DNA from: Phormidesmis sp.
GTDB taxonomy: Bacteria; Cyanobacteriota; Cyanobacteriia; Leptolyngbyales; Leptolyngbyaceae
Direction: 5' to 3'
Assembly: GCA_965248535.1 (NCBI GenBank)
Contig: CBDFJR010000002.1
Location: forward strand, 1,856,001-1,920,000
Length of the DNA stretch: 64,000 bases
Under the pieces are notes generated by a model. It ran no database searches, was not told the origin of the DNA, and was given only the letters and a program-made list of their open reading frames with translations. Below, in pieces: positions 1 through 64,000 of this stretch. The translations under genes and the position numbers were made by a program. Numbering within the stretch: the first letter of the stretch is position 1; each line of letters begins with the position of its first letter.

Positions 1-2836
1 CAGCCGTTAGATCAGCCGCCGTGTGAGGCGCATTTTTGAGCAGATTATTATGGCGATCGACTCCCCCCGTTTCAATTTCGCGAATCTCTTCGCGAATGGC
101 AATCATGGCATCACAAAAGCGATCGAGTTCTGCTTTTGATTCGCTCTCGGTCGGCTCAACCATTACCGTACCCGCCACGGGCCAAGACACCGTAGGCGGA
201 TGAAACCCATAGTCAATCAACCGCTTGGCGATGTCATCAACTTCGACTTCAGCAGATTTTTTAAACTGGCGCAAATCGAGAATGCACTCGTGAGCCACCC
301 AGCCATTTTTGCCCTTATAAAGCACGGGATAGTGATTTTCTAGCCGTTTGGCAATGTAGTTAGCATTCAGAATCGCTACCTCAGTGGCTTTGGTTAAGCC
401 CGTTCCGCCCATGAGCGCGATATACATCCACGAGATCGGCAAAATGCTAGAACTGCCCCAGGGAGCCGCCGACACCGCCCCGATCGAGCTTGAAGTTTGC
501 GCGTTAAGGTGAACCACCGAGTGACCCGGCAAGAACGGCACCAGATGGGCAGAGACTCCGATCGGGCCCATCCCCGGCCCGCCGCCCCCGTGGGGAATGC
601 AGAAAGTTTTGTGCAGATTTAAATGACAGACATCAGCCCCAAAATCACCGGGACGACAGAGACCAACCTGAGCGTTGAGGTTTGCCCCATCTAAATAGAC
701 TTGCCCGCCGTGATCATGCACGATCGTGCAGATCTCTCGAATGCCTGCTTCAAAAACGCCGTGAGTTGATGGATAAGTCACCATCAGCGCCGCTAAATGG
801 CTCTGATGTTTTTCGGCTTTTGACTGCAAATCAGCGAGGTCAATATTGCCGTCAGTGTCACAGGCGACGGGCACGACCTGCATCCCTGCCATGACTGCGC
901 TAGCCGGATTGGTGCCGTGGGCAGACTGAGGAATCAAACAGAGATTGCGATGCCCTTCTCCGCGCTGTTGGTGATAGCGCTGGATAACCAGCAGCCCGGT
1001 ATATTCGCCCTGAGAGCCTGCGTTGGGCTGCAACGAGATGCCCGCAAATCCGGTGATTTCTGCTAGCCAATCTTCTAGCTGTTGAAACAGAATTTGATAG
1101 CCCTGAGTTTGTTCAATCGGCGCAAAGGGGTGAATCTGCCCAAACTCAGCCCACGTCACAGGCAGCATTTCAGCGGTGCCGTTCAGCTTCATGGTGCATG
1201 AACCCAGGGGAATCATCGCAGTGGTCAACGACAAATCTTTAGACTGGAGCCGATACATATATCGCAACAGGTCTGTCTCGGAGTGGTAGCGATCGAAGAC
1301 TGGGTGAGTCAAATAATCCGTGGTGCGGGTCAGTCCAGCGGGAAAGTCCCGCGAGGCAGGATGCAGCGATGCTAACAAAGTGGACTGACCAGAGAAAACT
1401 TCCAGCAGATCCCGGAGGTCAGATTTAGATGTAGTTTCGTCGATCGCTACCCCGATCGTGCCCTCTCCAATTTTGCGGAGGTTGATGCGATGGGCGATCG
1501 CCCGGTTTAAAATCTCAGCTTGACGATCGCCCACTTCCACCCGCAGCGTGTCAAAAAATGGCTCTGATCCCAGGGAATAGCCGAGGTTTTGCAATCCATT
1601 CGCCAGAGTTGCCGCGATCGTGTGAATGCGATCGGCGATCTGCTTTAGCCCTTGAGCACCGTGGTAAACCGCATACATTCCAGCAATCACGGCTAATAAA
1701 ACTTGAGCCGTGCAGATATTGCTCGTGGCTTTGTCGCGCCGAATGTGCTGTTCACGAGTTTGCAGCGCTAGCCGCAGGGCAGGCTGACCGTTGACATCTT
1801 TTGAGACTCCCACCAAGCGACCGGGAATCTGACGCTTGTAGGCTTCCTTCGTCGCAAAGTAAGCCGCGTGAGGCCCGCCATAGCCGAGGGGAACGCCAAA
1901 TCGCTGAGTGTTGCCGATCGCGATGTCTGCGCCAAATTCGCCGGGGGGTTTTAACAGCGTGAGACTGAGCAAATCGGCAGCAACGGTGACGATCGCCCCC
2001 GCAGCATGAGCACGATCGATAAATTCTCGATAGTCATAAATTGCGCCATCGCTGGCAGGATATTGCAGCAGCGCCCCAAACACGGGCGTTGCAAACTCAA
2101 AGGTGCGGTGATCTCCGACGATGACTTCAATGCCTAAAGGTAGCGATCGGGTGCGAATCACGTCGATCGTTTGGGGATGACACGCCTCTGACACCCAAAA
2201 AGCTTTGGCCCCGGTTTTAGACAATCCATAACTCATCGACATGGCTTCAGCCGCCGCCGTTCCTTCGTCTAGCAGCGACGCATTGGCGATTTCTAGCCCC
2301 GTTAGGTCAATCACCATCGTCTGAAAGTTGAGCAGCGCTTCTAGGCGACCCTGGGCAATTTCGGGCTGATAGGGCGTGTATTGGGTATACCATCCGGGAT
2401 TTTCGAGAATATTGCGCTGAATCACGGGGGGCGTAATGCAGTTGTGATAACCCATGCCGATAAAGGAGCGCCAGATTTGATTCTTTTGGGCGATCGCTTT
2501 TAGGTCTGCCAGCAACTCATATTCACTGCGGCCATCTCTCAACTGCAACGGACGCTGAATCCGAATGTCGGCCGGAACTGCTTGGTCAATCAACGCGCTC
2601 AAAGAGTCTAGTCTCAACGATTTCAGCATTTGCTGAATGTCGCGATCGCTGGGCCCAATATGGCGATCAACAAAGCGATCGGGGTGAGCAAATTCGTCAG
2701 CTTGATCAGCGATCTGGGTCGAACCGTTGCGATCCGAACCGAATTCATAGAGTGAATCGATCTCGGCTGGGCTGGTCTCGCGATCGTCGTCCCTCAGTTC
2801 AGCCGTCGATTGCGCTTGAGTAATAGGCTCTGACAT
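1..2836 (-). CDS. gcvP: Glycine dehydrogenase (decarboxylating), glycine cleavage P protein; 3' end runs off the window
   Basis: Manual minus-strand translation: [56 protein letters not shown] at 2836 is in frame with the window edge. Absent from the ORF track because there is no stop inside the window. Confidence 0.95.
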
Positions 2837-2944
2837 AAGAAAGTTTAAGGTTGGATTATGAGAGTAAGCTACTTGTAAATATTCTGCAACAATTAGCCCG
2901 ATCTCGGCCCGCTTCCCCCTAAAGGAACGATGCAGCATAGCCCC

Positions 2945-2969
2945 GTACGGGCATGGCATTGCCGTGCCC
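2945..2969. repeat. REP-like palindrome GTAC-GGGCATGGC-att-GCCGTGCCC
   Basis: 9-bp stem with one G-T pair; same core as the repeats at 23205-23358. Confidence 0.7.
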
Positions 2970-3007
2970 CAGGCCTCTACGAACCATCGACAGAATTTAA
3001 ATCACGC

Positions 3008-4958
3008 TCATGATTCTTCCCCACCTTCATCGCTCCCAGAATGACTGGGATGGAAGTAGTCATAAATCTGCTGCGCCAACCGCGGCCCCACACCCGGAAC
3101 CGTCGTCAACTGCGCCGGAGACGCTTCCCGAATGTAGTCGATCGAGCGAAACGTCGCCAAAAGCTGTTTTTGTTTGTGATGCCCCAAGCCCGGAATCTCA
3201 TCGAGGCTCGATCGCCGCATCCGATCGCTGCGCTGCTGCCGATGAAAACTCACCGCAAATCGGTGCGCCTCGTCTCGCAATCGCCGCAAAAGCTGCACCC
3301 CCGGCTGGTCTGCCTCCGTCGTCAGCGGCAGCGATTCCCCCGGCAAAAAAATTTCTTCTCGCTGCTTGGCTAAACTCACCACTTTCACATCTTCGAGCAA
3401 GTTCATATCTCGCAGCACCTTCACCACCGCCGAAAGCTGCCCTTTGCCACCATCAATCATGATCAAATCAGGAAAATCAGCATAGGCAGACGTGTGAGCC
3501 TTCAGCACCGAAGACTCGCTGCTGATCTGCTCCCCTCTGGCTTTGGCCGCCGCATATTTGCGAAAACGCCGACCGATCACCTCCGCCATGCTTGCAAAGT
3601 CATCTGAGTGACCCGACATCACTTTGGGATTTTTGATTTTATAGTGGCGATAGTGCTGTTTGGCAGGCAACCCATCGACAAACACCACCTGAGAAGCCAC
3701 GGCATCCGACCCCTGAATATGAGAGATGTCATAGCCCTCAATGCGGCGCGGCAACTCTGGCAGGTCTAAAATCTCCGCTAAGTCGAGAGTGGCTTGGGCA
3801 TTGCGATCGGCAAATCGCTGCGTTCTCGCCAATTCATATTCGGCGTTGCGCTCTACCATTTCCAGCAGTTCTGCTTTCATCTGGCGTTGCGGGGCCACGA
3901 TCGTCACTTTGCGACCCTTTGCCTGGGTGAGAAATTCTGCCAGCATCTCGGTTTCGGGCAACTCGTGCTGCACCAAAACCTCAGCCGGGATCTCAACCGG
4001 ATCGACACTCTGATAGTGTTCTTCTAACACGCGCTGCAAAATCGCCCCCGGCTCACCTGACTGAGAATCGGCCACAAAGCCCAGTCGCCCCACTAAGCGA
4101 CCCGCCCGAATCTGAAAAAGCTGCACACACGAATGAGTCTCGTCGGCGGCAAGAGCGATCGCGTCTCGCGAAATCGTGTCATCCGGCAGGGCAACTTTTT
4201 GCTCGGCACCGAGAGATTTTAGCCCGATAATCTGGTCGCGCAGGCGGGCCGCGTGCTCAAAGTTAAGCGCTTCAGAGGCTTGCTCCATTTGAGCAGCCAG
4301 GGTTTCTTCAAGCTCACTCGTGCGCCCCTGAAAGATCATCGCTACCTTCTGCACGGTTTTGCGATACTCCTCAGACGTGATCATCGCCTGACACACCCCC
4401 GGACAACGGCCAATATCATAATTGAGACAGGGACGGTCTTTAAACAGAGGCTGAGGACGTTGACGGAGGGGAAAAATCCGCTTGACCAGATGCAGCGTTG
4501 TTCTCAAGCGTGCGAGAGTCTACATAAGGGCCATAGTAGCGATCGCGCTCTTTGCCCATCCGTCTTTTGCGGGTGATGAAAATACGCGGATATTCCTCTG
4601 ACCAAGTGATGCACAGATAGGGATATTTCTTATCGTCTTTCAGCAGCACATTGAAGTGAGGCTGATGCTGCCGAATCAAGTTTGCCTCTAGGGCCAGCGC
4701 TTCAGCTTCGGTGTCGGTGACGATAAACTCAACTTCAACCACCTGACGCAGCATTAAGGCGATTCGAGGTCGGGTGTCGTGCCCATTGAAATAAGAGCGA
4801 ATGCGCGATCGTAGCCGCTTCGATTTGCCGATATAGAGAATTTGATCGCTGCTATCACGCATATAGTAGACCCCCGGTTCTTGAGGAATCTCTTTAATGC
4901 GCCCTTCGAGGCGATCGGGGTCTTGAATTAAAGGAACTGTTTTATTCGTTAGAGTCAC
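3008..4958 (-). pseudogene. uvrC: Excinuclease ABC subunit C with a +1 frameshift at ~4506 (possibly a sequencing error)
   Basis: GIY-YIG N-terminus (PGVYYM..LYIGKSK..YYGPY) in ORF 4440-5003; UVR, RNase H-like and HhH parts in ORF 3008-4507. Removing one base joins them as [16 protein letters not shown]. Confidence 0.9.
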
Positions 4959-5186
4959 AATAATTTGACGAGGTGGTAACCGTTGCAAGGCCAGATTTTG
5001 CAATCAAGCCGTTGGTCTGTTCCAGGGAGTTGAGTAGGCGGAAAACTGCTCTAGGTTTAGAGGCTCATCTTCATATTCACACCTTCATCTTAAATTTTAA
5101 ACTAGTAATCTCCGTCACCTATTCTCGCCTTCTGCTGTGATAGCTATCTTGTGAGTATCCATCTATACTCGACATACGCACTTTAT

Positions 5187-5387
5187 ATGAACATAAATGA
5201 GTTTGAAGCGCAAACTCGCGATCGTTTAGAGAGAGCACTCAATCAGCTACAAACTGCGACGCTGCTGATTGCCACTCTAGAACTGCAAGTTTCAGAATCA
5301 GGAAACACCATCAAAGATCTCAGTAGAGTAATTGAAACTTTTATTACTCAACAGAAAGGTAGTACTGAGATTTCTGACCCCCAATAA
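5187..5387 (+). CDS. Small hypothetical coiled-coil protein
   Basis: ORF MNINEFEAQTRDRLERALNQLQ... fills the gap between flanking genes; heptad-like pattern. Confidence 0.6.
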   Translation: MNINEFEAQTRDRLERALNQLQTATLLIATLELQVSESGNTIKDLSRVIETFITQQKGSTEISDPQ

Positions 5388-5494
5388 ACCCCAACACTCC
5401 TCACAGAATATGTAAGCCCAGGGAGCCTAAAAATAGCGGAACCTTGGAAAGACCCGTAAACTTTGGCTCCCCTTCAACCCTAGCTTGTCTAATC

Positions 5495-5902
5495 TCAATC
5501 AGGTGCAGCGCCAAGCTCTTCGCGGATCACATCCGTTAGCTGCGACAGTCGAATCGGCTTGACCAAATAGCGACGGGCACCGAGACTCAGGGCCCGCTCT
5601 TGGTCTCGCTGAAAGGCGTAGGCTGAGACCACGATCGTGGGAATTTTTTTCCAATCATCTTGCTGCTGCAACTGCTCTAGCAGCATATAGCCATCAATCA
5701 CAGGCAGCTTTAAGTCTAACAAAATTATTTGAGGGCAAAACTCTTCTAGGGTCACGGCCAGTTGAGTGCCGTCTGCCAGAGCAAACACTTCATAGCCGCA
5801 GTAGCTAAGATAGTCACTCATTAAACGACGATTGGCTTCATTATCTTCAACGAGAAGAATTCGTATCGCAGAATCTGACCCAGAATCTTCAATGATTGTC
5901 AT
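5495..5902 (-). CDS. Single-domain response regulator (CheY/DivK-like)
   Basis: ILLVEDN, LLDLKLP, VVSAYA, YLVKP receiver motifs; start codon uncertain. Confidence 0.9.
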   Translation of the reverse strand: MTIIEDSGSDSAIRILLVEDNEANRRLMSDYLSYCGYEVFALADGTQLAVTLEEFCPQIILLDLKLPVIDGYMLLEQLQQQDDWKKIPTIVVSAYAFQRDQERALSLGARRYLVKPIRLSQLTDVIREELGAAPD

Positions 5903-6403
5903 CGCATATGCGCCCTTGTTGACGATGTTCCCGGTCAACTGCACTCTCGGTCAACTGTGAGAATTGGGAGCGAACGCGGCAGAGTTAAGTCATTCCTCTA
6001 GGTCTATAGATTCTCACACTGTTAGCCGCTCAAAATCAAGCAAGTCTGGTTAGATTTGCTACAGCTTCACTCCAAAGACAGACCTCTCAGTCAGACGGCT
6101 CGCCGTGACAATGACTCAACCGCTACCCGGCAGGAAGGATTCCTATCGGTAGCGCTTGCTTTTTTGGGTGACTAGACAAGCGATGGGCGCTGCGGTTCTC
6201 TCGGCATGACCACAGGATCGGTCATCTGTTTTGTGGCGTGGGCGGTGATGGGATCACGGCCAGACCTCCTTCACGCGTGTGACGGCAAGAGAAGCGTGAA
6301 ATCACTAAGTCGTGAAACTTAGGCGCGAGAACGATCGCTCGAATCACATCATCATGGGGAATGTTTTGAACGATGAGAACACTCGTTAGGGTGATTTTGT
6401 CTA

Positions 6404-7060
6404 CTAAATGTGAATCTGACTCAAAATGACGCGCAGACGATCGTAGTCATCTTTGAGCAACAGGCTCAGAGTTCGTCCGGCTTGCACGAGCCAAGAGCGA
6501 TCGGCTTTTCGCAGTTGATAGACTTCTCGAATCGTCGCGGCGGTCAATGCATCAACGGGTGCGCCAGTGACATCCAGCAGCGTTCTTAAAAAATCTAGCT
6601 GTTCACTAAAGGCAATCACTTCGTCGGGATCACAGCCATAGACAGCTTGGTGAATTTGGGGCGGACGGGGCGGCAGATGCTGATAGAAGGCGGCTGACCC
6701 GTTGCGCTTGTCAGGGTTGGGGCGATAGCCGACGATCGCCGCTCTAAACTCAGTTTTGAGCATGGCAAAAATCTGGGGCTGCTGCTCTCGCAAATCGTCT
6801 AGCGATAGCCCTAACGCTCTAGCGCGGTGAACGGAGTCGATCGGGCTAGTGGTGGCGTGATAGACCACCGCATAGATCAGGTTTTTTGACTCGTCATCCA
6901 CAGCCTTCACCCAACTGCCAAACGGGGGCATCACCGGAAAGCTCAAGTTTTCTGGCTCTAGGCACTGGGCTAAAAACTCAGTGGTTGAAGTCTCAATGAC
7001 TTCGGCGATGTAGTTAGCCGGACGGTTTTGAGCGGCAAACTGAGGCAGCGGAAGGCGCAT
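6404..7060 (-). CDS. HAS-barrel domain protein
   Basis: IAEVIETSTTEFLAQC..PPFGSWV..LPPRPPQIHQAV; conserved cyanobacterial family next to ndhS. Confidence 0.75.
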   Translation of the reverse strand: MRLPLPQFAAQNRPANYIAEVIETSTTEFLAQCLEPENLSFPVMPPFGSWVKAVDDESKNLIYAVVYHATTSPIDSVHRARALGLSLDDLREQQPQIFAMLKTEFRAAIVGYRPNPDKRNGSAAFYQHLPPRPPQIHQAVYGCDPDEVIAFSEQLDFLRTLLDVTGAPVDALTAATIREVYQLRKADRSWLVQAGRTLSLLLKDDYDRLRVILSQIHI

Positions 7061-7072
7061 AGGCGAGAGGAG

Positions 7073-7270
7073 TTATTTGGCTTTTTTCTTGCTTGCGGTT
7101 GGCTCAAGCACCGCGATTTCAGACATCCGAAAGGTGACGAGCTTATCCCAGTTGCCCCCTTCAAACAAAACGGCAACTTTGCCATCACTAATGCGCTGAA
7201 CTAAGCCCTGAAACCCGTAGTAGGTATCGTTGATGTTGGTGACTCGAACGGCTGAACCTGGCAAAATCAT
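7073..7270 (-). CDS. ndhS: NAD(P)H dehydrogenase subunit NdhS
   Basis: [41 protein letters not shown]. Confidence 0.95.
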
Positions 7271-7371
7271 AATGATTACTTAGATGATCGCTACTTGTAG
7301 TTTAAGGGGAGTTGTGGAAATTCGGTCATGGGTTCTTGCGAACGATCGCCGCGAAACTCTTCTATCCTGAA

Positions 7372-8650
7372 TCAAAACTTTAATCGCTGGCGGAAATTAG
7401 CCACTGACTCAACTAGCCCGATCGCCAAAAAATTCATCAACAGTGCGGCGTTGCCAAAACTCAGCCAAGGGTAGCGGAATTCCCGTTACGGGAGACAAAT
7501 TAATCGTCATCCCCACGTTAATCACGACTTGAAAGACGATCATCGAGAAAACCCCGATCGCCAGCAGTGATCCAAAGTCATCTTTGGCGTTTTGAGCAAT
7601 AATCAGCAGCCGAAAGCAAATCAGCAAAAAGGTCAACAAGACAGCAGCCGACCCGATGAAGCCGAGTTCTTCGCCGATCGCCGTAAAAATGAAATCTGTG
7701 TGCTGCTCAGGAATGAAGTTGAGTTGAGTCTGCGTCCCTTTATAGAGGCCGCGTCCCCACAGTTCGCCGGCCCCGATCGCAATGCGCGACTGAATCAAGT
7801 GATAGCCTCCGCCCAGAGGATCTTGATCAGGATTCATAAACATCGTGATGCGCTGTTTTTGGTAGGGCTTGAGCACATATTGCCAGAGCACTCGCCCTAA
7901 ACCGCCTGCGACCAGATTAATCACAACAGGCACCAACGTTCCATAGAGTCGCCAGGGCAGCGTTTTCCAGGCAGTCCAGCCGATGAAGCCGATCCACAGC
8001 GCGATGACCACGATGCCGATCCCCCAAATGGGCAGCAGCACGTTAAACAAAATTGCTGAGATCACCGGGGAAACCAGCAGCAGCAGCCATCCAGGGTTGG
8101 CGTTGCCCCAATAGAGCATCCCGACGGTGATAGAGCCAAAGACCAGCGCTGTGCCTAGGTTTGGCTCTAAAAACACCAGAATCCAGGGCACGGCGGCGAT
8201 CGCCAAAACTTTGACCATCATCGGAATGGTAGAAGCCGATCGCTGATGCAAAACGGCGGCGATCGTGATGATCATGCCCAATTTGGCAAATTCTGACGGC
8301 TGGACGTTAAAGCCAAAAATGCTGATCCAGCGTTGTGCCCCTAGCTCTTCTCGCCCGACAAACATCACCAGCAGCAGCGACGCATTGGTGACCCCATAAA
8401 TAATCCACTTCCACTGCAAGAGTTGGTCATAGCGCCAGCGAGCGATTAGCAAAGCCAAAACCAACCCAACGCTGCCTGTGATCCAGTGTCGCCACCAATC
8501 GGCCCAGCCTGCGTTTAGCTCGACGCTGCGAATCATTAAGCCGCCGAGAATAGTTAGCCCGATCGGGGCCGCAAATAGCCACCAGTCAACCCCCTGCCAA
8601 GGCTGCAACCAATGCTTAAAGCGGAAAGGCAAAGCGGATTTGCGGAACAT
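7372..8650 (-). CDS. rodA: Rod shape-determining protein RodA; +1 frameshift near the 3' end (~7468)
   Basis: SEDS motifs GAQRWI, QPSEFAK, FIPEQHTDFIF, TGIPLP. The conserved tail WLSFGN..GLVESVANFRQRLKF* lies in the shifted frame ending at 7372. Confidence 0.93.
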
Positions 8651-8710
8651 AAGCTCAGGATGAAATATCGGCGAAAGGGCGAGAGGTTTGACTCTGAACT
8701 CAAACTTTAG

Positions 8711-9781
8711 TTAAGTCAGTGCTGCAATTGACACTCTAGCAGCAATCTGCTGGGCGATCGCTCTCAGGGCTTTAGCCGAGGCACAATCTGGATTGCCAGC
8801 CACGATCGGCACCCCGCTGTCTCCTCCTTCGCGCAGGGGAATCTCTAAGGGCACACATCCCAAAAGCGGCACGTCTAACTCTTTGGCGGTTTTTTCTCCC
8901 CCCGCAGACCCAAAAATGTCGTAGTGACGATCGGGCATATCCGGCGGAATGAAATAACTCATGTTCTCAACAATGCCCAACACCGCAACGCCGAGTTGCT
9001 GAAACATCTTTAAACCTCGCCGAGAGTCCAGCAGCGCCACCGTTTGCGGAGTTGTGACAATCACCACGCCCGCCATCGGCACGGCTTGGGCCATCGTCAG
9101 TTGGGCATCGCCCGTTCCAGGGGGCATATCGACGATCAGATAATCCAAATCGCCCCACTCAACCTGATAGAGAAACTGACGAATCACGCCATTCAGCATC
9201 GGGCCGCGCCAGATCACGGGCTGATCTTTATCGATCAAAAAGCCCATCGAAACGAGTTTGACTCCGTGATTAAACGCAGGTTCAATAATGTCACCATTAG
9301 CCCCTTGACGCACTGTCACCCCTGCCCCTTCTAATCCCAGCATGGTCGGCGCATTGGGGCCATAAATATCGGCATCAATTAAGCCCACTTTTGCGCCCGC
9401 TTGAGCCAGAGCAACGGCAACATTGACCGCCACACTGCTTTTGCCCACGCCGCCTTTGCCGCTAGAGATGGCAATGATATTTTTAACCCCGGCAATGCCC
9501 GTGCGATCGGGCAACGATTTTTGCGACGGCGTTTCGGCAGTCACTTCGACATCAATTTTGTTGACTCCGGGCAGAGTTTTGATCGCCCGTTCGCAATCTT
9601 CGACGATGAACTGACGGAGCGGGCAGGCCGGAGTCGTCAGCACTAGCGTAAAACTAACAGTGCCGTCTTGAATTTTGACATTGCGAATCATGTTCAACTC
9701 CACCAGACTTTTGCGGAGTTCGGGGTCTTGAACGGGTTTAAGAACTTCTAAAACAGACTGGGCATTCAGCGTATCGAGCAT
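8711..9781 (-). CDS. mrp: Mrp/NBP35 (ApbC) Fe-S cluster carrier ATPase
   Basis: VQDPEL..LTTPACP N-domain; SGKGGVGKS, DADIYGP, WRGPM, DMPPGTGD. Confidence 0.93.
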   Translation of the reverse strand: MLDTLNAQSVLEVLKPVQDPELRKSLVELNMIRNVKIQDGTVSFTLVLTTPACPLRQFIVEDCERAIKTLPGVNKIDVEVTAETPSQKSLPDRTGIAGVKNIIAISSGKGGVGKSSVAVNVAVALAQAGAKVGLIDADIYGPNAPTMLGLEGAGVTVRQGANGDIIEPAFNHGVKLVSMGFLIDKDQPVIWRGPMLNGVIRQFLYQVEWGDLDYLIVDMPPGTGDAQLTMAQAVPMAGVVIVTTPQTVALLDSRRGLKMFQQLGVAVLGIVENMSYFIPPDMPDRHYDIFGSAGGEKTAKELDVPLLGCVPLEIPLREGGDSGVPIVAGNPDCASAKALRAIAQQIAARVSIAALT

Positions 9782-9874
9782 TGTGTTCTTCACCCCAACA
9801 GCGGCGATCGGACGTTAGCAACGATCTCGATCTTACCGCTAGGGTGGGTCGTCATCGTGGATCAGTGAAATTGC

Positions 9875-10420
9875 TTAGAAATCAAAACAGCGACGATCGG
9901 GCGATGAAGTCTCTACGATCGGGTGCTCAACAGCCTGGGCTAACTCAGACGCAACCCTAGCAGCATAAGGCTTTGTCAACGACCACACCAACGGCGACAG
10001 CCACCCTTGCAGCGTCACCGAATAGGAGACACAGGTTCCTAAAACAGACGACTTAATTTCATAGGTGACTCGTTCTTCGATCCCCGGCAGGGCCAAAATT
10101 CTGACGCTCAAAAGAGATTTATCGTCTACCCGCTCCACAAAAATCCGAATCGGAAGTGGCCCTAAGCGAGTCATCGCTTCATAGATCAGACCGGGTTTTG
10201 CCACCAAGCCGCGAGGGACATTCGTGCTCGACAAAATGGGATGCCAGGACACATCGGCTAGGTCAATAATTTTTTTCCACACGTCATCCACCGATGCGGT
10301 GCTGATCGTCTGATAAGTTCTCGCCAGCGTATATTGCAATCGTCGCCGCTTGCGATGAAGAAATTTAAATGGAAAGTTCGCCATGTTCGACAAATTCAAC
10401 CCCTTCAGCCTATTCAGCAT
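9875..10420 (-). CDS. SRPBCC family protein
   Basis: SASVDDVWKKIIDLADVSWHP pattern; start uncertain. Confidence 0.7.
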   Translation of the reverse strand: MLNRLKGLNLSNMANFPFKFLHRKRRRLQYTLARTYQTISTASVDDVWKKIIDLADVSWHPILSSTNVPRGLVAKPGLIYEAMTRLGPLPIRIFVERVDDKSLLSVRILALPGIEERVTYEIKSSVLGTCVSYSVTLQGWLSPLVWSLTKPYAARVASELAQAVEHPIVETSSPDRRCFDF

Positions 10421-10867
10421 CGCGATCGCGCTTCTGCAACTCAGCAGGGAATCCCTATCCTAGATGGACAGGCGATCAGGTTACCATCCTCCCCAAGATG
10501 GCTGTTTGCTTTCCCACTTTACGAAAAACCAGAGACTCAAACTGTATCGCGATCGGCTGAAATCTAGAGCTTAAAATCGGAAATCTTGCCCTTCGCTCAC
10601 GAACATTTCACATATTCACAGAAATTAACAGTCGCGCAAACTCGGTTTTATCTAGGAAAAGCCCGGTCTGACTGAGGTTGAGAGGGTTGGATGCGGGCGC
10701 AATTCGCGATAGTCTAAACAAATCTGCTGATTGGGGGAGCTACAGGGCTTCAGTGGCTGAGATCGACGAGACTAGAGCTTCGTCGCCATAGCCGTCTCAA
10801 TAAGCGGGAATAAGGTGCTCCACGTTGCCAACCTCTACTTGAGTTAACTTTCCAGGGATCGCAATTT

Positions 10868-11914
10868 ATGACAGCTTTTTTCACCTCTGAAGCCACCACC
10901 ACGCAGGCTTTTCCCCCCTCTGATTCTCGCGATCGCGTCAGCCAATGGTTCAAAACCCTCCAAGACAAGATCTGTCAGGGTCTAGAACAGGTCGATGGCG
11001 AAGGCACGTTTCAACAAGACAGTTGGGAGCGCGCAGAAGGGGGCGGTGGGCGATCGCGGGTCATGAAAGAAGGCAAAGTCTTTGAGCAAGGCGGAGTCAA
11101 TTTTTCTGAGGTGTGGGGCAAAGACCTGCCGCCCTCGATTCTCGTGCAGCGTCCCGAAGCGGCCGGCCACAGCTTTTATGCCACGGGCACCTCGATCGTG
11201 CTGCATCCCCGCAATCCTTTCGTGCCGACAGTGCACTTAAACTATCGCTATTTTGAGGCCGGCCCCGTTTGGTGGTTTGGCGGTGGCATCGACCTCACGC
11301 CCTACTATCCCTTTGCCGAAGATGCGGCTCACTTTCACAACACCCTCAAGCAAGCCTGCGACGCTCACCACCCAGAATATTACCCAGCGTTTAAGCTTTG
11401 GTGTGATGAATATTTCTATCTAAAACACCGCCAAGAAACTCGTGGCGTGGGCGGCATTTTCTTTGACTATCAGGACAATCAAGGCGTTCTCTATCCAATT
11501 TCTTATCCGGGTTCACAGATGGATACCAAAGCGGCCAACTACAGCAAAGCTGTGGGTGCCGTTAAAGGCCGCAACTGGGAAAACCTATTCTCGTTTGTGC
11601 AGGGCTGCGGCAATGCCTTTTTGCCTGCTTATGTGCCGATCGTTGAGCGCCGCAACGGTTTAGACTACACCGAGCACCAGCGCAACTTTCAACTCTATCG
11701 CCGCGGGCGCTATGTAGAATTTAATCTGGTCTACGATCGGGGCACCATTTTTGGTCTGCAAACCAACGGACGCACCGAATCGATCTTGATGTCTCTGCCG
11801 CCTCTAGTTCGCTGGGAATATGGCTTTCAGCCCCAACCCGGCAGCCCTGAAGCCGAGCTTTATGACACCTTCTTAAAGCCCCAAGACTGGGCAAACTGGT
11901 CAGCCAGCGCTTAA
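10868..11914 (+). CDS. hemF: Oxygen-dependent coproporphyrinogen III oxidase
   Basis: [52 protein letters not shown]. Confidence 0.97.
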
Positions 11915-12204
11915 GTTTAGGGTGCTCAATCGAGGGTTAATATCTGAAAAAAGGAAGCGCGGAAGTCCAAAAATACTCAGATGAACAGCGTCTTCTTGAG
12001 GTATTTTTGATCTCTTGCGCTTCCAGTCGTTTGAAGGTGCTCTAGCCATCTGCTGCGTTAGAGATTCAGAATTTGTGGGCATAAATGAACTGGGTGCCGA
12101 TCGCAGCCAAGTCTGATGCGAGCAGCATCGATTTAGCCCAGCGCTGGCTCAGTCAGACGGCAATTGATGAGTCACCCTAACGGTCTACCGCATGAAAAAA
12201 GCCA

Positions 12205-12594
12205 ATGGTTTACACGGAGCAGCAGGCAATTGACATGGAGCAAATCACGCACATCACCCCAGACGGAACAACCGTCATTATTCTTCAGCCGACGGGCCGC
12301 TTAGATATCACCACTGCCTGGCAGTTTCGATTGAAGCTCCAAGAATGTATCGCCAAATTAAGCCGTCATGTAGTCGTCAATCTGGGTCAGGTTAATTTTA
12401 TTGATAGCTCTGGCTTAACCTCGCTGGTCGCTGGAATGCGCGATGCTGACAAAGTGAGAGGTAGTTTTCGGATTTGCAACGTTCACCCCGAAGCAAAACT
12501 CGTCTTTGAGGTGACGATGATGGACTCGGTGTTTGAGATTTTTGAAACCGAAGCCGAAGCGCTAGAGGGAGTTCCGAAAGGAGTCGCAAGCTAA
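12205..12594 (+). CDS. STAS-domain anti-sigma factor antagonist
   Basis: GRLDITTA, VNFIDSSGLTSLV; start may be 12235. Confidence 0.9.
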   Translation: MVYTEQQAIDMEQITHITPDGTTVIILQPTGRLDITTAWQFRLKLQECIAKLSRHVVVNLGQVNFIDSSGLTSLVAGMRDADKVRGSFRICNVHPEAKLVFEVTMMDSVFEIFETEAEALEGVPKGVAS

Positions 12595-12601
12595 AAAACT
12601 C

Positions 12602-13192
12602 CTAATAGGCTTGGCGTTTTGTAAATTCATAAGCACCCAAAATTGCCCCCCACAAGGCCTTGCCTGAGACGGGATCAACGCCTTTGTCGTAGCTCAAAAA
12701 CTTCTCAGCACTCGCGTCAAACCCCAAGGAGACTTGGCGAGTTTCACCCTGGTAGGAGAAGCAGCAGCGCGCATCGGCAGGGGGCAACGCCTTGAAGTGA
12801 CTGCCCTGCAAACCTTTTGTGTGCACCACATTGAGAATGCAGCCTGGCAAAACCTCGATCTGATCTTCGGTGAGAGTTTCTAACAGGTCTGGGTGTTGCC
12901 CGGCCCCGCGAAATGCTGAAGGATTTTTGAACTGATAATATTGCACCTTTAGAGCAGCCTGAGGGTCATTTTCCGTTGCCTGAATGCGGAGTAATCGCTG
13001 GCGGTAGGCTTGATCTAGCTGCAACACATTGGCTTGTTCGGCAAACACGGTGAGACTGTCGTCAGTGAAGAGCTTGACGGGGCGATGCCAGGCTCTCAGT
13101 TGCACAAACCAAGCGGGATCAGCGATCGCTTGTTCTCGATTGTCAAATTCGCCCCCCAGATAGTGAGCGAGCGTGTTGACTAAGGCATTCAT
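12602..13192 (-). CDS. cpcT: CpcT/CpeT family phycobiliprotein chromophore lyase
   Basis: GEFDNREQA..PAWFV, AEQA..YRQR, LPGC, SYDKG..WGA. Confidence 0.85.
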   Translation of the reverse strand: MNALVNTLAHYLGGEFDNREQAIADPAWFVQLRAWHRPVKLFTDDSLTVFAEQANVLQLDQAYRQRLLRIQATENDPQAALKVQYYQFKNPSAFRGAGQHPDLLETLTEDQIEVLPGCILNVVHTKGLQGSHFKALPPADARCCFSYQGETRQVSLGFDASAEKFLSYDKGVDPVSGKALWGAILGAYEFTKRQAY

Positions 13193-13234
13193 AAAAAATG
13201 GTACGATCGCAACAAGATTTACAATACTGCATCC

Positions 13235-13741
13235 TTGCCGTTTCAGATTCCTCCGCCTGCGATCGCAGACCCCACCTATCTCACTCATCGCCGCTGGATG
13301 ATTCGCGCTTTAGAACTGGCAGAAGCGGCGGGAAGTGAGGGAGATGTGCCAGTTGGGGCCGTGATTGTGAATGCCGCAGGGCAGGTGATTGCCGAAGCCC
13401 AAAATCGCCGAGAGCGTGACCACGATCCAACGGCCCATGCTGAAGTGCTGGCCCTCAGAGCGGCCGGACAGCGGCTCCAAACCTGGCATCTTAATGACTG
13501 CACGCTTTACGTCACGCTAGAACCCTGCCCGATGTGTGCAGGAGCGTTAGTTTTGGCTCGGTTGGGGCTGCTAGTCTACGGGGTTGATGACTTAAAAGCG
13601 GGGGCTGTGCGATCGGTGCTCAATGTGCCCGATAGTGCGGCTTCTAACCACCCGTTGCCTGTGCTGGGCGGCATTTTAGAATCAACCTGTCGTCAGCAAT
13701 TGCAGGACTGGTTCCGCGATCGCCGCAAAAGCTCCAGTTGA
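13235..13741 (+). CDS. tadA: tRNA adenosine(34) deaminase
   Basis: DVPVGAVIV, HAEVLALR, TLEPCPMCAG. Confidence 0.93.
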   Translation: MPFQIPPPAIADPTYLTHRRWMIRALELAEAAGSEGDVPVGAVIVNAAGQVIAEAQNRRERDHDPTAHAEVLALRAAGQRLQTWHLNDCTLYVTLEPCPMCAGALVLARLGLLVYGVDDLKAGAVRSVLNVPDSAASNHPLPVLGGILESTCRQQLQDWFRDRRKSSS

Positions 13742-13796
13742 GGTTGACAATCTTTACAAAAATCTCTCTCAAATAAGCTGGAGAATTAAACTTGTA

Positions 13797-13868
13797 AGCC
13801 CGTGATCAGGATTGAACTGATGACCTCACCCTTACCAAGGGTGTGCTCTACCACTGAGCCACACGGGC
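13797..13868 (-). tRNA. tRNA-Thr(GGT)
   Basis: Reverse complement GCCCGTGTGGCTCAGTGGTAGAGCACACCCTTGGTAAGGGTGAGGTCATCAGTTCAATCCTGATCACGGGCT folds as a cloverleaf. Confidence 0.96.
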
Positions 13869-13931
13869 GTTAGAGATATCATACACGAGAGAAACCCTAT
13901 CTTCTGTCATGTATCTCGTTTAGCCGTGGAA

Positions 13932-14013
13932 TGGGCCGGGTTGGATTTGAACCAACGTAGGCGTAGCCAGCGGATTTACAGTCCGCCCCCATTAACCACT
14001 CGGGCACCGACCC
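13932..14013 (-). tRNA. tRNA-Tyr(GTA)
   Basis: Reverse complement GGGTCGGTGCCCGAGTGGTTAATGGGGGCGGACTGTAAATCCGC...GGTTCAAATCCAACCCGGCCCA with long variable arm; typical cyanobacterial Tyr-Thr pair. Confidence 0.96.
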
Positions 14014-14080
14014 ATCACTCCACGGATATAGATAGTAGCACATCATAGGGGACGATTTGCAACAGATTAGCGGAGTTAAT

Positions 14081-15691
14081 TTAAGAACGTCTTTGGCGAA
14101 CCGCATTTACCTGCTGTCGCAACGCTGGCATCAAGAACTGGGTGAGGGTGTGGGCATCGACTCCTAGCTCCGTCCGCTCTTGGGCGGCTAGCATTCCCGC
14201 TTGAGCGTGCCACCAGGCAGAAGCCTGAATTAAATCAACGCCGATCGCGCCTGCCCTTAACTCTTCGCTGGCTTGTTTAGGAAGTTTTGCGATCGCTTGA
14301 GCTACCAGTCCACCCATCAGTCCCGTTAGCACGTCACCACTACCGCCCCGGGCCAACGCTGGAGTGCTGGCTGGGTTAATGCGAGTTGCGCCGTCAGCAT
14401 CGGCAATCACCACCCTTGCCCCTTTGAGCAGCACGATCGCGCCCGTCTGCTGGGCCGCTCTCTGAACGGCGGTCACGCGGCCCTCTGTCAGCGTCAAATC
14501 GGGAAACAATCGCTTAAACTCTCCTAGATGAGGCGTTAGCACCGTCGGAGCTTTGCGGCTCTGCAAGGTGGCGATCGTGCCCTGCTGAGACAGAATATTT
14601 AAGCCGTCTGCATCGAGGACTAATGGACATGGGCTGGCGAGGACTTGCTGGACGATCGCCCTTGCGTCAGCCGTTAACCCTGGGCCACAGGCGATCGCAT
14701 CAAACGAGGTCAGGTCAAGAGACTCAGGAAAAGCGGCGATCGCGCCTGTCGGAGTTTCGGGGCAGCCCACAATCAGCGCCTCAGGGAGTTGAGCAGAGAG
14801 CGCAGGTTTCAGCGATTCTGGGACGGCGATCGACAGCATTCCGACTCCGCTAGCCCGTGCGCCCAAACCCGCTAATAGCGCGCCCCCTGCATAGCGCTGA
14901 GAGCCACAGACCAGCAGCAGATGACCCATCTTATATTTGTGGGTGGTGGGCGGTCGTGAAAGGGGTAGGGCCGTGATCGCAGCCTCAGCCGTGCCGCGTT
15001 GAACCAGAGGATTATCGCCTACCACTGCCAACACATCGGCTAGCGGTAAGCCAAAATCTACTAACTCAGCGTGACCGACGTATTCTAAGGCTTCTTCTTG
15101 CAAAAGTCCGAGTTTCCACAGCCCTAAACAAAGGGTGTGAGTCGCCCGGATAGCCGTCCCTAAAACTTTCCCGGTGTCGGTATGTAAACCAGAGGGCAAA
15201 TCAAGGCTGAGAATTGGCTGATGCCATTGATTAACCTGCTCAATCAGGGCAGCGATCGGGTCAGTCAGCGATCGTTCTAGCCCAAACCCAAACAGCCCAT
15301 CAATCAGCAAATCGCAGGGTTGCAGAACTTCGAGGGACGAATGAGCAGGTATTCCTAAACTCGTGGCGTAGCGCCAATGGCTAGCCGTGAGTTCCTTCAG
15401 GTTAGAAAAAGGACAGCACAGCATCACCTCATAGCCTTTGAAGTGCAACTCACGCGCCACAACTAGCGCATCGCCGCCATTATGCCCTGGCCCGACTAAA
15501 ACGCCGACGCGCTGAGAGGTGGAACGGGGATAAAGGGCAACGATGCGGGATGTGATCGTCAGGGCAACTTTTTCCATCAGAGCCGCGATCGGCATCCCAG
15601 CATCAAAAACGCGAGACTCGATCGCTCGCATTTGCTCTGCCGCCACGATGACGCGCTGAATCTGCTCTAGTCGGTCTTGGGGGGAGATCAC
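14081..15691 (-). CDS. nnr: Bifunctional NAD(P)H-hydrate epimerase/dehydratase
   Basis: YjeF_N (GPGHNGGDALV, DLPSG) plus carbohydrate-kinase domain (LDADGLN, LTPHLGEF, LARGGSGDVLTG). Confidence 0.93.
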   Translation of the reverse strand: MISPQDRLEQIQRVIVAAEQMRAIESRVFDAGMPIAALMEKVALTITSRIVALYPRSTSQRVGVLVGPGHNGGDALVVARELHFKGYEVMLCCPFSNLKELTASHWRYATSLGIPAHSSLEVLQPCDLLIDGLFGFGLERSLTDPIAALIEQVNQWHQPILSLDLPSGLHTDTGKVLGTAIRATHTLCLGLWKLGLLQEEALEYVGHAELVDFGLPLADVLAVVGDNPLVQRGTAEAAITALPLSRPPTTHKYKMGHLLLVCGSQRYAGGALLAGLGARASGVGMLSIAVPESLKPALSAQLPEALIVGCPETPTGAIAAFPESLDLTSFDAIACGPGLTADARAIVQQVLASPCPLVLDADGLNILSQQGTIATLQSRKAPTVLTPHLGEFKRLFPDLTLTEGRVTAVQRAAQQTGAIVLLKGARVVIADADGATRINPASTPALARGGSGDVLTGLMGGLVAQAIAKLPKQASEELRAGAIGVDLIQASAWWHAQAGMLAAQERTELGVDAHTLTQFLMPALRQQVNAVRQRRS

Positions 15692-15744
15692 GAGAGAAAT
15701 CTTGTGAGGATCTCTTTTAGGCTAACAGGGAAGTAGAGGTCAGT

Positions 15745-16551
15745 TTAACCAAATCGACCGCTCACATAAGCTTGCGTTGCCTGCTCTTGAGGGCTTTGAA
15801 AAATCACTTCGGTGCGATCGTATTCAACGATGTAGCCCGTTCTCTGACCTTTAGCATTGGCTTCGACGTTAAAGAAGGCGGTGCGATCGGAGGCGCGAGA
15901 CGCTTGCTGCATATTGTGCGTCACGATCAGAATGGTGTATTTCTCTTTGAGTTCTTGCAGCAGATCTTCAACTTTGAGGGTTGAGATCGGGTCAAGGGCA
16001 GAGCACGGCTCATCCATCAAAATCACATCGGGCTGAACGGCGATCGCGCGAGCGATGCACAACCGCTGCTGCTGTCCACCTGAGAGGTCAGTTCCCATGG
16101 CTTTGAGCTTGTCTTTGACATCATCCCAAAGCGCCGCTTGCTTGAGAGAGCGCTCGACCAACTCATCCATATCGCCCTTGTAGCCCAACAGCCGCGGGCC
16201 AAACGCAATATTGTCGTAGATGGATTTGGGAAACGGGTTTGGCTTTTGAAACACCATGCCGATCTGTCGGCGCACCTCGACGGGATCAATCTCCGTGGCG
16301 TAGAGATCTTGGTCGTGATAATAAAGCTTGCCGTCAATGTGAAACGACTTGATCAAGTCATTCAAGCGATTAAAGCAGCGCAGCACCGTGCTCTTGCCAC
16401 AGCCCGACGGGCCGATGAAGGCGGTGATGTTGTTTTTAGGAATCTCGATCGAGACATCTCTGACTGCTAAAAAACTGCCGTAATAGATGTTGAGGTTCTC
16501 AGTGCGAAACACCGTCTCGGTTTTACGAGCGCTCTGAATTTCGGAGGTCAT
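15745..16551 (-). CDS. pstB: Phosphate ABC transporter ATP-binding protein
   Basis: [36 protein letters not shown]. Confidence 0.97.
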
Positions 16552-16649
16552 AATAGTCAGGATGTGTAGGGGTGAACAGGGTTTAAACGCAGACTTGAGA
16601 ATTCGGACAGATCAACGCGATCGACCACTGATAGAGAAGCGCCTTAAGC

Positions 16650-17522
16650 CTATCGCTTTCTAACAATCCAGCGAGACAGAATGCTGGTTACGAGCACCAG
16701 CATCACCAACACCAAAGACCCCACCCACGCTAGCTCTTGCTGGCTTTTATAGGGGGCTGTTGCAAAGTCAAACACCAATCGAGACATTGTGGCTGTGGGT
16801 TCCCAGACCGATCTCACCCAATAGCGACTGGTGGAAGCCGTAAACAAAATGGGCGCGGTTTCTCCGGCTGCCCGCGCAAGGGCCAACATCACCCCGGTGA
16901 TAATAGCCGGAAGCGCCGCCGGAAGCACAATCTGAACCGTGGTTTGAAAGCGAGTTGCGCCCAGCCCGATCGCCGCCTGTCTAAAATCTCTGGGCACAGA
17001 CTCTAGCGATTCGGTGGCCGTCCTGACGATCGTCGGCAGCATCAACACCGCCAAAGCAAACCCACCTGCTACGGCAGAAAAGGTTCCGGTTGAGAGCACC
17101 ACGAGCGCGTAGGCAAATGCGCCAATCACGATCGAGGGCACCCCACTCAACACGTTCGTTAAAAAATTAATCGCCTCTGCCAGCTTTGTATCGCGATAAA
17201 ACTCGGCCAAAAAAATCGCCGCCAGCACCCCAAAGGGAATGCTTAAAACCGAAGCGATTCCGACCGTTAACAGAGTTCCGACGAGGGCGTTTCCAAAACC
17301 GCCTCCGCTCAGACCCGGTGCGGGCGGAAGTTGAGTAAAGACATCAAGGCTAAGACGAGAAGCCCCATTGATCAACACATAAGAGAGCACGGCCACCAGC
17401 GGAATCAGCGCCAGAGCCGCACACGCAAAGGTGACCACCGTCATCACCGATGAAAATAAGGTGCGAGGCGACATCGCCGATCGCGTCATGTTGGGTGCCG
17501 TCGCAATTTCTGAGCTTGCCAT
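16650..17522 (-). CDS. pstA: Phosphate ABC transporter permease PstA
   Basis: LSGVPSIV, ARAAGETAPILFT; operon position. Confidence 0.95.
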   Translation of the reverse strand: MASSEIATAPNMTRSAMSPRTLFSSVMTVVTFACAALALIPLVAVLSYVLINGASRLSLDVFTQLPPAPGLSGGGFGNALVGTLLTVGIASVLSIPFGVLAAIFLAEFYRDTKLAEAINFLTNVLSGVPSIVIGAFAYALVVLSTGTFSAVAGGFALAVLMLPTIVRTATESLESVPRDFRQAAIGLGATRFQTTVQIVLPAALPAIITGVMLALARAAGETAPILFTASTSRYWVRSVWEPTATMSRLVFDFATAPYKSQQELAWVGSLVLVMLVLVTSILSRWIVRKR

Positions 17523-17593
17523 AGTGAGTTAAGAGATATCAGGGTTTGGGTGCCGAGGGTTTGGATATCAGGCTTGAGTCCGTTTTCTGTTTT

Positions 17594-18544
17594 CTAAAGC
17601 TTGAGGCTAAAGCGGCGCACAATCAGTTCGGCTAGCACATTGACCACTAGAGTCAGCCCAAACAAAATCAAGGCGGCATACATCAGAGACGAGACCTGTA
17701 GCCCTCCAGCTTCGGCAAATTGGTTTGCAAGCAGCGAAGACACCGTGGAACCCTGAGACAAAATTGAGAGATTGATGGAGTTTGAGTTACCAATCACCAT
17801 GGTCACGGCCATCGTTTCGCCCATTGCTCGCCCCAAAGCCAGCATGATGCCGCCCACAATTCCAGAAAAGGCTGCCGGAAGAATCACTTGAAAAATGGTT
17901 TCCCAGCGCGTCGCCCCCAGCCCATAGGCCGCTTGACGAATTTCTGAAGGCACTGCAACTAAAGCATCTCGTGAAATCGCCGCAATGATCGGCAAGATCA
18001 TAATGGACAGAATGATCCCGGCTGCATAGATGCCCGGCCCGGCTGGGGCAGTGCTAAAGAGAGGAATCCAGCCAAAGTTGCTGTTGAGCCAGATGCCAAC
18101 GGGCCTGAGCATGGGGATCAGAACGAAGATGCCCCACAGACCATAGACCACACTGGGGATGGCTGCCAGCAACTCGATCAAAAACACGATCGGCTGCTTA
18201 AGGCGGAGAGGCAAGTAGTCTTCGCTAAGAAACAGGGCTACCCCAATGCCGATCGGGACGGCAATCAGCAAGGCCATAAACGAAGTCACTAGGGTTCCAT
18301 AGATTTGGGTTAAGGCCCCAAAGACTTCATCATTGACGCTCCAGCGAGTGGTGACTAAAAAGCCCAGCCCAAATTTTTCGATCGCCGGAAGGGCATCGGT
18401 GCCGACTCGAAAGGCGATCACCAACAAGACCAACCCGACCCCGATCGCAAACGCCCCGGTAAGCCAAACAAAGCCTTTATCTAAAAAGCGCGATGACTCC
18501 GATCGCTGCGTCGGCATTGCAGTGCGAGAAGTTGACGTAGCCAT
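17594..18544 (-). CDS. pstC: Phosphate ABC transporter permease PstC
   Basis: ELLAAIPSVVYGLWG, GRAMGETMAV. Confidence 0.95.
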   Translation of the reverse strand: MATSTSRTAMPTQRSESSRFLDKGFVWLTGAFAIGVGLVLLVIAFRVGTDALPAIEKFGLGFLVTTRWSVNDEVFGALTQIYGTLVTSFMALLIAVPIGIGVALFLSEDYLPLRLKQPIVFLIELLAAIPSVVYGLWGIFVLIPMLRPVGIWLNSNFGWIPLFSTAPAGPGIYAAGIILSIMILPIIAAISRDALVAVPSEIRQAAYGLGATRWETIFQVILPAAFSGIVGGIMLALGRAMGETMAVTMVIGNSNSINLSILSQGSTVSSLLANQFAEAGGLQVSSLMYAALILFGLTLVVNVLAELIVRRFSLKL

Positions 18545-18615
18545 AAGATCTACCGAAGGGTGAGCAAAATAGAATAAAGGTGAGGAGCAAACCAACCGTG
18601 TGAGAAGGTTGCAGA

Positions 18616-19734
18616 CTATTTAGCCGCTACCTTGATCGTATCCAACGTTGCCGAGATTTTAGTTGCTAATTCGTCAGGCAGAGGAATATAGCCCAACTCG
18701 GTTGCATATTGTTTGCCATCTTTTAAGGCCCAACGCAAGAAACTGGCCATTTCCTTGGCTTTTACAGCGTCTTTGGGTTGCTCATAAAGGAGCATCCAAG
18801 TCAAACTGACGATCGGGTAAGCGTCGGTCTGTTCAGGGTCAGGAACTTGCAGCGCATAGTCAGCAGGCACTTGAATTCCTACGATCGCTTTAGCAGCCGC
18901 ATCGGGTGTGGGAGCCACAAACGTACCCGCTTTGTTTTGCAGGGTGGCGGTTTTTAGCTGAGTCTGTTTGGCGTAAGAATATTCGGTGTATCCGATCGCG
19001 CCTTTGGTCTGCTGAATATTGGCAGAGACCCCTTCATTGCCTTTGGCCCCAGTTCCACCTGACCAGTCAACGGTTTTACCCGATCCGGCTTTCCAGTTTG
19101 GGCAAGCTTTGACGAGATGTTTTGTAAAAATGTCGGTGGTGCCACTGCCGTCAGAGCGGTGAACAAAGGTAATGGGGGTATTTGGCAACGTCACCCCTGC
19201 ATTGTCCTTGGCAATTTTGGGATCGTTCCAAGTTTTGATAGAACCGTCGGTGATGCCACAGAAGGCTTCACGAGACAATTTTAAGTTGTCAACCCCGTCG
19301 AGGTTATAAGCAAACACTACAAACAAACCCGTCGTCGGAACTTGAATCGCGGCACCGCGATCGGCGGGCAATTTGCTGCGCTCATCTGGCTTTAACACCG
19401 CGTCTGATGCGCCAAAATCAACGGTTTGATCTAAAAATCGCTTCACTCCGGCACCACTGCCTACCGAGTCATAGCTGATTTGGACGGTTGGCTTTTGCTT
19501 GTTATATTCTTGAAACCAGCGCTGATAGAGAGGGTTAGGAGCCGTCGCCCCTGCTCCGCTAATAGAAATAGTGGCACCGCCACCGGCCGCGGCAGGGCTG
19601 GCCGTCCCTCCAGTTGGGGCATTAGCTCCGGGAGGAGCAGAGGGCACTTGCGGGGCACACGAAACCAGTCCCAGAGAGAAGGCGATCGCTGGAACTGAAA
19701 ATCTCCAACAGGTTGCACTTAGAGAAAAAGCCAT
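18616..19734 (-). CDS. pstS: Phosphate ABC transporter substrate-binding lipoprotein
   Basis: Lipobox LVSC; GAGAT, SVGSGAG, VDFGASD, HRSDGSGTT, GAKGNEGV. Confidence 0.95.
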   Translation of the reverse strand: MAFSLSATCWRFSVPAIAFSLGLVSCAPQVPSAPPGANAPTGGTASPAAAGGGATISISGAGATAPNPLYQRWFQEYNKQKPTVQISYDSVGSGAGVKRFLDQTVDFGASDAVLKPDERSKLPADRGAAIQVPTTGLFVVFAYNLDGVDNLKLSREAFCGITDGSIKTWNDPKIAKDNAGVTLPNTPITFVHRSDGSGTTDIFTKHLVKACPNWKAGSGKTVDWSGGTGAKGNEGVSANIQQTKGAIGYTEYSYAKQTQLKTATLQNKAGTFVAPTPDAAAKAIVGIQVPADYALQVPDPEQTDAYPIVSLTWMLLYEQPKDAVKAKEMASFLRWALKDGKQYATELGYIPLPDELATKISATLDTIKVAAK

Positions 19735-19766
19735 AAGTTATGAACGGTCTTGTAAATAACCCTATC

Positions 19767-19799
19767 AGGTTACACCGTGACCTTAAAGACCAGGTTAAG
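19767..19799 (-). promoter_or_regulatory. Candidate SphR (Pho) box upstream of pstS
   Basis: Minus strand CTTAACCT-ggt-CTTTAAGG followed by TGTAACCT; resembles the cyanobacterial PyTTAAPyPy(T/A) repeats. A second pair, CTTAACCA-ggc-TATAAACA, lies near 20011-20029. Confidence 0.45.
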
Positions 19800-20270
19800 A
19801 CGAGCAAGAATGTGATTTTAGTGGCTGAAAAGGTTGACAGAAATCAGTTTTTTTAGACTTAAAGTTTTTGGTGGTTAGGGTTTCATTAGATACGGATGTT
19901 CCTTGACACATCAAGATCCGTATCTTGCCCAAAACTTTTTTCTGAGTGAGAGACGGGTAACTTGAGAAGTAGTTTTCATAAAATTTGCAAAACTTATAAC
20001 TTCGTCTTTATGTTTATAGCCTGGTTAAGTTAGAAGCAACAATTTGTAATTAACTCGCTGCGATTTAGATAAGTTTTGACCTCACTTTCTAATAAGAATT
20101 CATGCTTTTATCGCTAGACGAAATGCAGCGATCGTGCTTCTCTTTCAGAAAAGATTCCGTTATAATAATTTGCGAACAAGAGTTCGGCTATAGGTGCTAA
20201 TGAGATTTAGCCGTCTGCTGCATCCAAAGCACTCACCGAGTTCGCCCTCGCATCTGGTTTGGAGATAATC

Positions 20271-20567
20271 GTGACTATCTACGTTGGAAATCTGGCATTT
20301 CAGGCGACAGAAGACGACTTAAAAGAAGTTTTTGGTGAATATGGGGCGGTTAGTCGAGTCAGCTTGCCGACCGATCGTGAGACGGGCCGAAAGCGGGGCT
20401 TTGCCTTTGTTGAGATGGAAGACGAAGCCAAAGAAGATGCGGCGATCGTCGAACTTGATGGGGCAGAATGGCTCGGTCGCGAGTTAAAAGTCAACAAAGC
20501 AAAACCTAGAGAACCTCGCAGTGGAGATAGCGCTCCTAACAAGACGTTTACCAAGGCTCGCTATTAA
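20271..20567 (+). CDS. rbp: RRM RNA-binding protein (Rbp family)
   Basis: RNP2 IYVGNL, RNP1 RGFAFVEM; GTG start after GGAG. Confidence 0.93.
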   Translation: MTIYVGNLAFQATEDDLKEVFGEYGAVSRVSLPTDRETGRKRGFAFVEMEDEAKEDAAIVELDGAEWLGRELKVNKAKPREPRSGDSAPNKTFTKARY

Positions 20568-20583
20568 ACTCAACTCAACCACC

Positions 20584-20624
20584 CAAAGGGGCGCAGTGTG
20601 GGATCGCGATCATGTGCCCCTTTG
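20584..20624. terminator. Hairpin between convergent rbp and DUF937 genes
   Basis: CAAAGGGGCGCA / TGTGCCCCTTTG 12-bp stem. Confidence 0.65.
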
Positions 20625-20633
20625 AGTCGAGCC

Positions 20634-21161
20634 TTACCCGCGCTGGTTGAGAAATTGTCCTGCCATGCCCATCACATCGCCGAGATCGACCGATCCATCA
20701 TGATTGGCATCGAGAAACGTGTTCAAAACTGGGTTGCCTGCCTGAGCATTTTGCGGGTTAGAGCCACTCTGCAAAAGATTGAGCACGATCGGCACTAAAA
20801 CGGGCAACATCGCCTGAATGGTGCCTGCGTTTAGCCCCGTCTGCTGAGAAATATCGCTAGTAACCTGCTGCTGCTGATCGGGAGAAAACACAGCTTGAAC
20901 GGCATCAGGGTTGTTGCCCAAACCGCCGAACTGGCTGACGAGCGACTGCACCTGATCGCCCCCCATAGTGGACTGTTTATCTTGCAGCGACGATCGCACA
21001 TGATTGCCGAGAGCCGACAAAATCATTTGAGTCGTGCCCGAATCGACTCCGTGGCTGCTGCCCAACTGCTGCGCCATGCCGAGAATGCCCCCTAGCTGAT
21101 CGGGGTTAGCTTGTTGTTGAGGGTTTCCGACCGCACTGATAATCTGATCAAAAAGGCTCAT
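20634..21161 (-). CDS. DUF937-like protein
   Basis: MSLFDQIISAVGNPQQQ..NPVLNTFLDANHDGSVDLGD; conserved cyanobacterial family. Confidence 0.75.
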   Translation of the reverse strand: MSLFDQIISAVGNPQQQANPDQLGGILGMAQQLGSSHGVDSGTTQMILSALGNHVRSSLQDKQSTMGGDQVQSLVSQFGGLGNNPDAVQAVFSPDQQQQVTSDISQQTGLNAGTIQAMLPVLVPIVLNLLQSGSNPQNAQAGNPVLNTFLDANHDGSVDLGDVMGMAGQFLNQRG

Positions 21162-21407
21162 AGATCTTTCTCCTCTGACAGGTTTAAACAATCGTGTGCT
21201 CTAAAATGCTGGCGCTGCCGAACCAAGATTTATTTAGCCTTTAGACAATAGAAAATCCATCGTCCAAAGTCAATCTGAAAGCTGAGGTTTTGCTTAAGCT
21301 CCACCAATCTCCCGCTTTAGGGGCGTTTTGCAGAGAAGGGATGCCGCAGAATGGAGACAGGTTTTCTGCTCTGCGATCGTCCTTCTGATTGAAACTGGGT
21401 TATCTCC

Positions 21408-23018
21408 ATGCCGCTGCCCCGACTTTTGACGCTGATCTTTGGTCTCACGCTCATTTTGGGGCTAATGATTTGGCTGATCGATTCGCTTTCTCGGTTGTCT
21501 TGGCAACTGGCTTACTATCCGTTGCTGGGGCCGATTTTGATCTTCTTGATCATTGCCCTGCTAGGCGTGTTGATTGCAGCCTTTGTCTACTATTTCTTTT
21601 GGCTGCCTCGTCAACAACAGCAGCGTAAACGCTCTCGCCGCACTGCTCCCAGGGTTTCACCCGTCAAAGCAGAAGCCGCCGAAGAAAATCTCAAAGCGGT
21701 GCGGCAGCAGTTAAAGCAGATTCAAGACGAGGTGACACGGCGAGAGATGTTGACGCGATCGCGCGAGATCGAGCAAAATCTCGCCCGTGGTGAACTGATG
21801 GTCGTCGTCTTTGGCACGGGATCGGCGGGCAAAACCTCAGTGGTGAATGCGCTGATGGGGCGAATGGTGGGCAAGGTCGGCGCTCCGATGGGCACAACCG
21901 AGGTCGGAGAAACCTATCGACTGAAATTAAAGGGAGTCGATCGAGAAATTTTGATCACTGACACGCCGGGAATTCTAGAAGCAGGCGTAGCCGGAACCGA
22001 ACGGGAAAAACTCGCTCGACGACTGGCGACGGAGGCAGACTTGCTGCTGTTTGTATTGGATAACGATCTGCGGCAGTCAGAATATGACCCGATGAAAATG
22101 TTGGCGGAGATTGGCAAACGCTCGATCGTGGTGGTCAACAAAGCCGATCTCTATCGAGAAGAGGATTTAGAAACCATTCTGGCTCGGCTGCGCGAACGGG
22201 TGCGTGGGGTGGTCTCGACTCTTGACGTGATCTCGATCGCCGCCAATCCTCAAGCAGCCAAACTTGACACCGGAGAAACGATTCAGCCCGATGCTGACAT
22301 CATGCCGTTAATTAGACGGATGGCGGCAATTTTGAGGGCAGAAGGCGAAGACCTGCTGGCCGACAATATTTTGCTGCAATCGCAGCGGCTAGGTGAAGAG
22401 GCCCGTCGTTTAATTGACGGTCAACGGCGACGACAGGCTGAAAAAATCGTCGAGCGGTTTCAGTGGATCGGGGCAGGCGTGATTGCAGTGACTCCGCTTC
22501 CGGTGGTGGATCTGTTGGCAACGGCTGCGGTCAATGCCCAAATGGTGGTCGAGATTGGCAGAGTTTATGGCTGCGAAATCAACATGGAGCGCGGGCGAGA
22601 AATGGCCCTATCGCTGGCTAAAACTCTGGTGAGTTTAGGCGTGGTCAAAGGCGCGATCGAGCTTCTCAGCACGGCCCTACAACTGAGCGTCGGCGGATTT
22701 CTCTTCGGGCGCGCTATTCAGGGCATCAGTGCGGCTTATCTGACTCGCATCGCAGGCAAAAGCTTTATTGAATACTTCCGGCATGACCAAGATTGGGGCG
22801 ATGGCGGCATTACTGAAGTGGTGCAGCGCCAGTTTCAACTCAATCGTCGCGACGAGTTTATCAAGTCCTTTGTGCAAGACGCGATCAAAAAAGTGATCCG
22901 ACCCTTGCAGCTTGAAGCCAAAATCGAAGACGATGACGAACCCGGTGCCCTTGTGCAGAGAGAGCCAGAACCCCTAGAAATGGAACCCCTCGAAGAGACG
23001 ATCGACGATTGGCGTTAA
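21408..23018 (+). CDS. Membrane-anchored GTP-binding protein with DUF697/YcjF domain
   Basis: Two N-terminal TMs, GTGSAGKTS, DTPG, NKAD, VTPLPVVDLL. Confidence 0.85.
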   Translation: MPLPRLLTLIFGLTLILGLMIWLIDSLSRLSWQLAYYPLLGPILIFLIIALLGVLIAAFVYYFFWLPRQQQQRKRSRRTAPRVSPVKAEAAEENLKAVRQQLKQIQDEVTRREMLTRSREIEQNLARGELMVVVFGTGSAGKTSVVNALMGRMVGKVGAPMGTTEVGETYRLKLKGVDREILITDTPGILEAGVAGTEREKLARRLATEADLLLFVLDNDLRQSEYDPMKMLAEIGKRSIVVVNKADLYREEDLETILARLRERVRGVVSTLDVISIAANPQAAKLDTGETIQPDADIMPLIRRMAAILRAEGEDLLADNILLQSQRLGEEARRLIDGQRRRQAEKIVERFQWIGAGVIAVTPLPVVDLLATAAVNAQMVVEIGRVYGCEINMERGREMALSLAKTLVSLGVVKGAIELLSTALQLSVGGFLFGRAIQGISAAYLTRIAGKSFIEYFRHDQDWGDGGITEVVQRQFQLNRRDEFIKSFVQDAIKKVIRPLQLEAKIEDDDEPGALVQREPEPLEMEPLEETIDDWR

Positions 23019-23174
23019 ACCCACTGACGTTAAATCCAAGGGCAATAATTCCAAAATAGGCGCGGGGATCATCTCACCCCGCATATCTAAAAACTGCACC
23101 AGCACCAGATAGCCGATGCCCAAAATTAGCGCGATCGCGCCCGTCACATAAGCCACAAACTTCGAGCGATCCAT
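22974..23174 (-). CDS. Small conserved cyanobacterial membrane protein
   Basis: MDRSKFVAYVTGAIALILGIGYLVLVQFLDMRGEMIPAP; single TM. Confidence 0.7.
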   Translation of the reverse strand: MDRSKFVAYVTGAIALILGIGYLVLVQFLDMRGEMIPAPILELLPLDLTSVGLTPIVDRLFEGFHF

Positions 23175-23204
23175 AAAATTACTAAAAATCACAAACGACT
23201 ATAA

Positions 23205-23358
23205 ATCTCTCTGCTAGAGAACAGAATGTAAGGGCATGGCACCGCCGTGCCCATGAGATCTCTCTGCTAGAGAACAGAATGTAAGGGCATGGCATCGCCG
23301 TGCCCATGAGATCTCTCTGCTAGAGAACAGAATGTAAGGGCATGGCACCGCCGTGCCC
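23205..23358. repeat. Tandem array of three 53-bp units, each containing a REP-like palindrome
   Basis: Unit ATCTCTCTGCTAGAGAACAGAATGTAAGGGCATGGCACCGCCGTGCCCATGAG starts at 23205, 23258 and 23311 (last unit truncated; one C>T in the unit 2 loop). Confidence 0.95.
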
Positions 23359-23507
23359 GTGGCCTGCGCCACCCACAAATATGGCTTCATCCGCCCTCCT
23401 AAGTCTAAGCAAGATTCGCCAACCTCGGATCTATCTCCTCAAAATCAGCCGAAACAGAAATCCGATAAAGTGGTTTAATGTCGTCTACACCTTGCTGACG
23501 AGACGAG

Positions 23508-24488
23508 ATGGATGCTGCCGTAGATTTACCGAGTCAACCGCCTGAGAACGATCGCCCGATCGTGATTCAAACCTACGACCTGAGCAAACGCTACCGAACT
23601 GGATTTTGGATGAATCAGACGGTGGCATCGCTCAAAACCGTTAACCTGACGGTCTATAAAGGTGAAACCTTTGGGCTGTTGGGTCAAAATGGCGCAGGCA
23701 AAACCACCCTGCTCAAAACGCTTTTAGGAATCGTGCGCCAAACGTCTGGGCGGGCAACGCTATTAGGAGAGCCTCTGGGCGATCGTGTCGTTAAACAGCG
23801 CATCGGCTATCTGCCCGAAAATCCCTATTTCTATGACTATCTGACGGGTTGGGAGATTTTGAAGTTTGCGGCCGGGTTATTTCAGGTGCCACGATCGGTG
23901 CAGCGCAAACGCATCCCCGAACTGCTTGACCTGGTGGGCTTGTCTCACGCGACCGCCCGCAAAAAGCAACTGCGACAATATTCTAAGGGAATGCTGCAAC
24001 GCATTGGCATGGCCCAGGCTCTCATCAACGATCCAGAATTGGTGTTTTTAGATGAGCCGATGTCAGGTTTAGATCCGCTCGGACGCTATCAACTGCGAGA
24101 AATTATTCTGTCTCTCAAGTCTCAAGGCAAGACAATTTTTTTTAACAGTCACGTCTTGTCGGATGTCGAAAAGATCTGCGATCGTGTCGCCATTCTCGCC
24201 CAAGGAGAATTGATTTCGGTCGGCTCGTTGCAAGATCTGTTGGGCACTGCCGACACTTATCAAGTCAAAGTCAAAGGCGGAAACCCCGACGTGCTCAAGC
24301 AGTGGATCGTTGATTTAGAATTTCAAGAAGGCTATTGGCGGGGACATCTCAAGGGCGATCCCCAAGATTTCATAGCCAGCCTGCGATTGATGAGAGCGCA
24401 GTTGATTTCAATTCAGTTAGCTCGCCCGTCGCTCGAAGAGTTTTTTGTGCAACAGTTGCACGATCGTGGCATTCACTCCAGCAGTTAA
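23508..24488 (+). CDS. ABC-2 type transporter ATP-binding protein
   Basis: GQNGAGKTT, YSKGMLQRIG, LDEPMSGLDP. Confidence 0.9.
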   Translation: MDAAVDLPSQPPENDRPIVIQTYDLSKRYRTGFWMNQTVASLKTVNLTVYKGETFGLLGQNGAGKTTLLKTLLGIVRQTSGRATLLGEPLGDRVVKQRIGYLPENPYFYDYLTGWEILKFAAGLFQVPRSVQRKRIPELLDLVGLSHATARKKQLRQYSKGMLQRIGMAQALINDPELVFLDEPMSGLDPLGRYQLREIILSLKSQGKTIFFNSHVLSDVEKICDRVAILAQGELISVGSLQDLLGTADTYQVKVKGGNPDVLKQWIVDLEFQEGYWRGHLKGDPQDFIASLRLMRAQLISIQLARPSLEEFFVQQLHDRGIHSSS

Positions 24489-24498
24489 CCAGATTTTT

Positions 24499-25266
24499 AT
24501 GAATTCCCCAACGCCCGTCCTTTCTGCTTCGGGATTGATCAAAAGCTTTGGCGGCGTGATGGCGGTCAACAACGCCTCGATCGAGGTCGCTCCCGGCAGC
24601 GTCACCGGGTTGATCGGCCCCAATGGCGCGGGCAAAACGACGCTGTTTAATCTGCTGTCTAACTTTATCCATCCTGACCAGGGGCAGGTGCTGTTTGACG
24701 GAGAGCCGATTCAAAATTTGCAGCCTCACCAAATCGCTCAACGGGGCATGGTTCGGACGTTTCAGGTTGCCCGCGTGCTGTCTCGCCTGTCGGTTTTAGA
24801 AAATTTGCTGTTAGCGGCTCAACACCAGACAGGGGAAAAATTTTGGAGCACCTGGTTTTTAGGCAAACAGATCGCCAAAGAGGAGCGAGAAGCCCGCGAT
24901 CGGGCCATGGAAATCTTAGAATCGGTCGGGCTGGCAGCCAAAGCCCAAGACTATGCGGGTGGGTTGTCGGGCGGACAGCGCAAATTATTAGAGATTGCCC
25001 GATCGCTGATGACCCGTCCAAAACTTGTGCTGCTCGATGAGCCTGCGGCGGGAGTTAATCCCACTTTGATCAACCAAATCTGCGAATACATTCACTACTG
25101 GAACCGTCAGGGACTGTCTTTTTTGATCATCGAACACAACATGGATGTGATTATGACGTTGTGCGATCGCGTTTGGGTGCTCGCTGAGGGCAGCAATCTC
25201 GCTGTTGGCTCTCCCAGTGAGATTCAAACCAATGCTCAGGTTTTAGAAGCCTATTTGGGACAGTGA
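24499..25266 (+). CDS. Branched-chain/neutral amino acid ABC transporter ATP-binding protein (LivG/NatA type)
   Basis: GPNGAGKTT, RTFQVAR, LSGGQRK, LDEPAAGVNP, EAYLG. Confidence 0.9.
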   Translation: MNSPTPVLSASGLIKSFGGVMAVNNASIEVAPGSVTGLIGPNGAGKTTLFNLLSNFIHPDQGQVLFDGEPIQNLQPHQIAQRGMVRTFQVARVLSRLSVLENLLLAAQHQTGEKFWSTWFLGKQIAKEEREARDRAMEILESVGLAAKAQDYAGGLSGGQRKLLEIARSLMTRPKLVLLDEPAAGVNPTLINQICEYIHYWNRQGLSFLIIEHNMDVIMTLCDRVWVLAEGSNLAVGSPSEIQTNAQVLEAYLGQ

Positions 25267-25341
25267 TCCCCAAGAGTTTGAGCAGTGGTTTAGAGAATAG
25301 GAACGGTATGATTGAAGAGAAGTTAATTTATGTAACGTTCT

Positions 25342-25956
25342 TTGACTGCCACCTTTAAACCCACCGATAGCGTCATTCTGCCCACTAGCTGGAACTGTCT
25401 CAATCCCGTTTGGCAGGGCAACGATCGCGACGTTCAGCAAGGTTTGCCCCACAGCCAGTTAGCCCCCACCTGGCAAATGCTGCTGCTAGGAGATGGTTCC
25501 CCAACTCGTCACCTGCAACTCTTGACAGGCGAACCGACGGAAGTAGACGTGATCGATATGTCTACGATCGGGTTCGATCTCGACAATGCCCCTGCCTCGA
25601 TCGAGCGTGTGCCCGGCCCGCGAGTGCGGCGACAAGTTTGGCTGAGAACTGCCTCTGGGCAACGATTAGCCTATGCCACCTCTTGGTGGGAGCAAAGCCA
25701 CGTTGATGACTATTTGCAGAACCGATCGCTGCCCATCTGGGCCAGTCTCGCCCGGCTGCGAACTGAGCTATATCGAGACGTGCAGGGCATTTGCTATGGT
25801 CACTCTAGCGCCCTAGAAACCGCCTTTGAGCAATCGGGTGCTTTTTGGGGACGACACTATCTTTTCTGGCACCACGGGCAGCCTCTGACTTTGATCTACG
25901 AAGTGTTTTCACCCTACTTACAGAAATATCTGGGTGAAATGCAGCTTCCTCCTTAA
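25342..25956 (+). CDS. Chorismate pyruvate-lyase family protein (DUF98/Ycf21)
   Basis: LLGDGSPTRHL, RRQVWL, LAYATSWW, LIYEVFSP. Confidence 0.85.
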   Translation: MTATFKPTDSVILPTSWNCLNPVWQGNDRDVQQGLPHSQLAPTWQMLLLGDGSPTRHLQLLTGEPTEVDVIDMSTIGFDLDNAPASIERVPGPRVRRQVWLRTASGQRLAYATSWWEQSHVDDYLQNRSLPIWASLARLRTELYRDVQGICYGHSSALETAFEQSGAFWGRHYLFWHHGQPLTLIYEVFSPYLQKYLGEMQLPP

Positions 25957-26552
25957 GCGTCCCGAACTGTTCTGAGATAGCGAGGGCGGCAGGGAGTCCC
26001 CCAACAAACCTGCTGTTCTGGCAGTGACGAAAAAACGCTGCTTCTGGCTCCTACTAAAGCGTTGGCTCCAATCTCAACACCTGCCCCGATAAAGCAATCC
26101 GTGGCGATCCAGACTCCGTTGCCGATGGCGATCGCAGCCGTCACCAGCCCAAATCTAGGATCTTGAGGGTCATGACTCCCGGTGCACAAATAGCTTTTTT
26201 GAGAAATCACACACTGCTCACCGATCTGAATCGACTCCAAACTATAGAAAACTACGTCATCGCCGATCCAGCTATAGTCCCCGATCGTCACCTTCCACGG
26301 ATAGGTAAACCGAGCCGTCGGACGAATCAGCACCGCTTTGCCAATTTTTGCCCCAAACAGCCGCAACAGATGACATCGCACCGAGTTCAACGGGTGAGGA
26401 GTCAACGGAAACACGACCCCTTGCACGAGCCACCACAGCAGCACATACCAACCGGGGCGGCCACGATCGAAGCCAGTCTGGTCATAGTGTCGCAAGTCAA
26501 TGAGGGGTTTTACAGCCAAAACCGGGGGACGTTCTGCCGATTCTTCATCCAT
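25953..26552 (-). CDS. hpsU: WcaF-like hormogonium polysaccharide acetyltransferase
   Basis: DLRHYDQ..DRGRPGW..LWW, LRLFGAKIG, YPWK, LCTGSHD; hexapeptide repeats; downstream of a GT2 gene. Confidence 0.8.
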   Translation of the reverse strand: MDEESAERPPVLAVKPLIDLRHYDQTGFDRGRPGWYVLLWWLVQGVVFPLTPHPLNSVRCHLLRLFGAKIGKAVLIRPTARFTYPWKVTIGDYSWIGDDVVFYSLESIQIGEQCVISQKSYLCTGSHDPQDPRFGLVTAAIAIGNGVWIATDCFIGAGVEIGANALVGARSSVFSSLPEQQVCWGTPCRPRYLRTVRDA

Positions 26553-26554
26553 TG

Positions 26555-27315
26555 TTATGCCGCCTGAGTCATCGATAGTGATGTAGTGATGAATTTATAC
26601 ATATACTTGGGAGTTGAGTTATTTTGAGATTGTTGAAAAGATGATTATGTTAAAAAGCGTAGATTGATTTGTAGAGGTAGATTGCAATGAACCATGAGAA
26701 ACGTCTCACAGCGATGCTCATACCGTTTTATCTAGGAGAGGAGCAAGATCCAGAAGGACGGATGATTCAAGATATGTGGGCATGGGATTTTGAAGACCTA
26801 GAATGTGCTCATGATTACATCCAGTGGTTGTTCCCAATCTCGGAGAAGAGTGCGTTTAACATGGATGCACCCGTTGTAGATGAAGAAGTTATTCAAGCGT
26901 TTCAAAGTGATCAACGCTTGCATCAAAATTTACTGAAATCGTTTACGGTCATGCTTCGGTTTTATGGGTTGCAGTGCGATCGGAAGGAAACGGAAAAAGC
27001 AGTTGTTAGTCGCTCAGAAGACTATCCAATGCGTAAGCGTGAATGGGTATGCAGGTTTGACCACAATTATCTTCGGATTACCCGTATCTTAAAATGCCTA
27101 ATGACATTCGGTTTGGAAGACGAAGCACGAGCATTTTATGAATGCTTGCGACAAATCTACCGTGAAGACAGTGATCAGATTGGAGGGGAGACATTTCAGT
27201 ATTGGGCAAATGCAGTCAAACCCAGCGTGGCAGCATAACAATCCGCTTGCACGCCGACTCTATGAATATAGGTGGTTGAGTTCGAGAGGTTCTTAGCAGC
27301 GAGTGAAGCGGAACG
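26555..27315 (+). mobile_element. Solitary integron-type gene cassette (OGFr-domain gene + attC)
   Basis: Starts at G|TTATGC (26554-26560), complementary to GCATAAC (27233-27239), which contains the ORF stop; ends at G|TT (27315-27317). Removing it rejoins stop-AGGAG-ATG of the GT2-hpsU operon. Confidence 0.85.
26687..27238 (+). CDS. Opioid growth factor receptor (OGFr)-domain protein, cassette cargo
   Basis: LECAHDYIQWLFP, MLRFYG, HNYLRITRILKCL motifs; no perfect HIP1 site; AT-rich 5' region. Confidence 0.85.
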   Translation: MNHEKRLTAMLIPFYLGEEQDPEGRMIQDMWAWDFEDLECAHDYIQWLFPISEKSAFNMDAPVVDEEVIQAFQSDQRLHQNLLKSFTVMLRFYGLQCDRKETEKAVVSRSEDYPMRKREWVCRFDHNYLRITRILKCLMTFGLEDEARAFYECLRQIYREDSDQIGGETFQYWANAVKPSVAA

Positions 27316-27317
27316 TT
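27233..27317 (+). other. attC recombination site
   Basis: R'' GCATAAC, 5 nt, L'' GCTTGCAC (one unpaired base) ... L' GTGAAGC, 5 nt, GTT; TCCGCTT/AAGCGGA extends the stem. Confidence 0.85.
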
Positions 27318-27324
27318 CTCCTCG

Positions 27325-28266
27325 TCAAGATTCGGTTTGGGCAACGGCTTGAGAAGTCACTCCAGAAGACTCGGTTTTGCTCGTATTTAAGGTGCCGCCA
27401 CACTGCCGCAGTTCGTAGAGTTTTACGCCAATTTGATATTCATATTGGCTCAACAATCGTCCGTAAATGTAGCCTGCTTTTCCGTCTAAAAAGCCTAACC
27501 GGAAGATGTAGAAAAGAACAAATCGTAAGAGCGGCTTAAATGGAAGTCTGACCCAAATGTTCTTTAAAAATCGCTTGCGCTGCACAGCATTGCCAAAGAA
27601 ATTGGCTCCGATCGTGCCCTGCTCACTCTTGCCCATCAGCAGATTTAAATAAACTTGGGCCTCCCAATTTGAGTAGCGGTTGTGTCGCTCTAGCCAGTGA
27701 TAGAGATCTTTAAAGTCGATGTGCAGCATATCTTGCTTGAGATAGCCAACTTTTCCCGACAAGATGACGTGCTCATGCACCTCGTTATCGCCCGTGTTGC
27801 GAATCTCCTCCGTTTTCAGGTTTTCATAGCGCCCGTGAGAATGGCGAAACAATCGCAGATTCCAATCAGGATATTTGCCGCCGTAGCGAATCCATTGACC
27901 GAGAAAAAAGACTTTGCGATTCAGATAATAGCCCTCACACTCCGATTGCTGAATCGCCGTCTCGATTTCGTCCCAGAGTTCCGGGGGAATGCGCTCATCA
28001 CAATCGACAATCAGCACCCACTCATTGCGAAACGGCAGATTTTCGAGCGACCAGTTTTTCTTCTTCGGCCAACGGCCATTAAATTGAAACTGCACCACCT
28101 GAGCGCCGTAGTTTTGAGCAATCTCGATCGAGCGATCGCGGCTCTGAGAATCGACCACAAACACCTCATCGGCTCTGGCGACACTTTCAAGACACGCCGG
28201 GAGGTTGGCTTCTTCGTTAAGAGCCGGGATGAGCACCGAAACCGGAATTTTGGGCTTAGAGTTCAT
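27325..28266 (-). CDS. Glycosyltransferase family 2
   Basis: VSVLIPALNEE, VVDSQSRD, WVLIVDCDE, EVHEH. Confidence 0.92.
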   Translation of the reverse strand: MNSKPKIPVSVLIPALNEEANLPACLESVARADEVFVVDSQSRDRSIEIAQNYGAQVVQFQFNGRWPKKKNWSLENLPFRNEWVLIVDCDERIPPELWDEIETAIQQSECEGYYLNRKVFFLGQWIRYGGKYPDWNLRLFRHSHGRYENLKTEEIRNTGDNEVHEHVILSGKVGYLKQDMLHIDFKDLYHWLERHNRYSNWEAQVYLNLLMGKSEQGTIGANFFGNAVQRKRFLKNIWVRLPFKPLLRFVLFYIFRLGFLDGKAGYIYGRLLSQYEYQIGVKLYELRQCGGTLNTSKTESSGVTSQAVAQTES

Positions 28267-28448
28267 GAGTACAAAAAATTAGGCGTGAACGCAACCCAGG
28301 ATTTAACTAAACTAATATAGCTCTACCCCTGAATTGATGTTTTTTAGTGTTCCCATCTGTCAGCCTTTCAAAAACAATGCCCAGCGCTTGATCGGGCAGA
28401 GACTGATGGATAATAAGGTTTCTCACCCCTCATCCTTGATTTCTACCT

Positions 28449-29135
28449 ATGCTGCCCTGGTATATCAATAATGAACTTCTGCTGATCCTGGCTTATGTGC
28501 TGGGTTCGCTGCCGACGGGCTATCTAGCCGGCCGGTTGCTCAAAGGCATTGATATTCGAGAAGTCGGCTCAGGGTCAACGGGGGCAACCAACGTTTTGCG
28601 AAACTTGGGGAAAGCGCCCGCGATCGTGGTCTTACTCATCGATGTTTTAAAAGGAGTGTTGGCGATCGAGGCAGTCAATTTTGCCTTTACTCGGCTCCCC
28701 GGCTGGCTCTATTACACCAAAGTGGTCGATGTGAATCTGATCCACTGGCAGCCCTGGATGATTATTGGGGCGGGGCTACTGGCCCTATTGGGTCACAGCA
28801 AACCGATCTGGCTCAACTTCAAAGGCGGCAAATCGGTGGCCACCAGCATCGGCGTTTTGTTAGCGATGGATTGGCGAGTCGGGTTAAGCACGATCGCCAT
28901 CTTTTCAGTCAGCATTGCCTTTAGTCGCATTGTCTCCCTAAGCTCGATCACGGGGGCGATCAGCGTCACAGCGTTCATGATCGCATTTCGTCAGCCCTTA
29001 CCCTATTGCTTATTTGCGATCTCGGGTGGAATTTACGTGATCTGGCTCCATCGCGCTAACGTTCAGCGATTGCTGATCGGCACCGAACCCCAAATCGGAC
29101 AAGCGATCCCGGAGCCACCCGGAGACGGCAGCTAG
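28449..29135 (+). CDS. plsY: Glycerol-3-phosphate acyltransferase
   Basis: GSGSTGATNVLR, DVLKG, GH, KGGKSVAT, HRANVQRL. Confidence 0.95.
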   Translation: MLPWYINNELLLILAYVLGSLPTGYLAGRLLKGIDIREVGSGSTGATNVLRNLGKAPAIVVLLIDVLKGVLAIEAVNFAFTRLPGWLYYTKVVDVNLIHWQPWMIIGAGLLALLGHSKPIWLNFKGGKSVATSIGVLLAMDWRVGLSTIAIFSVSIAFSRIVSLSSITGAISVTAFMIAFRQPLPYCLFAISGGIYVIWLHRANVQRLLIGTEPQIGQAIPEPPGDGS

Positions 29136-29140
29136 ACAGC

Positions 29141-30316
29141 TTACTGTTTGGACTGCGGAGTAATCTGCAACTCAACCCTGCCCCCATTGACAGCGACTTG
29201 CTGATCGTCAAGTTTACCCGATGCTTTTGGGCCTGCCAGACTAAACGGCGGATTTTCTTGGCGATAGTTGACGTTTCCCGTCGCTTCAAACTGCTGAGTT
29301 GTGATCAGCCAGAGCACCCGATCGGCATCCAACTTCGACTGATTTTTCTGACCGATGCCCCGGACGTTGCCCACGAGATCAACGGTGTTTTTCTGCAAGT
29401 CCATTTGGCCTTGATTGGCATTCAACGTGACTTGCTGAGGTGGATTGAGAATCGTAATCGGCTGGCTAGAGGTGAGGGTTTGCAAGTCCAAATTCCAGAG
29501 CAAACTATTGCTGCTGACTTGCACCCCCTTTTCTTTAAAGTCCAGTTGAGCATTTTGCTGAAGATTGACGGTTTTGGCCTTCAAATCTACGGTGCCTTTG
29601 TCAGCAGAACCACGATCGCTCAACACCCCGTTTTTATATTGCTCAATTTGCAGGGGACGATCGCCGATCACCGTCTCGCCTTTGATATCCCACGTCAGGT
29701 GCTCGGTTTTGATCTGAAGATCAGGGCTTTTAGAAGCCGCCACAATCTGACGAAATAGCTCCATCGTTCGACCACGGGTTAAAACGCGGCCTTCTTGAGC
29801 CGAAAACTGCATCTGTTTGTGGGTGCCCGTGACGTGATCGCGAACAAATAACACATCCTCAGTAGGTCGCCACTCTAGCTCATCGCCCTTTAAAATCGTG
29901 CCGTCTCGGATATCGGTGGCGATTATTTTTCCCTTTAGGAAAATAGACTTGCCATCGCCTTTGACTTCGCCTGTAGATGCCGCAATCTGAAAAACTGGTT
30001 TGCCATCTTGATAAAGCTCCCCCTTGGGGTCTTGAATCACCGCACTTTTCTGATCTTTGCTATAGCTGGCCTGCTTGGCTTTTACCTTCCACCAGAGTTT
30101 TCCGCGATCGTCGGCTTGCTCTAGGGTGACATCGTTAAAGGTGGCGTTGCTGTCAAATCGCTGAATTTCTTTGGTGTCTGCTCTCAGTTTGTCAGCCGTC
30201 TGGTTGCGGTTGACACACCCCCCTATCCCCATGAGTAAGGACATTGAGAGCAAATTGAGGGCGATCGCTCGCTGTAAAAGGCTCGTTTTAATCGCAGTCA
30301 GCATAAAAATCATCAA
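29141..30316 (-). CDS. lptC: LPS export periplasmic protein LptC (cyanobacterial multi-repeat form)
   Basis: Lipobox-like IGGC; repeated beta-jellyroll segments (VTLEQAD..GKLWWKV); metG-NYN-lptC gene order. Confidence 0.8.
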   Translation of the reverse strand: MMIFMLTAIKTSLLQRAIALNLLSMSLLMGIGGCVNRNQTADKLRADTKEIQRFDSNATFNDVTLEQADDRGKLWWKVKAKQASYSKDQKSAVIQDPKGELYQDGKPVFQIAASTGEVKGDGKSIFLKGKIIATDIRDGTILKGDELEWRPTEDVLFVRDHVTGTHKQMQFSAQEGRVLTRGRTMELFRQIVAASKSPDLQIKTEHLTWDIKGETVIGDRPLQIEQYKNGVLSDRGSADKGTVDLKAKTVNLQQNAQLDFKEKGVQVSSNSLLWNLDLQTLTSSQPITILNPPQQVTLNANQGQMDLQKNTVDLVGNVRGIGQKNQSKLDADRVLWLITTQQFEATGNVNYRQENPPFSLAGPKASGKLDDQQVAVNGGRVELQITPQSKQ

Positions 30317-30480
30317 AACGCTCGTAAAATCTTAGACGCGATCGGGCGCTAAAATGCTCCCTGGTTAGCTCCTAGCTTTCTCCCACCCCATTTAAAAATA
30401 CTCATAAAAATGGGGGAGTGTGGAATCTCCATCACGCCCCTACTCTAGCTTTAGCAGAGAATCATCGCTGATCGCGCCTA

Positions 30481-31095
30481 TCAAAGGGAATGATCATCGT
30501 CTGAGTCATCCATGATTCCAACTCCCGTCAGCGGACGATAGGTGTAGCTGCGCGGCGTTTTCTGGATATCTTCTTTGATGTTGTCGAGATCGATGTAGCG
30601 ATCGGCAACATTAATTAAGCTATCACTGGTCATTGACCTCAGACTGACCACTTCAACCCGCACCCCACGATAGCTGACTGCATTCACAGCATAGGCTAAA
30701 TCGCCATCACCACTCACCAGCACCGCCGTATCATAAGACCCGACCAGCGACATCATATCAACCGCGATCTCAACATCCAGGTTGGCTTTTTTAGAGCCAT
30801 CGGGCAACTGCACCAAGTCTTTTGAGATGACGCGATAGCCGTTGCGTCGCATCCACAGCAAGAAGCCCTGCTGCTTTTCATTGGTGCGATCGACCCCCGT
30901 ATAGAAGAACGATCGCAGCAGGCGAGAACCCGCCGTTAGCCGACACAGCAGTTTGGTGTAATCGATTTCAATTCCCAGTTGCAGTGCCGCATAAAAGAGG
31001 TTAGACCCATCAATAAAAATGGCAACCCGACCCCGATTTTCAAGCACCTGCTCTGGTGAAAATACTATTTCAGACTCATTCATGTGATTTAACAT
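30481..31095 (-). CDS. labA: NYN-domain protein, LabA/DUF88 family
   Basis: IFIDGSNLFY, KANLDVEIAVDM, LVSGDGD. Confidence 0.85.
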   Translation of the reverse strand: MLNHMNESEIVFSPEQVLENRGRVAIFIDGSNLFYAALQLGIEIDYTKLLCRLTAGSRLLRSFFYTGVDRTNEKQQGFLLWMRRNGYRVISKDLVQLPDGSKKANLDVEIAVDMMSLVGSYDTAVLVSGDGDLAYAVNAVSYRGVRVEVVSLRSMTSDSLINVADRYIDLDNIKEDIQKTPRSYTYRPLTGVGIMDDSDDDHSL

Positions 31096-31185
31096 AGTTG
31101 CTAACCTCAGTTTTTATGAAAGTATCGATGTTTAATCTGTATGCAATTTAGAAAAACCACGAGAAAACCCATGATCTGTCTTCGT

Positions 31186-32793
31186 TTATTGAGACTCTTC
31201 TAGCGGAAGATCTAATTTCTGAAACACAGGATGCGGCTCACCTAGAATCTGTTTAGCTGGAAGCACTCCCCACATCTGATGCTTCTGAAAAGTGGTTGCA
31301 ACATCTGTTAAACGAGTGTCACCAAAATCAGCCGCATAGCCCAACTGTTGGTAAATCTGAGTGCTGATGTTAGGAATAACGGGCGACAAAAGATAGGCCG
31401 CCAGGCGAACAGACTCTAAAACCGAGTAGAGAACTTGCTCAACATCTGCTTGTTTTCCTTGCTTATAGAGTGACCAGGGGGCTTGCTCATCAATGTATTT
31501 ATTGCCCATTCTGACAAAAGTCAAAATTGCGTCACAGGCATTGCTAAAGGCAAGAGAATCATAAGCTTGAGCTACTTTAGATCCTAACTCCGATCCCACC
31601 ACTTTTAAGAAATTGTCAGCCGCAACCTCCTCACCAGACACATCAGGAACGTGCCCCTCACAGTATTTTTGCGCCATTTTTAGCGTTCGATTGAGCAAGT
31701 TGCCTAAGTCGTTGGCTAAGTCGGCGTTTAGAATATTGACGAAACGAACTTCATCAAACACCCCATCCCGGCCAAACTCGATTTCCTTAAGGAAATAGTA
31801 ACGAACGGCATCGGCTCCATAGCGATCGACCAAGGGCACTGGATCAATGGCATTGCCTGTGCTTTTGCCTATTTTCAAGCCATCGCGCACCAAAAAACCG
31901 TGACCAAAGACACGATCGGGCAGAGATAGCCCGGCTGACATCAGCATGGCGGGCCAATAAACGGCATGAAACCGCAAAATATCTTTGCCAATTAGATGAA
32001 CGTCGATCGGCCACCAGTTAGACAGGGCGTTTTCTAGAGTTGGGGCAACGTCGGGATCAAGCAGGGCCGTCAGATAGCCCAACAGCGCATCAAACCAAAC
32101 ATAGAGCGTCTGCTTGGGATCAACGGGCACGGGGAACCCCCAGTCTAGATTCCGCCGAGAGATCGAGAAATCTCGTAGGCCTTGCCCGACAAAATTAAGC
32201 ACCTCGTTGCGGCGAGTCGTGGGCAAAATAAAATTGGGTTGGTCTTGATAGAGGCGTTCAAGCTTTTGTTGATAGTTGGATAGGCGGAAGAAATAATTTT
32301 CTTCGTCTCGCCACTCGGCTTGTTTGTTAGGGTGGACAGCGCAATAGTGGTCGTCAAGAAGCTCTCGCTCTTCTTTAAACTCTTCACAAGCGACGCAATA
32401 CCATCCTTTTTGCTGGCTCAGATAGATGTCGCCGTTCTCCCAAACCCGTTGAAAAAACTCTTCGACAATGGCAGCATGGCGAACGTCAGTGGTGCGAATG
32501 AAGCGATCGTAGCGAATGTTGAGTTTATCCCACAGACTTTTAAAGCCTTCTACCACTAAGTCGCAGTGCTCTTGCGGCGATCGCCCCAAACTCTCTGCCG
32601 TGCGCTGAATTTTTTGCCCGTGCTCATCGCTTCCCGTCACAAACCAGACCGATTTGCCCTGCAATCTCTGGAAGCGGGCCATCGCATCTGCGGCGATCGT
32701 GGGATAGGCGCTGCCAATGTGGGGTAAATCGTTGACGTAGTAAAGCGGTGTCGTGATAGCAAAGGTATGCTTCTCTGGGGGTTCAAAACTCAT
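31186..32793 (-). CDS. metG: Methionine--tRNA ligase
   Basis: ITTPLYYVN..HIGS, GSDEHGQKI, YVWFDAL, GKDILRFH, KIGKS. Confidence 0.97.
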   Translation of the reverse strand: MSFEPPEKHTFAITTPLYYVNDLPHIGSAYPTIAADAMARFQRLQGKSVWFVTGSDEHGQKIQRTAESLGRSPQEHCDLVVEGFKSLWDKLNIRYDRFIRTTDVRHAAIVEEFFQRVWENGDIYLSQQKGWYCVACEEFKEERELLDDHYCAVHPNKQAEWRDEENYFFRLSNYQQKLERLYQDQPNFILPTTRRNEVLNFVGQGLRDFSISRRNLDWGFPVPVDPKQTLYVWFDALLGYLTALLDPDVAPTLENALSNWWPIDVHLIGKDILRFHAVYWPAMLMSAGLSLPDRVFGHGFLVRDGLKIGKSTGNAIDPVPLVDRYGADAVRYYFLKEIEFGRDGVFDEVRFVNILNADLANDLGNLLNRTLKMAQKYCEGHVPDVSGEEVAADNFLKVVGSELGSKVAQAYDSLAFSNACDAILTFVRMGNKYIDEQAPWSLYKQGKQADVEQVLYSVLESVRLAAYLLSPVIPNISTQIYQQLGYAADFGDTRLTDVATTFQKHQMWGVLPAKQILGEPHPVFQKLDLPLEESQ

Positions 32794-33212
32794 GGATACT
32801 ATAAAAACAATCTCAAATCTACAGTCTGTGGGTCACAAGCGACACAAACTCCTGCCTTAACAGTGATTCGGGTTTACTCAAAAACTTAGCTGGCTGAATA
32901 ATATAGGGAGACTTTGAATCTTGGCTTGCTAACTCTACTCCTGATTTTAACCACCAACGCTCTGCAAAATTAGCGAAACAATCTTAAATAATTGAGCAGA
33001 AACTTCAGGGGAACTTATCAATCGACTGTTAATTGGATCAATAGATTCAGTTGAGTTCTCAGATTGGTCGATCGGTTCGGTGTTGCTGCCTTGGCTAACC
33101 TTGCTACCCAAACCTGCCGCAGTCAAGCTAGTATTTGTCCCCTGAGAAGTTTGTTAATCTTGGTAAAGTAGAGTCAGTCATCCAATGAATAATCTCTAAA
33201 AACTCTGGTTCG

Positions 33213-33941
33213 GTGTGCATGGCTTCTGATAGTCCGCTTCAAATTTCGCGGTTGCTGCTCTCGGCGATGGGCGTTCAAATGTATCTGCATCATCGCGATC
33301 GCGTGCCGCAAACAGGCTCCACTTTGGTCGTCAGCAATCACCGCAGTTTTCTTGATGCCCCCGTGTTGATGTCAGCGATCGACCGTCCGATTCGATTCGC
33401 TTGCCATCACTACATGGGTCAGGTGCCCGTCTTGCGCGAAGTGGTCACAAAACTAGGTTGCTTTCCGCTAGAAAGCTCAGAGCAACGACAGCAGAGCTTT
33501 TTCCACCAGGCCATTCAGCTATTAAAAACTCGGCAAGCGGTGGGCGTGTTTCCTGAAGGAACCGAGCCAATGGTCAACAGCCCCGCCCGGTGCGAGATGG
33601 GAGACTTTCAGCGCGGGTTTGCCCATCTGGCCCTCAAAGCCCCCGTGCAAGATTTAGCCGTTTTGCCGATCGCGATCGCCGTCCAAGACGAGACCAAAAG
33701 TTCGGCCGTTCCTTTAAAGCTACTCAGCTTGTTTGACCCCTCTGAGCCACTCTTTAATCAAGAAGGCTGGCATCCCTTAGTGATTTATCAGCGAGTCGAT
33801 GTTTTAGTGGGCCGTCCGTTTTGGATCACACCTGCCCATCGGCAAAAATATCAAGGCAAAGGAGCGCGGGCGATCGTTCAGCATCTCACTGGCCACTGCC
33901 ACGACGAGATCAACCGCCTACTAATTCAGGGATGCTACTGA
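33213..33941 (+). CDS. Lysophospholipid acyltransferase (PlsC family)
   Basis: NHRSFLD (HX4D) and FPEG motifs. Confidence 0.88.
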   Translation: MCMASDSPLQISRLLLSAMGVQMYLHHRDRVPQTGSTLVVSNHRSFLDAPVLMSAIDRPIRFACHHYMGQVPVLREVVTKLGCFPLESSEQRQQSFFHQAIQLLKTRQAVGVFPEGTEPMVNSPARCEMGDFQRGFAHLALKAPVQDLAVLPIAIAVQDETKSSAVPLKLLSLFDPSEPLFNQEGWHPLVIYQRVDVLVGRPFWITPAHRQKYQGKGARAIVQHLTGHCHDEINRLLIQGCY

Positions 33942-33985
33942 GAGAGCGTTAAATGTCTAAGAATGTCTAATTTAGTTTTTGTGCC

Positions 33986-34855
33986 ATGATTCACAGTCAC
34001 CTCTGCTTTCTCACGCCCAAGACGCTTAGACCCAGTTGTCCACTATTTGTGTTTTTGCCAGGTATGGATGGCACAGGGCAACTCTTGCGAACCCAGACCG
34101 AAGGGCTAGAAGCTAGGTTTGATGTGCGCTGTCTGGCAATCTCACCCGATGATTTGACCAGTTGGGATGAATTGGCCCAGCAGGTTGTTGAGCTAGTCAA
34201 AGGTGAATTGTCTAAAGGTCAGCAGCCCGACCAGCCTCCACGATCGGTCTATCTATGCGGGGAGTCCTTTGGGGGCTGTCTGGCCATGAAGGTCGCTGTT
34301 TTAGCACCAGAGCTATTTCAGCGCATCATTTTAGTCAACCCGGCTTCGTCATTTAACCGCCGACCGTGGATCTCGTGGGGATCGCAACTCAGCCGCTATT
34401 TGCCAGAAGTGGCTTACCGATTTTCGTCCGTGACGTTTTTGCCCCTGTTGGCATCGCTCGATCGCATTGCTCCAGACGATCAGCAAGCCCTGATTCAAGC
34501 TGTCCGATCGGTGCCCCAAAAAACATCGATTTGGCGAATGTCTTTGCTGCACCATTTTCGAGTGCCTCGGCAACAGCTAGGGCAACTCACACAGCCTACT
34601 TTGATTATTGCCAGCGCCGAAGACAAACTGCTGCCGTCGCTGCCAGAAGCCTATCGGTTAAAACGAGCTTTTCACAAGGCCTACGTGGTCGTGCTGCCAG
34701 AAAGTGGCCATAGCTGTCTCTTAGAGTCTGGAGTCAATCTCTATGAGATGATGAAAACCCACGGTTTCTTAGATGAGACGCTCGACTTTAATCAGACAGA
34801 TGCAGTGGGGATCATCGGCTCAAGCGATCGGGGGCTAGCCACCAAAAAGGGGTGA
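33986..34855 (+). CDS. Alpha/beta hydrolase
   Basis: FLPGMDGTG, nucleophile elbow GESFGG, C-terminal SGH. Confidence 0.88.
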   Translation: MIHSHLCFLTPKTLRPSCPLFVFLPGMDGTGQLLRTQTEGLEARFDVRCLAISPDDLTSWDELAQQVVELVKGELSKGQQPDQPPRSVYLCGESFGGCLAMKVAVLAPELFQRIILVNPASSFNRRPWISWGSQLSRYLPEVAYRFSSVTFLPLLASLDRIAPDDQQALIQAVRSVPQKTSIWRMSLLHHFRVPRQQLGQLTQPTLIIASAEDKLLPSLPEAYRLKRAFHKAYVVVLPESGHSCLLESGVNLYEMMKTHGFLDETLDFNQTDAVGIIGSSDRGLATKKG

Positions 34856-34876
34856 CTTCTCGTTGAGCCGATGCCC

Positions 34877-35950
34877 TCATAGCAAATCTTTAAACTCCGA
34901 TCGCGTGTGCAAAGTTTTGAGAATGGCCTTGATCTCTTGAGTGCGATCTTTTTTGGCAACGAGGGTGACTTTGCCATCTCGGACGACGATCGTATCTTCT
35001 AGCCCGATTGTCACAATCAGTTCATCGTCGCTTGTGGAATAGAGCAGAGTTCCCTTGGTATCTAAGCCAACATGGGTGGCCAGTTCAACGTTGGGGTTGT
35101 CTGCATTTTTGAGCAGTCGCTCGATCGCGGCCCAGTCGCCCAAGTCATCCCAGCCAAAGGTCACGGGCAGCACATAAGCGCAGTCAGTTTTTTCCATCAA
35201 CGCATAGTCAATACTGTTCTTAGGCAGGAGTGGATAGGCCGCAACGCCCTGTTCTTCGAGCAGAGTCATCATGTCTGGGGCGTGGTGGCGCAGTTCTTTG
35301 AGGGCAACCGCCGCCTGAAACACAAACATCCCCCCATTCCAGCTAAAGCGACCGCTGTCTAGAAAGGCTTGAGCCGTCTCGCGATCGGGCTTTTCGGTAA
35401 AGCGATCGACGCGATAGGCCGGATATCCAGGATTGGCCCCATACAATCCAATCTTTTCGCCCTGCTCGATATAGCCATAGCCAGTAGCCGCCTGATTGCA
35501 GGTAATGCCCAGGGTGACGATCGCCGCTTTTTGAACAGCTAAATCGACGGCTGCTGCCAGCGTCGCTTCAAACGTTGCCTGGTTATCGATCCAGTGATCT
35601 GCGGGGAAGAAGCCCACGATCGCATCTTCACCGTAGCGTTTAGCAATCTCTAACGTGCTCCAGGCAACGGCGGGCGCGGTGTCTCGTCCTTCTGGCTCAA
35701 CTAACAGGTTGGCGAGAGGCAGGTCAGGAAGCTGTTCTTGAACGCCTTGGGCCAGGTGAGAAGCCGTGACAACCCAAAGATTATCCCAGCCGTTGGCAGT
35801 TTGGAGCAGCCGATCGGCGGTGGACTGCAAGAGGCTACGATCGCTGCCGTCAAGACATAGAAACTGCTTAGGGCGCTGTTTACGGCTCAACGGCCAAAAG
35901 CGTTCGCCCTTGCCTCCAGCGAGGATAACGGGCACAAGAGGTTGGGTCAT
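34877..35950 (-). CDS. manC: Mannose-1-phosphate guanylyltransferase
   Basis: ILAGGKGERFWPLSR..PKQF, EPEGRDTAPA, FTEKP, SIDYALME, WDDLG. Confidence 0.93.
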   Translation of the reverse strand: MTQPLVPVILAGGKGERFWPLSRKQRPKQFLCLDGSDRSLLQSTADRLLQTANGWDNLWVVTASHLAQGVQEQLPDLPLANLLVEPEGRDTAPAVAWSTLEIAKRYGEDAIVGFFPADHWIDNQATFEATLAAAVDLAVQKAAIVTLGITCNQAATGYGYIEQGEKIGLYGANPGYPAYRVDRFTEKPDRETAQAFLDSGRFSWNGGMFVFQAAVALKELRHHAPDMMTLLEEQGVAAYPLLPKNSIDYALMEKTDCAYVLPVTFGWDDLGDWAAIERLLKNADNPNVELATHVGLDTKGTLLYSTSDDELIVTIGLEDTIVVRDGKVTLVAKKDRTQEIKAILKTLHTRSEFKDLL

Positions 35951-36447
35951 AGTAAATATCGGTTGCGGGGCAGGTCAAATTAGAGAGCAAGCACAAAGCC
36001 AAAGCTGAGTAGGCGCTGAAAAAACCAGAGCAGCAGAAACGCGCTCCGTGACAATATTAGTGAACATCATCACCTGAAGTCTTCTGAATGACAGTATCTT
36101 CGCGGAGTCTTTTCAATTCATCCTCCTTTCTCAAACAGGACGGTAAGTTCTGCAAAAAGTTCAGGATGTGACTAGTGAACGACTCTAGGTTGGTTTGCTA
36201 GCCATTCGGCCAGATTCAAGGGTAGAATTCCCGGAAGGTTGCTCACCGTAACAATTTCTCTCTATCGTCAAGAAATTGATTCTAAAAAGTGTGTAAAGCG
36301 CCTGACAGTCAAGCATTCAGCCAATTCCATCTGAATAGTGAGAGAAAGCCAGAGAGTTTAGGTTAGGATGTCGAAGAATCATTTGAGAGATTAGGGTAGA
36401 TGACCTCTGGTGTCAGGTCAGTTTTAAGTGGTAGGGAGTGGAACTAG

Positions 36448-37839
36448 TTGAAGAGTCAATCAACGTCAAGACAGCCAAAGCTGCTCGAAAACCGTGAGGG
36501 GCAATCTACGCCCGATGGTTCTGCATCGTCGGTGCCGCATCCCTCAAAAAACCCTGCTAGAGGGCTGACAATCTCTCGCTCGTTGTTCTGGGGCTTTACG
36601 TTTTTGATTGCTGCTACGGCTTCGGCCACGATCGGCACCACGCTGGCGCTGATTACGCCTCTACCGGGTGCGGTTGCCCCCGCAGAAGGGCAAAAGATTT
36701 TTAACGCTCTGTGGCGCAGCGGCTTTCAATATCATGTGGGCCGCCCAGTCAATATTTTAGTGATGGGGATCGATCGCGTTCCTGGGGTGCCAGACGGCTC
36801 AGACGAGGTTTTTTCAGGTCGCAGTGACACCATGCTGCTGCTGCGAATTGACCCAACTGACAACACGGTCAATTTGCTTTCGATCCCCAGAGACACCCAG
36901 GTTGAGATTCCGGGCATCGGGGTGACGAAGATCAACCAAGCAAACGCGAGTGGTGGCCCGGCTCTGGCTCGTCAAGTCGTCACCAACACCCTGAACGGGG
37001 TTGAAGTCGATCGCTATGTGCGGGTCAGCACGAGCGCCTTCCGGGAGTTGGTCGATCTGCTGGGCGGGGTGGATATCTATGTGCCCGAACCGATGTCTTA
37101 TGTAGACAACACCCAAAAGCTCAAGATTGACCTAGCTCAGGGTTGGCAAACTTTGAATGGCAGCCAAGCCGAGCAGTTTGCGCGATTTCGTCACGATAAC
37201 TTTGGTGATATTGGCCGCGTTCAGCGTCAACAGTCCCTGATTAAGGCGCTGCGATCGAAGCTAGCCAGTCCTTTAATGCTGCCGCGAGTGCCCAGTCTGA
37301 TCAACCTGATGCAGAAATATATTGACACGAACCTCAGCGTTGAAGAACTGCTGGCGCTGGTCAATTTTGGGGTGAAGTTAGACAAAAACGATTTCAAGAT
37401 GGTGATGTTGCCAGGACGGTTTAGCACCCCAGACGAATTTTCGGCCAGTTATTGGATTATGGACTCCCAGGGGCGCGATCGCGTCCTGCAAGACTATTTC
37501 AAAGCTGGGGCAATCGATGCATCAAACCCTAGCGTTGGCACACCCGTTAAGATTGCTGTGCAAAACGCCTCTAGCAAACCCGAAGCGGGGAAGCAGTTTG
37601 TGAGTTATTTGACCAGCCTGGGCTATGAGAATGTTTATCTGACGCAAGACTGGGCAGATCACCAAGAAAAAACCCAAATCATTGTGCAAAAAGGAGATTT
37701 GCGATCGGCAAAAGCGCTACAAGCCACGATCGGGTTTGGGGATCTTGAAGCGTCGTCAGTGGGCGACTTAGACTCCGATTTAACCCTCCGCGTCGGAGAT
37801 GACTGGTTAGCCCAGCAGCCCCCTAAATCCAAGAACTGA
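36448..37839 (+). CDS. LCP (LytR-CpsA-Psr) family protein with LytR_C domain
   Basis: GRSDTMLL, SIPRDT, ARFRHD..DIGRVQRQ. Confidence 0.92.
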   Translation: MKSQSTSRQPKLLENREGQSTPDGSASSVPHPSKNPARGLTISRSLFWGFTFLIAATASATIGTTLALITPLPGAVAPAEGQKIFNALWRSGFQYHVGRPVNILVMGIDRVPGVPDGSDEVFSGRSDTMLLLRIDPTDNTVNLLSIPRDTQVEIPGIGVTKINQANASGGPALARQVVTNTLNGVEVDRYVRVSTSAFRELVDLLGGVDIYVPEPMSYVDNTQKLKIDLAQGWQTLNGSQAEQFARFRHDNFGDIGRVQRQQSLIKALRSKLASPLMLPRVPSLINLMQKYIDTNLSVEELLALVNFGVKLDKNDFKMVMLPGRFSTPDEFSASYWIMDSQGRDRVLQDYFKAGAIDASNPSVGTPVKIAVQNASSKPEAGKQFVSYLTSLGYENVYLTQDWADHQEKTQIIVQKGDLRSAKALQATIGFGDLEASSVGDLDSDLTLRVGDDWLAQQPPKSKN

Positions 37840-37875
37840 GGGATAATAGGAGTCTCAGTAACCTCTGTTTTTCTC

Positions 37876-38438
37876 ATGCACCTGCTCCCTCAAAGCCCGA
37901 CTTTTCAGCTAGCTTCTAAAGGATTTGCCCCTGCCTCCCTCTGGTTGCGGGCTGCGATCGTTTTAACCTTAGCTTGCCTTTGGGTGCTGCTCACCGCCAT
38001 GCCTGCCAACGCTCAAAGCAAAACGATCAACTACACCAGCACTCAGCTAGAAAATCGCGATTTTTCAAATGCTGATTTAGAAGGGGGCGTTTTTGTCGCG
38101 GCTGAGATGCGAGAAGCCAACTTTCAAGGCGCTAACTTAAAAAGCGCCATTTTGACCAACGGAAATCTTCTGTCAGCCAATCTGTCTGGGGCAAACTTAA
38201 CCTGGGCACTCGCCGATCGCGTCACCTTTATAAAGCAAACTTGACCAACACTCTGTTTATCGAGGCGACGCTCTCGCGCAGCATTTTAGATGAAGCCGAC
38301 GTGACGGGGGCAGATTTCACCGATGCGCTGCTCGATCGCTACACGGTCACAAAGCTCTGCAAAACGGCTTCGGGGGTCAACCCGGTGACTGGGGTGGCAA
38401 CGCGAGAGAGTCTAGGGTGTCCCGCAAGCTCAGACTGA
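37876..38438 (+). pseudogene. Pentapeptide repeat protein with a -1 frameshift at 38227-38229 (possibly a sequencing error)
   Basis: Signal peptide plus A(D/N)L repeats. Adding one T gives VTFYKANLTN and continues to [22 protein letters not shown]. Confidence 0.85.
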
Positions 38439-39887
38439 GTTGGCCCAGGTTTTTGCCCAGTTGAGCGTTTGATGCACCTGATCCGAGGTTGCTGCTTCGC
38501 AATAGAGCCGCAGAACAGGTTCGGTGCCGCTAAAGCGAATGAGTAGCCAACTCTGATCGGCGAGGCGAAACTTGTAGCCGTCATCCGTTTGACAATGAAT
38601 TACCGATCGTCCGGCAATCTCTTTTAGGGGATGGGTTTGCAGTTGAGTCAATAGCTTGGTTCGCACTTCCATGCTGGCCAGGGGTAGATCGATGCGATCG
38701 TAGGCGGCGGTGAATCCTGTTTTGAGGCGAAGCTGATGATCTTGTTCGCCCAGGTCTTGCCCGGTTTGGACGACGGTTTCTAAAAGATAGAGGGCAGCCA
38801 GCAACGCATCTCGTTCGGGGATGTGGTGCCCATAGCCAATGCCTCCCGACTCTTCACCCCCTAAAAGAACCTGAGTTTCTAACATCCGATCGGCGATGTA
38901 CTTATACCCAATTGGAGTCTCAAACACAGGCAGATTGTGCAATTTGGCAACCTGGGGCATCAAATCAGAGCCGCTCACAGTTTTCACGACCTCGCCTCGA
39001 TAGCCTTTCCGCACATATAAATGCTCGATCAGAATCGGGATCAGCGTTTGAGAACTGAGAAAATTGCCTTTCCCATCGACAGCGGCGATGCGATCGGCAT
39101 CTCCATCAAACACTAAGCCGATCACGGGGCGATCGCTGCGATAGTCTCGAATGGTTTGCAATAGCTTAGACAAATAGCGCGGCAGCGGTTCAGGTGCGCC
39201 GCCTTCAAATAGGGGATCACGATCGCTGTTCAACTCGTGAATCGGCACCCCAAGCAGTCGTTCTAGCCCCGTTGCGGCTGCCCCGTGCATAACATCAGCA
39301 AACACAGTCAGCTTGCCGTGGGCGATCGCCGCTTGGATGGCGGCAATATCGACCTGTGATCGCAGCCCGTCACAATAACTTGTCCAGGGGTTAAACCGTT
39401 GCAGCGATCCCGGTTGCTCAGTCGGCTGCTTTCGGACTTCTGCATTGATCAAAGCTTCGATTTGCTGTGTCACGTCAGGCGGAACTGATCCCCCAAACGC
39501 TCCTTTGACTTTTAGCCCAGAATATCCCCCCGGATTGTGGCTGGCTGTGATCACGAGGGCACCCAGGGCATTTTGCTGCTTGGCTACCCAGCTAAAGGCA
39601 GGGGTCGGCGCAAAGCACTCAGAAAGCATGACATCAAACCCGATCGCTCTCACTGAGTCGGCCGTGGCTTGAGCGAACTCTTCTGACAAAAAACGGCGAT
39701 CGTAGCCCACGATGATCGTGTTGCTCTTGGTGGTGCTGCCATAGACGTTTGCCAACACCTGAGCCGCTAGGGGCGCAACAAATTTGAGTCGATCAAACGT
39801 AAAGTCGGCGGCGATCAGCCCTCGCCAGCCATCGGTGCCAAATTTAATGGGGTTGATCGTCGTCACGATCGGAGCAGGATGAATCAT
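38430..39887 (-). CDS. Phosphoglucomutase/phosphomannomutase
   Basis: [35 protein letters not shown]. Confidence 0.95.
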
Positions 39888-40033
39888 GGTGCCACAACCT
39901 TAGTAAAGTCCGCCTCGTTCTAGAGTTTATCCAGGATGCGTTTTCTGATCTCAGCATTGGGCAGAGGCTACACCATAACTTAATAAACCTGGACGCAAGA
40001 CTCCCGTGAAATCACGGTTTCCAGCCCTGAGCT

Positions 40034-41818
40034 TTACACAGGCGAGAGCGCGGCCTCGGTCTGAGTCGAGTTAGCGGCCCCCGAATAGACTAATCCCCGC
40101 TGCATGTCTAGGGTGATAATCTCACCATCTCGAATCACGGCTGTAGCGTTTTTAACCCCAACAATCACAGGCACCCCTAGACGCAACCCAATGACGGCGG
40201 CGTGACTCGTGAGACTGCTGTCTTCGGTGATGATGCCTGCCGCTTTGCGAATCGCTTCGACATTATCAGCACTGGTCGTAGACACGACTAAAATTTCGCC
40301 CGCGTTGAAGTGAGAAATCTCTGACCCGATCGCCGCCACTCTGGCCCGGCCGCTGACTGACCCTTGACCGATGGCGACTCCCTTCCCGCGAATGGCAGTG
40401 ACCACTTCGACTTTGATCAGATCGGTCGAGCCAGCCACGCCTTGCAGTGTTCCGGCAGTCATTACAACCAAATCCCCTTCACACACGAGTTCTTTCTCTT
40501 GAGCCACGTTGAGCGCCGCTTGAAAAGTCTGCCAGGTAGAGGGCAAATCGAGCACCAGCAGGGGTTTAACTCCCCACACAAGCTGAAGCTGTCGGGCCAC
40601 ATCGACATGGGGCGTGATCGCCAAAATCGGCGTTTTAGGACGAAACTTTGAGACGTTTCTAGCGGTGGCTCCGGTTTTGGTAAGGGTCATGATCGCCCCT
40701 GCCCCTAGCTGATCGGAGATCCGCCCTACGGCTTGACTGATGGCATTAGGGATCGATCGTCCTGCATCTTCTGAAATTCGATTGCCTTTTTCCTTCTCGA
40801 TTCGCACAGCGATTTGCGCCATGGTCGAAACGGCTTCGATCGGGTAGTTGCCCACGGCAGTTTCATTCGAGAGCATCACTGCATCGGTGCCGTCCAGAAT
40901 GGCGTTGGCCACGTCAGAGATCTCAGCGCGAGTCGGGCGGGGGCTGTTGACCATGCTGTCTAGCATCTGGGTCGCGGTGATTACCGGAATGCCGAGCCGA
41001 TTGGAGGTGGCGATCAAGCGTTTTTGCAAAATGGGCACATCTTCAGCCGGAAGCTCAACGCCCAGATCGCCCCGCGCCACCATTACGCCATCTGAGATCG
41101 ACAGAATCGCTTCCATCTGCTCGATCGCTTCGTGCTTTTCAATCTTGACGATCACTGGCACCGCTTTTCCGGCGCTAGAAATCAATTCTTTAATTTCTAA
41201 AACGTCTTGTGGATTGCGGACAAAACTCAACGCCACCCAATCTACGCCCTGATCTAACCCAAACACTAAGTCTTTGCGGTCTTTGTCGGTCAGCGCCTTA
41301 ATCGACAGATACACCCCCGGAAAGTTGACCCCTTTGTTGTTAGACAGTGGGCCGCCAACCACGACACGACAATGGAGCGACTGATCGGCTCGATCGATAG
41401 ATTCCACCTTCATTTCGACTCTGCCATCGTCTAGCATAATCGTGGCACCCGACGGAACCTCTTCGGCCAGCAGATCATAGGTGACAGAGCTAATCGCCTG
41501 AGTTCCAGGAATCAATCGGCTGGTAAGCGTGAAGGGATCGCCTTTTTTGAGCACGATCGGGCCATTCTCAAATCGCCCCAATCGAATTTTAGGCCCCTGC
41601 AAATCTTGCAAAATTCCGACGGGCTGGTTTAAATCGTAGGAGATTTGTCTAATCAGCCGAATGCTTCGCAAGTGGTCATCGTGGCTGCCGTGGGAAAAAT
41701 TGAGGCGTAGTGTGGTTGCCCCCGCTTCAATCAGTTCCCGTAAAACTTCTGGAGTACTGGTTGCAGGACCGATCGTCGCTACAATTTTGGTTCTACGCTG
41801 GGAAGGTTGCAATTGCAT
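40034..41818 (-). CDS. pyk: Pyruvate kinase with C-terminal PEP-utiliser domain
   Basis: RRTKIVATIGPA, DLQGPKIR, MVARGDLGVE, TATQMLDSM, TSHAA. Confidence 0.97.
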   Translation of the reverse strand: MQLQPSQRRTKIVATIGPATSTPEVLRELIEAGATTLRLNFSHGSHDDHLRSIRLIRQISYDLNQPVGILQDLQGPKIRLGRFENGPIVLKKGDPFTLTSRLIPGTQAISSVTYDLLAEEVPSGATIMLDDGRVEMKVESIDRADQSLHCRVVVGGPLSNNKGVNFPGVYLSIKALTDKDRKDLVFGLDQGVDWVALSFVRNPQDVLEIKELISSAGKAVPVIVKIEKHEAIEQMEAILSISDGVMVARGDLGVELPAEDVPILQKRLIATSNRLGIPVITATQMLDSMVNSPRPTRAEISDVANAILDGTDAVMLSNETAVGNYPIEAVSTMAQIAVRIEKEKGNRISEDAGRSIPNAISQAVGRISDQLGAGAIMTLTKTGATARNVSKFRPKTPILAITPHVDVARQLQLVWGVKPLLVLDLPSTWQTFQAALNVAQEKELVCEGDLVVMTAGTLQGVAGSTDLIKVEVVTAIRGKGVAIGQGSVSGRARVAAIGSEISHFNAGEILVVSTTSADNVEAIRKAAGIITEDSSLTSHAAVIGLRLGVPVIVGVKNATAVIRDGEIITLDMQRGLVYSGAANSTQTEAALSPV

Positions 41819-42206
41819 GGACAGAATCCGAGAGGGCTACAAAAATGAAGGGATAAAGTTTTAGTAAAGGAATTACTTAGTCTTCAGAATGAATACGGAA
41901 ATTTTCCTAGCCTGAAACTATCAGTAAAAATAGCTGCCCGATCGCATCTCAGCCTGGATCAGAAAAAGTTTATGACAGTAGTTTAAGCGAAGACTTGCCC
42001 CTGCGTGCACTTCTGAGAGCAAAGCTCCTAGGTTCTGATGTCGCTATAACTTCTAGCCTCTAACACAGAAGCATCCGGGATACTACCATGTTTGGCAACG
42101 TTTCTGAGAAAGCAACATCAGAACTTCGCACGACAGAGCAACGCTTAGGCAAAGTTTACACACGAGCCTAGCGCGGAGGGGTGCTTGCCAGTCGAGTACA
42201 CGCTGC

Positions 42207-42232
42207 TCAATCGCGGTCAATCGCGGTCAATC
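42207..42232. repeat. Short tandem repeat (TCAATCGCGG) x2.6
   Basis: tcaatcgcgg tcaatcgcgg tcaatc read directly. Confidence 0.7.
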
Positions 42233-42363
42233 CATTGCCTCTGCCAATCACCAATCGTTCAAAGCTGTCGCCCTAAATTCAGCCAGACTAAGTTCCCCAT
42301 CTCAAGCAACCAATGGGAGAATAGGCTAAACCCGATCGCCATCTAACCTTTGTTCTCTGAGCC

Positions 42364-42768
42364 TTGACTATGCCTCTTTCTGGTATTCGTATTCTGGTTG
42401 TAGACGATGACACCGACTCGCGAGACTTCATCACCTTTGTTTTAGAGCAAGAAGGGGCTGAGATCACCACCGCCTCGACCGCCGTCGAAGCGCTTAACGC
42501 GTTGCCTCAATGCCAGCCCGATCTTTTGGTCAGCGACATCGGGATGCCCGAAATAGATGGCTATATGCTGGTGAAACAGGTGCGATCGTGGTCATTGGAA
42601 CAAGGTGTAGAGATTCCTGCGATCGCGCTCACGGCCTACGCAGGTGAATATGATCAAAAACGGGCACTGTCAGCGGGGTTTCAGGCCCATGTGTCAAAGC
42701 CAGCCGAACCCGATCAACTGATTGCGATCGTGACTCAACTGGCAAAACCCCACAGCGTTTCGGGCTAA
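42364..42768 (+). CDS. Stand-alone receiver domain protein
   Basis: ILVVDDD, SDIGMP..DGY, ALTAYA, HVSKP; resembles the terminal receiver of cyanobacterial hybrid kinases. Confidence 0.88.
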   Translation: MTMPLSGIRILVVDDDTDSRDFITFVLEQEGAEITTASTAVEALNALPQCQPDLLVSDIGMPEIDGYMLVKQVRSWSLEQGVEIPAIALTAYAGEYDQKRALSAGFQAHVSKPAEPDQLIAIVTQLAKPHSVSG

Positions 42769-42774
42769 GAGAAT

Positions 42775-43590
42775 TTATCGACGAAAGAGTTTGGGTAAGC
42801 GAGGGCTAGCCGTCGAGCGAATCGCCAATCCTCCATTGAGTCGCTCACCTGTGCCGCCATCTTTGCGATCGAGAAACGGCTTCAAGTTGATATCACTCGA
42901 CTGTACGGTTTTAGGGGCCGTTGCGCTCGTGCGACCTAACCCTCTCAGACCGAGCAAGTTTCCTAGCTGACTGACCACATTGCTGTCTGCACCGTTTTGT
43001 CCAAAGGTCAAAACCCCCTGAGTTTGTTGACCACTATCGGCGATCGTCAGATTTTGAAACACCCGATCGCGAGTCGCTAGCGGATCTTGACCATTGGGCA
43101 CCGTCAACACAATCCGGCAAGAGGGCACCCGATCGGTCGTCACGCAGATAGTGTTGTAGCCATTCTCAACGGCTGTTTTCATCTCCAGCAGTCCATCAGC
43201 CCGATAAGACTCTAATCGCCGCGCAATCTCACCACAGCGCCGATCGGAACTCCAGCCCCCACCCAAGGCACTCGGCACTGCCCAGGAATAAGCTTGATTA
43301 GGCTGACTCTCCGGCATATACATCACGGTGTATTGGCCGTTAGCGTTTTGGCACGCAAACCGCACCCCACTTAGCGGCACACTAGGAATCGTCGAACCGG
43401 GGATCGTAGACCCGCTGCCTTCAGTAGGAACGATCACATCTCCAGACGGTGAGGTGGTTTGAGCCACCAGCACGCTGTTGGTCGGTGCAGCGATCGCCGC
43501 GCCACTCAACAGCATCGCCGCGCTTGCCCCTAGAGCGCTGATCTGCAAACCTGTCTTAACCTGCGATCGCAACATTTTAGTCAACCTCAA
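42775..43590 (-). CDS. COP23-domain secreted protein
   Basis: Signal peptide; RFAC, GGGWSSDRRC..I..RL, NGYNTIC..C..VLTV. Confidence 0.8.
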   Translation of the reverse strand: MRLTKMLRSQVKTGLQISALGASAAMLLSGAAIAAPTNSVLVAQTTSPSGDVIVPTEGSGSTIPGSTIPSVPLSGVRFACQNANGQYTVMYMPESQPNQAYSWAVPSALGGGWSSDRRCGEIARRLESYRADGLLEMKTAVENGYNTICVTTDRVPSCRIVLTVPNGQDPLATRDRVFQNLTIADSGQQTQGVLTFGQNGADSNVVSQLGNLLGLRGLGRTSATAPKTVQSSDINLKPFLDRKDGGTGERLNGGLAIRSTASPRLPKLFRR

Positions 43591-43939
43591 AGATGTAAAT
43601 AACTCAATAACTTAGACTGGATAGCTCTCTAGATCGAAGGAGGTGGGCCGCTTCTGCCCTGCGCCCAAACCCACCGTCAACCTTAAAAAACCCTGAAGGC
43701 ATCAAGCTTTCAGACGAATACGGTTTGTTCGCATCCTGAACTCCTAGACCTCGTTTTTTTGACCAGGTTCCCCAGCCCTTCTAGATGGCTCAACCTGTCT
43801 CTCAGTCTGCCTCAACCTTAGCTCTCCTAGATTGATCAAATCTCGATTAATCCATTAGTCAAGCTTAAAGGGCTTTACTTAAGTTCATGATTTTGCGTAT
43901 CGTATACTACGCGAGGATACGACAAAGGAGAAAGAAACA

Positions 43940-44911
43940 ATGTCGGCGGCAACAAAGCCCCTGACAGTTCCTAAAGAGTTGCTGGGTCCTCCTGGCGACT
44001 TCAATCCGACCCTCTTGATTTTTTGGCTCTCGGTAGCTTTAGCGGTGATCTCAACGCTGGGCTATTGGTGCTGGGGTTGGATCGATTGGTGCTGCTTCTG
44101 CCTGAATGTTTTGGCGCTTCACATGGTAGGAACCGTGATTCACGATGCCTGTCATGGGGTTGCCCATCGAAATAAGATTGTGAATGCTCTGCTGGGGCAC
44201 GGCAGCGCTTTTTTGCTGTGTTTCTCATACCCCGTGTTTACGCGGGTGCACATGCAGCATCATGCCCATGTGAATGATCCCGACAATGACCCTGATCATG
44301 TCGTTTCGACCATGGGGCCGCTGTGGATTATCAACGCCCGCTTTATGTATCACGAGTTCTTTTTCTTTCAGCGCAAGCTGTGGCGAAAGAACGAGCTTCT
44401 AGAGTGGGGTTTAGCGCGGCTCTCTCTGGGTCTAGTGCTCTATGTCGCCTATCACTACGACTTTATCGGCTATGTGTTTAACTTCTGGTTTAGCCCGCTG
44501 GCGATCGTAGGCCTAGTCCTAGGATTATTCTTTGACTATTTGCCCCATCGACCCTTTAAAGAGCGCGATCGCTGGAAAAACGCCAGAGTTTATCCCAACC
44601 GCTTACTTAACTGGCTAATCATGGGTCAGAACTATCATCTGATTCATCACCTATGGCCCTCCGTGCCCTGGTATCACTACGAGCGGGCTTATGAGGCGAC
44701 CAGACCGCTTTTAGATGCCAAAGGCAGCCGTCAGTCGATCGGGCTACTCAAAGAAGACTTTTTGGGGTTTGTCTACGACATTTTTCTAGGAATTCGGCTG
44801 CATCCCCCAAAAGCGCCGCCGATCGAGGAAGGGTTAGCGATCGCCAAAACCCTGCCAGAAAACTCTGTCGAATTGGTGAGCGATCAGGCATCTCAAAATC
44901 TATCTCCATGA
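43940..44911 (+). CDS. crtR: Beta-carotene hydroxylase
   Basis: His boxes HDACH, HMQHH, NYHLIHH; FFDYLPHRPF. Confidence 0.93.
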   Translation: MSAATKPLTVPKELLGPPGDFNPTLLIFWLSVALAVISTLGYWCWGWIDWCCFCLNVLALHMVGTVIHDACHGVAHRNKIVNALLGHGSAFLLCFSYPVFTRVHMQHHAHVNDPDNDPDHVVSTMGPLWIINARFMYHEFFFFQRKLWRKNELLEWGLARLSLGLVLYVAYHYDFIGYVFNFWFSPLAIVGLVLGLFFDYLPHRPFKERDRWKNARVYPNRLLNWLIMGQNYHLIHHLWPSVPWYHYERAYEATRPLLDAKGSRQSIGLLKEDFLGFVYDIFLGIRLHPPKAPPIEEGLAIAKTLPENSVELVSDQASQNLSP

Positions 44912-44987
44912 AGAGGCTTTCACCCTAGGGCTAGGTCAAGATCGGTCTAGAAAAACTGATTATTGATCAAGCTTAAGGAGAAAAACA

Positions 44988-45356
44988 ATGTTGGGATATT
45001 TCTTTGTAGTGTTGTCTACTGCTTTGAGCCTGCTAGTCGTCGATATTGTGCTGCCTGGCGTAAACATTGCTTCCTTTCCATCTGCTTTGATTGCAGGTGT
45101 GGCGATCGGGCTAGTTAACGCCTTTGTGAAGCCGATTTTGGCGCTGCTCACCCTGCCTGTTAACTTTTTGACCTTGGGCCTGTTTTCGCTCGTCGTCAAC
45201 GGCATTTGTTTTTCGCTAGCGGCGGCAATTACGCCGGGGTTTGGGGTTCATGGCATTTTGGCCTTTATTCTAGGGCCGGTGATTCTGTCATTTGCCAGCA
45301 CCTTTCTCAATAAGTATTTCGCAGAGCGCACTGTTGACCTCAAAACTGAAGCCTAA
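44988..45356 (+). CDS. 4-TM phage holin family (YvlD-like) membrane protein
   Basis: GLVNAFVKPILALLTLPVNFLTLGLFSLVVN. Confidence 0.85.
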   Translation: MLGYFFVVLSTALSLLVVDIVLPGVNIASFPSALIAGVAIGLVNAFVKPILALLTLPVNFLTLGLFSLVVNGICFSLAAAITPGFGVHGILAFILGPVILSFASTFLNKYFAERTVDLKTEA

Positions 45357-45371
45357 TCTTGCACCTCTTGC

Positions 45372-45428
45372 ACCCTAAATCCCCCATTCTGGGGGACTTT
45401 GAGCCTTAGTATTGGAGGATTTGAGGGC
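45372..45428. repeat. Degenerate cyanobacterial short dispersed palindromic repeat
   Basis: CCCTAAATCCCCCATTCTGGGGGACTT...TTGGAGGATTTGAGGG; nested inverted repeats. Confidence 0.5.
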
Positions 45429-45516
45429 GATTAATAAGCTTGTGGCTAACGTGCTCTTGTGCGTTCTCCAATTACCCTCACAACCTAGTGATGAGCATCG
45501 GAAGTCCGTTTTAGAT

Positions 45517-45882
45517 TTAAAATCGCTGGTATAAAATCAATCGATTGCCCTCTGGGTCATAGGCGTAAATTTCTCTGCCGTGAGAGGGCGTGAGAATCTC
45601 TCCCGGTGGAGGATAGCCCATTTGAGTTAGATGCCCGATCGCCGCTTCTAGATCCTCAACCTCTAGACATAAACTCATGGCGGGGAATGGAGTCGAAACA
45701 GGGGGCTGGTCTAGAGTGGGCTGATAGATTCCCAATCGCAAGCTAGGAAGCTGAAACTCTGCATAAACATGGGGAATCAGCAACGTGGGTTCTAAACCGA
45801 GTAGACGATCGTAGAACTCGATCGCTCGATCAAACTGATTTGCCGCCAAAGTCACCCACGCCGATCGACAGACAAATTTCAT
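45517..45882 (-). CDS. VOC/glyoxalase family protein
   Basis: VTLAA..FY..LLG, SLCLEVEDL, HGREIYAYDPEGNRL. Confidence 0.88.
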   Translation of the reverse strand: MKFVCRSAWVTLAANQFDRAIEFYDRLLGLEPTLLIPHVYAEFQLPSLRLGIYQPTLDQPPVSTPFPAMSLCLEVEDLEAAIGHLTQMGYPPPGEILTPSHGREIYAYDPEGNRLILYQRF

Positions 45883-47210
45883 GGAAAACCTCCGAGAAAC
45901 CCTGATGCTTCAGTACAGGGAGGGATAGGAGCGGCGACTGGATCGAGTCGCCAATCTCTTAGGCTTCTCACAGAATAGATGCTATACTGTGAGGCATGAC
46001 GCAGAAAGCCTTCAAGTACAGAATTTATCCAACGCCTGAGCAAGAATCCTTGCTCAGGCGCACGATGGGCTGTGCTCGCTTGGTGTATAACCGCGCCCTT
46101 GCCTTGCGAACTGACGCATGGTACAACGACCAGAAACGAGTCGGATACAGCGAGACATCTGCGAGTTTGACTGAGTGGAAGAAAAACGAAAGCCTGAGCT
46201 TTCTCAATGAGGTCAGTTGCGTTCCGCTTCAACAGGGATTGAGGCATCTGCAAACCGCGTTCTCCAACTTCTTTGCAGGACGGGCGAACTATCCCACTTT
46301 CAAGAAGAAGCGAAATGGCGGCAGTGCAGAGTTCACCAAGTCTGCCTTTAAGTGGAAGGATGGGCAACTGTTCCTGGCAAAGTGCCTGGAGCCGCTCAAC
46401 ATTCGCTGGAGCCGCACTCTGCCCGATGGTGTTGTGCCTTCCACCGTCACGGTGAAGCTCTCTCCTGCTGGAAGATGGACGGTTTCTCTGCTGACGGATG
46501 TTGAGATTGAGCCATTGCCCACCTCTCTCAACCAAGTTGGGATGGATTTGGGCATCACCAGTTTGATCGCTCTGAGTACGGGCAAAAAGGTTGTCAATCC
46601 TAAAGGCTTCAAAGCAAAACGTGCCAAGCTCAACCGAGCGCAGAAAGCGTTGAGCCGGAAGCAAAAAGGGTCGAACAACCGATATAAAGCTCGAATCAAA
46701 GTCGCTAAAGTTCATGCAGAAATTAGCGATGCTAGAAAGGATTTTCTTCATAAGTTGACGACTCAATTGGTGCGTGAAAACCAAACCATCGCCGTTGAGG
46801 ATTTGGCTGTGAAGAACATGGTGAAGAATCGGAAACTTGCCAAATCCATCAGTGATGCGAGTTGGGGTGAATTGGTCAGACAACTTGAATATAAGTGCGA
46901 CTGGTACGGTCGAAACTTCGTCAAGATTGACCGTTGGTTTCCGAGTTCTAAACGATGTGGCAGTTGTGGTCACATCGTCGATCAGTTGCCGTTGAATATC
47001 CGGGAATGGGACTGTCCCAACTGTGAGATACATCACGACCGGGACATCAACGCAGCCAAAAACATACTCGCCGCAGGGCTTGCGGTGAAAGTCTGTGGAG
47101 CGAACATAAGACCGGATAGGCATAAGTCTGATGGCAGTTGCGATGAAGCAGAAAGGTCTAAGAAGTGATTCTTGGAATCCCTGTACCTTTTAGGTTGGGG
47201 AGGATGTCAA
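45883..47210 (+). mobile_element. IS200/IS605-family element, tnpB only (IS1341-like)
   Basis: Left end: target TCAT, guide GAAA, hairpin CCCTG..CAGGG (45900-45920). Right end: guide GAAT, hairpin, terminal TCAA (47207-47210). No HIP1, no tnpA. Confidence 0.9.
45996..47168 (+). CDS. tnpB: RNA-guided endonuclease TnpB
   Basis: HTH start KAFKYRIYPT; RuvC D (GMDLG), E (AVEDL), D (HDRDINAA); zinc ribbon CGSC..CPNC. Confidence 0.96.
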   Translation: MTQKAFKYRIYPTPEQESLLRRTMGCARLVYNRALALRTDAWYNDQKRVGYSETSASLTEWKKNESLSFLNEVSCVPLQQGLRHLQTAFSNFFAGRANYPTFKKKRNGGSAEFTKSAFKWKDGQLFLAKCLEPLNIRWSRTLPDGVVPSTVTVKLSPAGRWTVSLLTDVEIEPLPTSLNQVGMDLGITSLIALSTGKKVVNPKGFKAKRAKLNRAQKALSRKQKGSNNRYKARIKVAKVHAEISDARKDFLHKLTTQLVRENQTIAVEDLAVKNMVKNRKLAKSISDASWGELVRQLEYKCDWYGRNFVKIDRWFPSSKRCGSCGHIVDQLPLNIREWDCPNCEIHHDRDINAAKNILAAGLAVKVCGANIRPDRHKSDGSCDEAERSKK

Positions 47211-47226
47211 AGTCAAAAATCTCTAA
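47070..47226 (+). ncRNA. Predicted TnpB omegaRNA (scaffold plus ~16-nt flanking guide AGTCAAAAATCTCTAA)
   Basis: Position inferred from known TnpB biology (overlaps the tnpB 3' end and right end); CCGCAGG/CTTGCGG hairpin at the start; boundaries approximate. Confidence 0.6.
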
Positions 47227-47312
47227 AAAATCCGCTGATAGGCACAAGCAAAATCTGGCTCAAACGCTAAATTAAAAGGTGTGACTCGTCCTTATAATCG
47301 AGGGTTTTTGCA

Positions 47313-48395
47313 ATGACCGCTACACTCTCTGCACCTCAGTCGATCGAGGCTTGGTTAGGCGACGAAGCAGACGATCTGCTCACCCACCAGGCAAAAGTTT
47401 CTAAAGATTTGCTGCATTTGCCCGGTTCAGACTTTATTGACAGAACGTTTGCCTATAGCGATCGTTCGCCGCAAGTGCTTCGCAGTCTCCAACAACTCTA
47501 CTCGTTTGGGCGCTTGGCCAACACTGGATATTTGTCAATCTTGCCCGTCGATCAGGGCATCGAGCATTCGGCGGGTGCATCGTTTGCCCCAAATCCGATT
47601 TATTTTGATAGTGAAAATATTGTAAAACTGGCGATCGCCGCAGGCTGCAACGCGGTGGCGACGACCCTAGGGGTGTTGGGCAGCGTCTCTCGTAAATTTG
47701 CTCACAAGATTCCCTTTATCACCAAGATCAATCACAACGAGTTGCTGACCTTTCCCAATAATTTTGATCAGTTTATGTTCGCCTCAGTCGAGCAAGCGTG
47801 GAATCTGGGATCAGTAGCAGTTGGGGCGACGATTTATTTCGGTTCGCCTGAGTCGAGTCGGCAGATTCAAGAAGTCAGCCGTGCCTTTGCTCGGGCCCAT
47901 GAGCTAGGCATGGCAACGGTTCTCTGGTGCTATCTCCGCAATCCCGCGTTTAAGCAAGATAAAGACTATCACTTAGCGGCAGATTTGACGGGTCAAGCCA
48001 ATCATCTAGGAGTGACGATCGAAGCCGACATCATCAAACAAAAACTGCCCGAAGTGAATAACGGCTATGGCGCAGTTGCCCAAGCCACGGGCAAGAGCTA
48101 TGGCAAAACTGACAAGCGCGTTTATTCTGACCTCACGACCGATCACCCGATCGATTTGACCCGCTATCAGCTTCTCAACTGCTATTCAGGACGAGTCGGC
48201 TTGATCAACTCAGGCGGCGCGTCAGGAAAAGCCGACTTTGCCGAAGCGATTCGCACGGCCGTGATCAACAAGCGGGCAGGAGGCACTGGACTGATTTCGG
48301 GACGCAAGACCTTTCAGCGTCCGTTTGATGAAGGCGTGAAGCTATTTCATCAGATTCAGGATGTCTATCTGTCGCCCGATGTCACGATCGCCTGA
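47313..48395 (+). CDS. fbaB: Class I fructose-bisphosphate aldolase
   Basis: [40 protein letters not shown]. Confidence 0.95.
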
Positions 48396-48533
48396 CACGA
48401 CGAGTTTCAAGGCTGGAGTTTTGGGTTAAAATCCACTATTACGATTTAACACTGAGGCACAAACGTTACGGCAGATTGTCTCGACGTGATTTTTTGTGTC
48501 TCAACGCACTCAAAACTCCTAACTCAAAATTCT

Positions 48534-49700
48534 ATGAAGCTGGCAGCACGGGTTAAGCAGGTGACTCCTTCTTTGACATTGGCGATCGATGCTAAAGCCA
48601 AAGCCATGAAGCGAGACGGAATCGATGTCTGTAGCTTTAGCGCCGGAGAACCCGATTTTGACACGCCAGATCACATCAAATTGGCGGCGATAGAGGCTCT
48701 TAAGTTAGGCAAAACCCGCTATGGCCCGGCGGTAGGAGAGCCGCTACTGAGAGCGGCGATCGCCCACAAACTGCAAACCGACAATCACCTTGGCTACAGC
48801 GCTGACCACATCATCGTCACCAACGGTGGCAAACATTCGCTCTATAACTTGATGATGGCGCTGATCGAGGCGGGCGACGAAGTAATTATTCCGGCTCCTT
48901 TTTGGGTGAGCTATCCCGAAATGGTGAAGCTTGCTGAAGGCACTCCGGTGATCGTCCAAACGACGGCAGAAAGCGGCTATAAGATTACGCCTGACCAGTT
49001 GCGACAAGCGATCACGCCCAAAACGCGGCTGTTTATTCTCAATTCGCCCTCTAACCCAACGGGGATGGTCTACACGCCCGACGAAGTGAGAGCGATCGCG
49101 GCGGTGGTGGTCGAAAACGATATTTTGGTAGTCTCTGATGAGATTTATGAAAAGCTGCTCTATGACGGTGCTGAACACTTGAGCATTGGAGCGGTGAGTT
49201 CTGAGGTGTTCGATCGCACGATTATCAGCAGCGGGTTTGCCAAAGCGTATTCTATGACGGGTTGGCGAGTCGGCTATTTGGCGGCTCCCCTAGAAATTCT
49301 CAAAGCCGTCAGCATGATTCAAGGGCACAGCACGTCTAACGTGTGTACGTTTGCTCAATATGGCGCGATCGCGGCCCTCGAAAATTCTCAAGATTGTGTC
49401 GAGAAGATGCGTCTGGCCTTTGCCGATCGTCGCCAAGTCATCTTTGATCGGGTGAATGCGATTCCTGGGTTGACCTGCCTCAAGCCTGACGGGGCATTCT
49501 ATCTATTCATCAACACTAGCCAATTGGGGATGTCCTCCCTTGAGTTTTGCGATCAGCTATTAAGCGAAAAGCAGGTCGCCGTGATTCCCGGCGTTGCATT
49601 TGGGGCAGATGATCATATTCGGCTCTCTTATGCGACCGATATGGACACGATCGAGCGCGGCATCGATCGACTAGCCGCCTTTGTGAAATCCAAACTTTAG
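48534..49700 (+). CDS. aspC: PLP-dependent class I/II (aspartate) aminotransferase
   Basis: [40 protein letters not shown]. Confidence 0.9.
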
Positions 49701-49701
49701 C

Positions 49702-50161
49702 CCCAACGTCGTAAGCCCCGCGTTCTACCCGCTTCGGGTAAACGTCGGGATATAAGACGGCGCGACGTAAATACGAAGTCAAGCAGACTCCTGCAAACGT
49801 AGTGCGGAAGCCTGGTATAGTACAGATGGTCGTTGACCCGCCCGATTGTATGGAACAGACAGGCTAACTTCAAAGTAGTCGGACTTGCCGCAGATACATC
49901 AAAGTTCGGGGAAGGAACATATCTTGCTGGTGGGCTATTGCCGTAAATCCATGATGTGTTGTGCGAAAAGCTATCAACCTTGGGACACAGGGTTGCCGCC
50001 TGGGTAACGTTATGGAGCGTTGCGAGAGTCAGTGAGATGTTCTGCATTTCAAAACCTCTGGAGTCAATGTCAGACCAAAGTCAAGGCAACTTGATGGAGG
50101 CAGTTGCCGACGAAACAGGAAGCCCGTGCTGTGTGCGTAGCATCAGCGTCGGGTATGTCAC
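49702..50161 (+). mobile_element. Non-autonomous, protein-free IS200/IS605 derivative (PATE-like)
   Basis: Left-end hairpin 49716-49749 preceded by TAAG; right-end hairpin 50123-50153 preceded by GAAG; terminal TCAC. Left boundary is uncertain by 1 nt. Confidence 0.8.
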
Positions 50162-50198
50162 CCCACTGAGGCTAAGGATCGGGGATTAAATCACCTGC

Positions 50199-50232
50199 GT
50201 AGGGTGGAGTTGAGAGACAAAACCCACCCTAC
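50199..50232. repeat. GTAG-type REP-like palindrome
   Basis: GTAGGGTGG ... CCACCCTAC, 9-bp perfect inverted repeat between convergent genes. Confidence 0.65.
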
Positions 50233-50244
50233 AAACTAGTTGGG

Positions 50245-51534
50245 CTAACTGAGTAGCTCAATGGCCGCGGCTGGGCCCAAAACAGAAACATAAGGCTCCA
50301 GGAAGCAGCGATCGGCGGCTGCCTGAGCCGCTTCTGAAGTCACCGCCGCCACCTCTTGCTGAAAGCGGGTGTCAAACTCAACGCCTAGCCCGATCGTTTC
50401 ATACCACCCAAAGATTTGAGCAAGCTGAGAGTTTGTTTGCTTGCCTAGGGCATATTGCCCCAACATTTTGTTTTGCGACGCTTGCAACTCCTCAGCGGTG
50501 AGGCGTGTAGACCGCAGACGATCGACTTCAGCTTGCAGACCGTCGAGCGCGATCGCGGTGTTTTCTGGAGCCGTGCCCATATAAACAACAAACTGAGATG
50601 CGTCTAATCGGGTCGGATAGAAGGCAGACACCTCATAGGCCAGACCTCGTTTTTCTCGCAGTTCGACAAAGAGACGACTCGACAGCCCGTTGCCCAGATA
50701 AGTGTTGAGCAACTTAAGTGCCGTGTAGTCTGATAAGTCGAGCGTGTCGGAGTTGATCGCGGGAGCCAGATAGCCCAACATGACGATCGATTGCTGCGTC
50801 TCCTGAGTTTTAATCACCCGGTGGGGGTTAAACGGAATCGGCGATAAATTCAGCGTCGGTAGAGGAGCCGCCGGAGCCTGCCAATCTCCTAAAACCTTCT
50901 CAATTGCGGCTACCGCCGCTTCGGGGTCAATCCGCCCGGCAACGCTAATCACTAGATTGTCAGGACGAAAATAGGTCTGATGATACTGCTGCAAATCTTG
51001 GCGAGATAGTTGAGCCACCGTTTCTGCGGTGCCCAACCCCGAAAAAGCATAGGGATGCTGCCCATACATCGCCGATCGCAGCCCATCTAGCGCCACAGTA
51101 AATGGCTGTTCTTGCTGAGAGCGAATCGCTTGCAGGGTTAGGCGACGCTCTAACTCGACTTCTGCGTCTGGAAAGGTGGGCGATCGCAGCACCTCGCCCG
51201 CTAGCGCTAAAATCTCTGGGAAGTCAGCCGAAACGGTTTTTAAACTCAGCAAAAAATAGTCAGAAGCCGAATCGGTGCCTAGACTTGCGCCCACTGACTC
51301 AACCTGTTCGGCAATGTCTAACGATGAAAAGCGATCGGTGCCTTTGGGCATGACGGCAGACACGAGATGCGATAGCCCGGCTTGGTGTGAAGGCTCCCAG
51401 CGGCTGCCTGCCCGAACAAAGAGACGCGCCGCAACAATGTCAGCCGAGGGATTTTCAACCACCAGAACGACGATGCCATTGTTTAAAACAGTGCGGTGGA
51501 TCTGACGACTTTGAGAGATTACGCTAGAGGTCAC
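50245..51534 (-). CDS. M16 peptidase family, non-catalytic subunit
   Basis: M16 fold motifs (SSRLFVELREKRGLAY); HXXEH replaced by HLVSA. Confidence 0.9.
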   Translation of the reverse strand: MTSSVISQSRQIHRTVLNNGIVVLVVENPSADIVAARLFVRAGSRWEPSHQAGLSHLVSAVMPKGTDRFSSLDIAEQVESVGASLGTDSASDYFLLSLKTVSADFPEILALAGEVLRSPTFPDAEVELERRLTLQAIRSQQEQPFTVALDGLRSAMYGQHPYAFSGLGTAETVAQLSRQDLQQYHQTYFRPDNLVISVAGRIDPEAAVAAIEKVLGDWQAPAAPLPTLNLSPIPFNPHRVIKTQETQQSIVMLGYLAPAINSDTLDLSDYTALKLLNTYLGNGLSSRLFVELREKRGLAYEVSAFYPTRLDASQFVVYMGTAPENTAIALDGLQAEVDRLRSTRLTAEELQASQNKMLGQYALGKQTNSQLAQIFGWYETIGLGVEFDTRFQQEVAAVTSEAAQAAADRCFLEPYVSVLGPAAAIELLS

Positions 51535-51568
51535 GAGACAATTTCCTTGGGTGATTAAACGTTGGGGG

Positions 51569-52852
51569 TTAGAGAGGCTTCATGACGATCGCCGCGTAGT
51601 GATAGGGCGACAGATATTGACTCGCTAAGTTTTGCAACTCTTCGGCGCTAAAGGCTTGAATGCGCTGGGGATAGATCACCGACAAGTCTGCTTGAGCGAT
51701 CGTGTGATAGTAGCCATAAAGGCCGGCTAGTTGACCCGGCGTTTCGGTCGAGAAGGCATAGTCATTTCGCAACAGGCGTTTGCCGCGCGCCAGTTCGGCC
51801 TCGCTGACGAGAGTGGTGGTGAGATGGGAGAGGCGATCGCAGATCAGCGCCTCTACTCGCTCAATATTTTCTGGCTCTAGCCAAGCGGTGATTGTGAACA
51901 AACTCGATTCTCGCTGCATCGAAAAGCTGCTGCCGATCGCCTGCACAAGCTGCCGATCTTCGCGCAGTTCTTGCACTAGTCGAGCCGATTGGCTTTCTGC
52001 CAAGAGCACCGAAATCAGGTCTAGACCATAGGCATTTTGAGAGGGATCGTCATCCACGCCGGGAGCCATCCACGCCATCATTAGTCGAGCCTGTTCGAGG
52101 CGAGGCAACCGCAGTTCTTGACGACGAATGCCCACGATCGGGGGTTCGGCTTCGGGCGTAGATTGCAGACAGTCGCGGGGCCCAGGAAAGGCGGAGAACG
52201 ATCGCTCAACCCAGTTCACCGCATCGTCTTGATCAACATCTCCCACAATCACCACGGTCATATTCTGGGGCTGATAGTGGGCACGATGGAAGCGGCGCAT
52301 CTCGTCGGGCGATCGCTGCATCAAAATCGCTTCGGTGCCCAAGATCGGCCGTCCATAGGGATGACGCTGATAGACGCTCTCAGCCAGCGCCTCAAACGCA
52401 ACACAGTCAGGATTATCGTAAGTTTGACGAATTTCTTCAAGCACCACATCGCGCTCTCGATCGAACTCGTCATCAGGGATCGCCGCATTCAGCAGCAGTT
52501 CACCCAAATAGGGCAGCGTGTCACCCAGATGTTGAGCGGCCGTCGTCATGAAAAAGTGGGCATAGTCATGACTGGTAGCGGCATTGGTCACGCCACCGCG
52601 ACTCTCGATCACCGCGTCAAAGCTGCCAGGCGGAAGGCGATCGGTGCCCTTAAAAATCATGTGTTCTAAAAAGTGGGCCATGCCTGACCACTGATCAGGC
52701 TCTACGATCGCGCCTGCTTTCACCCACACATCGACGGCCACAACCCCCGTTGCCGGAACCTGTTGATGAATTAACGTCAATCCATTTTCTAGCGTGAGGA
52801 TCTTGGCTGGAAAGGGAGCGACAGCAGACCGTGATAACTGATTTACGTTCAA
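51569..52852 (-). CDS. M16 peptidase family, catalytic subunit
   Basis: GMAHFLEHMIFKGT, NAATSHD, ERDVVLEE, HPYGRPILG. Confidence 0.93.
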   Translation of the reverse strand: MNVNQLSRSAVAPFPAKILTLENGLTLIHQQVPATGVVAVDVWVKAGAIVEPDQWSGMAHFLEHMIFKGTDRLPPGSFDAVIESRGGVTNAATSHDYAHFFMTTAAQHLGDTLPYLGELLLNAAIPDDEFDRERDVVLEEIRQTYDNPDCVAFEALAESVYQRHPYGRPILGTEAILMQRSPDEMRRFHRAHYQPQNMTVVIVGDVDQDDAVNWVERSFSAFPGPRDCLQSTPEAEPPIVGIRRQELRLPRLEQARLMMAWMAPGVDDDPSQNAYGLDLISVLLAESQSARLVQELREDRQLVQAIGSSFSMQRESSLFTITAWLEPENIERVEALICDRLSHLTTTLVSEAELARGKRLLRNDYAFSTETPGQLAGLYGYYHTIAQADLSVIYPQRIQAFSAEELQNLASQYLSPYHYAAIVMKPL

Positions 52853-53096
52853 GATTCAGTTTCGACCCGATTAATTGTTTGAGTAAACAAAATTAAAGAA
52901 ATGTTGACTTTATTGTGCTGGTTCTTAGTAGAAAAAAAGGCACACATTGGTCATTCATTAACAGTTCAATCTCTGTATTCTAGACTACTTTGCTCAATAA
53001 ATAGGGGGTCAAATTCTCAAGCTAAATCAAGATGATTGCTCAAATGTCAAAATTGTATGACATTTGTATTCCTGGAACTTTGTCGAGCGTTCCTAA

Positions 53097-53127
53097 TAAA
53101 AATTCCCCCACTAATCTAGTAAGGGAA
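53097..53127 (-). terminator. Intrinsic terminator downstream of 6S RNA
   Basis: Minus strand TTCCCTTACTA-gat-TAGTGGGGGAA followed by TTTTT. Confidence 0.65.
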
Positions 53128-53135
53128 ATCATACA

Positions 53136-53322
53136 GAAGTTCACCGCAACACCGTTTTACCTCAGTTTTTGACCTGGTGCGAGACCAGGTGGGAGTCGAT
53201 CGTCGGGCTTAAAGTTTCCGGGTACAAGCCCGGTCTACTGCTGCCAGACGTAATTAGATTCCCTTATTGAAAAGCAAGATCATAAAACATTATTGGCAGT
53301 CACCAATGCCGCAGTGAACTTC
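53136..53322 (-). ncRNA. ssrS: 6S RNA (SsaA/SsrS)
   Basis: ~187 nt with complementary ends (GAAGTTCACCGC / GCAGTGAACTTC) and an internal ACCTGGT/ACCAGGT hairpin. Directly downstream of purK, the conserved cyanobacterial locus; TACAAT -10 at 53327-53332 on the minus strand. Confidence 0.88.
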
Positions 53323-53368
53323 CCCCATTGTAATGGTTGAAGGAATGAATGGGTATCAAACCGCCAAT

Positions 53369-54502
53369 TTAAGATCTGTACCAAATGGTCTCGATCAGGT
53401 CAGCGATCGTGATCGCCTGTTGACGCAAATCAGCGGCGCTTTTGATCAACACGGTGACGTGCCCCAGTTTTCGACCCGGACGCGATTCAATCTTGCTATA
53501 CCAATGCACCGCAGCCCCCGGAATCTCAGCGAGTTGGTGCCGCTTGTCTAGATAATCGCTCTCAGACTGCTCATAGCCCAGCAGGTTGACCATCACTGCA
53601 CCCTCACAAGAGGTCAACGCCGGACTGCCCAACGCCCAACCGCACACCGCCCGTAGCTGCTGCTCAAATTGAGAAGTCACGCAGGCATCGATCGTGTAGT
53701 GTCCTGAGTTGTGGGTTCGAGGGGCGATTTCATTCACCAAGATTTTGCCTTCACGGGTGAGAAATAGTTCGATGCCAAAAATGCCCACGACTTGCAGACC
53801 ATCCAGCAGGGTGCGAGCGATCGTGTCCACCTCCCGCACCGTAGCGGCGGGCAGATCAGCAGGCGCAATGACGCGACGACACACCTGATTTTCTTGCTGA
53901 GTTTCGACAATCGGGTAGACGACCATCTCACCCGCCAGCGATCGGGCCGCCATCACCGCGAGTTCTCGGTCAAAGGGGACAAATTCTTCAGCTAACAGCG
54001 GCTGGTGATCGAGGGTTTTGAGAATGGTTTCAAGCTCTTCAGCCGTTTTGACAATAAAGGTGCCCTGCCCGTCATAGCCATGACGACGGGTTTTAAGCAC
54101 GATCGGGAACTCAGCCGTCTGCGATAAAGACCCCTTTTCTAGCGCAAAAAAGCGGGGAGTCGGAAGCTGACGATCGCGCAAATGGCAGCGTTGATCGTAT
54201 TTATCCAACAGCGGTCTAAGAGACTCTAAACTGGGACGAAAGCAAACACCCTGCTTTTCTAGCTCAGACAGCGCTTCTAAATCGACAAACTCATTTTCAA
54301 AGGTGATCACATCACAGCGCGCTGCTAGGTCAGCCGTCGAGTCAGCATCGGCGATCGCCGCAAAAATAGTTTCAGCCGCGATCGCCACCGCCGGGTCAGT
54401 TTCAGACGGGGTTTGAATCACCAGGTCAACCCCCAGCTTTTTAGCTGCGTCTGCCATCATCCAGGCCAGTTGCCCACCGCCAATGACACCCACTCGCTTC
54501 AT
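53369..54502 (-). CDS. purK: N5-carboxyaminoimidazole ribonucleotide synthase
   Basis: GVIGGGQLAWM, TFENE, GYDGQG, NEIAPRTHNSGH, RPGRKLGHV; ATGA overlap with the upstream gene. Confidence 0.96.
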   Translation of the reverse strand: MKRVGVIGGGQLAWMMADAAKKLGVDLVIQTPSETDPAVAIAAETIFAAIADADSTADLAARCDVITFENEFVDLEALSELEKQGVCFRPSLESLRPLLDKYDQRCHLRDRQLPTPRFFALEKGSLSQTAEFPIVLKTRRHGYDGQGTFIVKTAEELETILKTLDHQPLLAEEFVPFDRELAVMAARSLAGEMVVYPIVETQQENQVCRRVIAPADLPAATVREVDTIARTLLDGLQVVGIFGIELFLTREGKILVNEIAPRTHNSGHYTIDACVTSQFEQQLRAVCGWALGSPALTSCEGAVMVNLLGYEQSESDYLDKRHQLAEIPGAAVHWYSKIESRPGRKLGHVTVLIKSAADLRQQAITIADLIETIWYRS

Positions 54503-55071
54503 TGCACGGCTCCAGGGTCTGCAAACGGCGAAAGCAATCTCGGAAACATAGATAACACGTCTCCGATCGCCGGAGTTTGTTTTTCGCAGCCCAAAGACTC
54601 TTGGGTCTCGACCCCTGTTTGAGAATTTTTGCCCTGAGCGATTTTGCACAGGTCTTTTACTTGGGCCCGATCTAAAATTGCATTGCTAAAATCTGCGCCC
54701 GTGATGTTGACTCGATCGAAGGTCGATCGCAGCAAAATCGCTTCTGTCAAAACTGCATCACTCAAATCTGCCTCAGTGAACTTAATCTGATCCATCAACG
54801 CATTGGTGAGGTTTGCGCCGTGCAGGTTGGTCTTGGTCAACACCGACGCGCTTAGGACAATGCCCTGCATTTCTGCGTTAGCAAAATTGGTGCTTTCGAG
54901 ATTGGTGTTGGAAAATTCTGCCGATCGCAGGTTTTGCCCCGAAAAATCTTTTCGAGATAACTCAGCGTTGCTAAAGGAAAGCGGCGGCGGATAGTCTAAT
55001 GCCTGAGCGGGTAGGGGATGACTGCACAGAACAAAAGCTAAGAGAAATGCAGCCAATCGCCAAAAAAACAT
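54499..55071 (-). CDS. Pentapeptide repeat protein (exported)
   Basis: Signal peptide ending AQA; A(D/N)L repeats; LC..AQGKN..TG..T.ESLGC. Confidence 0.9.
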   Translation of the reverse strand: MFFWRLAAFLLAFVLCSHPLPAQALDYPPPLSFSNAELSRKDFSGQNLRSAEFSNTNLESTNFANAEMQGIVLSASVLTKTNLHGANLTNALMDQIKFTEADLSDAVLTEAILLRSTFDRVNITGADFSNAILDRAQVKDLCKIAQGKNSQTGVETQESLGCEKQTPAIGDVLSMFPRLLSPFADPGAVQ

Positions 55072-55135
55072 AGGACAAAACTCCCACTGATGAGTCGTTA
55101 GTCAGCTTATCGCATTTAGGGATAGGGCTTTTTGA

Positions 55136-55672
55136 CTAAGATTTGCAACCCAACGATTCTCGTGTGTCTGCGCCAGTTTTGGGGTTGACCCCGCTGGCTG
55201 ATTTACAGAGTTCTTTCACCTGAAGACCGCTCAAAATGGCCCCGCTAAAATCGGCACCTGTGACGGTCACATCGTGAAAAATAGTCCGCAGCAGCATGGC
55301 ATCGGTAAGCACTGCATCACTTAAATTCACATTCAATAACCGGACTTGATCCATCATGGCCTGGTTCATGTTTGCGCCCTGAAAATTGGTTTCTTTGAGG
55401 GTAGATGTGCTGAAGACGGCTCCTTCTAAGTTGGCGTTGGTGAAATTGGCTTGATTGAGATCAGCCCCCGGAAATTCTTCTGCCCGCAGGTCTGCGCCCG
55501 AAAAGTCTTTGTTGGCTAATCCTTCGTTTGAGTAGTCGAGCGACTTGCCACTAGCGGCCGCGGAGGCTGCTGCCTGGGCCGGAAGGGCACCCCCGCACCA
55601 CACCAAAATCACAAGTAGGAGGGAGATGACTCTAGAGAGCAGCGTTTTAAAGACCAAAGGTGTGTGAGTCAT
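55136..55672 (-). CDS. Pentapeptide repeat protein (exported), tandem paralogue
   Basis: Signal peptide; repeats; LCKSASGVNPKTGADTRESLGC. Confidence 0.9.
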   Translation of the reverse strand: MTHTPLVFKTLLSRVISLLLVILVWCGGALPAQAAASAAASGKSLDYSNEGLANKDFSGADLRAEEFPGADLNQANFTNANLEGAVFSTSTLKETNFQGANMNQAMMDQVRLLNVNLSDAVLTDAMLLRTIFHDVTVTGADFSGAILSGLQVKELCKSASGVNPKTGADTRESLGCKS

Positions 55673-56435
55673 GGTTGAGGGTTGAGAGAACTTTCTCTCT
55701 TAGTTTAGAGTCGCTGGTATATTCTCGATCGGCTTGGGCGATCGCGATCGTCACTGCGTCAGAGTCTGCGCCGCGAATAATTTTTTTTGCAACGCGCAGA
55801 AAATTTTGACTCGAAGCGGCTTCTGCCCGATAAGCCAGAGTCGCTAAAATAGCGGCGGCTTCAGAGACGCTAGCCGTTCCGACGGTTTTGACGACCTCTG
55901 ACGGATTTGGCACCTCGATAGCGCCTAGGGCTGCCGCCGAGAAAAAGCGTAAGGGAAGCTGACGATCGTGGCAAAATTTCACCAATCCTGCTTCGGTGGC
56001 TTTGTGATCGATTGTGGCAATTCCGGCGATCGCGGCTTCGGCAAAGTGATGCGATCGCAGTGTTTTTTGAAGCGCATAGTTAATCAGAGACTCTGATGTG
56101 CCGCGTTTGCAGCCGACCCCCACCCACAGCACTCTGGGGTGCCACTGCACTTTAGGCAACACCGATGCAGGCGCAAACCGTCTTTGCAGAGGGCTAATCC
56201 AAATTCGCGCCTTGGGTTCGGGCGTTTTTTCTCGCGTCGTCGCCGTGTAGTCAGGAAAGCCAAACTGAAAGCAGTGATCAGGCGGCAGCAGAGAGTGCCA
56301 CCCCGTTGACCCCGCTTCTTGAATCACCTGAATGGGATCTTGACGCACGATCGCCGCATTGACTCCAGTCCAGTTTCCCGTTCCCCGCGGCCACCCACAC
56401 AACGTGTCTAGAGCGTTAACTTGAAGTAACTCCAT
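55647..56435 (-). CDS. Cobalamin biosynthesis CbiG mid/C-terminal domain protein
   Basis: LWVGVGCKRG, IATIDHKA.E.GL, VPNPS..V..VGTASVSEAAA; lacks the CbiG N-terminal domain. Confidence 0.75.
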   Translation of the reverse strand: MELLQVNALDTLCGWPRGTGNWTGVNAAIVRQDPIQVIQEAGSTGWHSLLPPDHCFQFGFPDYTATTREKTPEPKARIWISPLQRRFAPASVLPKVQWHPRVLWVGVGCKRGTSESLINYALQKTLRSHHFAEAAIAGIATIDHKATEAGLVKFCHDRQLPLRFFSAAALGAIEVPNPSEVVKTVGTASVSEAAAILATLAYRAEAASSQNFLRVAKKIIRGADSDAVTIAIAQADREYTSDSKLREKVLSTLNHDSHTFGL

Positions 56436-56698
56436 TGGGGTTTATCCTATCTTCATAGTGCAAGGTGACTAAGACCGTAATTTCTCGGATGAAGTCTACG
56501 ATCGAGTCCCCCATAAACAGAACACAGTCTTCTATTAAAGCGGATTAATCACCACAATCTACGTAATTACCGCAGCAACTGCTTGAAGTTCCTGAAATAA
56601 TTAAGAATCTTAGAATAAAGAGTTAGCCTCTTTTCGAGCGTCGAGAAACTCTGCTATTTAGCCATCCTCTAGATCCCTACTCTCTACCCTAAAAGCCG

Positions 56699-57757
56699 AT
56701 GGTTCAAGCTTTTTCACGACTCGCGATCCCCCTGACCCTGGCTTTAGCTAGCGCAGTGCTGATGACTGGCTGTGACGAGGCCTCTGAAGTAGCTGCTTCG
56801 GCATCTGGAGACGTTGATTTAGGTCTCAGTGATCCTACTTACTACGTTAACTTGGGTACTGAACTAAGGGTGAGCCAAAAGCCAGAAGCGGCGATCGCTG
56901 CTTATCGCCGAGCCATTCAGATCGATTTCACCCATGCCGAGGCTTATCAAGAGTTAGGCAACACACTCTATGATCAAGGCAGACTTGAGGAAGCAACCGC
57001 CACTTATCGCAGAGCCGTTCAAATTCATAGCGACGATGCTGAAGCCTATTGTGGGCTGGGCAACACGCTGCTAGAGCAAAAGCGAACGGAGGAAGCGATC
57101 GCGGCCTATCACAGAGCGACGCAAGTTAACCCAAACCTAGCCAGCGCCTATAGTGGGCTAGGCAACGCGCTGCGTCAGCGCCAAAGGCTATCGGAGGCGA
57201 TCGGCGCTTATCAAAAGGCGCTCTCGCTGCCAGACGTTAAAAGAACGGCCGCGAGTGCCCACACGATTGCTTACCTAGGCTGGGGACGCTCCTTACACGA
57301 TCAAGGCAACTCTGAAGACGCGATCGGGCTTTATCGCCAAGCCATCGGTCTCAACGCTAACTATGCGGTGAGCTATCTCTATTTGGGCGAAGCGCTCTAT
57401 GACCAAAAGCGCTTAGAAGATGCGTCACGCACGTATCAAAAGGCGTTAACGCTACCCAACGTTAAACGACCCAAGCTGATCAGCAGCCACGCTCTAGCTC
57501 ACAATGGTCTAGGGTTGGTGCTTCAGCGTCAGGGCAAAACCCAGCGAGCGATCGCCGAATATCAGCAAGCGCTACAACTCGATCTCAGTTGTGAAGTCGC
57601 CAGCGACAACCTCAAACGAGCCAGACAACTCTTAGCAAAACAGCCTCCCAAGCCTCAGCCAAAGCAAAAATCAACCTCACCGCTAGCGGATGTTAACAAG
57701 GTCTCGTGGGTCTTATTGCTGCGATCGCTCGAAACCGTCAACGCAACCAAAACTTGA
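56699..57757 (+). CDS. Tetratricopeptide repeat lipoprotein
   Basis: Lipobox-like MTGC; about 7 TPRs (AY..LG..L..QG...EA...Y..A). Confidence 0.88.
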   Translation: MVQAFSRLAIPLTLALASAVLMTGCDEASEVAASASGDVDLGLSDPTYYVNLGTELRVSQKPEAAIAAYRRAIQIDFTHAEAYQELGNTLYDQGRLEEATATYRRAVQIHSDDAEAYCGLGNTLLEQKRTEEAIAAYHRATQVNPNLASAYSGLGNALRQRQRLSEAIGAYQKALSLPDVKRTAASAHTIAYLGWGRSLHDQGNSEDAIGLYRQAIGLNANYAVSYLYLGEALYDQKRLEDASRTYQKALTLPNVKRPKLISSHALAHNGLGLVLQRQGKTQRAIAEYQQALQLDLSCEVASDNLKRARQLLAKQPPKPQPKQKSTSPLADVNKVSWVLLLRSLETVNATKT

Positions 57758-57809
57758 CCTAAAAATCGCCCCCAGCCATCTGAGAGCGATCAACCTCTAA
57801 AACCAGCGA

Positions 57810-59378
57810 TTACAGATTTACAGGAGTCCGATCGAGGGTGTGACTGACCTGAAGAGCAGGCTTCTGCATGGCTTGTTGCAGCATGGGGGTTTTGGTCACC
57901 GAGTCGTTAGCCAACGTAAACAGCGGGTTGGAAAGAATCCCCGCGATCGTGGTTGCCACCAAGGTCAACACCAAGCCCACCTGCAATGGGCGCATCCCCG
58001 GCAGACTCCAGCTAATGTCGGGATAGTTTTTCACCGCATCAGACATTTCCTGTGGCTCTTTGACCACCATCATTTTCACCACCCGAATGTAGTAATAGAT
58101 GGAAATCACACTCGTCAACAGACCCAGCAAGACAAGCGGATAAGCCCCCGCCTGCCAGCCTGCCCAAAAGAGATAGAGTTTGCCAAAAAAGCCGGCCAGA
58201 GGCGGAATTCCGCCGAGAGACAAGAGGCAGATACTCAACGCCAGCGTTAGGAGCGGATCTTTTTGATATAAGCCACCATATTCACTAATCTGGTCGGTGC
58301 CCGTTCTCAGCGTGAAGAGAATCACACAGGTAAATGCGCCTAGGTTCATAAACAGATAGATCAGCAGGTAAAACACCATGCTGGCGTAACCTGCATCACT
58401 GCCGATGACTAACCCAATCATCACAAAGCCTGCCTGCCCGATCGAGGAATAGGCCAAAAGCCGCTTCATGCTGGTTTGAGCCAACGCCACCACATTGCCC
58501 AGCACCATGCTGAGAATGGCTAACGTGGTCATCACAAAGTGCCACTGCTCAGTCACTAGCGGGAAGGCAGTCACTAACAGCCGGATCGCCAACGCAAACC
58601 CTGCTGCTTTAGAACCCACCGACAAAAACGCTACAACAGGAGTTGGAGAGCCTTCATAAACGTCGGGTGTCCATTGGTGAAAGGGAACGGCGGCAATCTT
58701 AAACGCGATCCCCGCGATCACAAAGACGAGGGCGATCACCAGCCCGATCGAGTCTGCCAACCCTGCCGCCCCAATCTGCGTAGAGATCTGACTCAAATTT
58801 GTTTCGCCGCCTGACAAACCATAAAGCAGCGAGGTGCCATAGAGAAAAATAGCCGAACTCGAAGCCCCAATCAGCAGATATTTCAGCGCCGCCTCGTTAG
58901 AGCGGGGATCGCGCTTGGTGTAGCCCGTCAGCAGATAGGACGAGATGCTCAGGGTTTCGAGCGAGACGTAGACGGTGACTAGCTCATCTGCGCCAGAGAG
59001 GAACATTCCCCCCACGGTCGCGGTGAGGAGAATAATCAAAAACTCTGCCAGCGCCGTGCCGGACTGCTCAACATAGCGGATCGACATCAAAATCGTTCCG
59101 GCGGCTGCTAGGGCGACAATGCCCCGAAACACAATGCTGAGATTGTCGCTGTTGTATTCGCCAAAAAATGCGATCGGAGCCGTCGTATTCCACAAAAAGC
59201 AGAGGGCACCGACTGCTGTGAGCAAACCGCCGATCGCAAAATAAGGAGTCCACTTCGACGAAGCAGTGCGCCCCACAATCAGATCACCGATCATCACAAT
59301 CAAGAGGGTTGTGACCACAATGATCTCTGGCAAGATTGCTCCAGTGTTTAACTGGGCTACAAGCGTAGCAAAATCCAT
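57810..59378 (-). CDS. ndhB: NAD(P)H-quinone oxidoreductase subunit 2 (N)
   Basis: [44 protein letters not shown]. Confidence 0.96.
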
Positions 59379-59905
59379 AGAGCTTAGTCCGATTGAGCAG
59401 GGTTAACAAGAAATTTAAACGAGTTCACCCGATCGCCGGGTGAGTCTTTAGAGTATGCAATTCTTTTACGGATTCTATCGCGCTAGACTGACTACTTTTC
59501 GTTAAATTCTACCGTTTCAGCAGGGAATGGCATGGTTTCACCCACCCCGATCGATTGACTTGAGTCTATGTCAATTTGTCAAATCGGCAATTTTCGCCCG
59601 CTTTAGGTAGAGAGATCCGACCTCAATCAGTCGAGAAATCCTCCTAAATCTTTGTGTTAAATCGATCTGGCCTGTCGCTATGGTTATAAGTTGAAGGAGA
59701 ACGCCTTGGGCTGCGTCTGACACGATAAGATCGCCCTCTATATTATTGAAGGTGACCTGAGAAACCGCCCAGTAGACTGTCAGGATTTGAAAAGTTACTG
59801 CTCTGAAATCCGGCGATCGTTCAGATTTGGTGTTATTGATTAAATACATACGCCATCCTCGCCTCTCTCTCATCCCCTGCTCTCTTCTGAAAGTTAACGA
59901 GACTC

Positions 59906-62668
59906 ATGTCAACTCTTGTCATCGTTGAATCCCCTACCAAAGCTCGCACCATTCGCAACTATCTGCCCTCCGGTTATCGGGTCGAGGCATCCATGGGGCA
60001 TGTGCGCGATTTGCCTCAGTCTGCCACTGACATTCCGGCATCCGTGAAGGGTGAAAAGTGGGCCCAGCTAGGGGTCAACGTCGAGGCTAATTTTGAACCC
60101 CTCTACATCGTTCCGCAAGACAAAAAGAAGATTGTCAAGGAACTCAAAGAAGCCCTCAAGGGTGTCGATGAACTGCTGCTAGCCACTGACGAAGACCGCG
60201 AGGGCGAAAGCATTAGCTGGCACCTGCTGCAACTGCTAAAACCCAAAGTGCCCATCAAGCGCATGGTGTTTCACGAGATCACCGAAGAGGCGATTCAGGA
60301 AGCGATTCGCAACTGTCGAGACGTGGACGAAAAGCTAGTTCGTGCCCAAGAGACGAGACGCATTCTCGATCGCTTAGTGGGCTACACCCTCTCGCCACTG
60401 CTCTGGAAGAAGATTGCCATGGGCCTGTCGGCGGGGCGCGTTCAGTCGGTGGCTGTTCGAGTCTTGGTGAAGCGAGAACGAGAGCGCCGAGCCTTTCGCA
60501 AAGGTGCTTACTGGGATCTCAAGGCGCTGCTGGCAGCAGGCGAAACTGCGGGCAAGAAAACCAATGAGTTTGAAGCCCGGCTCGTGACCTTGGGGGGACG
60601 CAAACTCGCAACAGGTGCCGACTTCGACGAATCAACGGGCCAAGTTGTGGCAGGTCGCAATGTGCTCTTGCTTAATGAGGCTGAAACGAGAGCTTTGCAG
60701 GAGCGCCTTGCGGATAAAACCTGGACTGTCTCTGATCAAGAAGAACGCCCAGTCACCCGAAAGCCGTCGCCCCCGTTCACGACCTCGACGCTGCAACAAG
60801 AGTCAAACCGCAAGTTAGGGCTGTCTGCCCGTGACACCATGCGGACGGCTCAGAGTCTTTATGAGCAGGGCTATATCACATACATGAGAACCGATTCTGT
60901 GCATCTGTCGGGGCAAGCGATCGCCGCTTCTCGCGACTGTGTTCAGCAAATGTATGGCACTGACTATCTCAGCCCGCAGCCTCGTCAATACACCACCAAG
61001 AGCAAAGGTGCTCAAGAAGCTCACGAAGCCATTCGCCCTGCCGGAAGCAGTTTCCGCACACCGCAGCAAACTAACCTGAGTGGACGCGATCTCAAGCTCT
61101 ATGACCTGATCTGGAAACGCACCGTCGCGACTCAGATGGCCGATGCGCGGCAGACGCAAATCACTGTCCAGATTCAAGTCGAAGAGGCTGGGTTTCGGGC
61201 TAGCGGTAAGCGCATTGATTTTGCGGGTTTCTTCCGCGCTTATGTCGAGGGATCGGATGATCCGAGTGCAGCGATCGAGAGCCAAGAAGTCATTCTGCCT
61301 GCTATGCGGGTGGGCGATCACCCCAACTGCCGAAACCTAGATGCGATCGGGCACGAAACCCAACCCCCTGCCCGCTATACCGAAGCATCCCTGGTCAAAA
61401 CTCTAGAGAGTGAAGGCATTGGCCGCCCCAGCACCTACGCCAGCATTATCAGCACGATCATTGCCAAGGGCTATGCCCAACTGGTCGGCAATGCTCTAAT
61501 CCCGACCTTTACCGCTTTTGCAGTCACCGATCTCTTAGAGAAGCACTTCCCGGAGATTGTTGACCCAGGCTTCACCTCAAAAATGGAGCAAACTCTAGAT
61601 GAAATTGCCACCGGAGAGGTGGAATGGCTGCCTTATTTACGAGATTTCTACTCTGGTGAAGACGGGTTAGAAAAGCAGGTCAAAGATCGTGAGAGCAAAA
61701 TCGACCCCAAAGAAGCTAGAACCATCCACTTTGGCGACCTAGATGCCAAAATTCGCATCAGCAAGACCGGGGCTTATATTGAGTCAGAAAACGGCAATAT
61801 CAACCTGCCCAAGGATATGCCGCCTGCCGATCTGAATGCCGAACAGGTCGAAGTTTTGCTCTTAGGCCCCAAAAAGCTAGGGGTTCATCCTGAAACGAGT
61901 GAACCGATCTACGTCAAGCTAGGGCCCTATGGTCACTATGTGCAGCTCGGCGATCGCTCCGATGCCAATCCAAAACCTAAAAATGTGTCGCTGCCCAAAG
62001 GGGTGACTCCCGAAACGGTGACGATCGAGCAGGCGGTTGGCTTGCTGGCGCTGCCCCGAACCCTCGGAATGCACCCCGACACAGGCCGAAAAGTGCAGGC
62101 GAGTTTGGGCCCCTATGGCCCTTACATCGTCCATGATTTGGGCAAAGGTGAAGACGGCAAAGTTCACAAAGACTATCGATCGCTCAAAGCTGCCGATAAC
62201 GTGCTGACGGTGGACTTTGATCGGGCCCTGCAACTGTTAGCCGAACCGAAAGCCGGACGCGGCAAACGCGGCACCGCAAAACCCTTGCGTGAACTGGGCC
62301 CCCACCCTGAAGAGGGCGAACCCGTCAACATCTATGATGGCCCTTATGGGGCATACATCAAATATGGCAAGGTAAACGCTTCGCTGCCTGAAGGTCAAAC
62401 CGTTGAGTCGATCACCATGGAAGCGGCTTTGGGCGCGATCGCCGCCAAAGGTGGAACCACTAAAGTCCGCAAAACGACGGGACGATCGAAAAAAGCAGCC
62501 GACGACAGCGCGACTGAAACCACCGCCAAAAAAACCATGACTCAGAAAGCGAGTACGGCTAAGAAGGCAACGACTCCTAAATCGACTGCTAAGAAAACGA
62601 CGACTAAAACAGCCGCCGCCAAGAAAACCACCAGCACCCGTAAAAAAGTGCAAACGGCTGAGGAGTAG
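59906..62668 (+). CDS. topA: DNA topoisomerase I
   Basis: [43 protein letters not shown]; Topo_C repeats; Lys-rich tail. Confidence 0.97.
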
Positions 62669-62683
62669 TTGGCGGGTTATGAG

Positions 62684-62711
62684 GAGACGATCGAACCCTC
62701 TCGATCGTCTC
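62684..62711. terminator. Hairpin between convergent topA and ald
   Basis: GAGACGATCGA-accctc-TCGATCGTCTC perfect 11-bp stem; no U tract. Confidence 0.55.
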
Positions 62712-62720
62712 TCGCCTCTG

Positions 62721-63806
62721 CTAACTCACCAGGTCAGCAAACATCTCTTGAACGGCTGGGTGGGTCAAATGATGATTCTGCACATTCAAGCCTTTTGCCA
62801 AGGCAGCATCTTGATCTAACGCTTTTAACCCATGATTAGCTAACTTCAACACATAGGGAAGCGTGCTGTTGTTGAGGGCTTGCGTTGCCGTCCAGGGAAC
62901 TGCTCCGGGCATATTGGGCACCCCGTAATGCACCACTCCCGCCTCAACATAAGTCGGCTGCGTGTGAGAAGTCGGTCTGACCGTTTCGATGCACCCGCCC
63001 TGATCGACCGCCACATCGACAATCACTGAGCCAGGACGCATGGCAGCGACTAGCTGACGAGAGACGATCGTGGGTGCTTTTCTGCCAGGCACGAGCACCG
63101 CTCCGATCAACAGGTCAGCCTCCGGCACGGCTGCCTCAACTTGGCCAAGGCTGCTGTAGAGCAGTTCAACTCTAGAGCCAAACAGGGTTTCTAGATAGGA
63201 CAACCGATCGACGCTGACTTCTAAAATCGTCACTTGGGCACCCATGCCGATCGCTATTCTGGCCGCCTCAGTGCCGACAATACCGCCGCCCAAAATCACA
63301 ACTTTTCCTGGCTTAACTCCGGGGACTCCGCCTAATAAAACGCCTCGCCCGCCCTGCTGGCGCTCTAGAAATCGTGCCCCAAACTGCACCGCCAGCCGTC
63401 CGGCAATGATGCTCATGGGCGTGAGCAGCGGCAAGCGGCGATCGAGAAGCTCTACGGTTTCATAAGCGATCGCGCTCACCCCAGAATCGATCAAATGCTC
63501 AGTCAGAAGGCGATTTGCTGCTAGGTGAAGATAGGTGAAGAGGATCTGACCTTTTTGCAAATACTGATATTCGCTCACGAGTGGCTCTTTGACTTTGATC
63601 ACTAAGTCCCGATTCCAGACCTGTGCTGGGCCACTGACGATCTCAGCCCCCGCTTGCAGATAATCAGCATCCGTAAAACCCGATCCGGCTCCAGCCTGGG
63701 TTTCTACAAACACGGCGTGATGGTCTGACAGCGCCCGCACACTGATCGGACTCAACCCTACCCGAAATTCCTGATCCTTCGTTTCTTTGGGAACTCCGAT
63801 TTCCAT
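62721..63806 (-). CDS. ald: Alanine dehydrogenase
   Basis: IGVPKE, KVKEP, FTYLHLAA, GGGIVG, DVAVDQGGC, VPNMPGAVP; alternative start at 63827. Confidence 0.96.
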   Translation of the reverse strand: MEIGVPKETKDQEFRVGLSPISVRALSDHHAVFVETQAGAGSGFTDADYLQAGAEIVSGPAQVWNRDLVIKVKEPLVSEYQYLQKGQILFTYLHLAANRLLTEHLIDSGVSAIAYETVELLDRRLPLLTPMSIIAGRLAVQFGARFLERQQGGRGVLLGGVPGVKPGKVVILGGGIVGTEAARIAIGMGAQVTILEVSVDRLSYLETLFGSRVELLYSSLGQVEAAVPEADLLIGAVLVPGRKAPTIVSRQLVAAMRPGSVIVDVAVDQGGCIETVRPTSHTQPTYVEAGVVHYGVPNMPGAVPWTATQALNNSTLPYVLKLANHGLKALDQDAALAKGLNVQNHHLTHPAVQEMFADLVS

Positions 63807-64000
63807 CTTCACCTCAGTTGTGCTCATCTCTGCTCTAGCTTAAACCTGTGGCGGGTTTATAGCTGTTGTCCGTGAGGCTGAATCTCTATGCTAAATAACT
63901 TAAATCTGTCTACAATGGGATGCGAAGGTAAAGAAATGTAAAGCAGCCCGATCGGGTTCTCGCATTCTCTACCCTTCAAAAAATTTAGTTGTTGATTTAT

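Follow-up and report, generated by a model that had tools for sequence, protein, structure and literature searches.

A solitary OGFr_N-family integron cassette between the ribosome-binding site and the start codon of hpsU in a Phormidesmis chromosome, probably placed there by an integron integrase

Integron cassettes can insert at 5'-GWT-3' sites of the genome at large (attG) and be excised from them again, as Loot et al. describe in their preprint (bioRxiv 10.1101/2022.09.11.507474) for class 1-3 integrases in E. coli and in Vibrio. That preprint also counts solitary cassettes by software and describes a CRGM motif at positions 6-9 of the hotspots of IntI1. The same text cites the plasmids RSF1010 and pRAY, which carry the aadB cassette at secondary sites, with the resistance gene expressed, in the sense orientation and downstream of a promoter. 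A further related class is that of the CALINs (2016, PMC4889954), cassettes with attC sites that lie away from an integrase. A CALIN has at least two attC sites and is commonly taken for a fragment broken off an array.

In a 64-kb stretch of the Phormidesmis chromosome (64,000 nucleotides, hereafter the window) we find one complete integron cassette, made up of a leader, an ORF of the OGFr_N family and an attC with the stop codon in its R'' (Table 1), which in all probability became a solitary cassette (SALIN) by IntI-mediated attC x attG recombination at a GTT. The layout is like that of the insertions of Loot et al. in that one ORF is followed by one attC, with intI, attI and any other attC not nearby, and in that a G/TT fitting 5'-GWT-3' is cut between G and TT in an ordinary double-stranded chromosome. 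It differs from them in being a natural, cyanobacterial case with its own IntI proteins, theirs being cases of IntI1-3 in E. coli, and in having its empty site documented in seven congeners. Unlike the IntI1 hotspots of the preprint, it has no CRGM at +6 to +9 of the target, where CTCG is read directly from the sequence. In another difference from the cases of that source, the cassette is antisense to its host genes and so cannot use their promoter. With the cited aadB cassettes it shares the state of a single complete cassette outside an integron, but it is chromosomal and antisense, and it separates a ribosome-binding site from the start codon. Similarly, it resembles the CALINs of PMC4889954 in bearing an attC away from an integrase (the genome has nine such clusters), but unlike these it has a single attC and a proven insertion into a conserved gene junction. 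It is a clean natural example of a process demonstrated in the laboratory, and the mechanism is not new.

Table 1. Features of the cassette and its host genes, in positions of the window
Feature	Coordinates	Strand	Remarks
hpsU, hormogonium polysaccharide acetyltransferase gene	25953..26552	-	intact, 199 aa; ATG 26552-26550; Pfam Hexapep
Target-derived TG left of the crossover	26553..26554	+	G 26554 supplies the G of the attG (GTT); direct reading and congener alignment
Whole inserted cassette	26555..27315	+	761 bp; G+C 42.8% vs 50.4% for the genome; absent from 7/7 congeners
Cassette leader	26555..26686	+	131 nt, 33% G+C; R' remnant TTATGCCGCC (26555-26564) at its start
Cassette ORF, OGFr_N family	26687..27238	+	183 aa; antisense to GT2-hpsU; Pfam PF04664 E 1.1e-31
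Cassette-borne attC	27233..27315	+	R'' GCATAAC 27233-27239, paired arms, loop, last G of R'
Hybrid R' box, right half contributed by the target: TTCTCC	27316..27321	+	direct reading; crossover between G 27315 and T 27316
Shine-Dalgarno-like AGGAG of hpsU	27318..27322	-	direct reading; now 761 bp farther from the ATG
GT2 glycosyltransferase gene, upstream partner of hpsU	27325..28266	-	stop TGA 27325-27327; Pfam Glycos_transf_2 E 4.6e-16

A reading of the letters of the window that preceded this analysis (the sequence-only reading) had proposed that a complete attC follows the OGFr ORF, with the stop codon inside GCATAAC, and had pointed to a covariance model as the check on 27233-27317. The energy of the attC fold was not informative (bottom strand, single-sequence DNA fold: -11.7 kcal/mol, z -0.70, with 48 of 200 shuffles folding equally well or better). 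A covariance model, R1, was used instead, trained on 20 attC sites from elsewhere in the genome with the window copy excluded; of the 19 pairs in its alignment, 9 show compensatory changes. Run on the window with filters off, R1 recovers 27228-27326 (+) with 59.4 bits (E 1.7e-13), the sole match with E < 1 in the 64 kb, the runner-up among the ten matches listed having 10.4 bits (E 1.6). Standard pairing is retained at 16 of the 19 model pairs, and in the genome-wide search this attC ranks 22nd of 49 matches (E 1.3e-11). Likewise, an nhmmer profile of eight other attCs of the genome scores it at 36.4 bits (E 2.1e-8, genome-wide), and it can be aligned with the attCs at C2:2107k and C5:2446k. 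It is a member of the genome's own attC family, co-oriented with the ORF, the TAA of which (27236-27238) indeed falls in R''. The first scan for attCs, based on regular expressions and duplexes, gave 147 mostly spurious pairs and, the R' of the window attC being a hybrid, missed that site; nhmmer and the covariance model took its place.

A linear cassette is expected to have the TTRRRY part of its own R' first and the G of R' last. Here both junctions lie at G/TT, with a GTT at either end; the cassette starts with the missing R' half TTATGCCGCC, TTATGCC beginning at 26555, and ends with G 27315. The string GTTATGCCGCC at 26554-26564 agrees with the complement of GGCAGCATAAC, on the R'' side, in 10 of its 11 nt, as claimed for an R' half at the 5' end of the insert. 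Those 11 nt recur without a mismatch at the attI of integron 2 and at the R' end of another of the genome's attCs, C5:353k. When the two ends are joined in silico into a circular junction the nhmmer score rises from 36.4 to 44.2 bits, a gain of 7.8. A clear 5' R' half (at most one mismatch) is seen only at the hpsU cassette among the 11 solitary attC sites examined, a point that we counted against the integrase reading. The reconstructed target ...CATTG/TTCTC... carries 5'-GWT-3' with the cut after G, and the GTT, earlier taken for a non-canonical GTT/GWT site, fits the attG consensus of Loot et al. A candidate likeness of the target to attI (5/7 bases agreeing left of the cut, only 6/15 overall) was judged to be chance.

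HpsU matches the NCBIfam equivalog NF038307 with 341.6 bits (cut-off 305) over model positions 1-178 of 178, and GT2 adjoins hpsU in all seven same-genus relatives, while in further family members the pair lies on one contig. The claim of an insertion inside a polysaccharide operon holds for this GT2-hpsU pair, but the conserved unit consists of these two genes only, those on either side being on the opposite strand. In silico excision of 26555-27315 restores, as had been predicted, TGA-cg-AGGAG-aa/ca-ATG on the minus strand, i.e. the GT2 stop, the Shine-Dalgarno sequence and the hpsU start, and the cassette-free junction is collinear with the seven congeners when aligned. None of the seven has an insert, the flanks abutting with a gap of 0-20 nt between the GT2 stop and the hpsU ATG; GGAG is kept at the Shine-Dalgarno position in five of them, and G002 and G007 have an overlapping ATGA at the junction. 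The empty junction anticipated for relatives is thus found in 7/7 as regards its arrangement, but the literal GAGGAGAACAATG occurs in none (0/7), the nearest strings being GAGGAGATCAATG (G004) and GAGGAGATTAATG (G001, G005). The relatives are other species, with flanks 82-87% identical, and for such genomes the demand for the literal string is too strict; what they have in common, as read from the aligned sequences, is the junction architecture and not the exact string. HpsU has 8 changes found in the cassette-bearing genome alone over 199 alignment columns, and GT2 likewise 8 over 313, too few to gauge relaxed constraint on hpsU.

Contigs from two samples of one study span both cassette junctions, with 26439-27700 covered without a difference in sample X1 and 26439-27354 covered with two differences in sample X2. 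As the contigs of two samples bridge both junctions, the insertion is not an assembly error; X1 may be the sample of origin. Contigs with other attCs part from the window sequence just past 27317, and those that skip the cassette are ~84% identical, implying that they come from related organisms rather than from an empty allele of the same strain. The contigs showed no circular form of the cassette and no empty allele from the same strain. Among the sequencing runs listed as containing the sequence there is no RNA run. A sample of a separate study, X3, contributed only two 151-nt pieces, with neither junction covered.

The sequence-only reading had also stated that intI, attI and a second attC are missing from the window, and profile, R1 and attI-core searches bear this out: both genomic intI genes lie outside it, R1 finds no second attC in it, and the 24-nt attI core common to the genome's two integrons has 0 matches in it with three mismatches allowed. 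The genome-wide search for intI and related attCs which it had suggested proved productive. Two intact integron integrases are encoded on the same replicon, 0.75 and 1.72 Mb from the cassette; they are full-length, free of internal stops and 68% identical to each other, match TIGR02249 with 467.9 and 466 bits (cut-off 265), and each has an array beside it. In all, the genome has about 47 attC sites in 23 places, with nine attC clusters lacking an integrase and 12 single attC sites; of all other attCs the nearest to the cassette, C2:1835622 and C2:1958671, are about 47 and 75 kb off. Three of the genome's other solitary attCs were considered as further attG cases and set aside. C2:1340889 lies in a 2.3-kb insert specific to this genome with two ORFs, not a single clean cassette, and its flanks are 19-39 nt apart in 4/5 congeners; C2:377160 and C2:2107263 are uninformative, since their flanks are repeats or not syntenic.

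The protein encoded by the cassette matches Pfam OGFr_N (PF04664) with 110.4 bits (gathering threshold 22) over positions 9-177 of the 208 in the profile. NCBIfam and PADLOC have no family for it, and its gene is single-copy in the genome (one tblastn match). A scan of 26400-27500 gave two promoter-like sites and one terminator-like site, no excess over shuffles, and an Rfam scan of 25000-29000 gave no family for the cassette, with one sub-threshold CRISPR-DR match elsewhere. A search for this cassette in other contexts found none. Beside the more distant OGFr homologues R1 detects no attC at 12/12 loci (10/10 in genomes, 2/2 in metagenomes), and for the two nearer homologues there is only a weak 16-bit match (E 0.02) immediately 5' of the gene (G003) and a 28.6-bit match ~3 kb off (G009). 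Our literature search found no paper joining 'integron' with 'opioid growth factor receptor'.

As a separate observation, the final ~30 nt of the cassette leader, in which GAGGTAG stands ahead of the ATG, are similar to leaders found with the homologues in Nostoc. Half-attC remnants also lie behind Nostoc OGFr_N genes, and these suggest a route by which cassettes become ordinary chromosomal genes.

As a sequence of events, an integron integrase would have placed a free 761-nt OGFr_N-attC cassette, derived from an integron array of the same genome or of a foreign one, into a GTT of the ordinary chromosome, an attG that precedes the ATG of hpsU by 2 nt. The attC of the cassette would have recombined with double-stranded ...CCATTG/TTCTCC... 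(+ strand), the G/TT exchange joining the target G to TTATGCCGCC, the R' remnant of the cassette, on the left, and the cassette end ...GCGGAACG to the target TTCTCC on the right, with no base lost or duplicated. The outcome would be an antisense SALIN that puts 761 bp between hpsU and its AGGAG together with the GT2 stop codon. From the anatomy of the junctions we infer that an integrase catalysed the insertion, presumably one of the two encoded in the genome. Action in trans by a resident integrase is plausible, because two intact integron integrases are present in the same replicon. The insertion would be later than the split from the seven sampled congeners. Expression of hpsU presumably continues, the cassette gene may itself be expressed, and some effect on hpsU may be supposed; excision of the cassette by an integrase is putative.

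The same junctions could also have come about in another lineage, with the GT2-hpsU region later imported together with its cassette by homologous recombination. The low G+C of the cassette would suit such an import, as would the presence of an ~84% identical related organism in the same samples, and no feature dates the insertion. However, the flanks have no visible mosaic, the genes of this genome are similar to those of all congeners (GT2 88-92%, HpsU 84-89% identity) with no outlier partner, and the cassette is at this site in 0/7 congeners, so that we hold an import to be very unlikely. Still harder to credit is a cassette surviving as the last remnant of an older array or CALIN, cleanly lost in the relatives. 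The nine clusters without integrase and the 12 single sites do indicate that array decay occurs in this genome, but the site lies between the stop and start codons of genes that are adjacent in 7/7 congeners, the window has no remnant of attI or intI, and a single gain is much more parsimonious than seven independent losses, each exact to the base. To an origin outside the integron system, in which some other route moved a MITE or a small gene with a hairpin resembling a terminator, we give next to no credence: that the hairpin's own fold energy is ordinary would agree with it, but the 59.4 bits of the covariance model, with pairs backed by covariation, the lack of terminal inverted repeats and of any target duplication beyond GTT, the failure to find a T-run terminator and the ending of the cassette exactly at the integrase crossover point all speak against it, and it is contradicted also by the circular-junction score and the collinear empty site. 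Integrase-mediated insertion at attG is the reading that we prefer, although the unremarkable fold energy of the attC, the missing CRGM motif and the lack of a find of this cassette elsewhere count against it.

That the inserted cassette is a reversible switch operated by the integrase, serving phase variation of a surface polysaccharide, rather than a neutral accident, appears very improbable to us. Were it so, the inserted state would deprive hpsU both of its ribosome-binding site and of the translational coupling with GT2, lowering the acetylation of the motility polysaccharide, and one of the two resident IntI proteins, when induced, could remove the cassette to the base, so that the operon is coupled once more.

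Direct evidence that the attG route operates in the wild comes from natural insertions whose intact target is preserved in close relatives, and the insertion at hpsU is resolved to the base in a phylum with little-studied integrons. With its two intact integrases and some 47 attC sites, the genome contains every partner that an experimental test would need. For the host, the splitting of the conserved stop, Shine-Dalgarno and start junction of a two-gene polysaccharide unit points to a possible cost of the insertion.

The 761-bp segment separating the GT2 gene from hpsU (26555-27315, plus strand) has the organization of a single integron cassette, with an OGFr_N ORF followed by an attC site. 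The boxes of attC sites are named RYYYAAC (R'') and GTTRRRY (R'), and, as the sequence-only reading had claimed, the TAA stop codon of the ORF lies within such a box, GCATAAC (27233-27239), followed by an 89-nt imperfect palindrome ending in GTTCTCC (27315-27321). A search with an nhmmer profile of eight attC sites from elsewhere in the genome, the window being left out, recovered this site with E 2.1e-8 (36.4 bits). A covariance model (R1) was then derived from 20 other attC sites of the genome, the alignment of which yielded 19 pairs in RNAalifold, nine of them with compensatory changes. This model scored 27228-27326 on the plus strand at 59.4 bits (E 1.7e-13, filters off), bearing out the proposed attC; the second-best match within the 64-kb window reached 10.4 bits (E 1.6). 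In the window copy, standard pairing is seen at 16 of the 19; the outermost R''/R' pair is among the three exceptions, as would follow if the final R' bases derive from the target. The single-sequence folding energy of the site is ordinary (z -0.70), and no matching family was recovered in Rfam.

Features of the GT2-hpsU locus, the two integrons and other elements of the genome (bare coordinates, window; C2, contig; L, extracted loci)
Feature	Position	Strand	Remarks
Rv2949c-like gene	25342-25956	plus	flanks GT2-hpsU
hpsU	25953-26552	minus	Pfam hexapeptide repeats; NCBIfam NF038307
Cassette ORF, 183 aa	26687-27238	plus	Pfam OGFr_N, E 1.1e-31
GT2 glycosyltransferase gene	27325-28266	minus	Pfam Glycos_transf_2; upstream partner of hpsU
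PlsY-like gene	28449-29135	plus	flanks GT2-hpsU
intI-1	C2:161487-162425		integron 1 (L004 ~6700-12432 = C2:156700-162431); 467.9 bits, TIGR02249 cut-off 265
intI-2	C2:1131581-1132513		integron 2 (L005 11579-18000 = C2:1131578-1138000); 466 bits, TIGR02249 cut-off 265
Tandem repeats	L005 12616-12762		three 40-nt units between intI-2 and its attI
Group II introns	L005 13217-~13885 and 16160-~16865	minus	ORF-less, ~700 nt
Group II intron	L004 ~6900-7400	plus	ORF-less, ~700 nt
tRNA gene cluster	L005 2137-2960 and 4520-4591	six plus, one minus	~7-9 kb from integron 2
2.3-kb insert	L055 ~903-3190 (C2:1340792-1343079)		solitary attC (57.3 bits) at one end
~700-nt element	L053 172-900 (C2:374831-375559)		many copies in congeners
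~40-nt repeat	L057 2710-2750 (C2:2107469-2107509)		directly downstream of a solitary attC

The insert begins with TTATGCCGCC, directly after G 26554. The R' half proposed for this end was recovered, 26554-26564 (GTTATGCCGCC) being complementary to GGCAGCATAAC, on the R'' side, at 10/11 bases. Such a match, allowing one mismatch at most, is unique in the 3.5 kb upstream, and the entire window holds four occurrences of the 11-mer at this threshold (0.98 expected), two of which are the cassette ends themselves. Scripted joining of the 3' end of the insert to its 5' end raised the nhmmer score from 36.4 to 44.2 bits, indicating that the R' half lacking on the right is provided by the 5' end. Such ends are expected of a cassette opened at G↓TT. 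The insert ends lack inverted terminal repeats, and its junctions show no duplication besides the GTT found at both. Cassette and OGFr gene are single-copy in the genome, and the G+C content of the cassette is 42.8% versus 50.4% for the genome.

As the genes on both sides are on the plus strand, the host unit is the two-gene pair GT2-hpsU. Given that hpsT and hpsU are listed as consecutive genes of Nostoc punctiforme and Leptolyngbya boryana in a table of PMC10581220, the GT2 may be the hpsT counterpart. A DNA search of 40 relatives recovered both flanks of the insert in all seven same-genus genomes (G001-G007) at 82-87% identity, on one contig and separated by a few bases at most. Once 26555-27315 is deleted by script, the junction is collinear with that of all seven, none of which has an insert, as predicted for the empty site; five have a stop-(SD)-ATG arrangement with 8-20 nt between and two an overlapping ATGA. 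The further expectation that relatives would display the literal string GAGGAGAACAATG failed in all seven, the nearest forms being GAGGAGATCAATG in G004 and GAGGAGATTAATG in G001 and G005; since these congeners are different species, that test is too strict, and it is the absence of the insert that counts. GT2 and hpsU are likewise close together on one contig in more distant family members. Both junctions are bridged by contigs of two samples from the same study, across 26439-27700 with 0 differences in X1 (possibly the sample of origin) and across 26439-27354 with 2 differences in X2. Contigs skipping the cassette were considered as an empty allele and rejected, their ~84% identity and own junction letters marking them as relatives co-occurring in the samples.

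The hpsU gene is still intact, its product scoring 341.6 bits against NF038307, the NCBIfam equivalog for HpsU (cut-off 305). The sequence preceding it now reads ...CAGGCGGCATAAC↓AATG, replacing GAGGAGAA↓CAATG. Changes specific to this genome at otherwise invariant positions number 8/199 in HpsU and 8/313 in GT2, counts too small to indicate relaxed constraint. Being antisense to GT2-hpsU, the cassette would be unable to use the promoter of the pair; a promoter scan around it did not establish one of its own.

A search for intI recovered two intact integron integrase genes, both outside the window, in keeping with the earlier claim that the window itself has none. The two integrases are 68% identical (219/320), and each belongs to a complete integron with its own cassette array. 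An attI-like site and an array with the repeats R'' GCATAAC and R' GTTATGC adjoin intI-2, and a 24-nt core, GGTTCAACTCAATCGTTATGCCGC, is common to the integrase-proximal (attI) ends of both integrons. Integron 2 also contains toxin-antitoxin-like small ORF pairs. Rfam detected group II intron RNA domains (RF02001, 127.8 bits; RF01998, 63.7 bits) in three copies, two of which, in integron 2, lie inside attC sites just past the R'' box, antisense to the cassettes.

Genome-wide, R1 gave 49 matches at E <= 0.01, including two opposite-strand echoes and 20 training sequences, for a total of 47 attC sites in 23 places: three and five sites next to the integrase genes, nine groups of 2-5 and twelve singletons. 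The window attC ranks 22nd, and its nearest counterparts are ~47 kb and ~75 kb off, so that the window indeed has no second one. Matches to it in at least 19 of 40 relatives' genomes (seven candidates scored per genome) imply that this attC type is common in this cyanobacterial group. Another solitary attC borders a genome-specific insert (L055) with two minus-strand ORFs of 249 and 390 aa, whose flanks are 19-39 nt apart in four of five congeners searched. The L053 element has up to 39 matches in the congener G002 (80-87% identity), and Rfam ruled out a group II intron; the L057 repeat is present in dozens of copies, ~90% identical, in each of the five congeners covered.

Homologues of the OGFr gene occur in G003 and G009 (79% and 74% nucleotide identity), eight Nostoc genomes, a Pyrinomonadaceae MAG, Pseudanabaena and two metagenome contigs. 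R1 detected no attC beside 12 loci from Nostoc, Pyrinomonadaceae, Pseudanabaena and the metagenomes, and gave a weak match directly upstream of the G003 gene (16 bits, E 0.02). By alignment, a partial attC of the window family, with left arm and loop but no right arm, follows five Nostoc OGFr_N genes (L041, L043, L045, L047, L048; ~3035-3135), and a GTTAGGC-like motif lies ~48 nt upstream of the ATG in three Nostoc copies (L042, L044, L048). These Nostoc copies look like fossil cassettes turned ordinary chromosomal genes. In a marine metagenome contig (L052 2540-2570), a homologue with 78% amino-acid identity shares the terminal ...GCATAAC of the window R'' box, with no attC after it and a cysS-like next gene; this box either belongs to the gene's own 3' end or marks an attC since deleted.

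As described by Loot et al. (bioRxiv 10.1101/2022.09.11.507474), integrases place cassettes at genomic 5'-GWT-3' sites (attG), cutting after the G, with the genome site reacting double-stranded and its bottom strand alone being cut; by their count, RefSeq contains 3400 solitary attC sites (SALINs). Like those attG sites, the window target ...CATTG↓TTCTC... carries a GTT fitting 5'-GWT-3', but unlike the IntI1 hotspots described there it is without CRGM at +6 to +9. The window element agrees with an integron cassette and with a SALIN at an attG site in every testable respect, and its anatomy is that which attC x attG recombination predicts. We infer from this anatomy that an integrase catalysed the insertion; the acting integrase, the source of the cassette and its time of arrival are likewise inferred. 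Insertion of solitary cassettes is already published, and the present case is an unusually well documented example. Given that the Nostoc copies read as fossil cassettes, the OGFr_N-attC unit would be an old cyanobacterial cassette, of which the window may be read as an intact, recently moved copy.

Follow-up and report, generated by a model that had tools for sequence, protein, structure and literature searches.

A tnpB-only IS200/IS605 element at the start codon of a VOC-family gene, and the share of start codons among the insertions of its cyanobacterial relatives

The element and its host locus

In the genome of Phormidesmis sp., the window (the whole stretch of 64,000 nucleotides that was analysed) carries a 1,328-bp element at 45883-47210, lying between a VOC/glyoxalase-family gene and a divergent aldolase gene. 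In the ORF listing of the window, tnpB is the sole gene of the element: no further ORF lies within 45883..47210, and a Y1 transposase gene (tnpA) is absent inside it. The element is a non-autonomous, tnpB-only member of IS200/IS605 (IS1341 or "IS605B" type) and, because it lacks a Y1 transposase gene, not an autonomous IS605 with tnpA plus tnpB. The features of the locus are as follows.

45517..45882, minus strand: VOC/glyoxalase-family gene, 121 aa (ORF; Pfam Glyoxalase over residues 8-115, E 4.7e-9)
45879..45882, plus strand: TCAT target tetranucleotide, host sequence, reverse complement of ATGA, unduplicated
45883..45995, plus strand: left end, 113 nt (sequence, DNA folds and family comparison)
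45889-45893: CCTCC in the A-rich linker that starts the left end, GGAGG on the VOC strand (sequence)
45896-45899: guide tetranucleotide GAAA, directly 5' of the first left-end hairpin
45900-45920: first left-end hairpin, CCCTG/CAGGG (DNA fold)
45933-45952: second left-end hairpin (DNA fold)
45967-45993: palindrome CTCACAG..CTGTGAG (fold -7.6 kcal/mol, z -3.3)
45996..47168, plus strand: tnpB, intact, 390 aa (Pfam and structure homology)
47092..47210, plus strand: right end and 3' part of the predicted omega-RNA scaffold (comparison of copies and relatives)
47175-47178, plus strand: right-end GAAT (sequence)
47178-47201, plus strand: right-end hairpin, weak (fold -4.4 kcal/mol, z -0.07)
47207-47210, plus strand: right-end cleavage tetranucleotide TCAA, last four bases of the element
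47211..47312, no strand assigned: displaced native VOC leader/promoter region (aligns with the VOC-aldolase spacer of congeners)
47313..48395, plus strand: DeoC/LacD-family (class I) aldolase gene (Pfam DeoC, E 1.1e-66)

The element adjoins the VOC ATG (45882-45880, minus strand) directly, and a minus-strand GGAGG (the complement of 45889-45893) stands 6 nt upstream of that ATG. The palindrome surrounds an extended -10, TGcTATACT, with TATACT at 45983-45988. All of these sequence statements (TCAT flank, GGAGG spacing, GAAA, palindrome and extended -10) had been made in a first-pass annotation of this DNA, and each could be verified. Terminal inverted repeats are absent and the target is unduplicated, with TCAT at the left only and TCAA closing the right end. 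The left-end hairpin is clear and its paired bases change in compensating fashion across relatives; the right-end hairpin, weak in the window copy, is clear in them.

TnpB matches HTH_OrfB_IS605 (PF12323), OrfB_IS605 (PF01385) and Cas12f1-like_TNB (PF07282), all above the cut-offs, and resembles ISDra2 TnpB with its omega RNA (8bf8, 8exa, 8h1j) in a full-length match that reaches E 7.8e-79 over residues 3-363 against 8bf8/8exa. In this match the DLG, IAVEDL and HDRD motifs, which we take to be the catalytic residues of the TnpB nuclease, are aligned with ISDra2 TnpB. A TldR, a nuclease-dead TnpB repressor, was considered as an identity for the protein and seems not to apply, since these three motifs align with an active homologue. 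As in ISDra2, the right end is predicted to give rise to a guide RNA, and the transposase target, here TCAT, to serve as the TAM; the target and TAM of ISDra2 is a pentanucleotide, unlike the four-base TCAT of the window element. From the TnpB paradigm, the first 16-20 nt (plus strand) of 47211..47312 would be the omega-RNA guide. The Rfam search returned sub-threshold matches only, including RAGATH-18 at 47092-47154 (26.1 bits, where the gathering score is 44.9). The genome has 11 Y1_Tnp matches outside the element, tblastn with TnpB gives 26 rows in it, and one of the Y1 transposase genes sits, at about 684 kb of the same contig, in an IS605 with the same end architecture.

The region beyond the right end (47211..47312) is common to the VOC gene and the divergent aldolase gene. 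The aldolase gene is the native neighbour of the VOC gene, adjacent to it in congeners too, and the native VOC leader has been moved away by 1.33 kb, as the first-pass annotation had proposed.

Boundaries of the insertion and the target rule

BLAST of the element against its own genome yielded four further copies, two of them full-length at about 80% identity, one internally deleted and one miniature (416-bp). Homology among the five own copies spans exactly 45879 to 47210; all have TCAT at the left and all end in ...GTCAA, an ending (..GTCAA) that recurs in the relatives. Since TCAT is common to all copies, conservation alone cannot separate it from the element, and the first element base is G in the window copy and C in the other copies. 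It might therefore be argued that the boundary is misplaced, with the ATG or its adjoining bases being part of the element and the true VOC start destroyed and replaced. Empty sites speak against this. In 7/7 congeners (same genus) the VOC and aldolase genes lie about 115-120 bp apart, divergent and element-free, and the congener VOC leader aligns with the right flank of the window copy (beyond 47210) up to the ATG. VOC orthologues occur in 7/7 congeners at 70-76% identity and start at the aligned ATG, that is, with the aligned Met. Likewise, a 673-nt metagenome contig from a relative of about 83% identity joins 45870 to 47226 without the element. Congeners read ATGG at the VOC start, so the ancestor of the window must have read ATGA, and these empty sites fix the boundary of the window copy approximately.

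For copy B the empty site is base-exact in 7/7 congeners (...gatgag|ATGAGC...): they carry ATGA at the exact junction, contiguous with the right-flank sequence, and in this genome ...gatgag lies 3' of the right end and ATGACC beside the left end. The host gene of copy C has no orthologue in the congeners, which offer only paralogues of 35-38%, hence no empty site. In addition, flank and left-end guide covary, which is the behaviour expected of a target, and the published empty sites of Microcystis elements give N|ATGA (PMC4810608). Taken together, we regard a misplaced boundary as extremely improbable and place the insertion exactly at the VOC start codon, in agreement with the first-pass annotation.

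To place the element in its family, we took 80 loci encoding TnpB relatives (74-85% identity, many cyanobacteria) from 438 or more that were found. A left end of the window-element type could be placed in 66/80; 12 loci were left out because such a left end was not recognised (L032, L040, L048, L074-L076, L086, L093, L095, L098, L099 and L104), and two (L103 and L108) because tnpB is truncated at the locus edge. Once the five own copies are added and sites shared by related strains are merged, these loci give 63 independent events, 51 with a TCAT flank and 12 with a TTAT flank. The tetranucleotide 5' of the left-end hairpin is GAAA in 49/52 TCAT elements and AAAA in 11/12 TTAT elements, counted by pattern matching with six misparsed cases read separately and L097 by eye. 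At the right ends, the family comparison gives GAAT(C) ahead of the hairpin and a TCAA terminus. The left junction is TCAT|CG.. or TCAT|CA.. in copies B-E and most relatives, with ..AA| at the right, and the window copy starts GG. We found no target preference beyond the four bases when the family insertion sites were tested for an extended motif.

IS608 of Helicobacter pylori has subterminal hairpins, and the tetranucleotide 5' of each selects the cleavage site: the left target TTAC goes with the guide AAAG, and the right pair is GAAT/TCAA. The right-end pair is identical in the window element, and in its family the second base of the target changes together with the first base of the guide; the differences are that the window element uses TCAT with GAAA and that IS608 carries tnpA, which the window element does not. 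The proposal that an IS608-type rule leads from GAAA to TCxT is thus borne out, and is reinforced by the covariation of TCAT with GAAA and TTAT with AAAA.

The target itself is not new. Kapitonov, Makarova and Koonin (2016; PMC4810608) describe a tnpB-only element of Microcystis aeruginosa, IS605B-1_MA, that inserts at N|ATGA (46 copies, 12 empty sites), so that this target of cyanobacterial tnpB-only IS605 elements has been in print since 2016. IS605B-1_MA and ISC1-1_MA resemble the window element in being tnpB-only or iscB-only, non-autonomous IS200/IS605 members, cyanobacterial and duplication-free next to ATGA, and their termini TT...CG equal the left CG... plus the right ...AA of the window family, read on the opposite strand; they differ in TnpB and in end sequences, and the window copy begins GG, not CG. 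The window element, inserted directly 5' of ATGA, is an ordinary member of this published N|ATGA target class. In a full-text term count of PMC4810608, "start codon" has 0 occurrences, and our full-text literature search, which extended neither to ISfinder nor to subscription journals, brought up no publication that connects start codons with the insertion of IS200/IS605 elements.

Start codons among the family insertions

An insertion was counted as a start-codon event if, on the rebuilt empty site, the ATG of the flank is the first in-frame ATG of an ORF that is 80 codons long or longer. By this definition 16/51 independent TCAT insertions (31%) in cyanobacteria are start-codon events (L030, L031, L037, L041, L043, L045, L046, L061, L066, L078, L082, L087, L100 and own copies A, B and C), and the remaining TCAT events comprise 4 in ORFs and 31 that are intergenic. 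L082 is counted with a 794-codon ORF that runs off the locus; L059 and L084, where the insertion lies 18 codons inside the first ATG of the ORF, are outside the 16. Host ORFs of 14 of the 16 start events have Pfam domains (those of L043 and L078 do not), and the domains mostly start less than about 15 residues from the ATG (HMA at 6, ankyrin at 4, phosphoribosyltransferase at 7, Hpt at 8).

How far does this exceed expectation? The genome contains 36,178 TCAT sites, of which 6.0% are start-like, 73.2% lie in long ORFs (coding) and the other 20.8% are intergenic; the pooled flanks give a start-like share of 6.7%. Against all TCAT sites (6.0-6.7%), the observed 16/51 is a five-fold excess (binomial P 2e-8 to 1e-7), and ORFs hold nine-fold fewer insertions than expected (P 9e-23). 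Start codons are thus over-represented among the insertions of the family, a habit that is real across it and, as far as we found, not in print. When only non-disruptive sites are considered, however, the observed start share of 34% compares with expected shares of 22% (own genome, P 0.044), 14% (flanks, P 4e-4) and 12% (flanks with the events themselves removed, P 9e-5), and the excess is just 1.5- to 2.8-fold. This residual is only suggestive, because the gene calls of the null models are crude (longest ORFs of at least 100 aa) and because all intergenic sites were treated as equally tolerated, whereas intergenic does not mean tolerated.

The enrichment expected by the first-pass annotation is therefore found against all TCAT sites and is small against non-disruptive ones. 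Its stronger claim, that the element targets start codons, is not supported as it was put: the residual excess is small, the non-start intergenic events do not lean to the 5' sides of genes (left neighbour on the plus strand in 11, on the minus strand in 9), and an assembly of Heteroscytonema with seven near-identical copies, which look like a recent burst, has 0/7 at start codons.

What, then, produces the pattern? We think it probable that the start-codon share is a by-product of an N|ATGA-target tnpB-only element, arising through target specificity and the purging of gene-breaking insertions. A Y1 transposase supplied in trans would integrate the element as single-stranded DNA immediately 3' of TCAT, and base pairing with the GAAA that stands at the hairpin foot in the left end would select this tetranucleotide. 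Read on the opposite strand, TCAT is ATGA, so genes of that strand that start with ATG-A present legitimate sites, and an insertion there would leave the reading frame intact. Once gene-breaking insertions are purged, start-codon insertions make up roughly one in three of those that survive. The start excess would then reflect survival rather than aiming for the most part, perhaps entirely, and the pattern would follow largely from purifying selection acting together with a target specificity that is already known. Several observations count against this account: the start share lies above every non-disruptive null (34% against 22%, 14% and 12%), and start codons hold 3/3 of the full-length copies in the own genome and 4/6 of the left ends with an SD-like sequence (p 0.069).

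The left end as a leader and the fate of host genes

The first-pass annotation had further suggested that the left end donates an outward-facing RBS, and possibly transcription signals, to the host gene. A strong Shine-Dalgarno (SD) sequence is indeed present: the left-end GGAGG, 6 nt before the ATG, pairs with a generic anti-SD at -10.2 kcal/mol, and in copy B the left-end GGAGG stands in for a native GGAG. The proposal had also rested on conservation of CCTCC in the left end, which fails at the family level; CCTCC (GGAGG on the host strand) is kept only within one sub-family. In 10/16 start events the SD of the left end is -2.7 kcal/mol or weaker, and SD strength shows no association with start as opposed to non-start events (Mann-Whitney p=0.50). 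Left ends with an SD-like CCTC lie at starts in 4/6 cases against 12/45 for the others (Fisher p 0.069). A metagenome scan with the left-end 14-mer gave at least 118 loci; among the matches listed, 6 have a TCAT-like context and four appear to be real left ends (L169, L196, L202 and L238), so that nearly all hits are chance. With these four sub-family loci added, SD-like left ends lie at starts in 5/10 against 12/45 (p 0.25). RBS donation as first put is not supported. GGAGG in the left end is a sub-family trait of unproven use, and the element does not fit a hypothetical class of start-codon-seeking elements with an outward RBS, in which a conserved left-end SD or promoter would accompany insertion at start codons.

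The suggested outward transcription signals fare no better. A scan of 45700-47400 for consensus sigma-70-type promoters gave 0 promoter-like sites against 1.3 expected. A minus-strand TAnnnT, a -10-like hexamer, lies beside the palindrome in 17/41 left ends and shows no association with start events (p=0.71). A more general trait is the A-rich composition of the first ~10 nt in nearly all left ends, which places a U-rich stretch upstream of the host ATG.

These data bear on the main alternative, according to which ATGA starts have evolved into a safe harbour: the left end would be a portable leader (U-rich, with an SD in some cases and perhaps an outward promoter), host genes would stay expressed, and starts would be favoured beyond mere tolerance. 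Several observations are in keeping with such an adapted niche, namely the 1.5- to 2.8-fold excess that remains over TCAT sites where no ORF is broken, the 3/3 full-length own copies at starts, the ideal spacing and -10.2 kcal/mol of the GGAGG, the replacement of the native GGAG in copy B, the U-rich stretch before the host ATG and a host gene that carries the element and evolves under purifying selection (see below). They are offset by the equal SD strength of start and non-start events (p 0.50), the weak or missing SD in 10/16 start events, the unassociated -10-like hexamer (p 0.71) and the lack of a sigma-70-type promoter in the scan, as well as by the unbiased intergenic insertions, the burst with 0/7 at starts and an SD association that fades with the four metagenome loci. 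We consider an adapted niche unlikely, if worth keeping in view. A broader version, in which start codons are the preferred harbour of TCAT/ATGA-target IS200/IS605 elements at large and the first ~20 left-end bases are selected as a leader for translation, U-rich and in some lineages equipped with an SD, is speculative and in our view doubtful. If it were true, a selfish element would routinely swap the 5' UTR of a host gene that survives the exchange, and could rewire its regulation. Were the left end found to drive translation, it would amount to a natural "portable leader" and, at the same time, a cheap predictor of host genes rewired by TnpB elements.

Insertion sequences such as IS1, IS10 and ISAba1 switch on neighbouring genes by outward or hybrid promoters at variable distances. 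The window element resembles them in that the signals upstream of a neighbouring gene give way to the end of an element; it differs in that its junction is at the start codon itself, that a translation leader is what it supplies, if anything, and that an outward promoter was not found in it. IStrons, IS200/IS605 elements fused to a group I intron and neutral via RNA splicing, likewise represent an IS605-family route to harmless insertion near or in genes, whereas the window element would be harmless through landing outside the reading frame.

The overall interpretation of the first-pass annotation therefore holds in part: the exact insertion, the displaced leader, the target rule and the over-representation of starts stand; the aiming, the RBS donation and an outward promoter are not supported as they were put, and the target was already in print. 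For the VOC gene itself, the by-product explanation implies that it keeps its ORF, loses its own leader and promoter, and would be translated from a left-end leader with GGAGG 6 nt before the ATG. The use of this GGAGG in VOC translation is our inference, and transcription may come by read-through from the old promoter or from a start inside the element.

Alternatively, the VOC gene may have been cut off from its promoter and be silent, unexpressed and simply undecayed so far, with the GGAGG a coincidence. The native promoter region is 1.33 kb off, beyond a convergently oriented tnpB, the scan of 45700-47400 found no outward promoter, and the insertion postdates the divergence from the congeners (70-76% protein identity), none of which has the element. 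A related case also fits: the host ORF of 92 codons in L078 is cut to 44 codons by a premature stop in L067. Yet the VOC ORF is full length with an intact domain, and the own-genome copies are only about 80% alike and hence not recent. Another host gene, moreover, is under purifying selection with an element at its start. We judge silencing of the VOC gene to be quite improbable.

That other gene encodes a phosphoribosyltransferase and carries an element at the same start codon in L066 and L069. Identity is 88% between the elements and 91% for the gene, and the insertion is probably older than the split of the two. Between them the gene has dN 0.044 and dS 0.396 (dN/dS 0.11), which points to continued selection on it with the element in place. 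In one cyanobacterial family, then, a third of surviving insertions replace the whole upstream region of a gene, and the gene can still be selected. For annotation, the practical rule is that a TCAT-flanked tnpB-only element often marks the true start codon of its divergent neighbour.

Junctions and host reading frames

What does an insertion do to the reading frames that it joins? All right ends, including that of the window copy (47207-47210), start with TTGA on the strand of the host gene. If the ATGA target were a stop/start overlap, this TTGA would provide the upstream gene with an in-frame TGA, preceded by one altered codon. Such an overlap is present at the target in 0 of the 16 start events, the independent TCAT-flanked insertions that sit on the first ATG of an intact ORF. 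At another cyanobacterial locus, L092, the insertion (junction at about 2406) splits an ATG that lies on the same strand as tnpB and consists of the AT of TCAT plus the G with which the right flank begins. As this split ATG opens a 211-codon ORF in the empty site rebuilt in silico, the L092 event destroys a start codon rather than preserving one.

Further copies in this and another genome

Two shortened copies of the element are located on contig C5 of the same genome, both flanked by TCAT and neither (0/2) at a start codon:

C5, 1507598-1508017: 416-bp miniature, with both ends and without tnpB
C5, about 249860-250864: copy with an internal deletion

Seven copies with identical left ends in a single Heteroscytonema assembly (L050-L056) look like a recent burst; 0/7 are in the start-codon position, and one lies within a 353-codon ORF.

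Right end, guide RNA and a candidate transposase source

In the window copy, the hairpin at the right end (47178-47201) is degenerate, with a predicted fold of -4.4 kcal/mol (z -0.07), whereas the right-end hairpins of its relatives are clean. Mobilising this copy may be difficult, or the function of its guide RNA may suffer. A match to Rfam RAGATH-18 that stays below threshold (47092-47154; 26.1 bits against a gathering score of 44.9, E 0.036) falls within the 3' end of tnpB, the expected site of the guide-RNA scaffold.

An element elsewhere in the same genome carries a transposase gene:

C2, about 684040-685740 (locus L113): autonomous IS605 whose tnpA and tnpB genes are divergent

A TTAT flank precedes the left end of this IS605, AAAA lies ahead of the left-end hairpin, and the right end consists of GAATC followed by a hairpin and a terminus ending in TTCAA. 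Because this is the end architecture of the TTAT sub-family, the L113 element is, judged from sequence, a candidate supplier of the transposase that mobilises the tnpB-only copies.

A putative tnpB promoter in the left end

We compared the left end of the window copy with those of loci L029-L107:

45967-45998: inverted repeat around an extended -10, together with the tnpB ATG

A TGnTAnnnT extended -10 enclosed by an inverted repeat is found in 51 of the 62 distinct left ends. In 36 of these 51, the -10 ends 6-7 nt ahead of the A of the tnpB ATG, a spacing that predicts a leaderless tnpB mRNA. In 14 left ends, from the Microcoleus lineage, an insert of ~19 nt with AAGG precedes the tnpB ATG.

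What the first reader, a model, noticed from the sequence alone, without database searches (positions are those of the whole stretch)
49813..49960. Unexplained promoter-driven structured RNA module inside the mini-element
Seen: an extended -10 (TGgTATAGT, 49813-49821) followed by densely pairing sequence: GGTC/GACC (49828-49838), CCCGA/TCGGG (49841-49845 with 49906-49910), TGTAT/ATACA, GGCT-ACT/AGT-AGTC, CGG/CCG, and AACATATC/GATGTGTT enclosing GGC-TATT-GCC. It does not read as decayed tnpB coding sequence. GTTGACCCGCC...GGGGAAGGAAC loosely recalls IscB/IsrB (HEARO) omegaRNA core motifs; this is a weak, memory-based resemblance. Inference: the element carries an RNA cargo transcribed as one ~330-nt RNA with the downstream omegaRNA, which would make it an RNA-only mobile unit. 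This is the best candidate here for an undescribed component.
Basis: partly seen in the sequence, partly recalled or inferred. Interest (0 to 1): 0.75.

Follow-up and report, generated by a model that had tools for sequence, protein, structure and literature searches.

The report
Gene-less guide-RNA transposon with conserved leader
A 460-base jumping element with no protein gene carries its own promoter and one long RNA: a TnpB-type guide-RNA scaffold preceded by a conserved, folded 145-base leader. This kind of element is known, but I found the leader in no RNA catalogue and in no paper I searched.

Summary
The flagged stretch is real. TGgTATAGT (49813-49821) is a -10 box that sits at the same place in 38 of 43 related elements. 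The 145 nt behind it (49826-49970) fold into eight helices supported by covariation: 92% of cells paired against 30-42% in slid controls, and 17 of 35 pairs change on both sides. The window sequence alone folds no better than shuffles.

The module is the 5' domain of a ~336-nt RNA. Its 3' 190 nt are a TnpB-type omegaRNA that ends at the right end of a gene-less IS200/IS605 mini-element (49702-50161), inserted after TTAGC. A model of that 3' half hits the 3' ends of seven tnpB genes in the same genome. A model of the 5' module hits none of 27 TnpB loci.

The family is widespread and multi-copy in cyanobacteria (12 of 151 genomes sampled). No copy examined lies beside tnpB, and the module occurs on two element lineages with different ends. 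Rfam has no match, HEARO included.

Gene-less omegaRNA elements are already described. The conserved promoter-plus-leader cassette appears not to be, so this is a new variant of a known kind. The leader's function is inferred, not shown.

The parts
49697..49701 (+). TTAGC target/transposon-adjacent motif directly left of the element. Its TAG is the stop codon of the aminotransferase ORF 48486-49700.
   Evidence: The same TTAGC/TTAAC precedes the left end in G081 (7 of 7 copies) and in Nostocales and Microcoleus copies.
49702..50161 (+). Gene-less IS200/IS605-type mini-element (PATE-like), 460 bp.
   Evidence: Homology to other copies stops at these ends. It is a single full copy in its own genome. 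The orthologous site in 4 of 4 same-genus genomes inspected has no element.
49713..49759 (+). Left-end subterminal hairpin region.
   Evidence: It matches the left end of a full-length TnpB IS (L012 87-124; the right end lies 1.4 kb further on with a 419-aa TnpB between them). It also matches left ends in other genomes (query 13-59).
49813..49821 (+). Extended -10 promoter element TGgTATAGT. The predicted transcript start is about 49827-49829.
   Evidence: TANNNT at the same place in 38 of 43 members and TG in 27 of 43, while the sequence upstream diverges. The start site itself is not measured.
49826..49911 (+). 5' module, domain A. It has a 5'-terminal hairpin P1 (49828-38) and a long arm P2/P2b/P3/P4. 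The arm holds the invariant unpaired runs GAACAGACA (49853-61) and CTTGCC-GCAG (49884-93).
   Evidence: Covariation, window coordinates, invariant columns.
49912..49970 (+). 5' module, domain B. A hairpin arm (49916-22/49954-60; 49927-30/49949-53; 49933-35/49940-42), followed by an A-rich linker.
   Evidence: This arm is more variable in some lineages.
49971..50161 (+). TnpB-type omegaRNA scaffold. It comprises a first hairpin, a long-range helix, a variable hairpin and the right-end hairpin, and ends ...GGGTATGTCAC.
   Evidence: Consensus fold with 27 of 44 pairs changed on both sides. Model R2 hits the 3' ends of 7 tnpB genes of the same genome. The core aligns with the omegaRNA of the window's own TnpB IS.
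50162..50181 (+). Predicted guide portion, made by read-through into the flank. The length is assumed from the family.
   Evidence: Inference from TnpB biology (PMC10278001 Results; PMC10691335 passage). One RNA-library contig of a relative runs 255 nt past its right end (table 7).
45885..47210 (+). Context: a full-length TnpB-only IS. The tnpB ORF is 45996-47168, its omegaRNA about 47071-47210, and it ends ...GGATGTCAA. It is a possible source of TnpB acting in trans.
   Evidence: Pfam OrfB_IS605, Cas12f1-like_TNB and HTH_OrfB_IS605. The ends were read. Its ends and omegaRNA are 74-87% identical to those of the genome's second module-bearing mini-element.

Best explanation
49813-49960 is the promoter and the folded 5' leader of a single non-coding RNA of about 336 nt plus guide. 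The RNA is encoded by a protein-less IS200/IS605-family mini-element (49702-50161).

Shown by comparison:
- The element has sharp ends after a TTAGC target and is multi-copy in relatives.
- The leader forms eight covarying helices.
- The 3' 190 nt are a TnpB-type omegaRNA that stops exactly at the right end.
- In full-length relatives the same omegaRNA follows or overlaps the tnpB 3' end. There the leader is absent, so in the mini-elements promoter plus leader occupy the place of the tnpB ORF.

Inferred:
- Transcription starts about 49827-49829 and runs through the right end, which adds a guide copied from the flank.
- A TnpB made by a full-length IS elsewhere in the genome loads the omegaRNA part in trans. 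It cuts the empty site (TTAGC plus flank) left after excision by a Y1 TnpA, and repair from the sister copy restores the mini-element.
- My preferred role for the leader is an expression and maturation cassette. It supplies the promoter, a hairpin at the very 5' end and a compact fold that make a stable precursor without the tnpB mRNA. TnpB's known 5' processing may then trim it.

How sure: about 0.85 that this is the structured leader of a standalone omegaRNA gene, and about 0.4 for this particular role of the leader.
For: Promoter: TANNNT at a fixed place in 38/43 members.

Structure: 92.3% of cells paired against 29.7-41.6% in slid controls, 17/35 pairs changed on both sides, 0/500 shuffles as high. 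On 44 model-fitted members: 93.6% paired and 30/35 pairs changed on both sides, including G-C to C-G flips in the helix that never varies within subfamily I.

OmegaRNA identity: R2, built from 13 standalone copies only, gives 9 hits in the window's own genome. One is the window copy itself, 7 lie at or just after TnpB Zn-finger coding ends on the same strand, and 1 is another gene-less element. In the genome's second module-bearing element, the 3' 138 nt are 74-83% identical to the stretch right after the Zn-finger of 4 TnpB IS. That similarity starts exactly where the leader ends.

Leader absent from TnpB IS: R1 run without filters over 27 own TnpB loci, a third mini-element and 2 foreign TnpB IS (93.6 kb) scored at best 14.2 bits, against 28-172 bits for true members.

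Mobility: 12 places in G081. 11 carry 3' halves 94-100% identical to each other, and the 7 copies examined all lie after TTAGC with unrelated flanks.

Partners: three 406-aa TnpB IS in G081 have a matching right end. Y1 transposase genes are present in G000, G003 and G081.

Expression hint: RNA-library contigs of two studies cover 49908-50161 and bridge the junction at 49970/71.

Background: TnpB trims 5' sequence from longer precursors (PMC10278001, Results part 1 read). Standalone omegaRNAs and PATEs act in trans (passages in PMC10691335 and PMC10055086).
Against: No transcript ends were measured for this organism. The RNA evidence consists of contigs from relatives in metatranscriptomes, which can contain DNA and give no start, end or strand.

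The window's leader alone folds no better than shuffles (z +0.66).

In the window's own genome no TnpB IS shares this copy's right end by BLAST. The best omegaRNA matches next to tnpB score only 34-38 bits against 197.6 for the copy itself, so a working partner here is uncertain and the copy may be an orphan.

A pure stabiliser would not obviously need invariant unpaired runs of 9-10 nt. A third gene-less element in the same genome has a promoter but a different leader, so the module is not indispensable for standalone omegaRNAs.

A7 was fitted to the model, which biases its pair counts towards the proposed structure.
Confidence: 0.62

Rival explanations
1. Same RNA, but the leader is a control domain rather than a stabiliser. 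It would bind a protein or small ligand, or fold back on the scaffold, to switch the guide RNA or the TnpB complex on or off. The region of the AmaTnpB mRNA that inhibits cutting is a precedent.
For: The invariant unpaired runs GAACAGACA and CTTGCC-RCAG look like a binding surface. The leader's sequence is better conserved across orders than the omegaRNA half: BLAST from the window to Nostocales copies finds only query 30-197 of the 382-nt core. Nostocales copies add a divergent RHH-like ORF with a palindrome at the RNA promoter, which points to regulated expression. An inhibitory upstream mRNA region is reported for AmaTnpB (PMC10278001, Results part 1).
Against: No Rfam riboswitch or other family matches. 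I found no conserved pairing between the leader and the omegaRNA half; the consensus fold of the whole RNA has no such helix, and a duplex search was uninformative. No terminator-like switch follows the module.
Confidence: 0.2
2. The leader is a self-cleaving or otherwise catalytic RNA that releases an omegaRNA with a defined 5' end without help from TnpB.
For: It is a compact multi-helix fold with invariant unpaired nucleotides in an internal loop. It sits exactly upstream of the first omegaRNA helix.
Against: No ribozyme family of Rfam 15 matches in 12 members. In RNA-library contigs, the domain B region is covered at least as deeply as the omegaRNA and is joined to it.
Confidence: 0.07
3. 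The conserved fold acts as single-stranded DNA of the transposed (top) strand, for example for TnpA or for second-strand synthesis, and not as RNA.
For: IS200/IS605 elements move as top-strand single-stranded DNA (PMC10055086 passage). The G-T/G-U wobble pairs seen fit the top strand as DNA as well as they fit RNA.
Against: A -10 box is conserved at a fixed distance. Full-length IS with the same ends transpose without the module. RNA-library contigs cover it.
Confidence: 0.05
4. The stretch is a protein gene or a remnant of one: decayed tnpB, or the 116-codon ORF on the minus strand (49697-50047).
For: Minus-strand frames of 120-164 codons stay open over the element in 8 of 19 loci.
Against: Close copies differ by 1-nt indels, so no frame is shared. 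Pfam gives 0 families for the ORF. tblastn and tblastx find no protein similarity. The substitutions are compensatory for base pairs.
Confidence: 0.02
5. It is an IscB/IsrB-type (HEARO) omegaRNA.
For: None from tools.
Against: There is no HEARO match even at E up to 10, nor in 11 other members. The conserved RNA ends at the right end and reads outward, as in TnpB systems. R2 hits tnpB 3' ends.
Confidence: 0.01

Closest known systems
Standalone omegaRNA loci and PATE-like gene-less IS200/IS605 elements (described in passages of PMC10691335 and PMC10055086; the original 2021 Science report was not read and is only cited through them)
   Same: It has no protein gene and the same left and right ends as TnpB IS. 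The omegaRNA ends at the right end. It is multi-copy and mobilised in trans, and is expected to use TnpB in trans.
   Different: Here the tnpB ORF is not merely deleted. A conserved -10 box plus a 145-180-nt covarying RNA domain stands in its place, shared by two element lineages across cyanobacterial orders. None of the passages I read mentions such a leader.
omegaRNA encoded at the 3' end of tnpB in IS1341-type (TnpB-only) IS of the same genome (window 45885-47210 and the 407-aa TnpB IS)
   Same: It shares the scaffold core (CUGGAG...AGACC, a hairpin, GGCAG..GAA.CAG.AA) and the right-end hairpin. In the genome's second mini-element the 3' 138 nt are 74-83% identical to it.
   Different: Those RNAs overlap the tnpB coding end and have no module. 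The window copy's scaffold carries extra inserted hairpins and a different terminal hairpin.
5' processing and the cis-inhibitory region of TnpB mRNA (AmaTnpB; PMC10278001, abstract and Results part 1 read)
   Same: Sequence upstream of the mature scaffold is part of the precursor. It can be trimmed by TnpB or can modulate cutting.
   Different: That upstream sequence is coding mRNA. Here it is a dedicated non-coding fold with its own promoter. No processing data exist for this family.
HEARO RNA / IscB omegaRNA (Rfam family, name recalled)
   Same: It is a long structured RNA in IS200/IS605-type elements and is common in cyanobacteria.
   Different: There is no covariance-model match. The guide side and orientation are opposite, since HEARO lies upstream of iscB with the guide at its 5' end (recalled knowledge).

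Membership tests
Standalone TnpB-type omegaRNA in a gene-less IS200/IS605 (PATE-like) element | The element has IS200/IS605-type ends: subterminal hairpins, insertion 3' of a short fixed motif, no inverted repeats and no target duplication. | tested here: met
   Left and right ends match those of a TnpB IS (L012). 7 of 7 G081 copies follow TTAGC and end GGGTACTTCAC with unrelated flanks. The window copy follows TTAGC.
Standalone TnpB-type omegaRNA in a gene-less IS200/IS605 (PATE-like) element | The RNA scaffold is homologous to the omegaRNA at tnpB 3' ends and stops at the right-end boundary. | tested here: met
   7 of the 8 non-self R2 hits in the window's own genome lie at tnpB 3' ends. Conservation stops at ...TCAC in all 24 aligned members.
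Standalone TnpB-type omegaRNA in a gene-less IS200/IS605 (PATE-like) element | No effector or transposase gene lies inside or next to the element. | tested here: met
   The element is 460 bp. Pfam finds nothing in its ORFs. 0 of 12 neighbouring same-strand ORFs in other copies carry TnpB domains, while the control L012 ORF does.
Standalone TnpB-type omegaRNA in a gene-less IS200/IS605 (PATE-like) element | The RNA is bound by TnpB in trans and guides cutting of a target next to the motif. | not testable with these tools
   This needs RIP and interference assays. The only evidence is co-residence of candidate TnpB IS.
Bacterial sigma-70 extended -10 promoter | TGnTAnnnT upstream of a mapped transcript start. 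| tested here: inconclusive
   The motif is present and positionally conserved (38/43 and 27/43). It has no -35 match, and the start is not mapped.
HEARO / IscB-IsrB omegaRNA | A match to the Rfam covariance model. | tested here: not met
Any Rfam 15 family (riboswitches, ribozymes, cyanobacterial sRNAs) | A match at the gathering score, or a consistent sub-threshold match across members. | tested here: not met
   The only matches in the window are 6S RNA and two tRNAs, elsewhere in it. Nothing lies on the RNA in 11 further members.

The most novel reading that the evidence does not exclude
The 5' module is a portable RNA device that turns an omegaRNA into a self-sufficient selfish gene. It would be a promoter-linked folded domain with a specific molecular job: recruiting or competing for TnpB, self-maturation, or switching the complex. 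It would have been passed between two IS lineages with different ends and, in Nostocales, placed under a small RHH-type repressor. Guide-RNA-only parasites of TnpB would then carry their own dedicated RNA machinery, a layer not described for OMEGA systems.
Probability: 0.35. Interest if true: 0.7.

Novelty: new variant of a known kind. Interest (0 to 1): 0.55.

Why it matters
TnpB-omegaRNA systems are the ancestors of Cas12 and are used as compact genome editors. How guide RNAs are expressed, matured and allotted among competing elements is little known.

This family offers a natural case in which the guide RNA has left its nuclease gene and gained its own conserved promoter and a 145-nt folded leader. 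In some lineages it has also gained a putative repressor. It has multiplied to up to 12 copies in one genome.

This makes three questions directly testable:
- What a guide RNA needs in order to be made and loaded in trans.
- Whether RNA-only elements compete with their helper IS for TnpB.
- Whether the leader could improve the stability or control of engineered omegaRNAs.

If the leader proves to be only a stabilising 5' structure, the finding is a tidy addition to a known class.

Tried and rejected
1. Rfam at gathering score over the window, at E up to 10 over 49600-50350, and at E up to 1 over 11 other members gave nothing on the RNA.

2. Protein-remnant tests (tblastn with the L012 TnpB, 51 ORFs from the genome's own TnpB loci, tblastx of the module) gave nothing.

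3. I looked for TnpB beside the copies. ORFs of 375-397 aa upstream of several copies looked promising by size, but Pfam shows other families.

4. The RNAalifold consensus on the module-only alignment A3 recovered only 10 pairs because of gap placement. I therefore wrote the structure by hand from the whole-RNA fold and tested it.

5. Structure-aware MAFFT modes are not installed.

6. The search for pairing between the leader and the omegaRNA half by duplex folding gave whole-length, non-specific duplexes. Recurrent contacts involve invariant columns only, so nothing can be concluded.

7. Empty-site proof failed. The orthologous aminotransferase ends in 4 same-genus genomes carry no element, but their downstream flank is unrelated to the window's, so a precise before-and-after joint could not be shown.

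8. Parts of the stretch without cover in the RNA-library contigs (49797-49901 and others) are not evidence of anything. The relatives differ there by more than 20%.

9. One row of alignment A4 (L018) was given with wrong coordinates and is ignored.

10. Literature. Five full-text searches and passages of four papers gave no description of a leader on standalone omegaRNAs. I read neither whole papers nor supplements, nor the 2021 Science paper, so prior description cannot be excluded.

11. Earlier scan notes for this place and this sequence returned nothing.

Full report
WHERE IT LIES. The flagged stretch lies in the 544-bp gap between an aminotransferase-like ORF (48486-49700, + strand) and a minus-strand ORF (50245-51534). 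Rfam at gathering score finds only a 6S RNA and two tRNAs elsewhere in the window. A permissive scan of 49600-50350 finds nothing credible.

THE ELEMENT. The whole gap occurs once in the window's own genome. In 61 related genomes, long matches covering 49784-50161 occur only in four genomes of the same genus, one of them with at least seven places.
- An exact-pattern scan of one genome per species gave 29 stretches. 20 are true homologues, all in records titled as cyanobacteria: Leptolyngbyales, Phormidesmis, Microcoleus, Nostoc, Calothrix, Okeania and Nostocales.
- A metagenome scan gave 41 stretches, 9 of them true.
- In every copy, similarity stops at ...GGTA(C/T)(G/T)TCAC on the right. Where several copies of one genome could be compared, it starts directly after TTAGC or TTAAC on the left.
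- The window copy therefore spans 49702-50161. The TAG of its TTAGC is the stop codon of the aminotransferase ORF.
- Its left-end region (49713-49759) and its last 45 nt match the two ends of a 1.45-kb IS in another cyanobacterium that holds a 419-aa TnpB.
- Y1 transposase genes are present in the window's genome (11 matches) and in the two multi-copy genomes tested.
- In G081 the module has 12 places. 11 carry 3' halves 94-100% identical to each other. All 7 copies examined follow TTAGC and have unrelated flanks.
- The orthologous site in 4 of 4 same-genus genomes inspected has no element, although the flank is too diverged to show a clean empty joint.
This is a mobile, gene-less IS200/IS605-type mini-element.

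THE PROMOTER. TGgTATAGT is at 49813-49821. I took 43 non-redundant members, after dropping four near-identical copies (L071, L072, L073, L080). A TANNNT hexamer ends exactly 6 nt before the GG of the first helix in 38 of them. TG precedes it in 27. The sequence further upstream differs between lineages. The simple sigma-70 scan does not list the site because it has no -35 match. The transcript start is inferred, not measured.

THE 5' MODULE. On a MAFFT alignment of 25 members, I wrote a structure from the consensus fold of the whole RNA and from inspection.
- It has eight helices and 35 pairs. 92.3% of cells form standard pairs, against 29.7-41.6% when the 3' partners are slid by 1-3 columns.
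- 17 pairs show changes on both sides, and 0 of 500 column shuffles reach the covariation score.
- After realigning 44 members of two subfamilies to the model, the figures are 93.6% paired and 30 of 35 pairs. The helix that never varies within subfamily I flips G-C to C-G in subfamily II. That alignment is fitted to the model, so it leans towards the structure.
- In window coordinates, the structure starts with a hairpin at the very 5' end (49828-38). Next comes a long arm closed by CCCGA/TCGGG, with an internal loop that holds the invariant runs GAACAGACA (49853-61) and CTTGCC-GCAG (49884-93). A second arm spans 49916-49960.
- Taken alone, the window's 145 nt fold no better than shuffled sequence (z +0.66). 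The reverse strand gives z 0.05. The whole RNA gives z -1.56. The case therefore rests on comparison, not on thermodynamics.
- It is not a protein remnant. There is no similarity to TnpB or to anything else in the genome, Pfam finds nothing in the local ORFs, and 1-nt indels between close copies break every frame.

THE 3' HALF IS A TnpB omegaRNA. The consensus fold of 13 standalone 3' halves has 44 pairs, 27 of them with changes on both sides.
- The model built from them (R2) finds 9 places in the window's genome. One is the window copy itself (197.6 bits).
- Seven places overlap or directly follow the Zn-finger coding end of tnpB genes on the same strand. Four of these belong to 407-aa TnpBs and score 34-38 bits.
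- One further place is another gene-less element (60.7 bits).
- Independently, the genome holds a second, distant module-bearing element (C5:1507590-1508036; R1 score 28.3 bits, E 1.5e-4). Its last 138 nt are 74-83% identical to the stretch right after the Zn-finger in four TnpB IS, including the one in this window (tnpB 45996-47168, omegaRNA 47071-47210). Its left end matches their left ends. The similarity begins exactly where the 5' module ends.
- The window copy's scaffold core aligns with that of the window's TnpB IS.

THE MODULE IS SPECIFIC TO GENE-LESS ELEMENTS. I ran R1 without filters over 27 TnpB loci of the genome, the third gene-less element and two foreign TnpB IS, 93.6 kb in all. 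The best score was 14.2 bits (E 0.036), against 28-172 bits for members.
- In 16 of 16 subfamily-I loci tested with both models, the omegaRNA half abuts the module. Subfamily-II loci give only partial core matches to R2.
- 0 of 12 same-strand upstream ORFs beside copies has a TnpB domain.
- In a sample of 151 genomes of the class, 12 have the module.
- The module sits on two element lineages with different ends...GGGTAC(T/G)TCAC and ...GAGGATGTCAA.

EXPRESSION. No run of this organism with RNA was available. Four metatranscriptome runs from two studies hold contigs 80-100% like 49908-50161.
- Two kinds of record bridge the module/omegaRNA junction with at least 31 nt on each side.
- Loose ends show that the contigs continue into variant copies of domain A. 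One contig continues 255 nt beyond a relative's right end.
- Summed contig depth is 50-1000 over the RNA and at most 11 over the left end.
- The tool warns that such contigs may include DNA and cannot rank expression, so I treat this as a hint only.

HOW IT MOST LIKELY WORKS. The element is moved by a Y1 TnpA made elsewhere. Its promoter drives one RNA that reads through the right end and so acquires a guide matching the flank. A TnpB from a full-length IS loads the omegaRNA part in trans and cuts the vacated site (TTAGC plus flank), so that repair restores the element. This logic is established for TnpB IS (passages in PMC10055086).
- The leader replaces the tnpB mRNA context. I favour an expression and maturation role: a promoter, a 5'-terminal hairpin and a compact precursor, possibly trimmed by TnpB's own 5' processing (PMC10278001, Results part 1).
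- The invariant unpaired runs, the higher conservation of the leader relative to the scaffold, and the RHH-like ORF with a palindrome at the promoter in Nostocales copies keep a control function open.
- Weaknesses: no TnpB IS in this genome shares this copy's right end by BLAST, so this particular copy may lack a good partner. A third gene-less element has a different leader.

COMPARISON AND NOVELTY. Standalone omegaRNAs and PATEs that encode omegaRNAs are in print (passages in PMC10691335 and PMC10055086). What I did not find described is the conserved promoter-plus-leader cassette shared by two element lineages across cyanobacterial orders. I looked in Rfam, in five full-text searches and in the passages I read. 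I did not read whole papers, supplements or the original 2021 report. My verdict is a new variant of a known kind.

Noticed in passing
window 45885-47210: A full-length TnpB-only IS (tnpB 45996-47168, 390 aa, with OrfB_IS605, TNB and HTH domains). Its omegaRNA overlaps the last ~100 nt of the gene and ends ...GGATGTCAA at 47210. It is one of 28 TnpB Zn-finger matches in the genome and lies 2.5 kb upstream of the mini-element.
   Followed up: partly
own genome G000:C5:1507590-1508036 (minus strand; locus L130): A second, distant copy of the module-plus-omegaRNA design. It has the other type of ends and a 182-nt module. Its omegaRNA is 74-83% identical to that of four TnpB IS of the genome.
   Followed up: yes
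own genome G000:C2:2231230-2231640 (minus strand; locus L179): A third gene-less element after TTAGC. It has a -10 box (TGATATACT) and an omegaRNA like that of the 407-aa TnpB IS, but a different, shorter leader that the module model does not match.
   Followed up: partly
loci L060, L076, L079, L090, L094, L104, L107, L110 (Nostocales-type copies), 40 nt upstream of the RNA start, opposite strand: A divergent ORF of 45-59 aa with sub-threshold RHH-type matches (DUF6364, HicB, RHH_1). A palindrome lies between it and the RNA promoter. It may be a repressor of the guide-RNA gene. The window copy has no such ORF.
   Followed up: partly
window 50165-50235: Directly right of the element lies another short repeat with a strong hairpin (GTAGGGTGG...CCACCCTAC). 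It recurs in several other cyanobacterial genomes, at ten or more places in G010. The predicted guide region overlaps its start.
   Followed up: no
window 53137-53320 (minus strand); 13797-13868 and 13932-14013 (minus strand): A 6S RNA (101 bits) and two tRNA genes, found by Rfam.
   Followed up: no
locus L088 (metagenome contig): A family member whose domain B is interrupted by unrelated DNA with a long ORF. This is probably another IS inserted into the element.
   Followed up: no
19 family loci, minus strand over the element: Stop-free frames of 120-164 codons persist in 8 of 19 loci although indels rule out a shared frame. This may be a side effect of the constrained RNA sequence, but it is unexplained.
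   Followed up: partly
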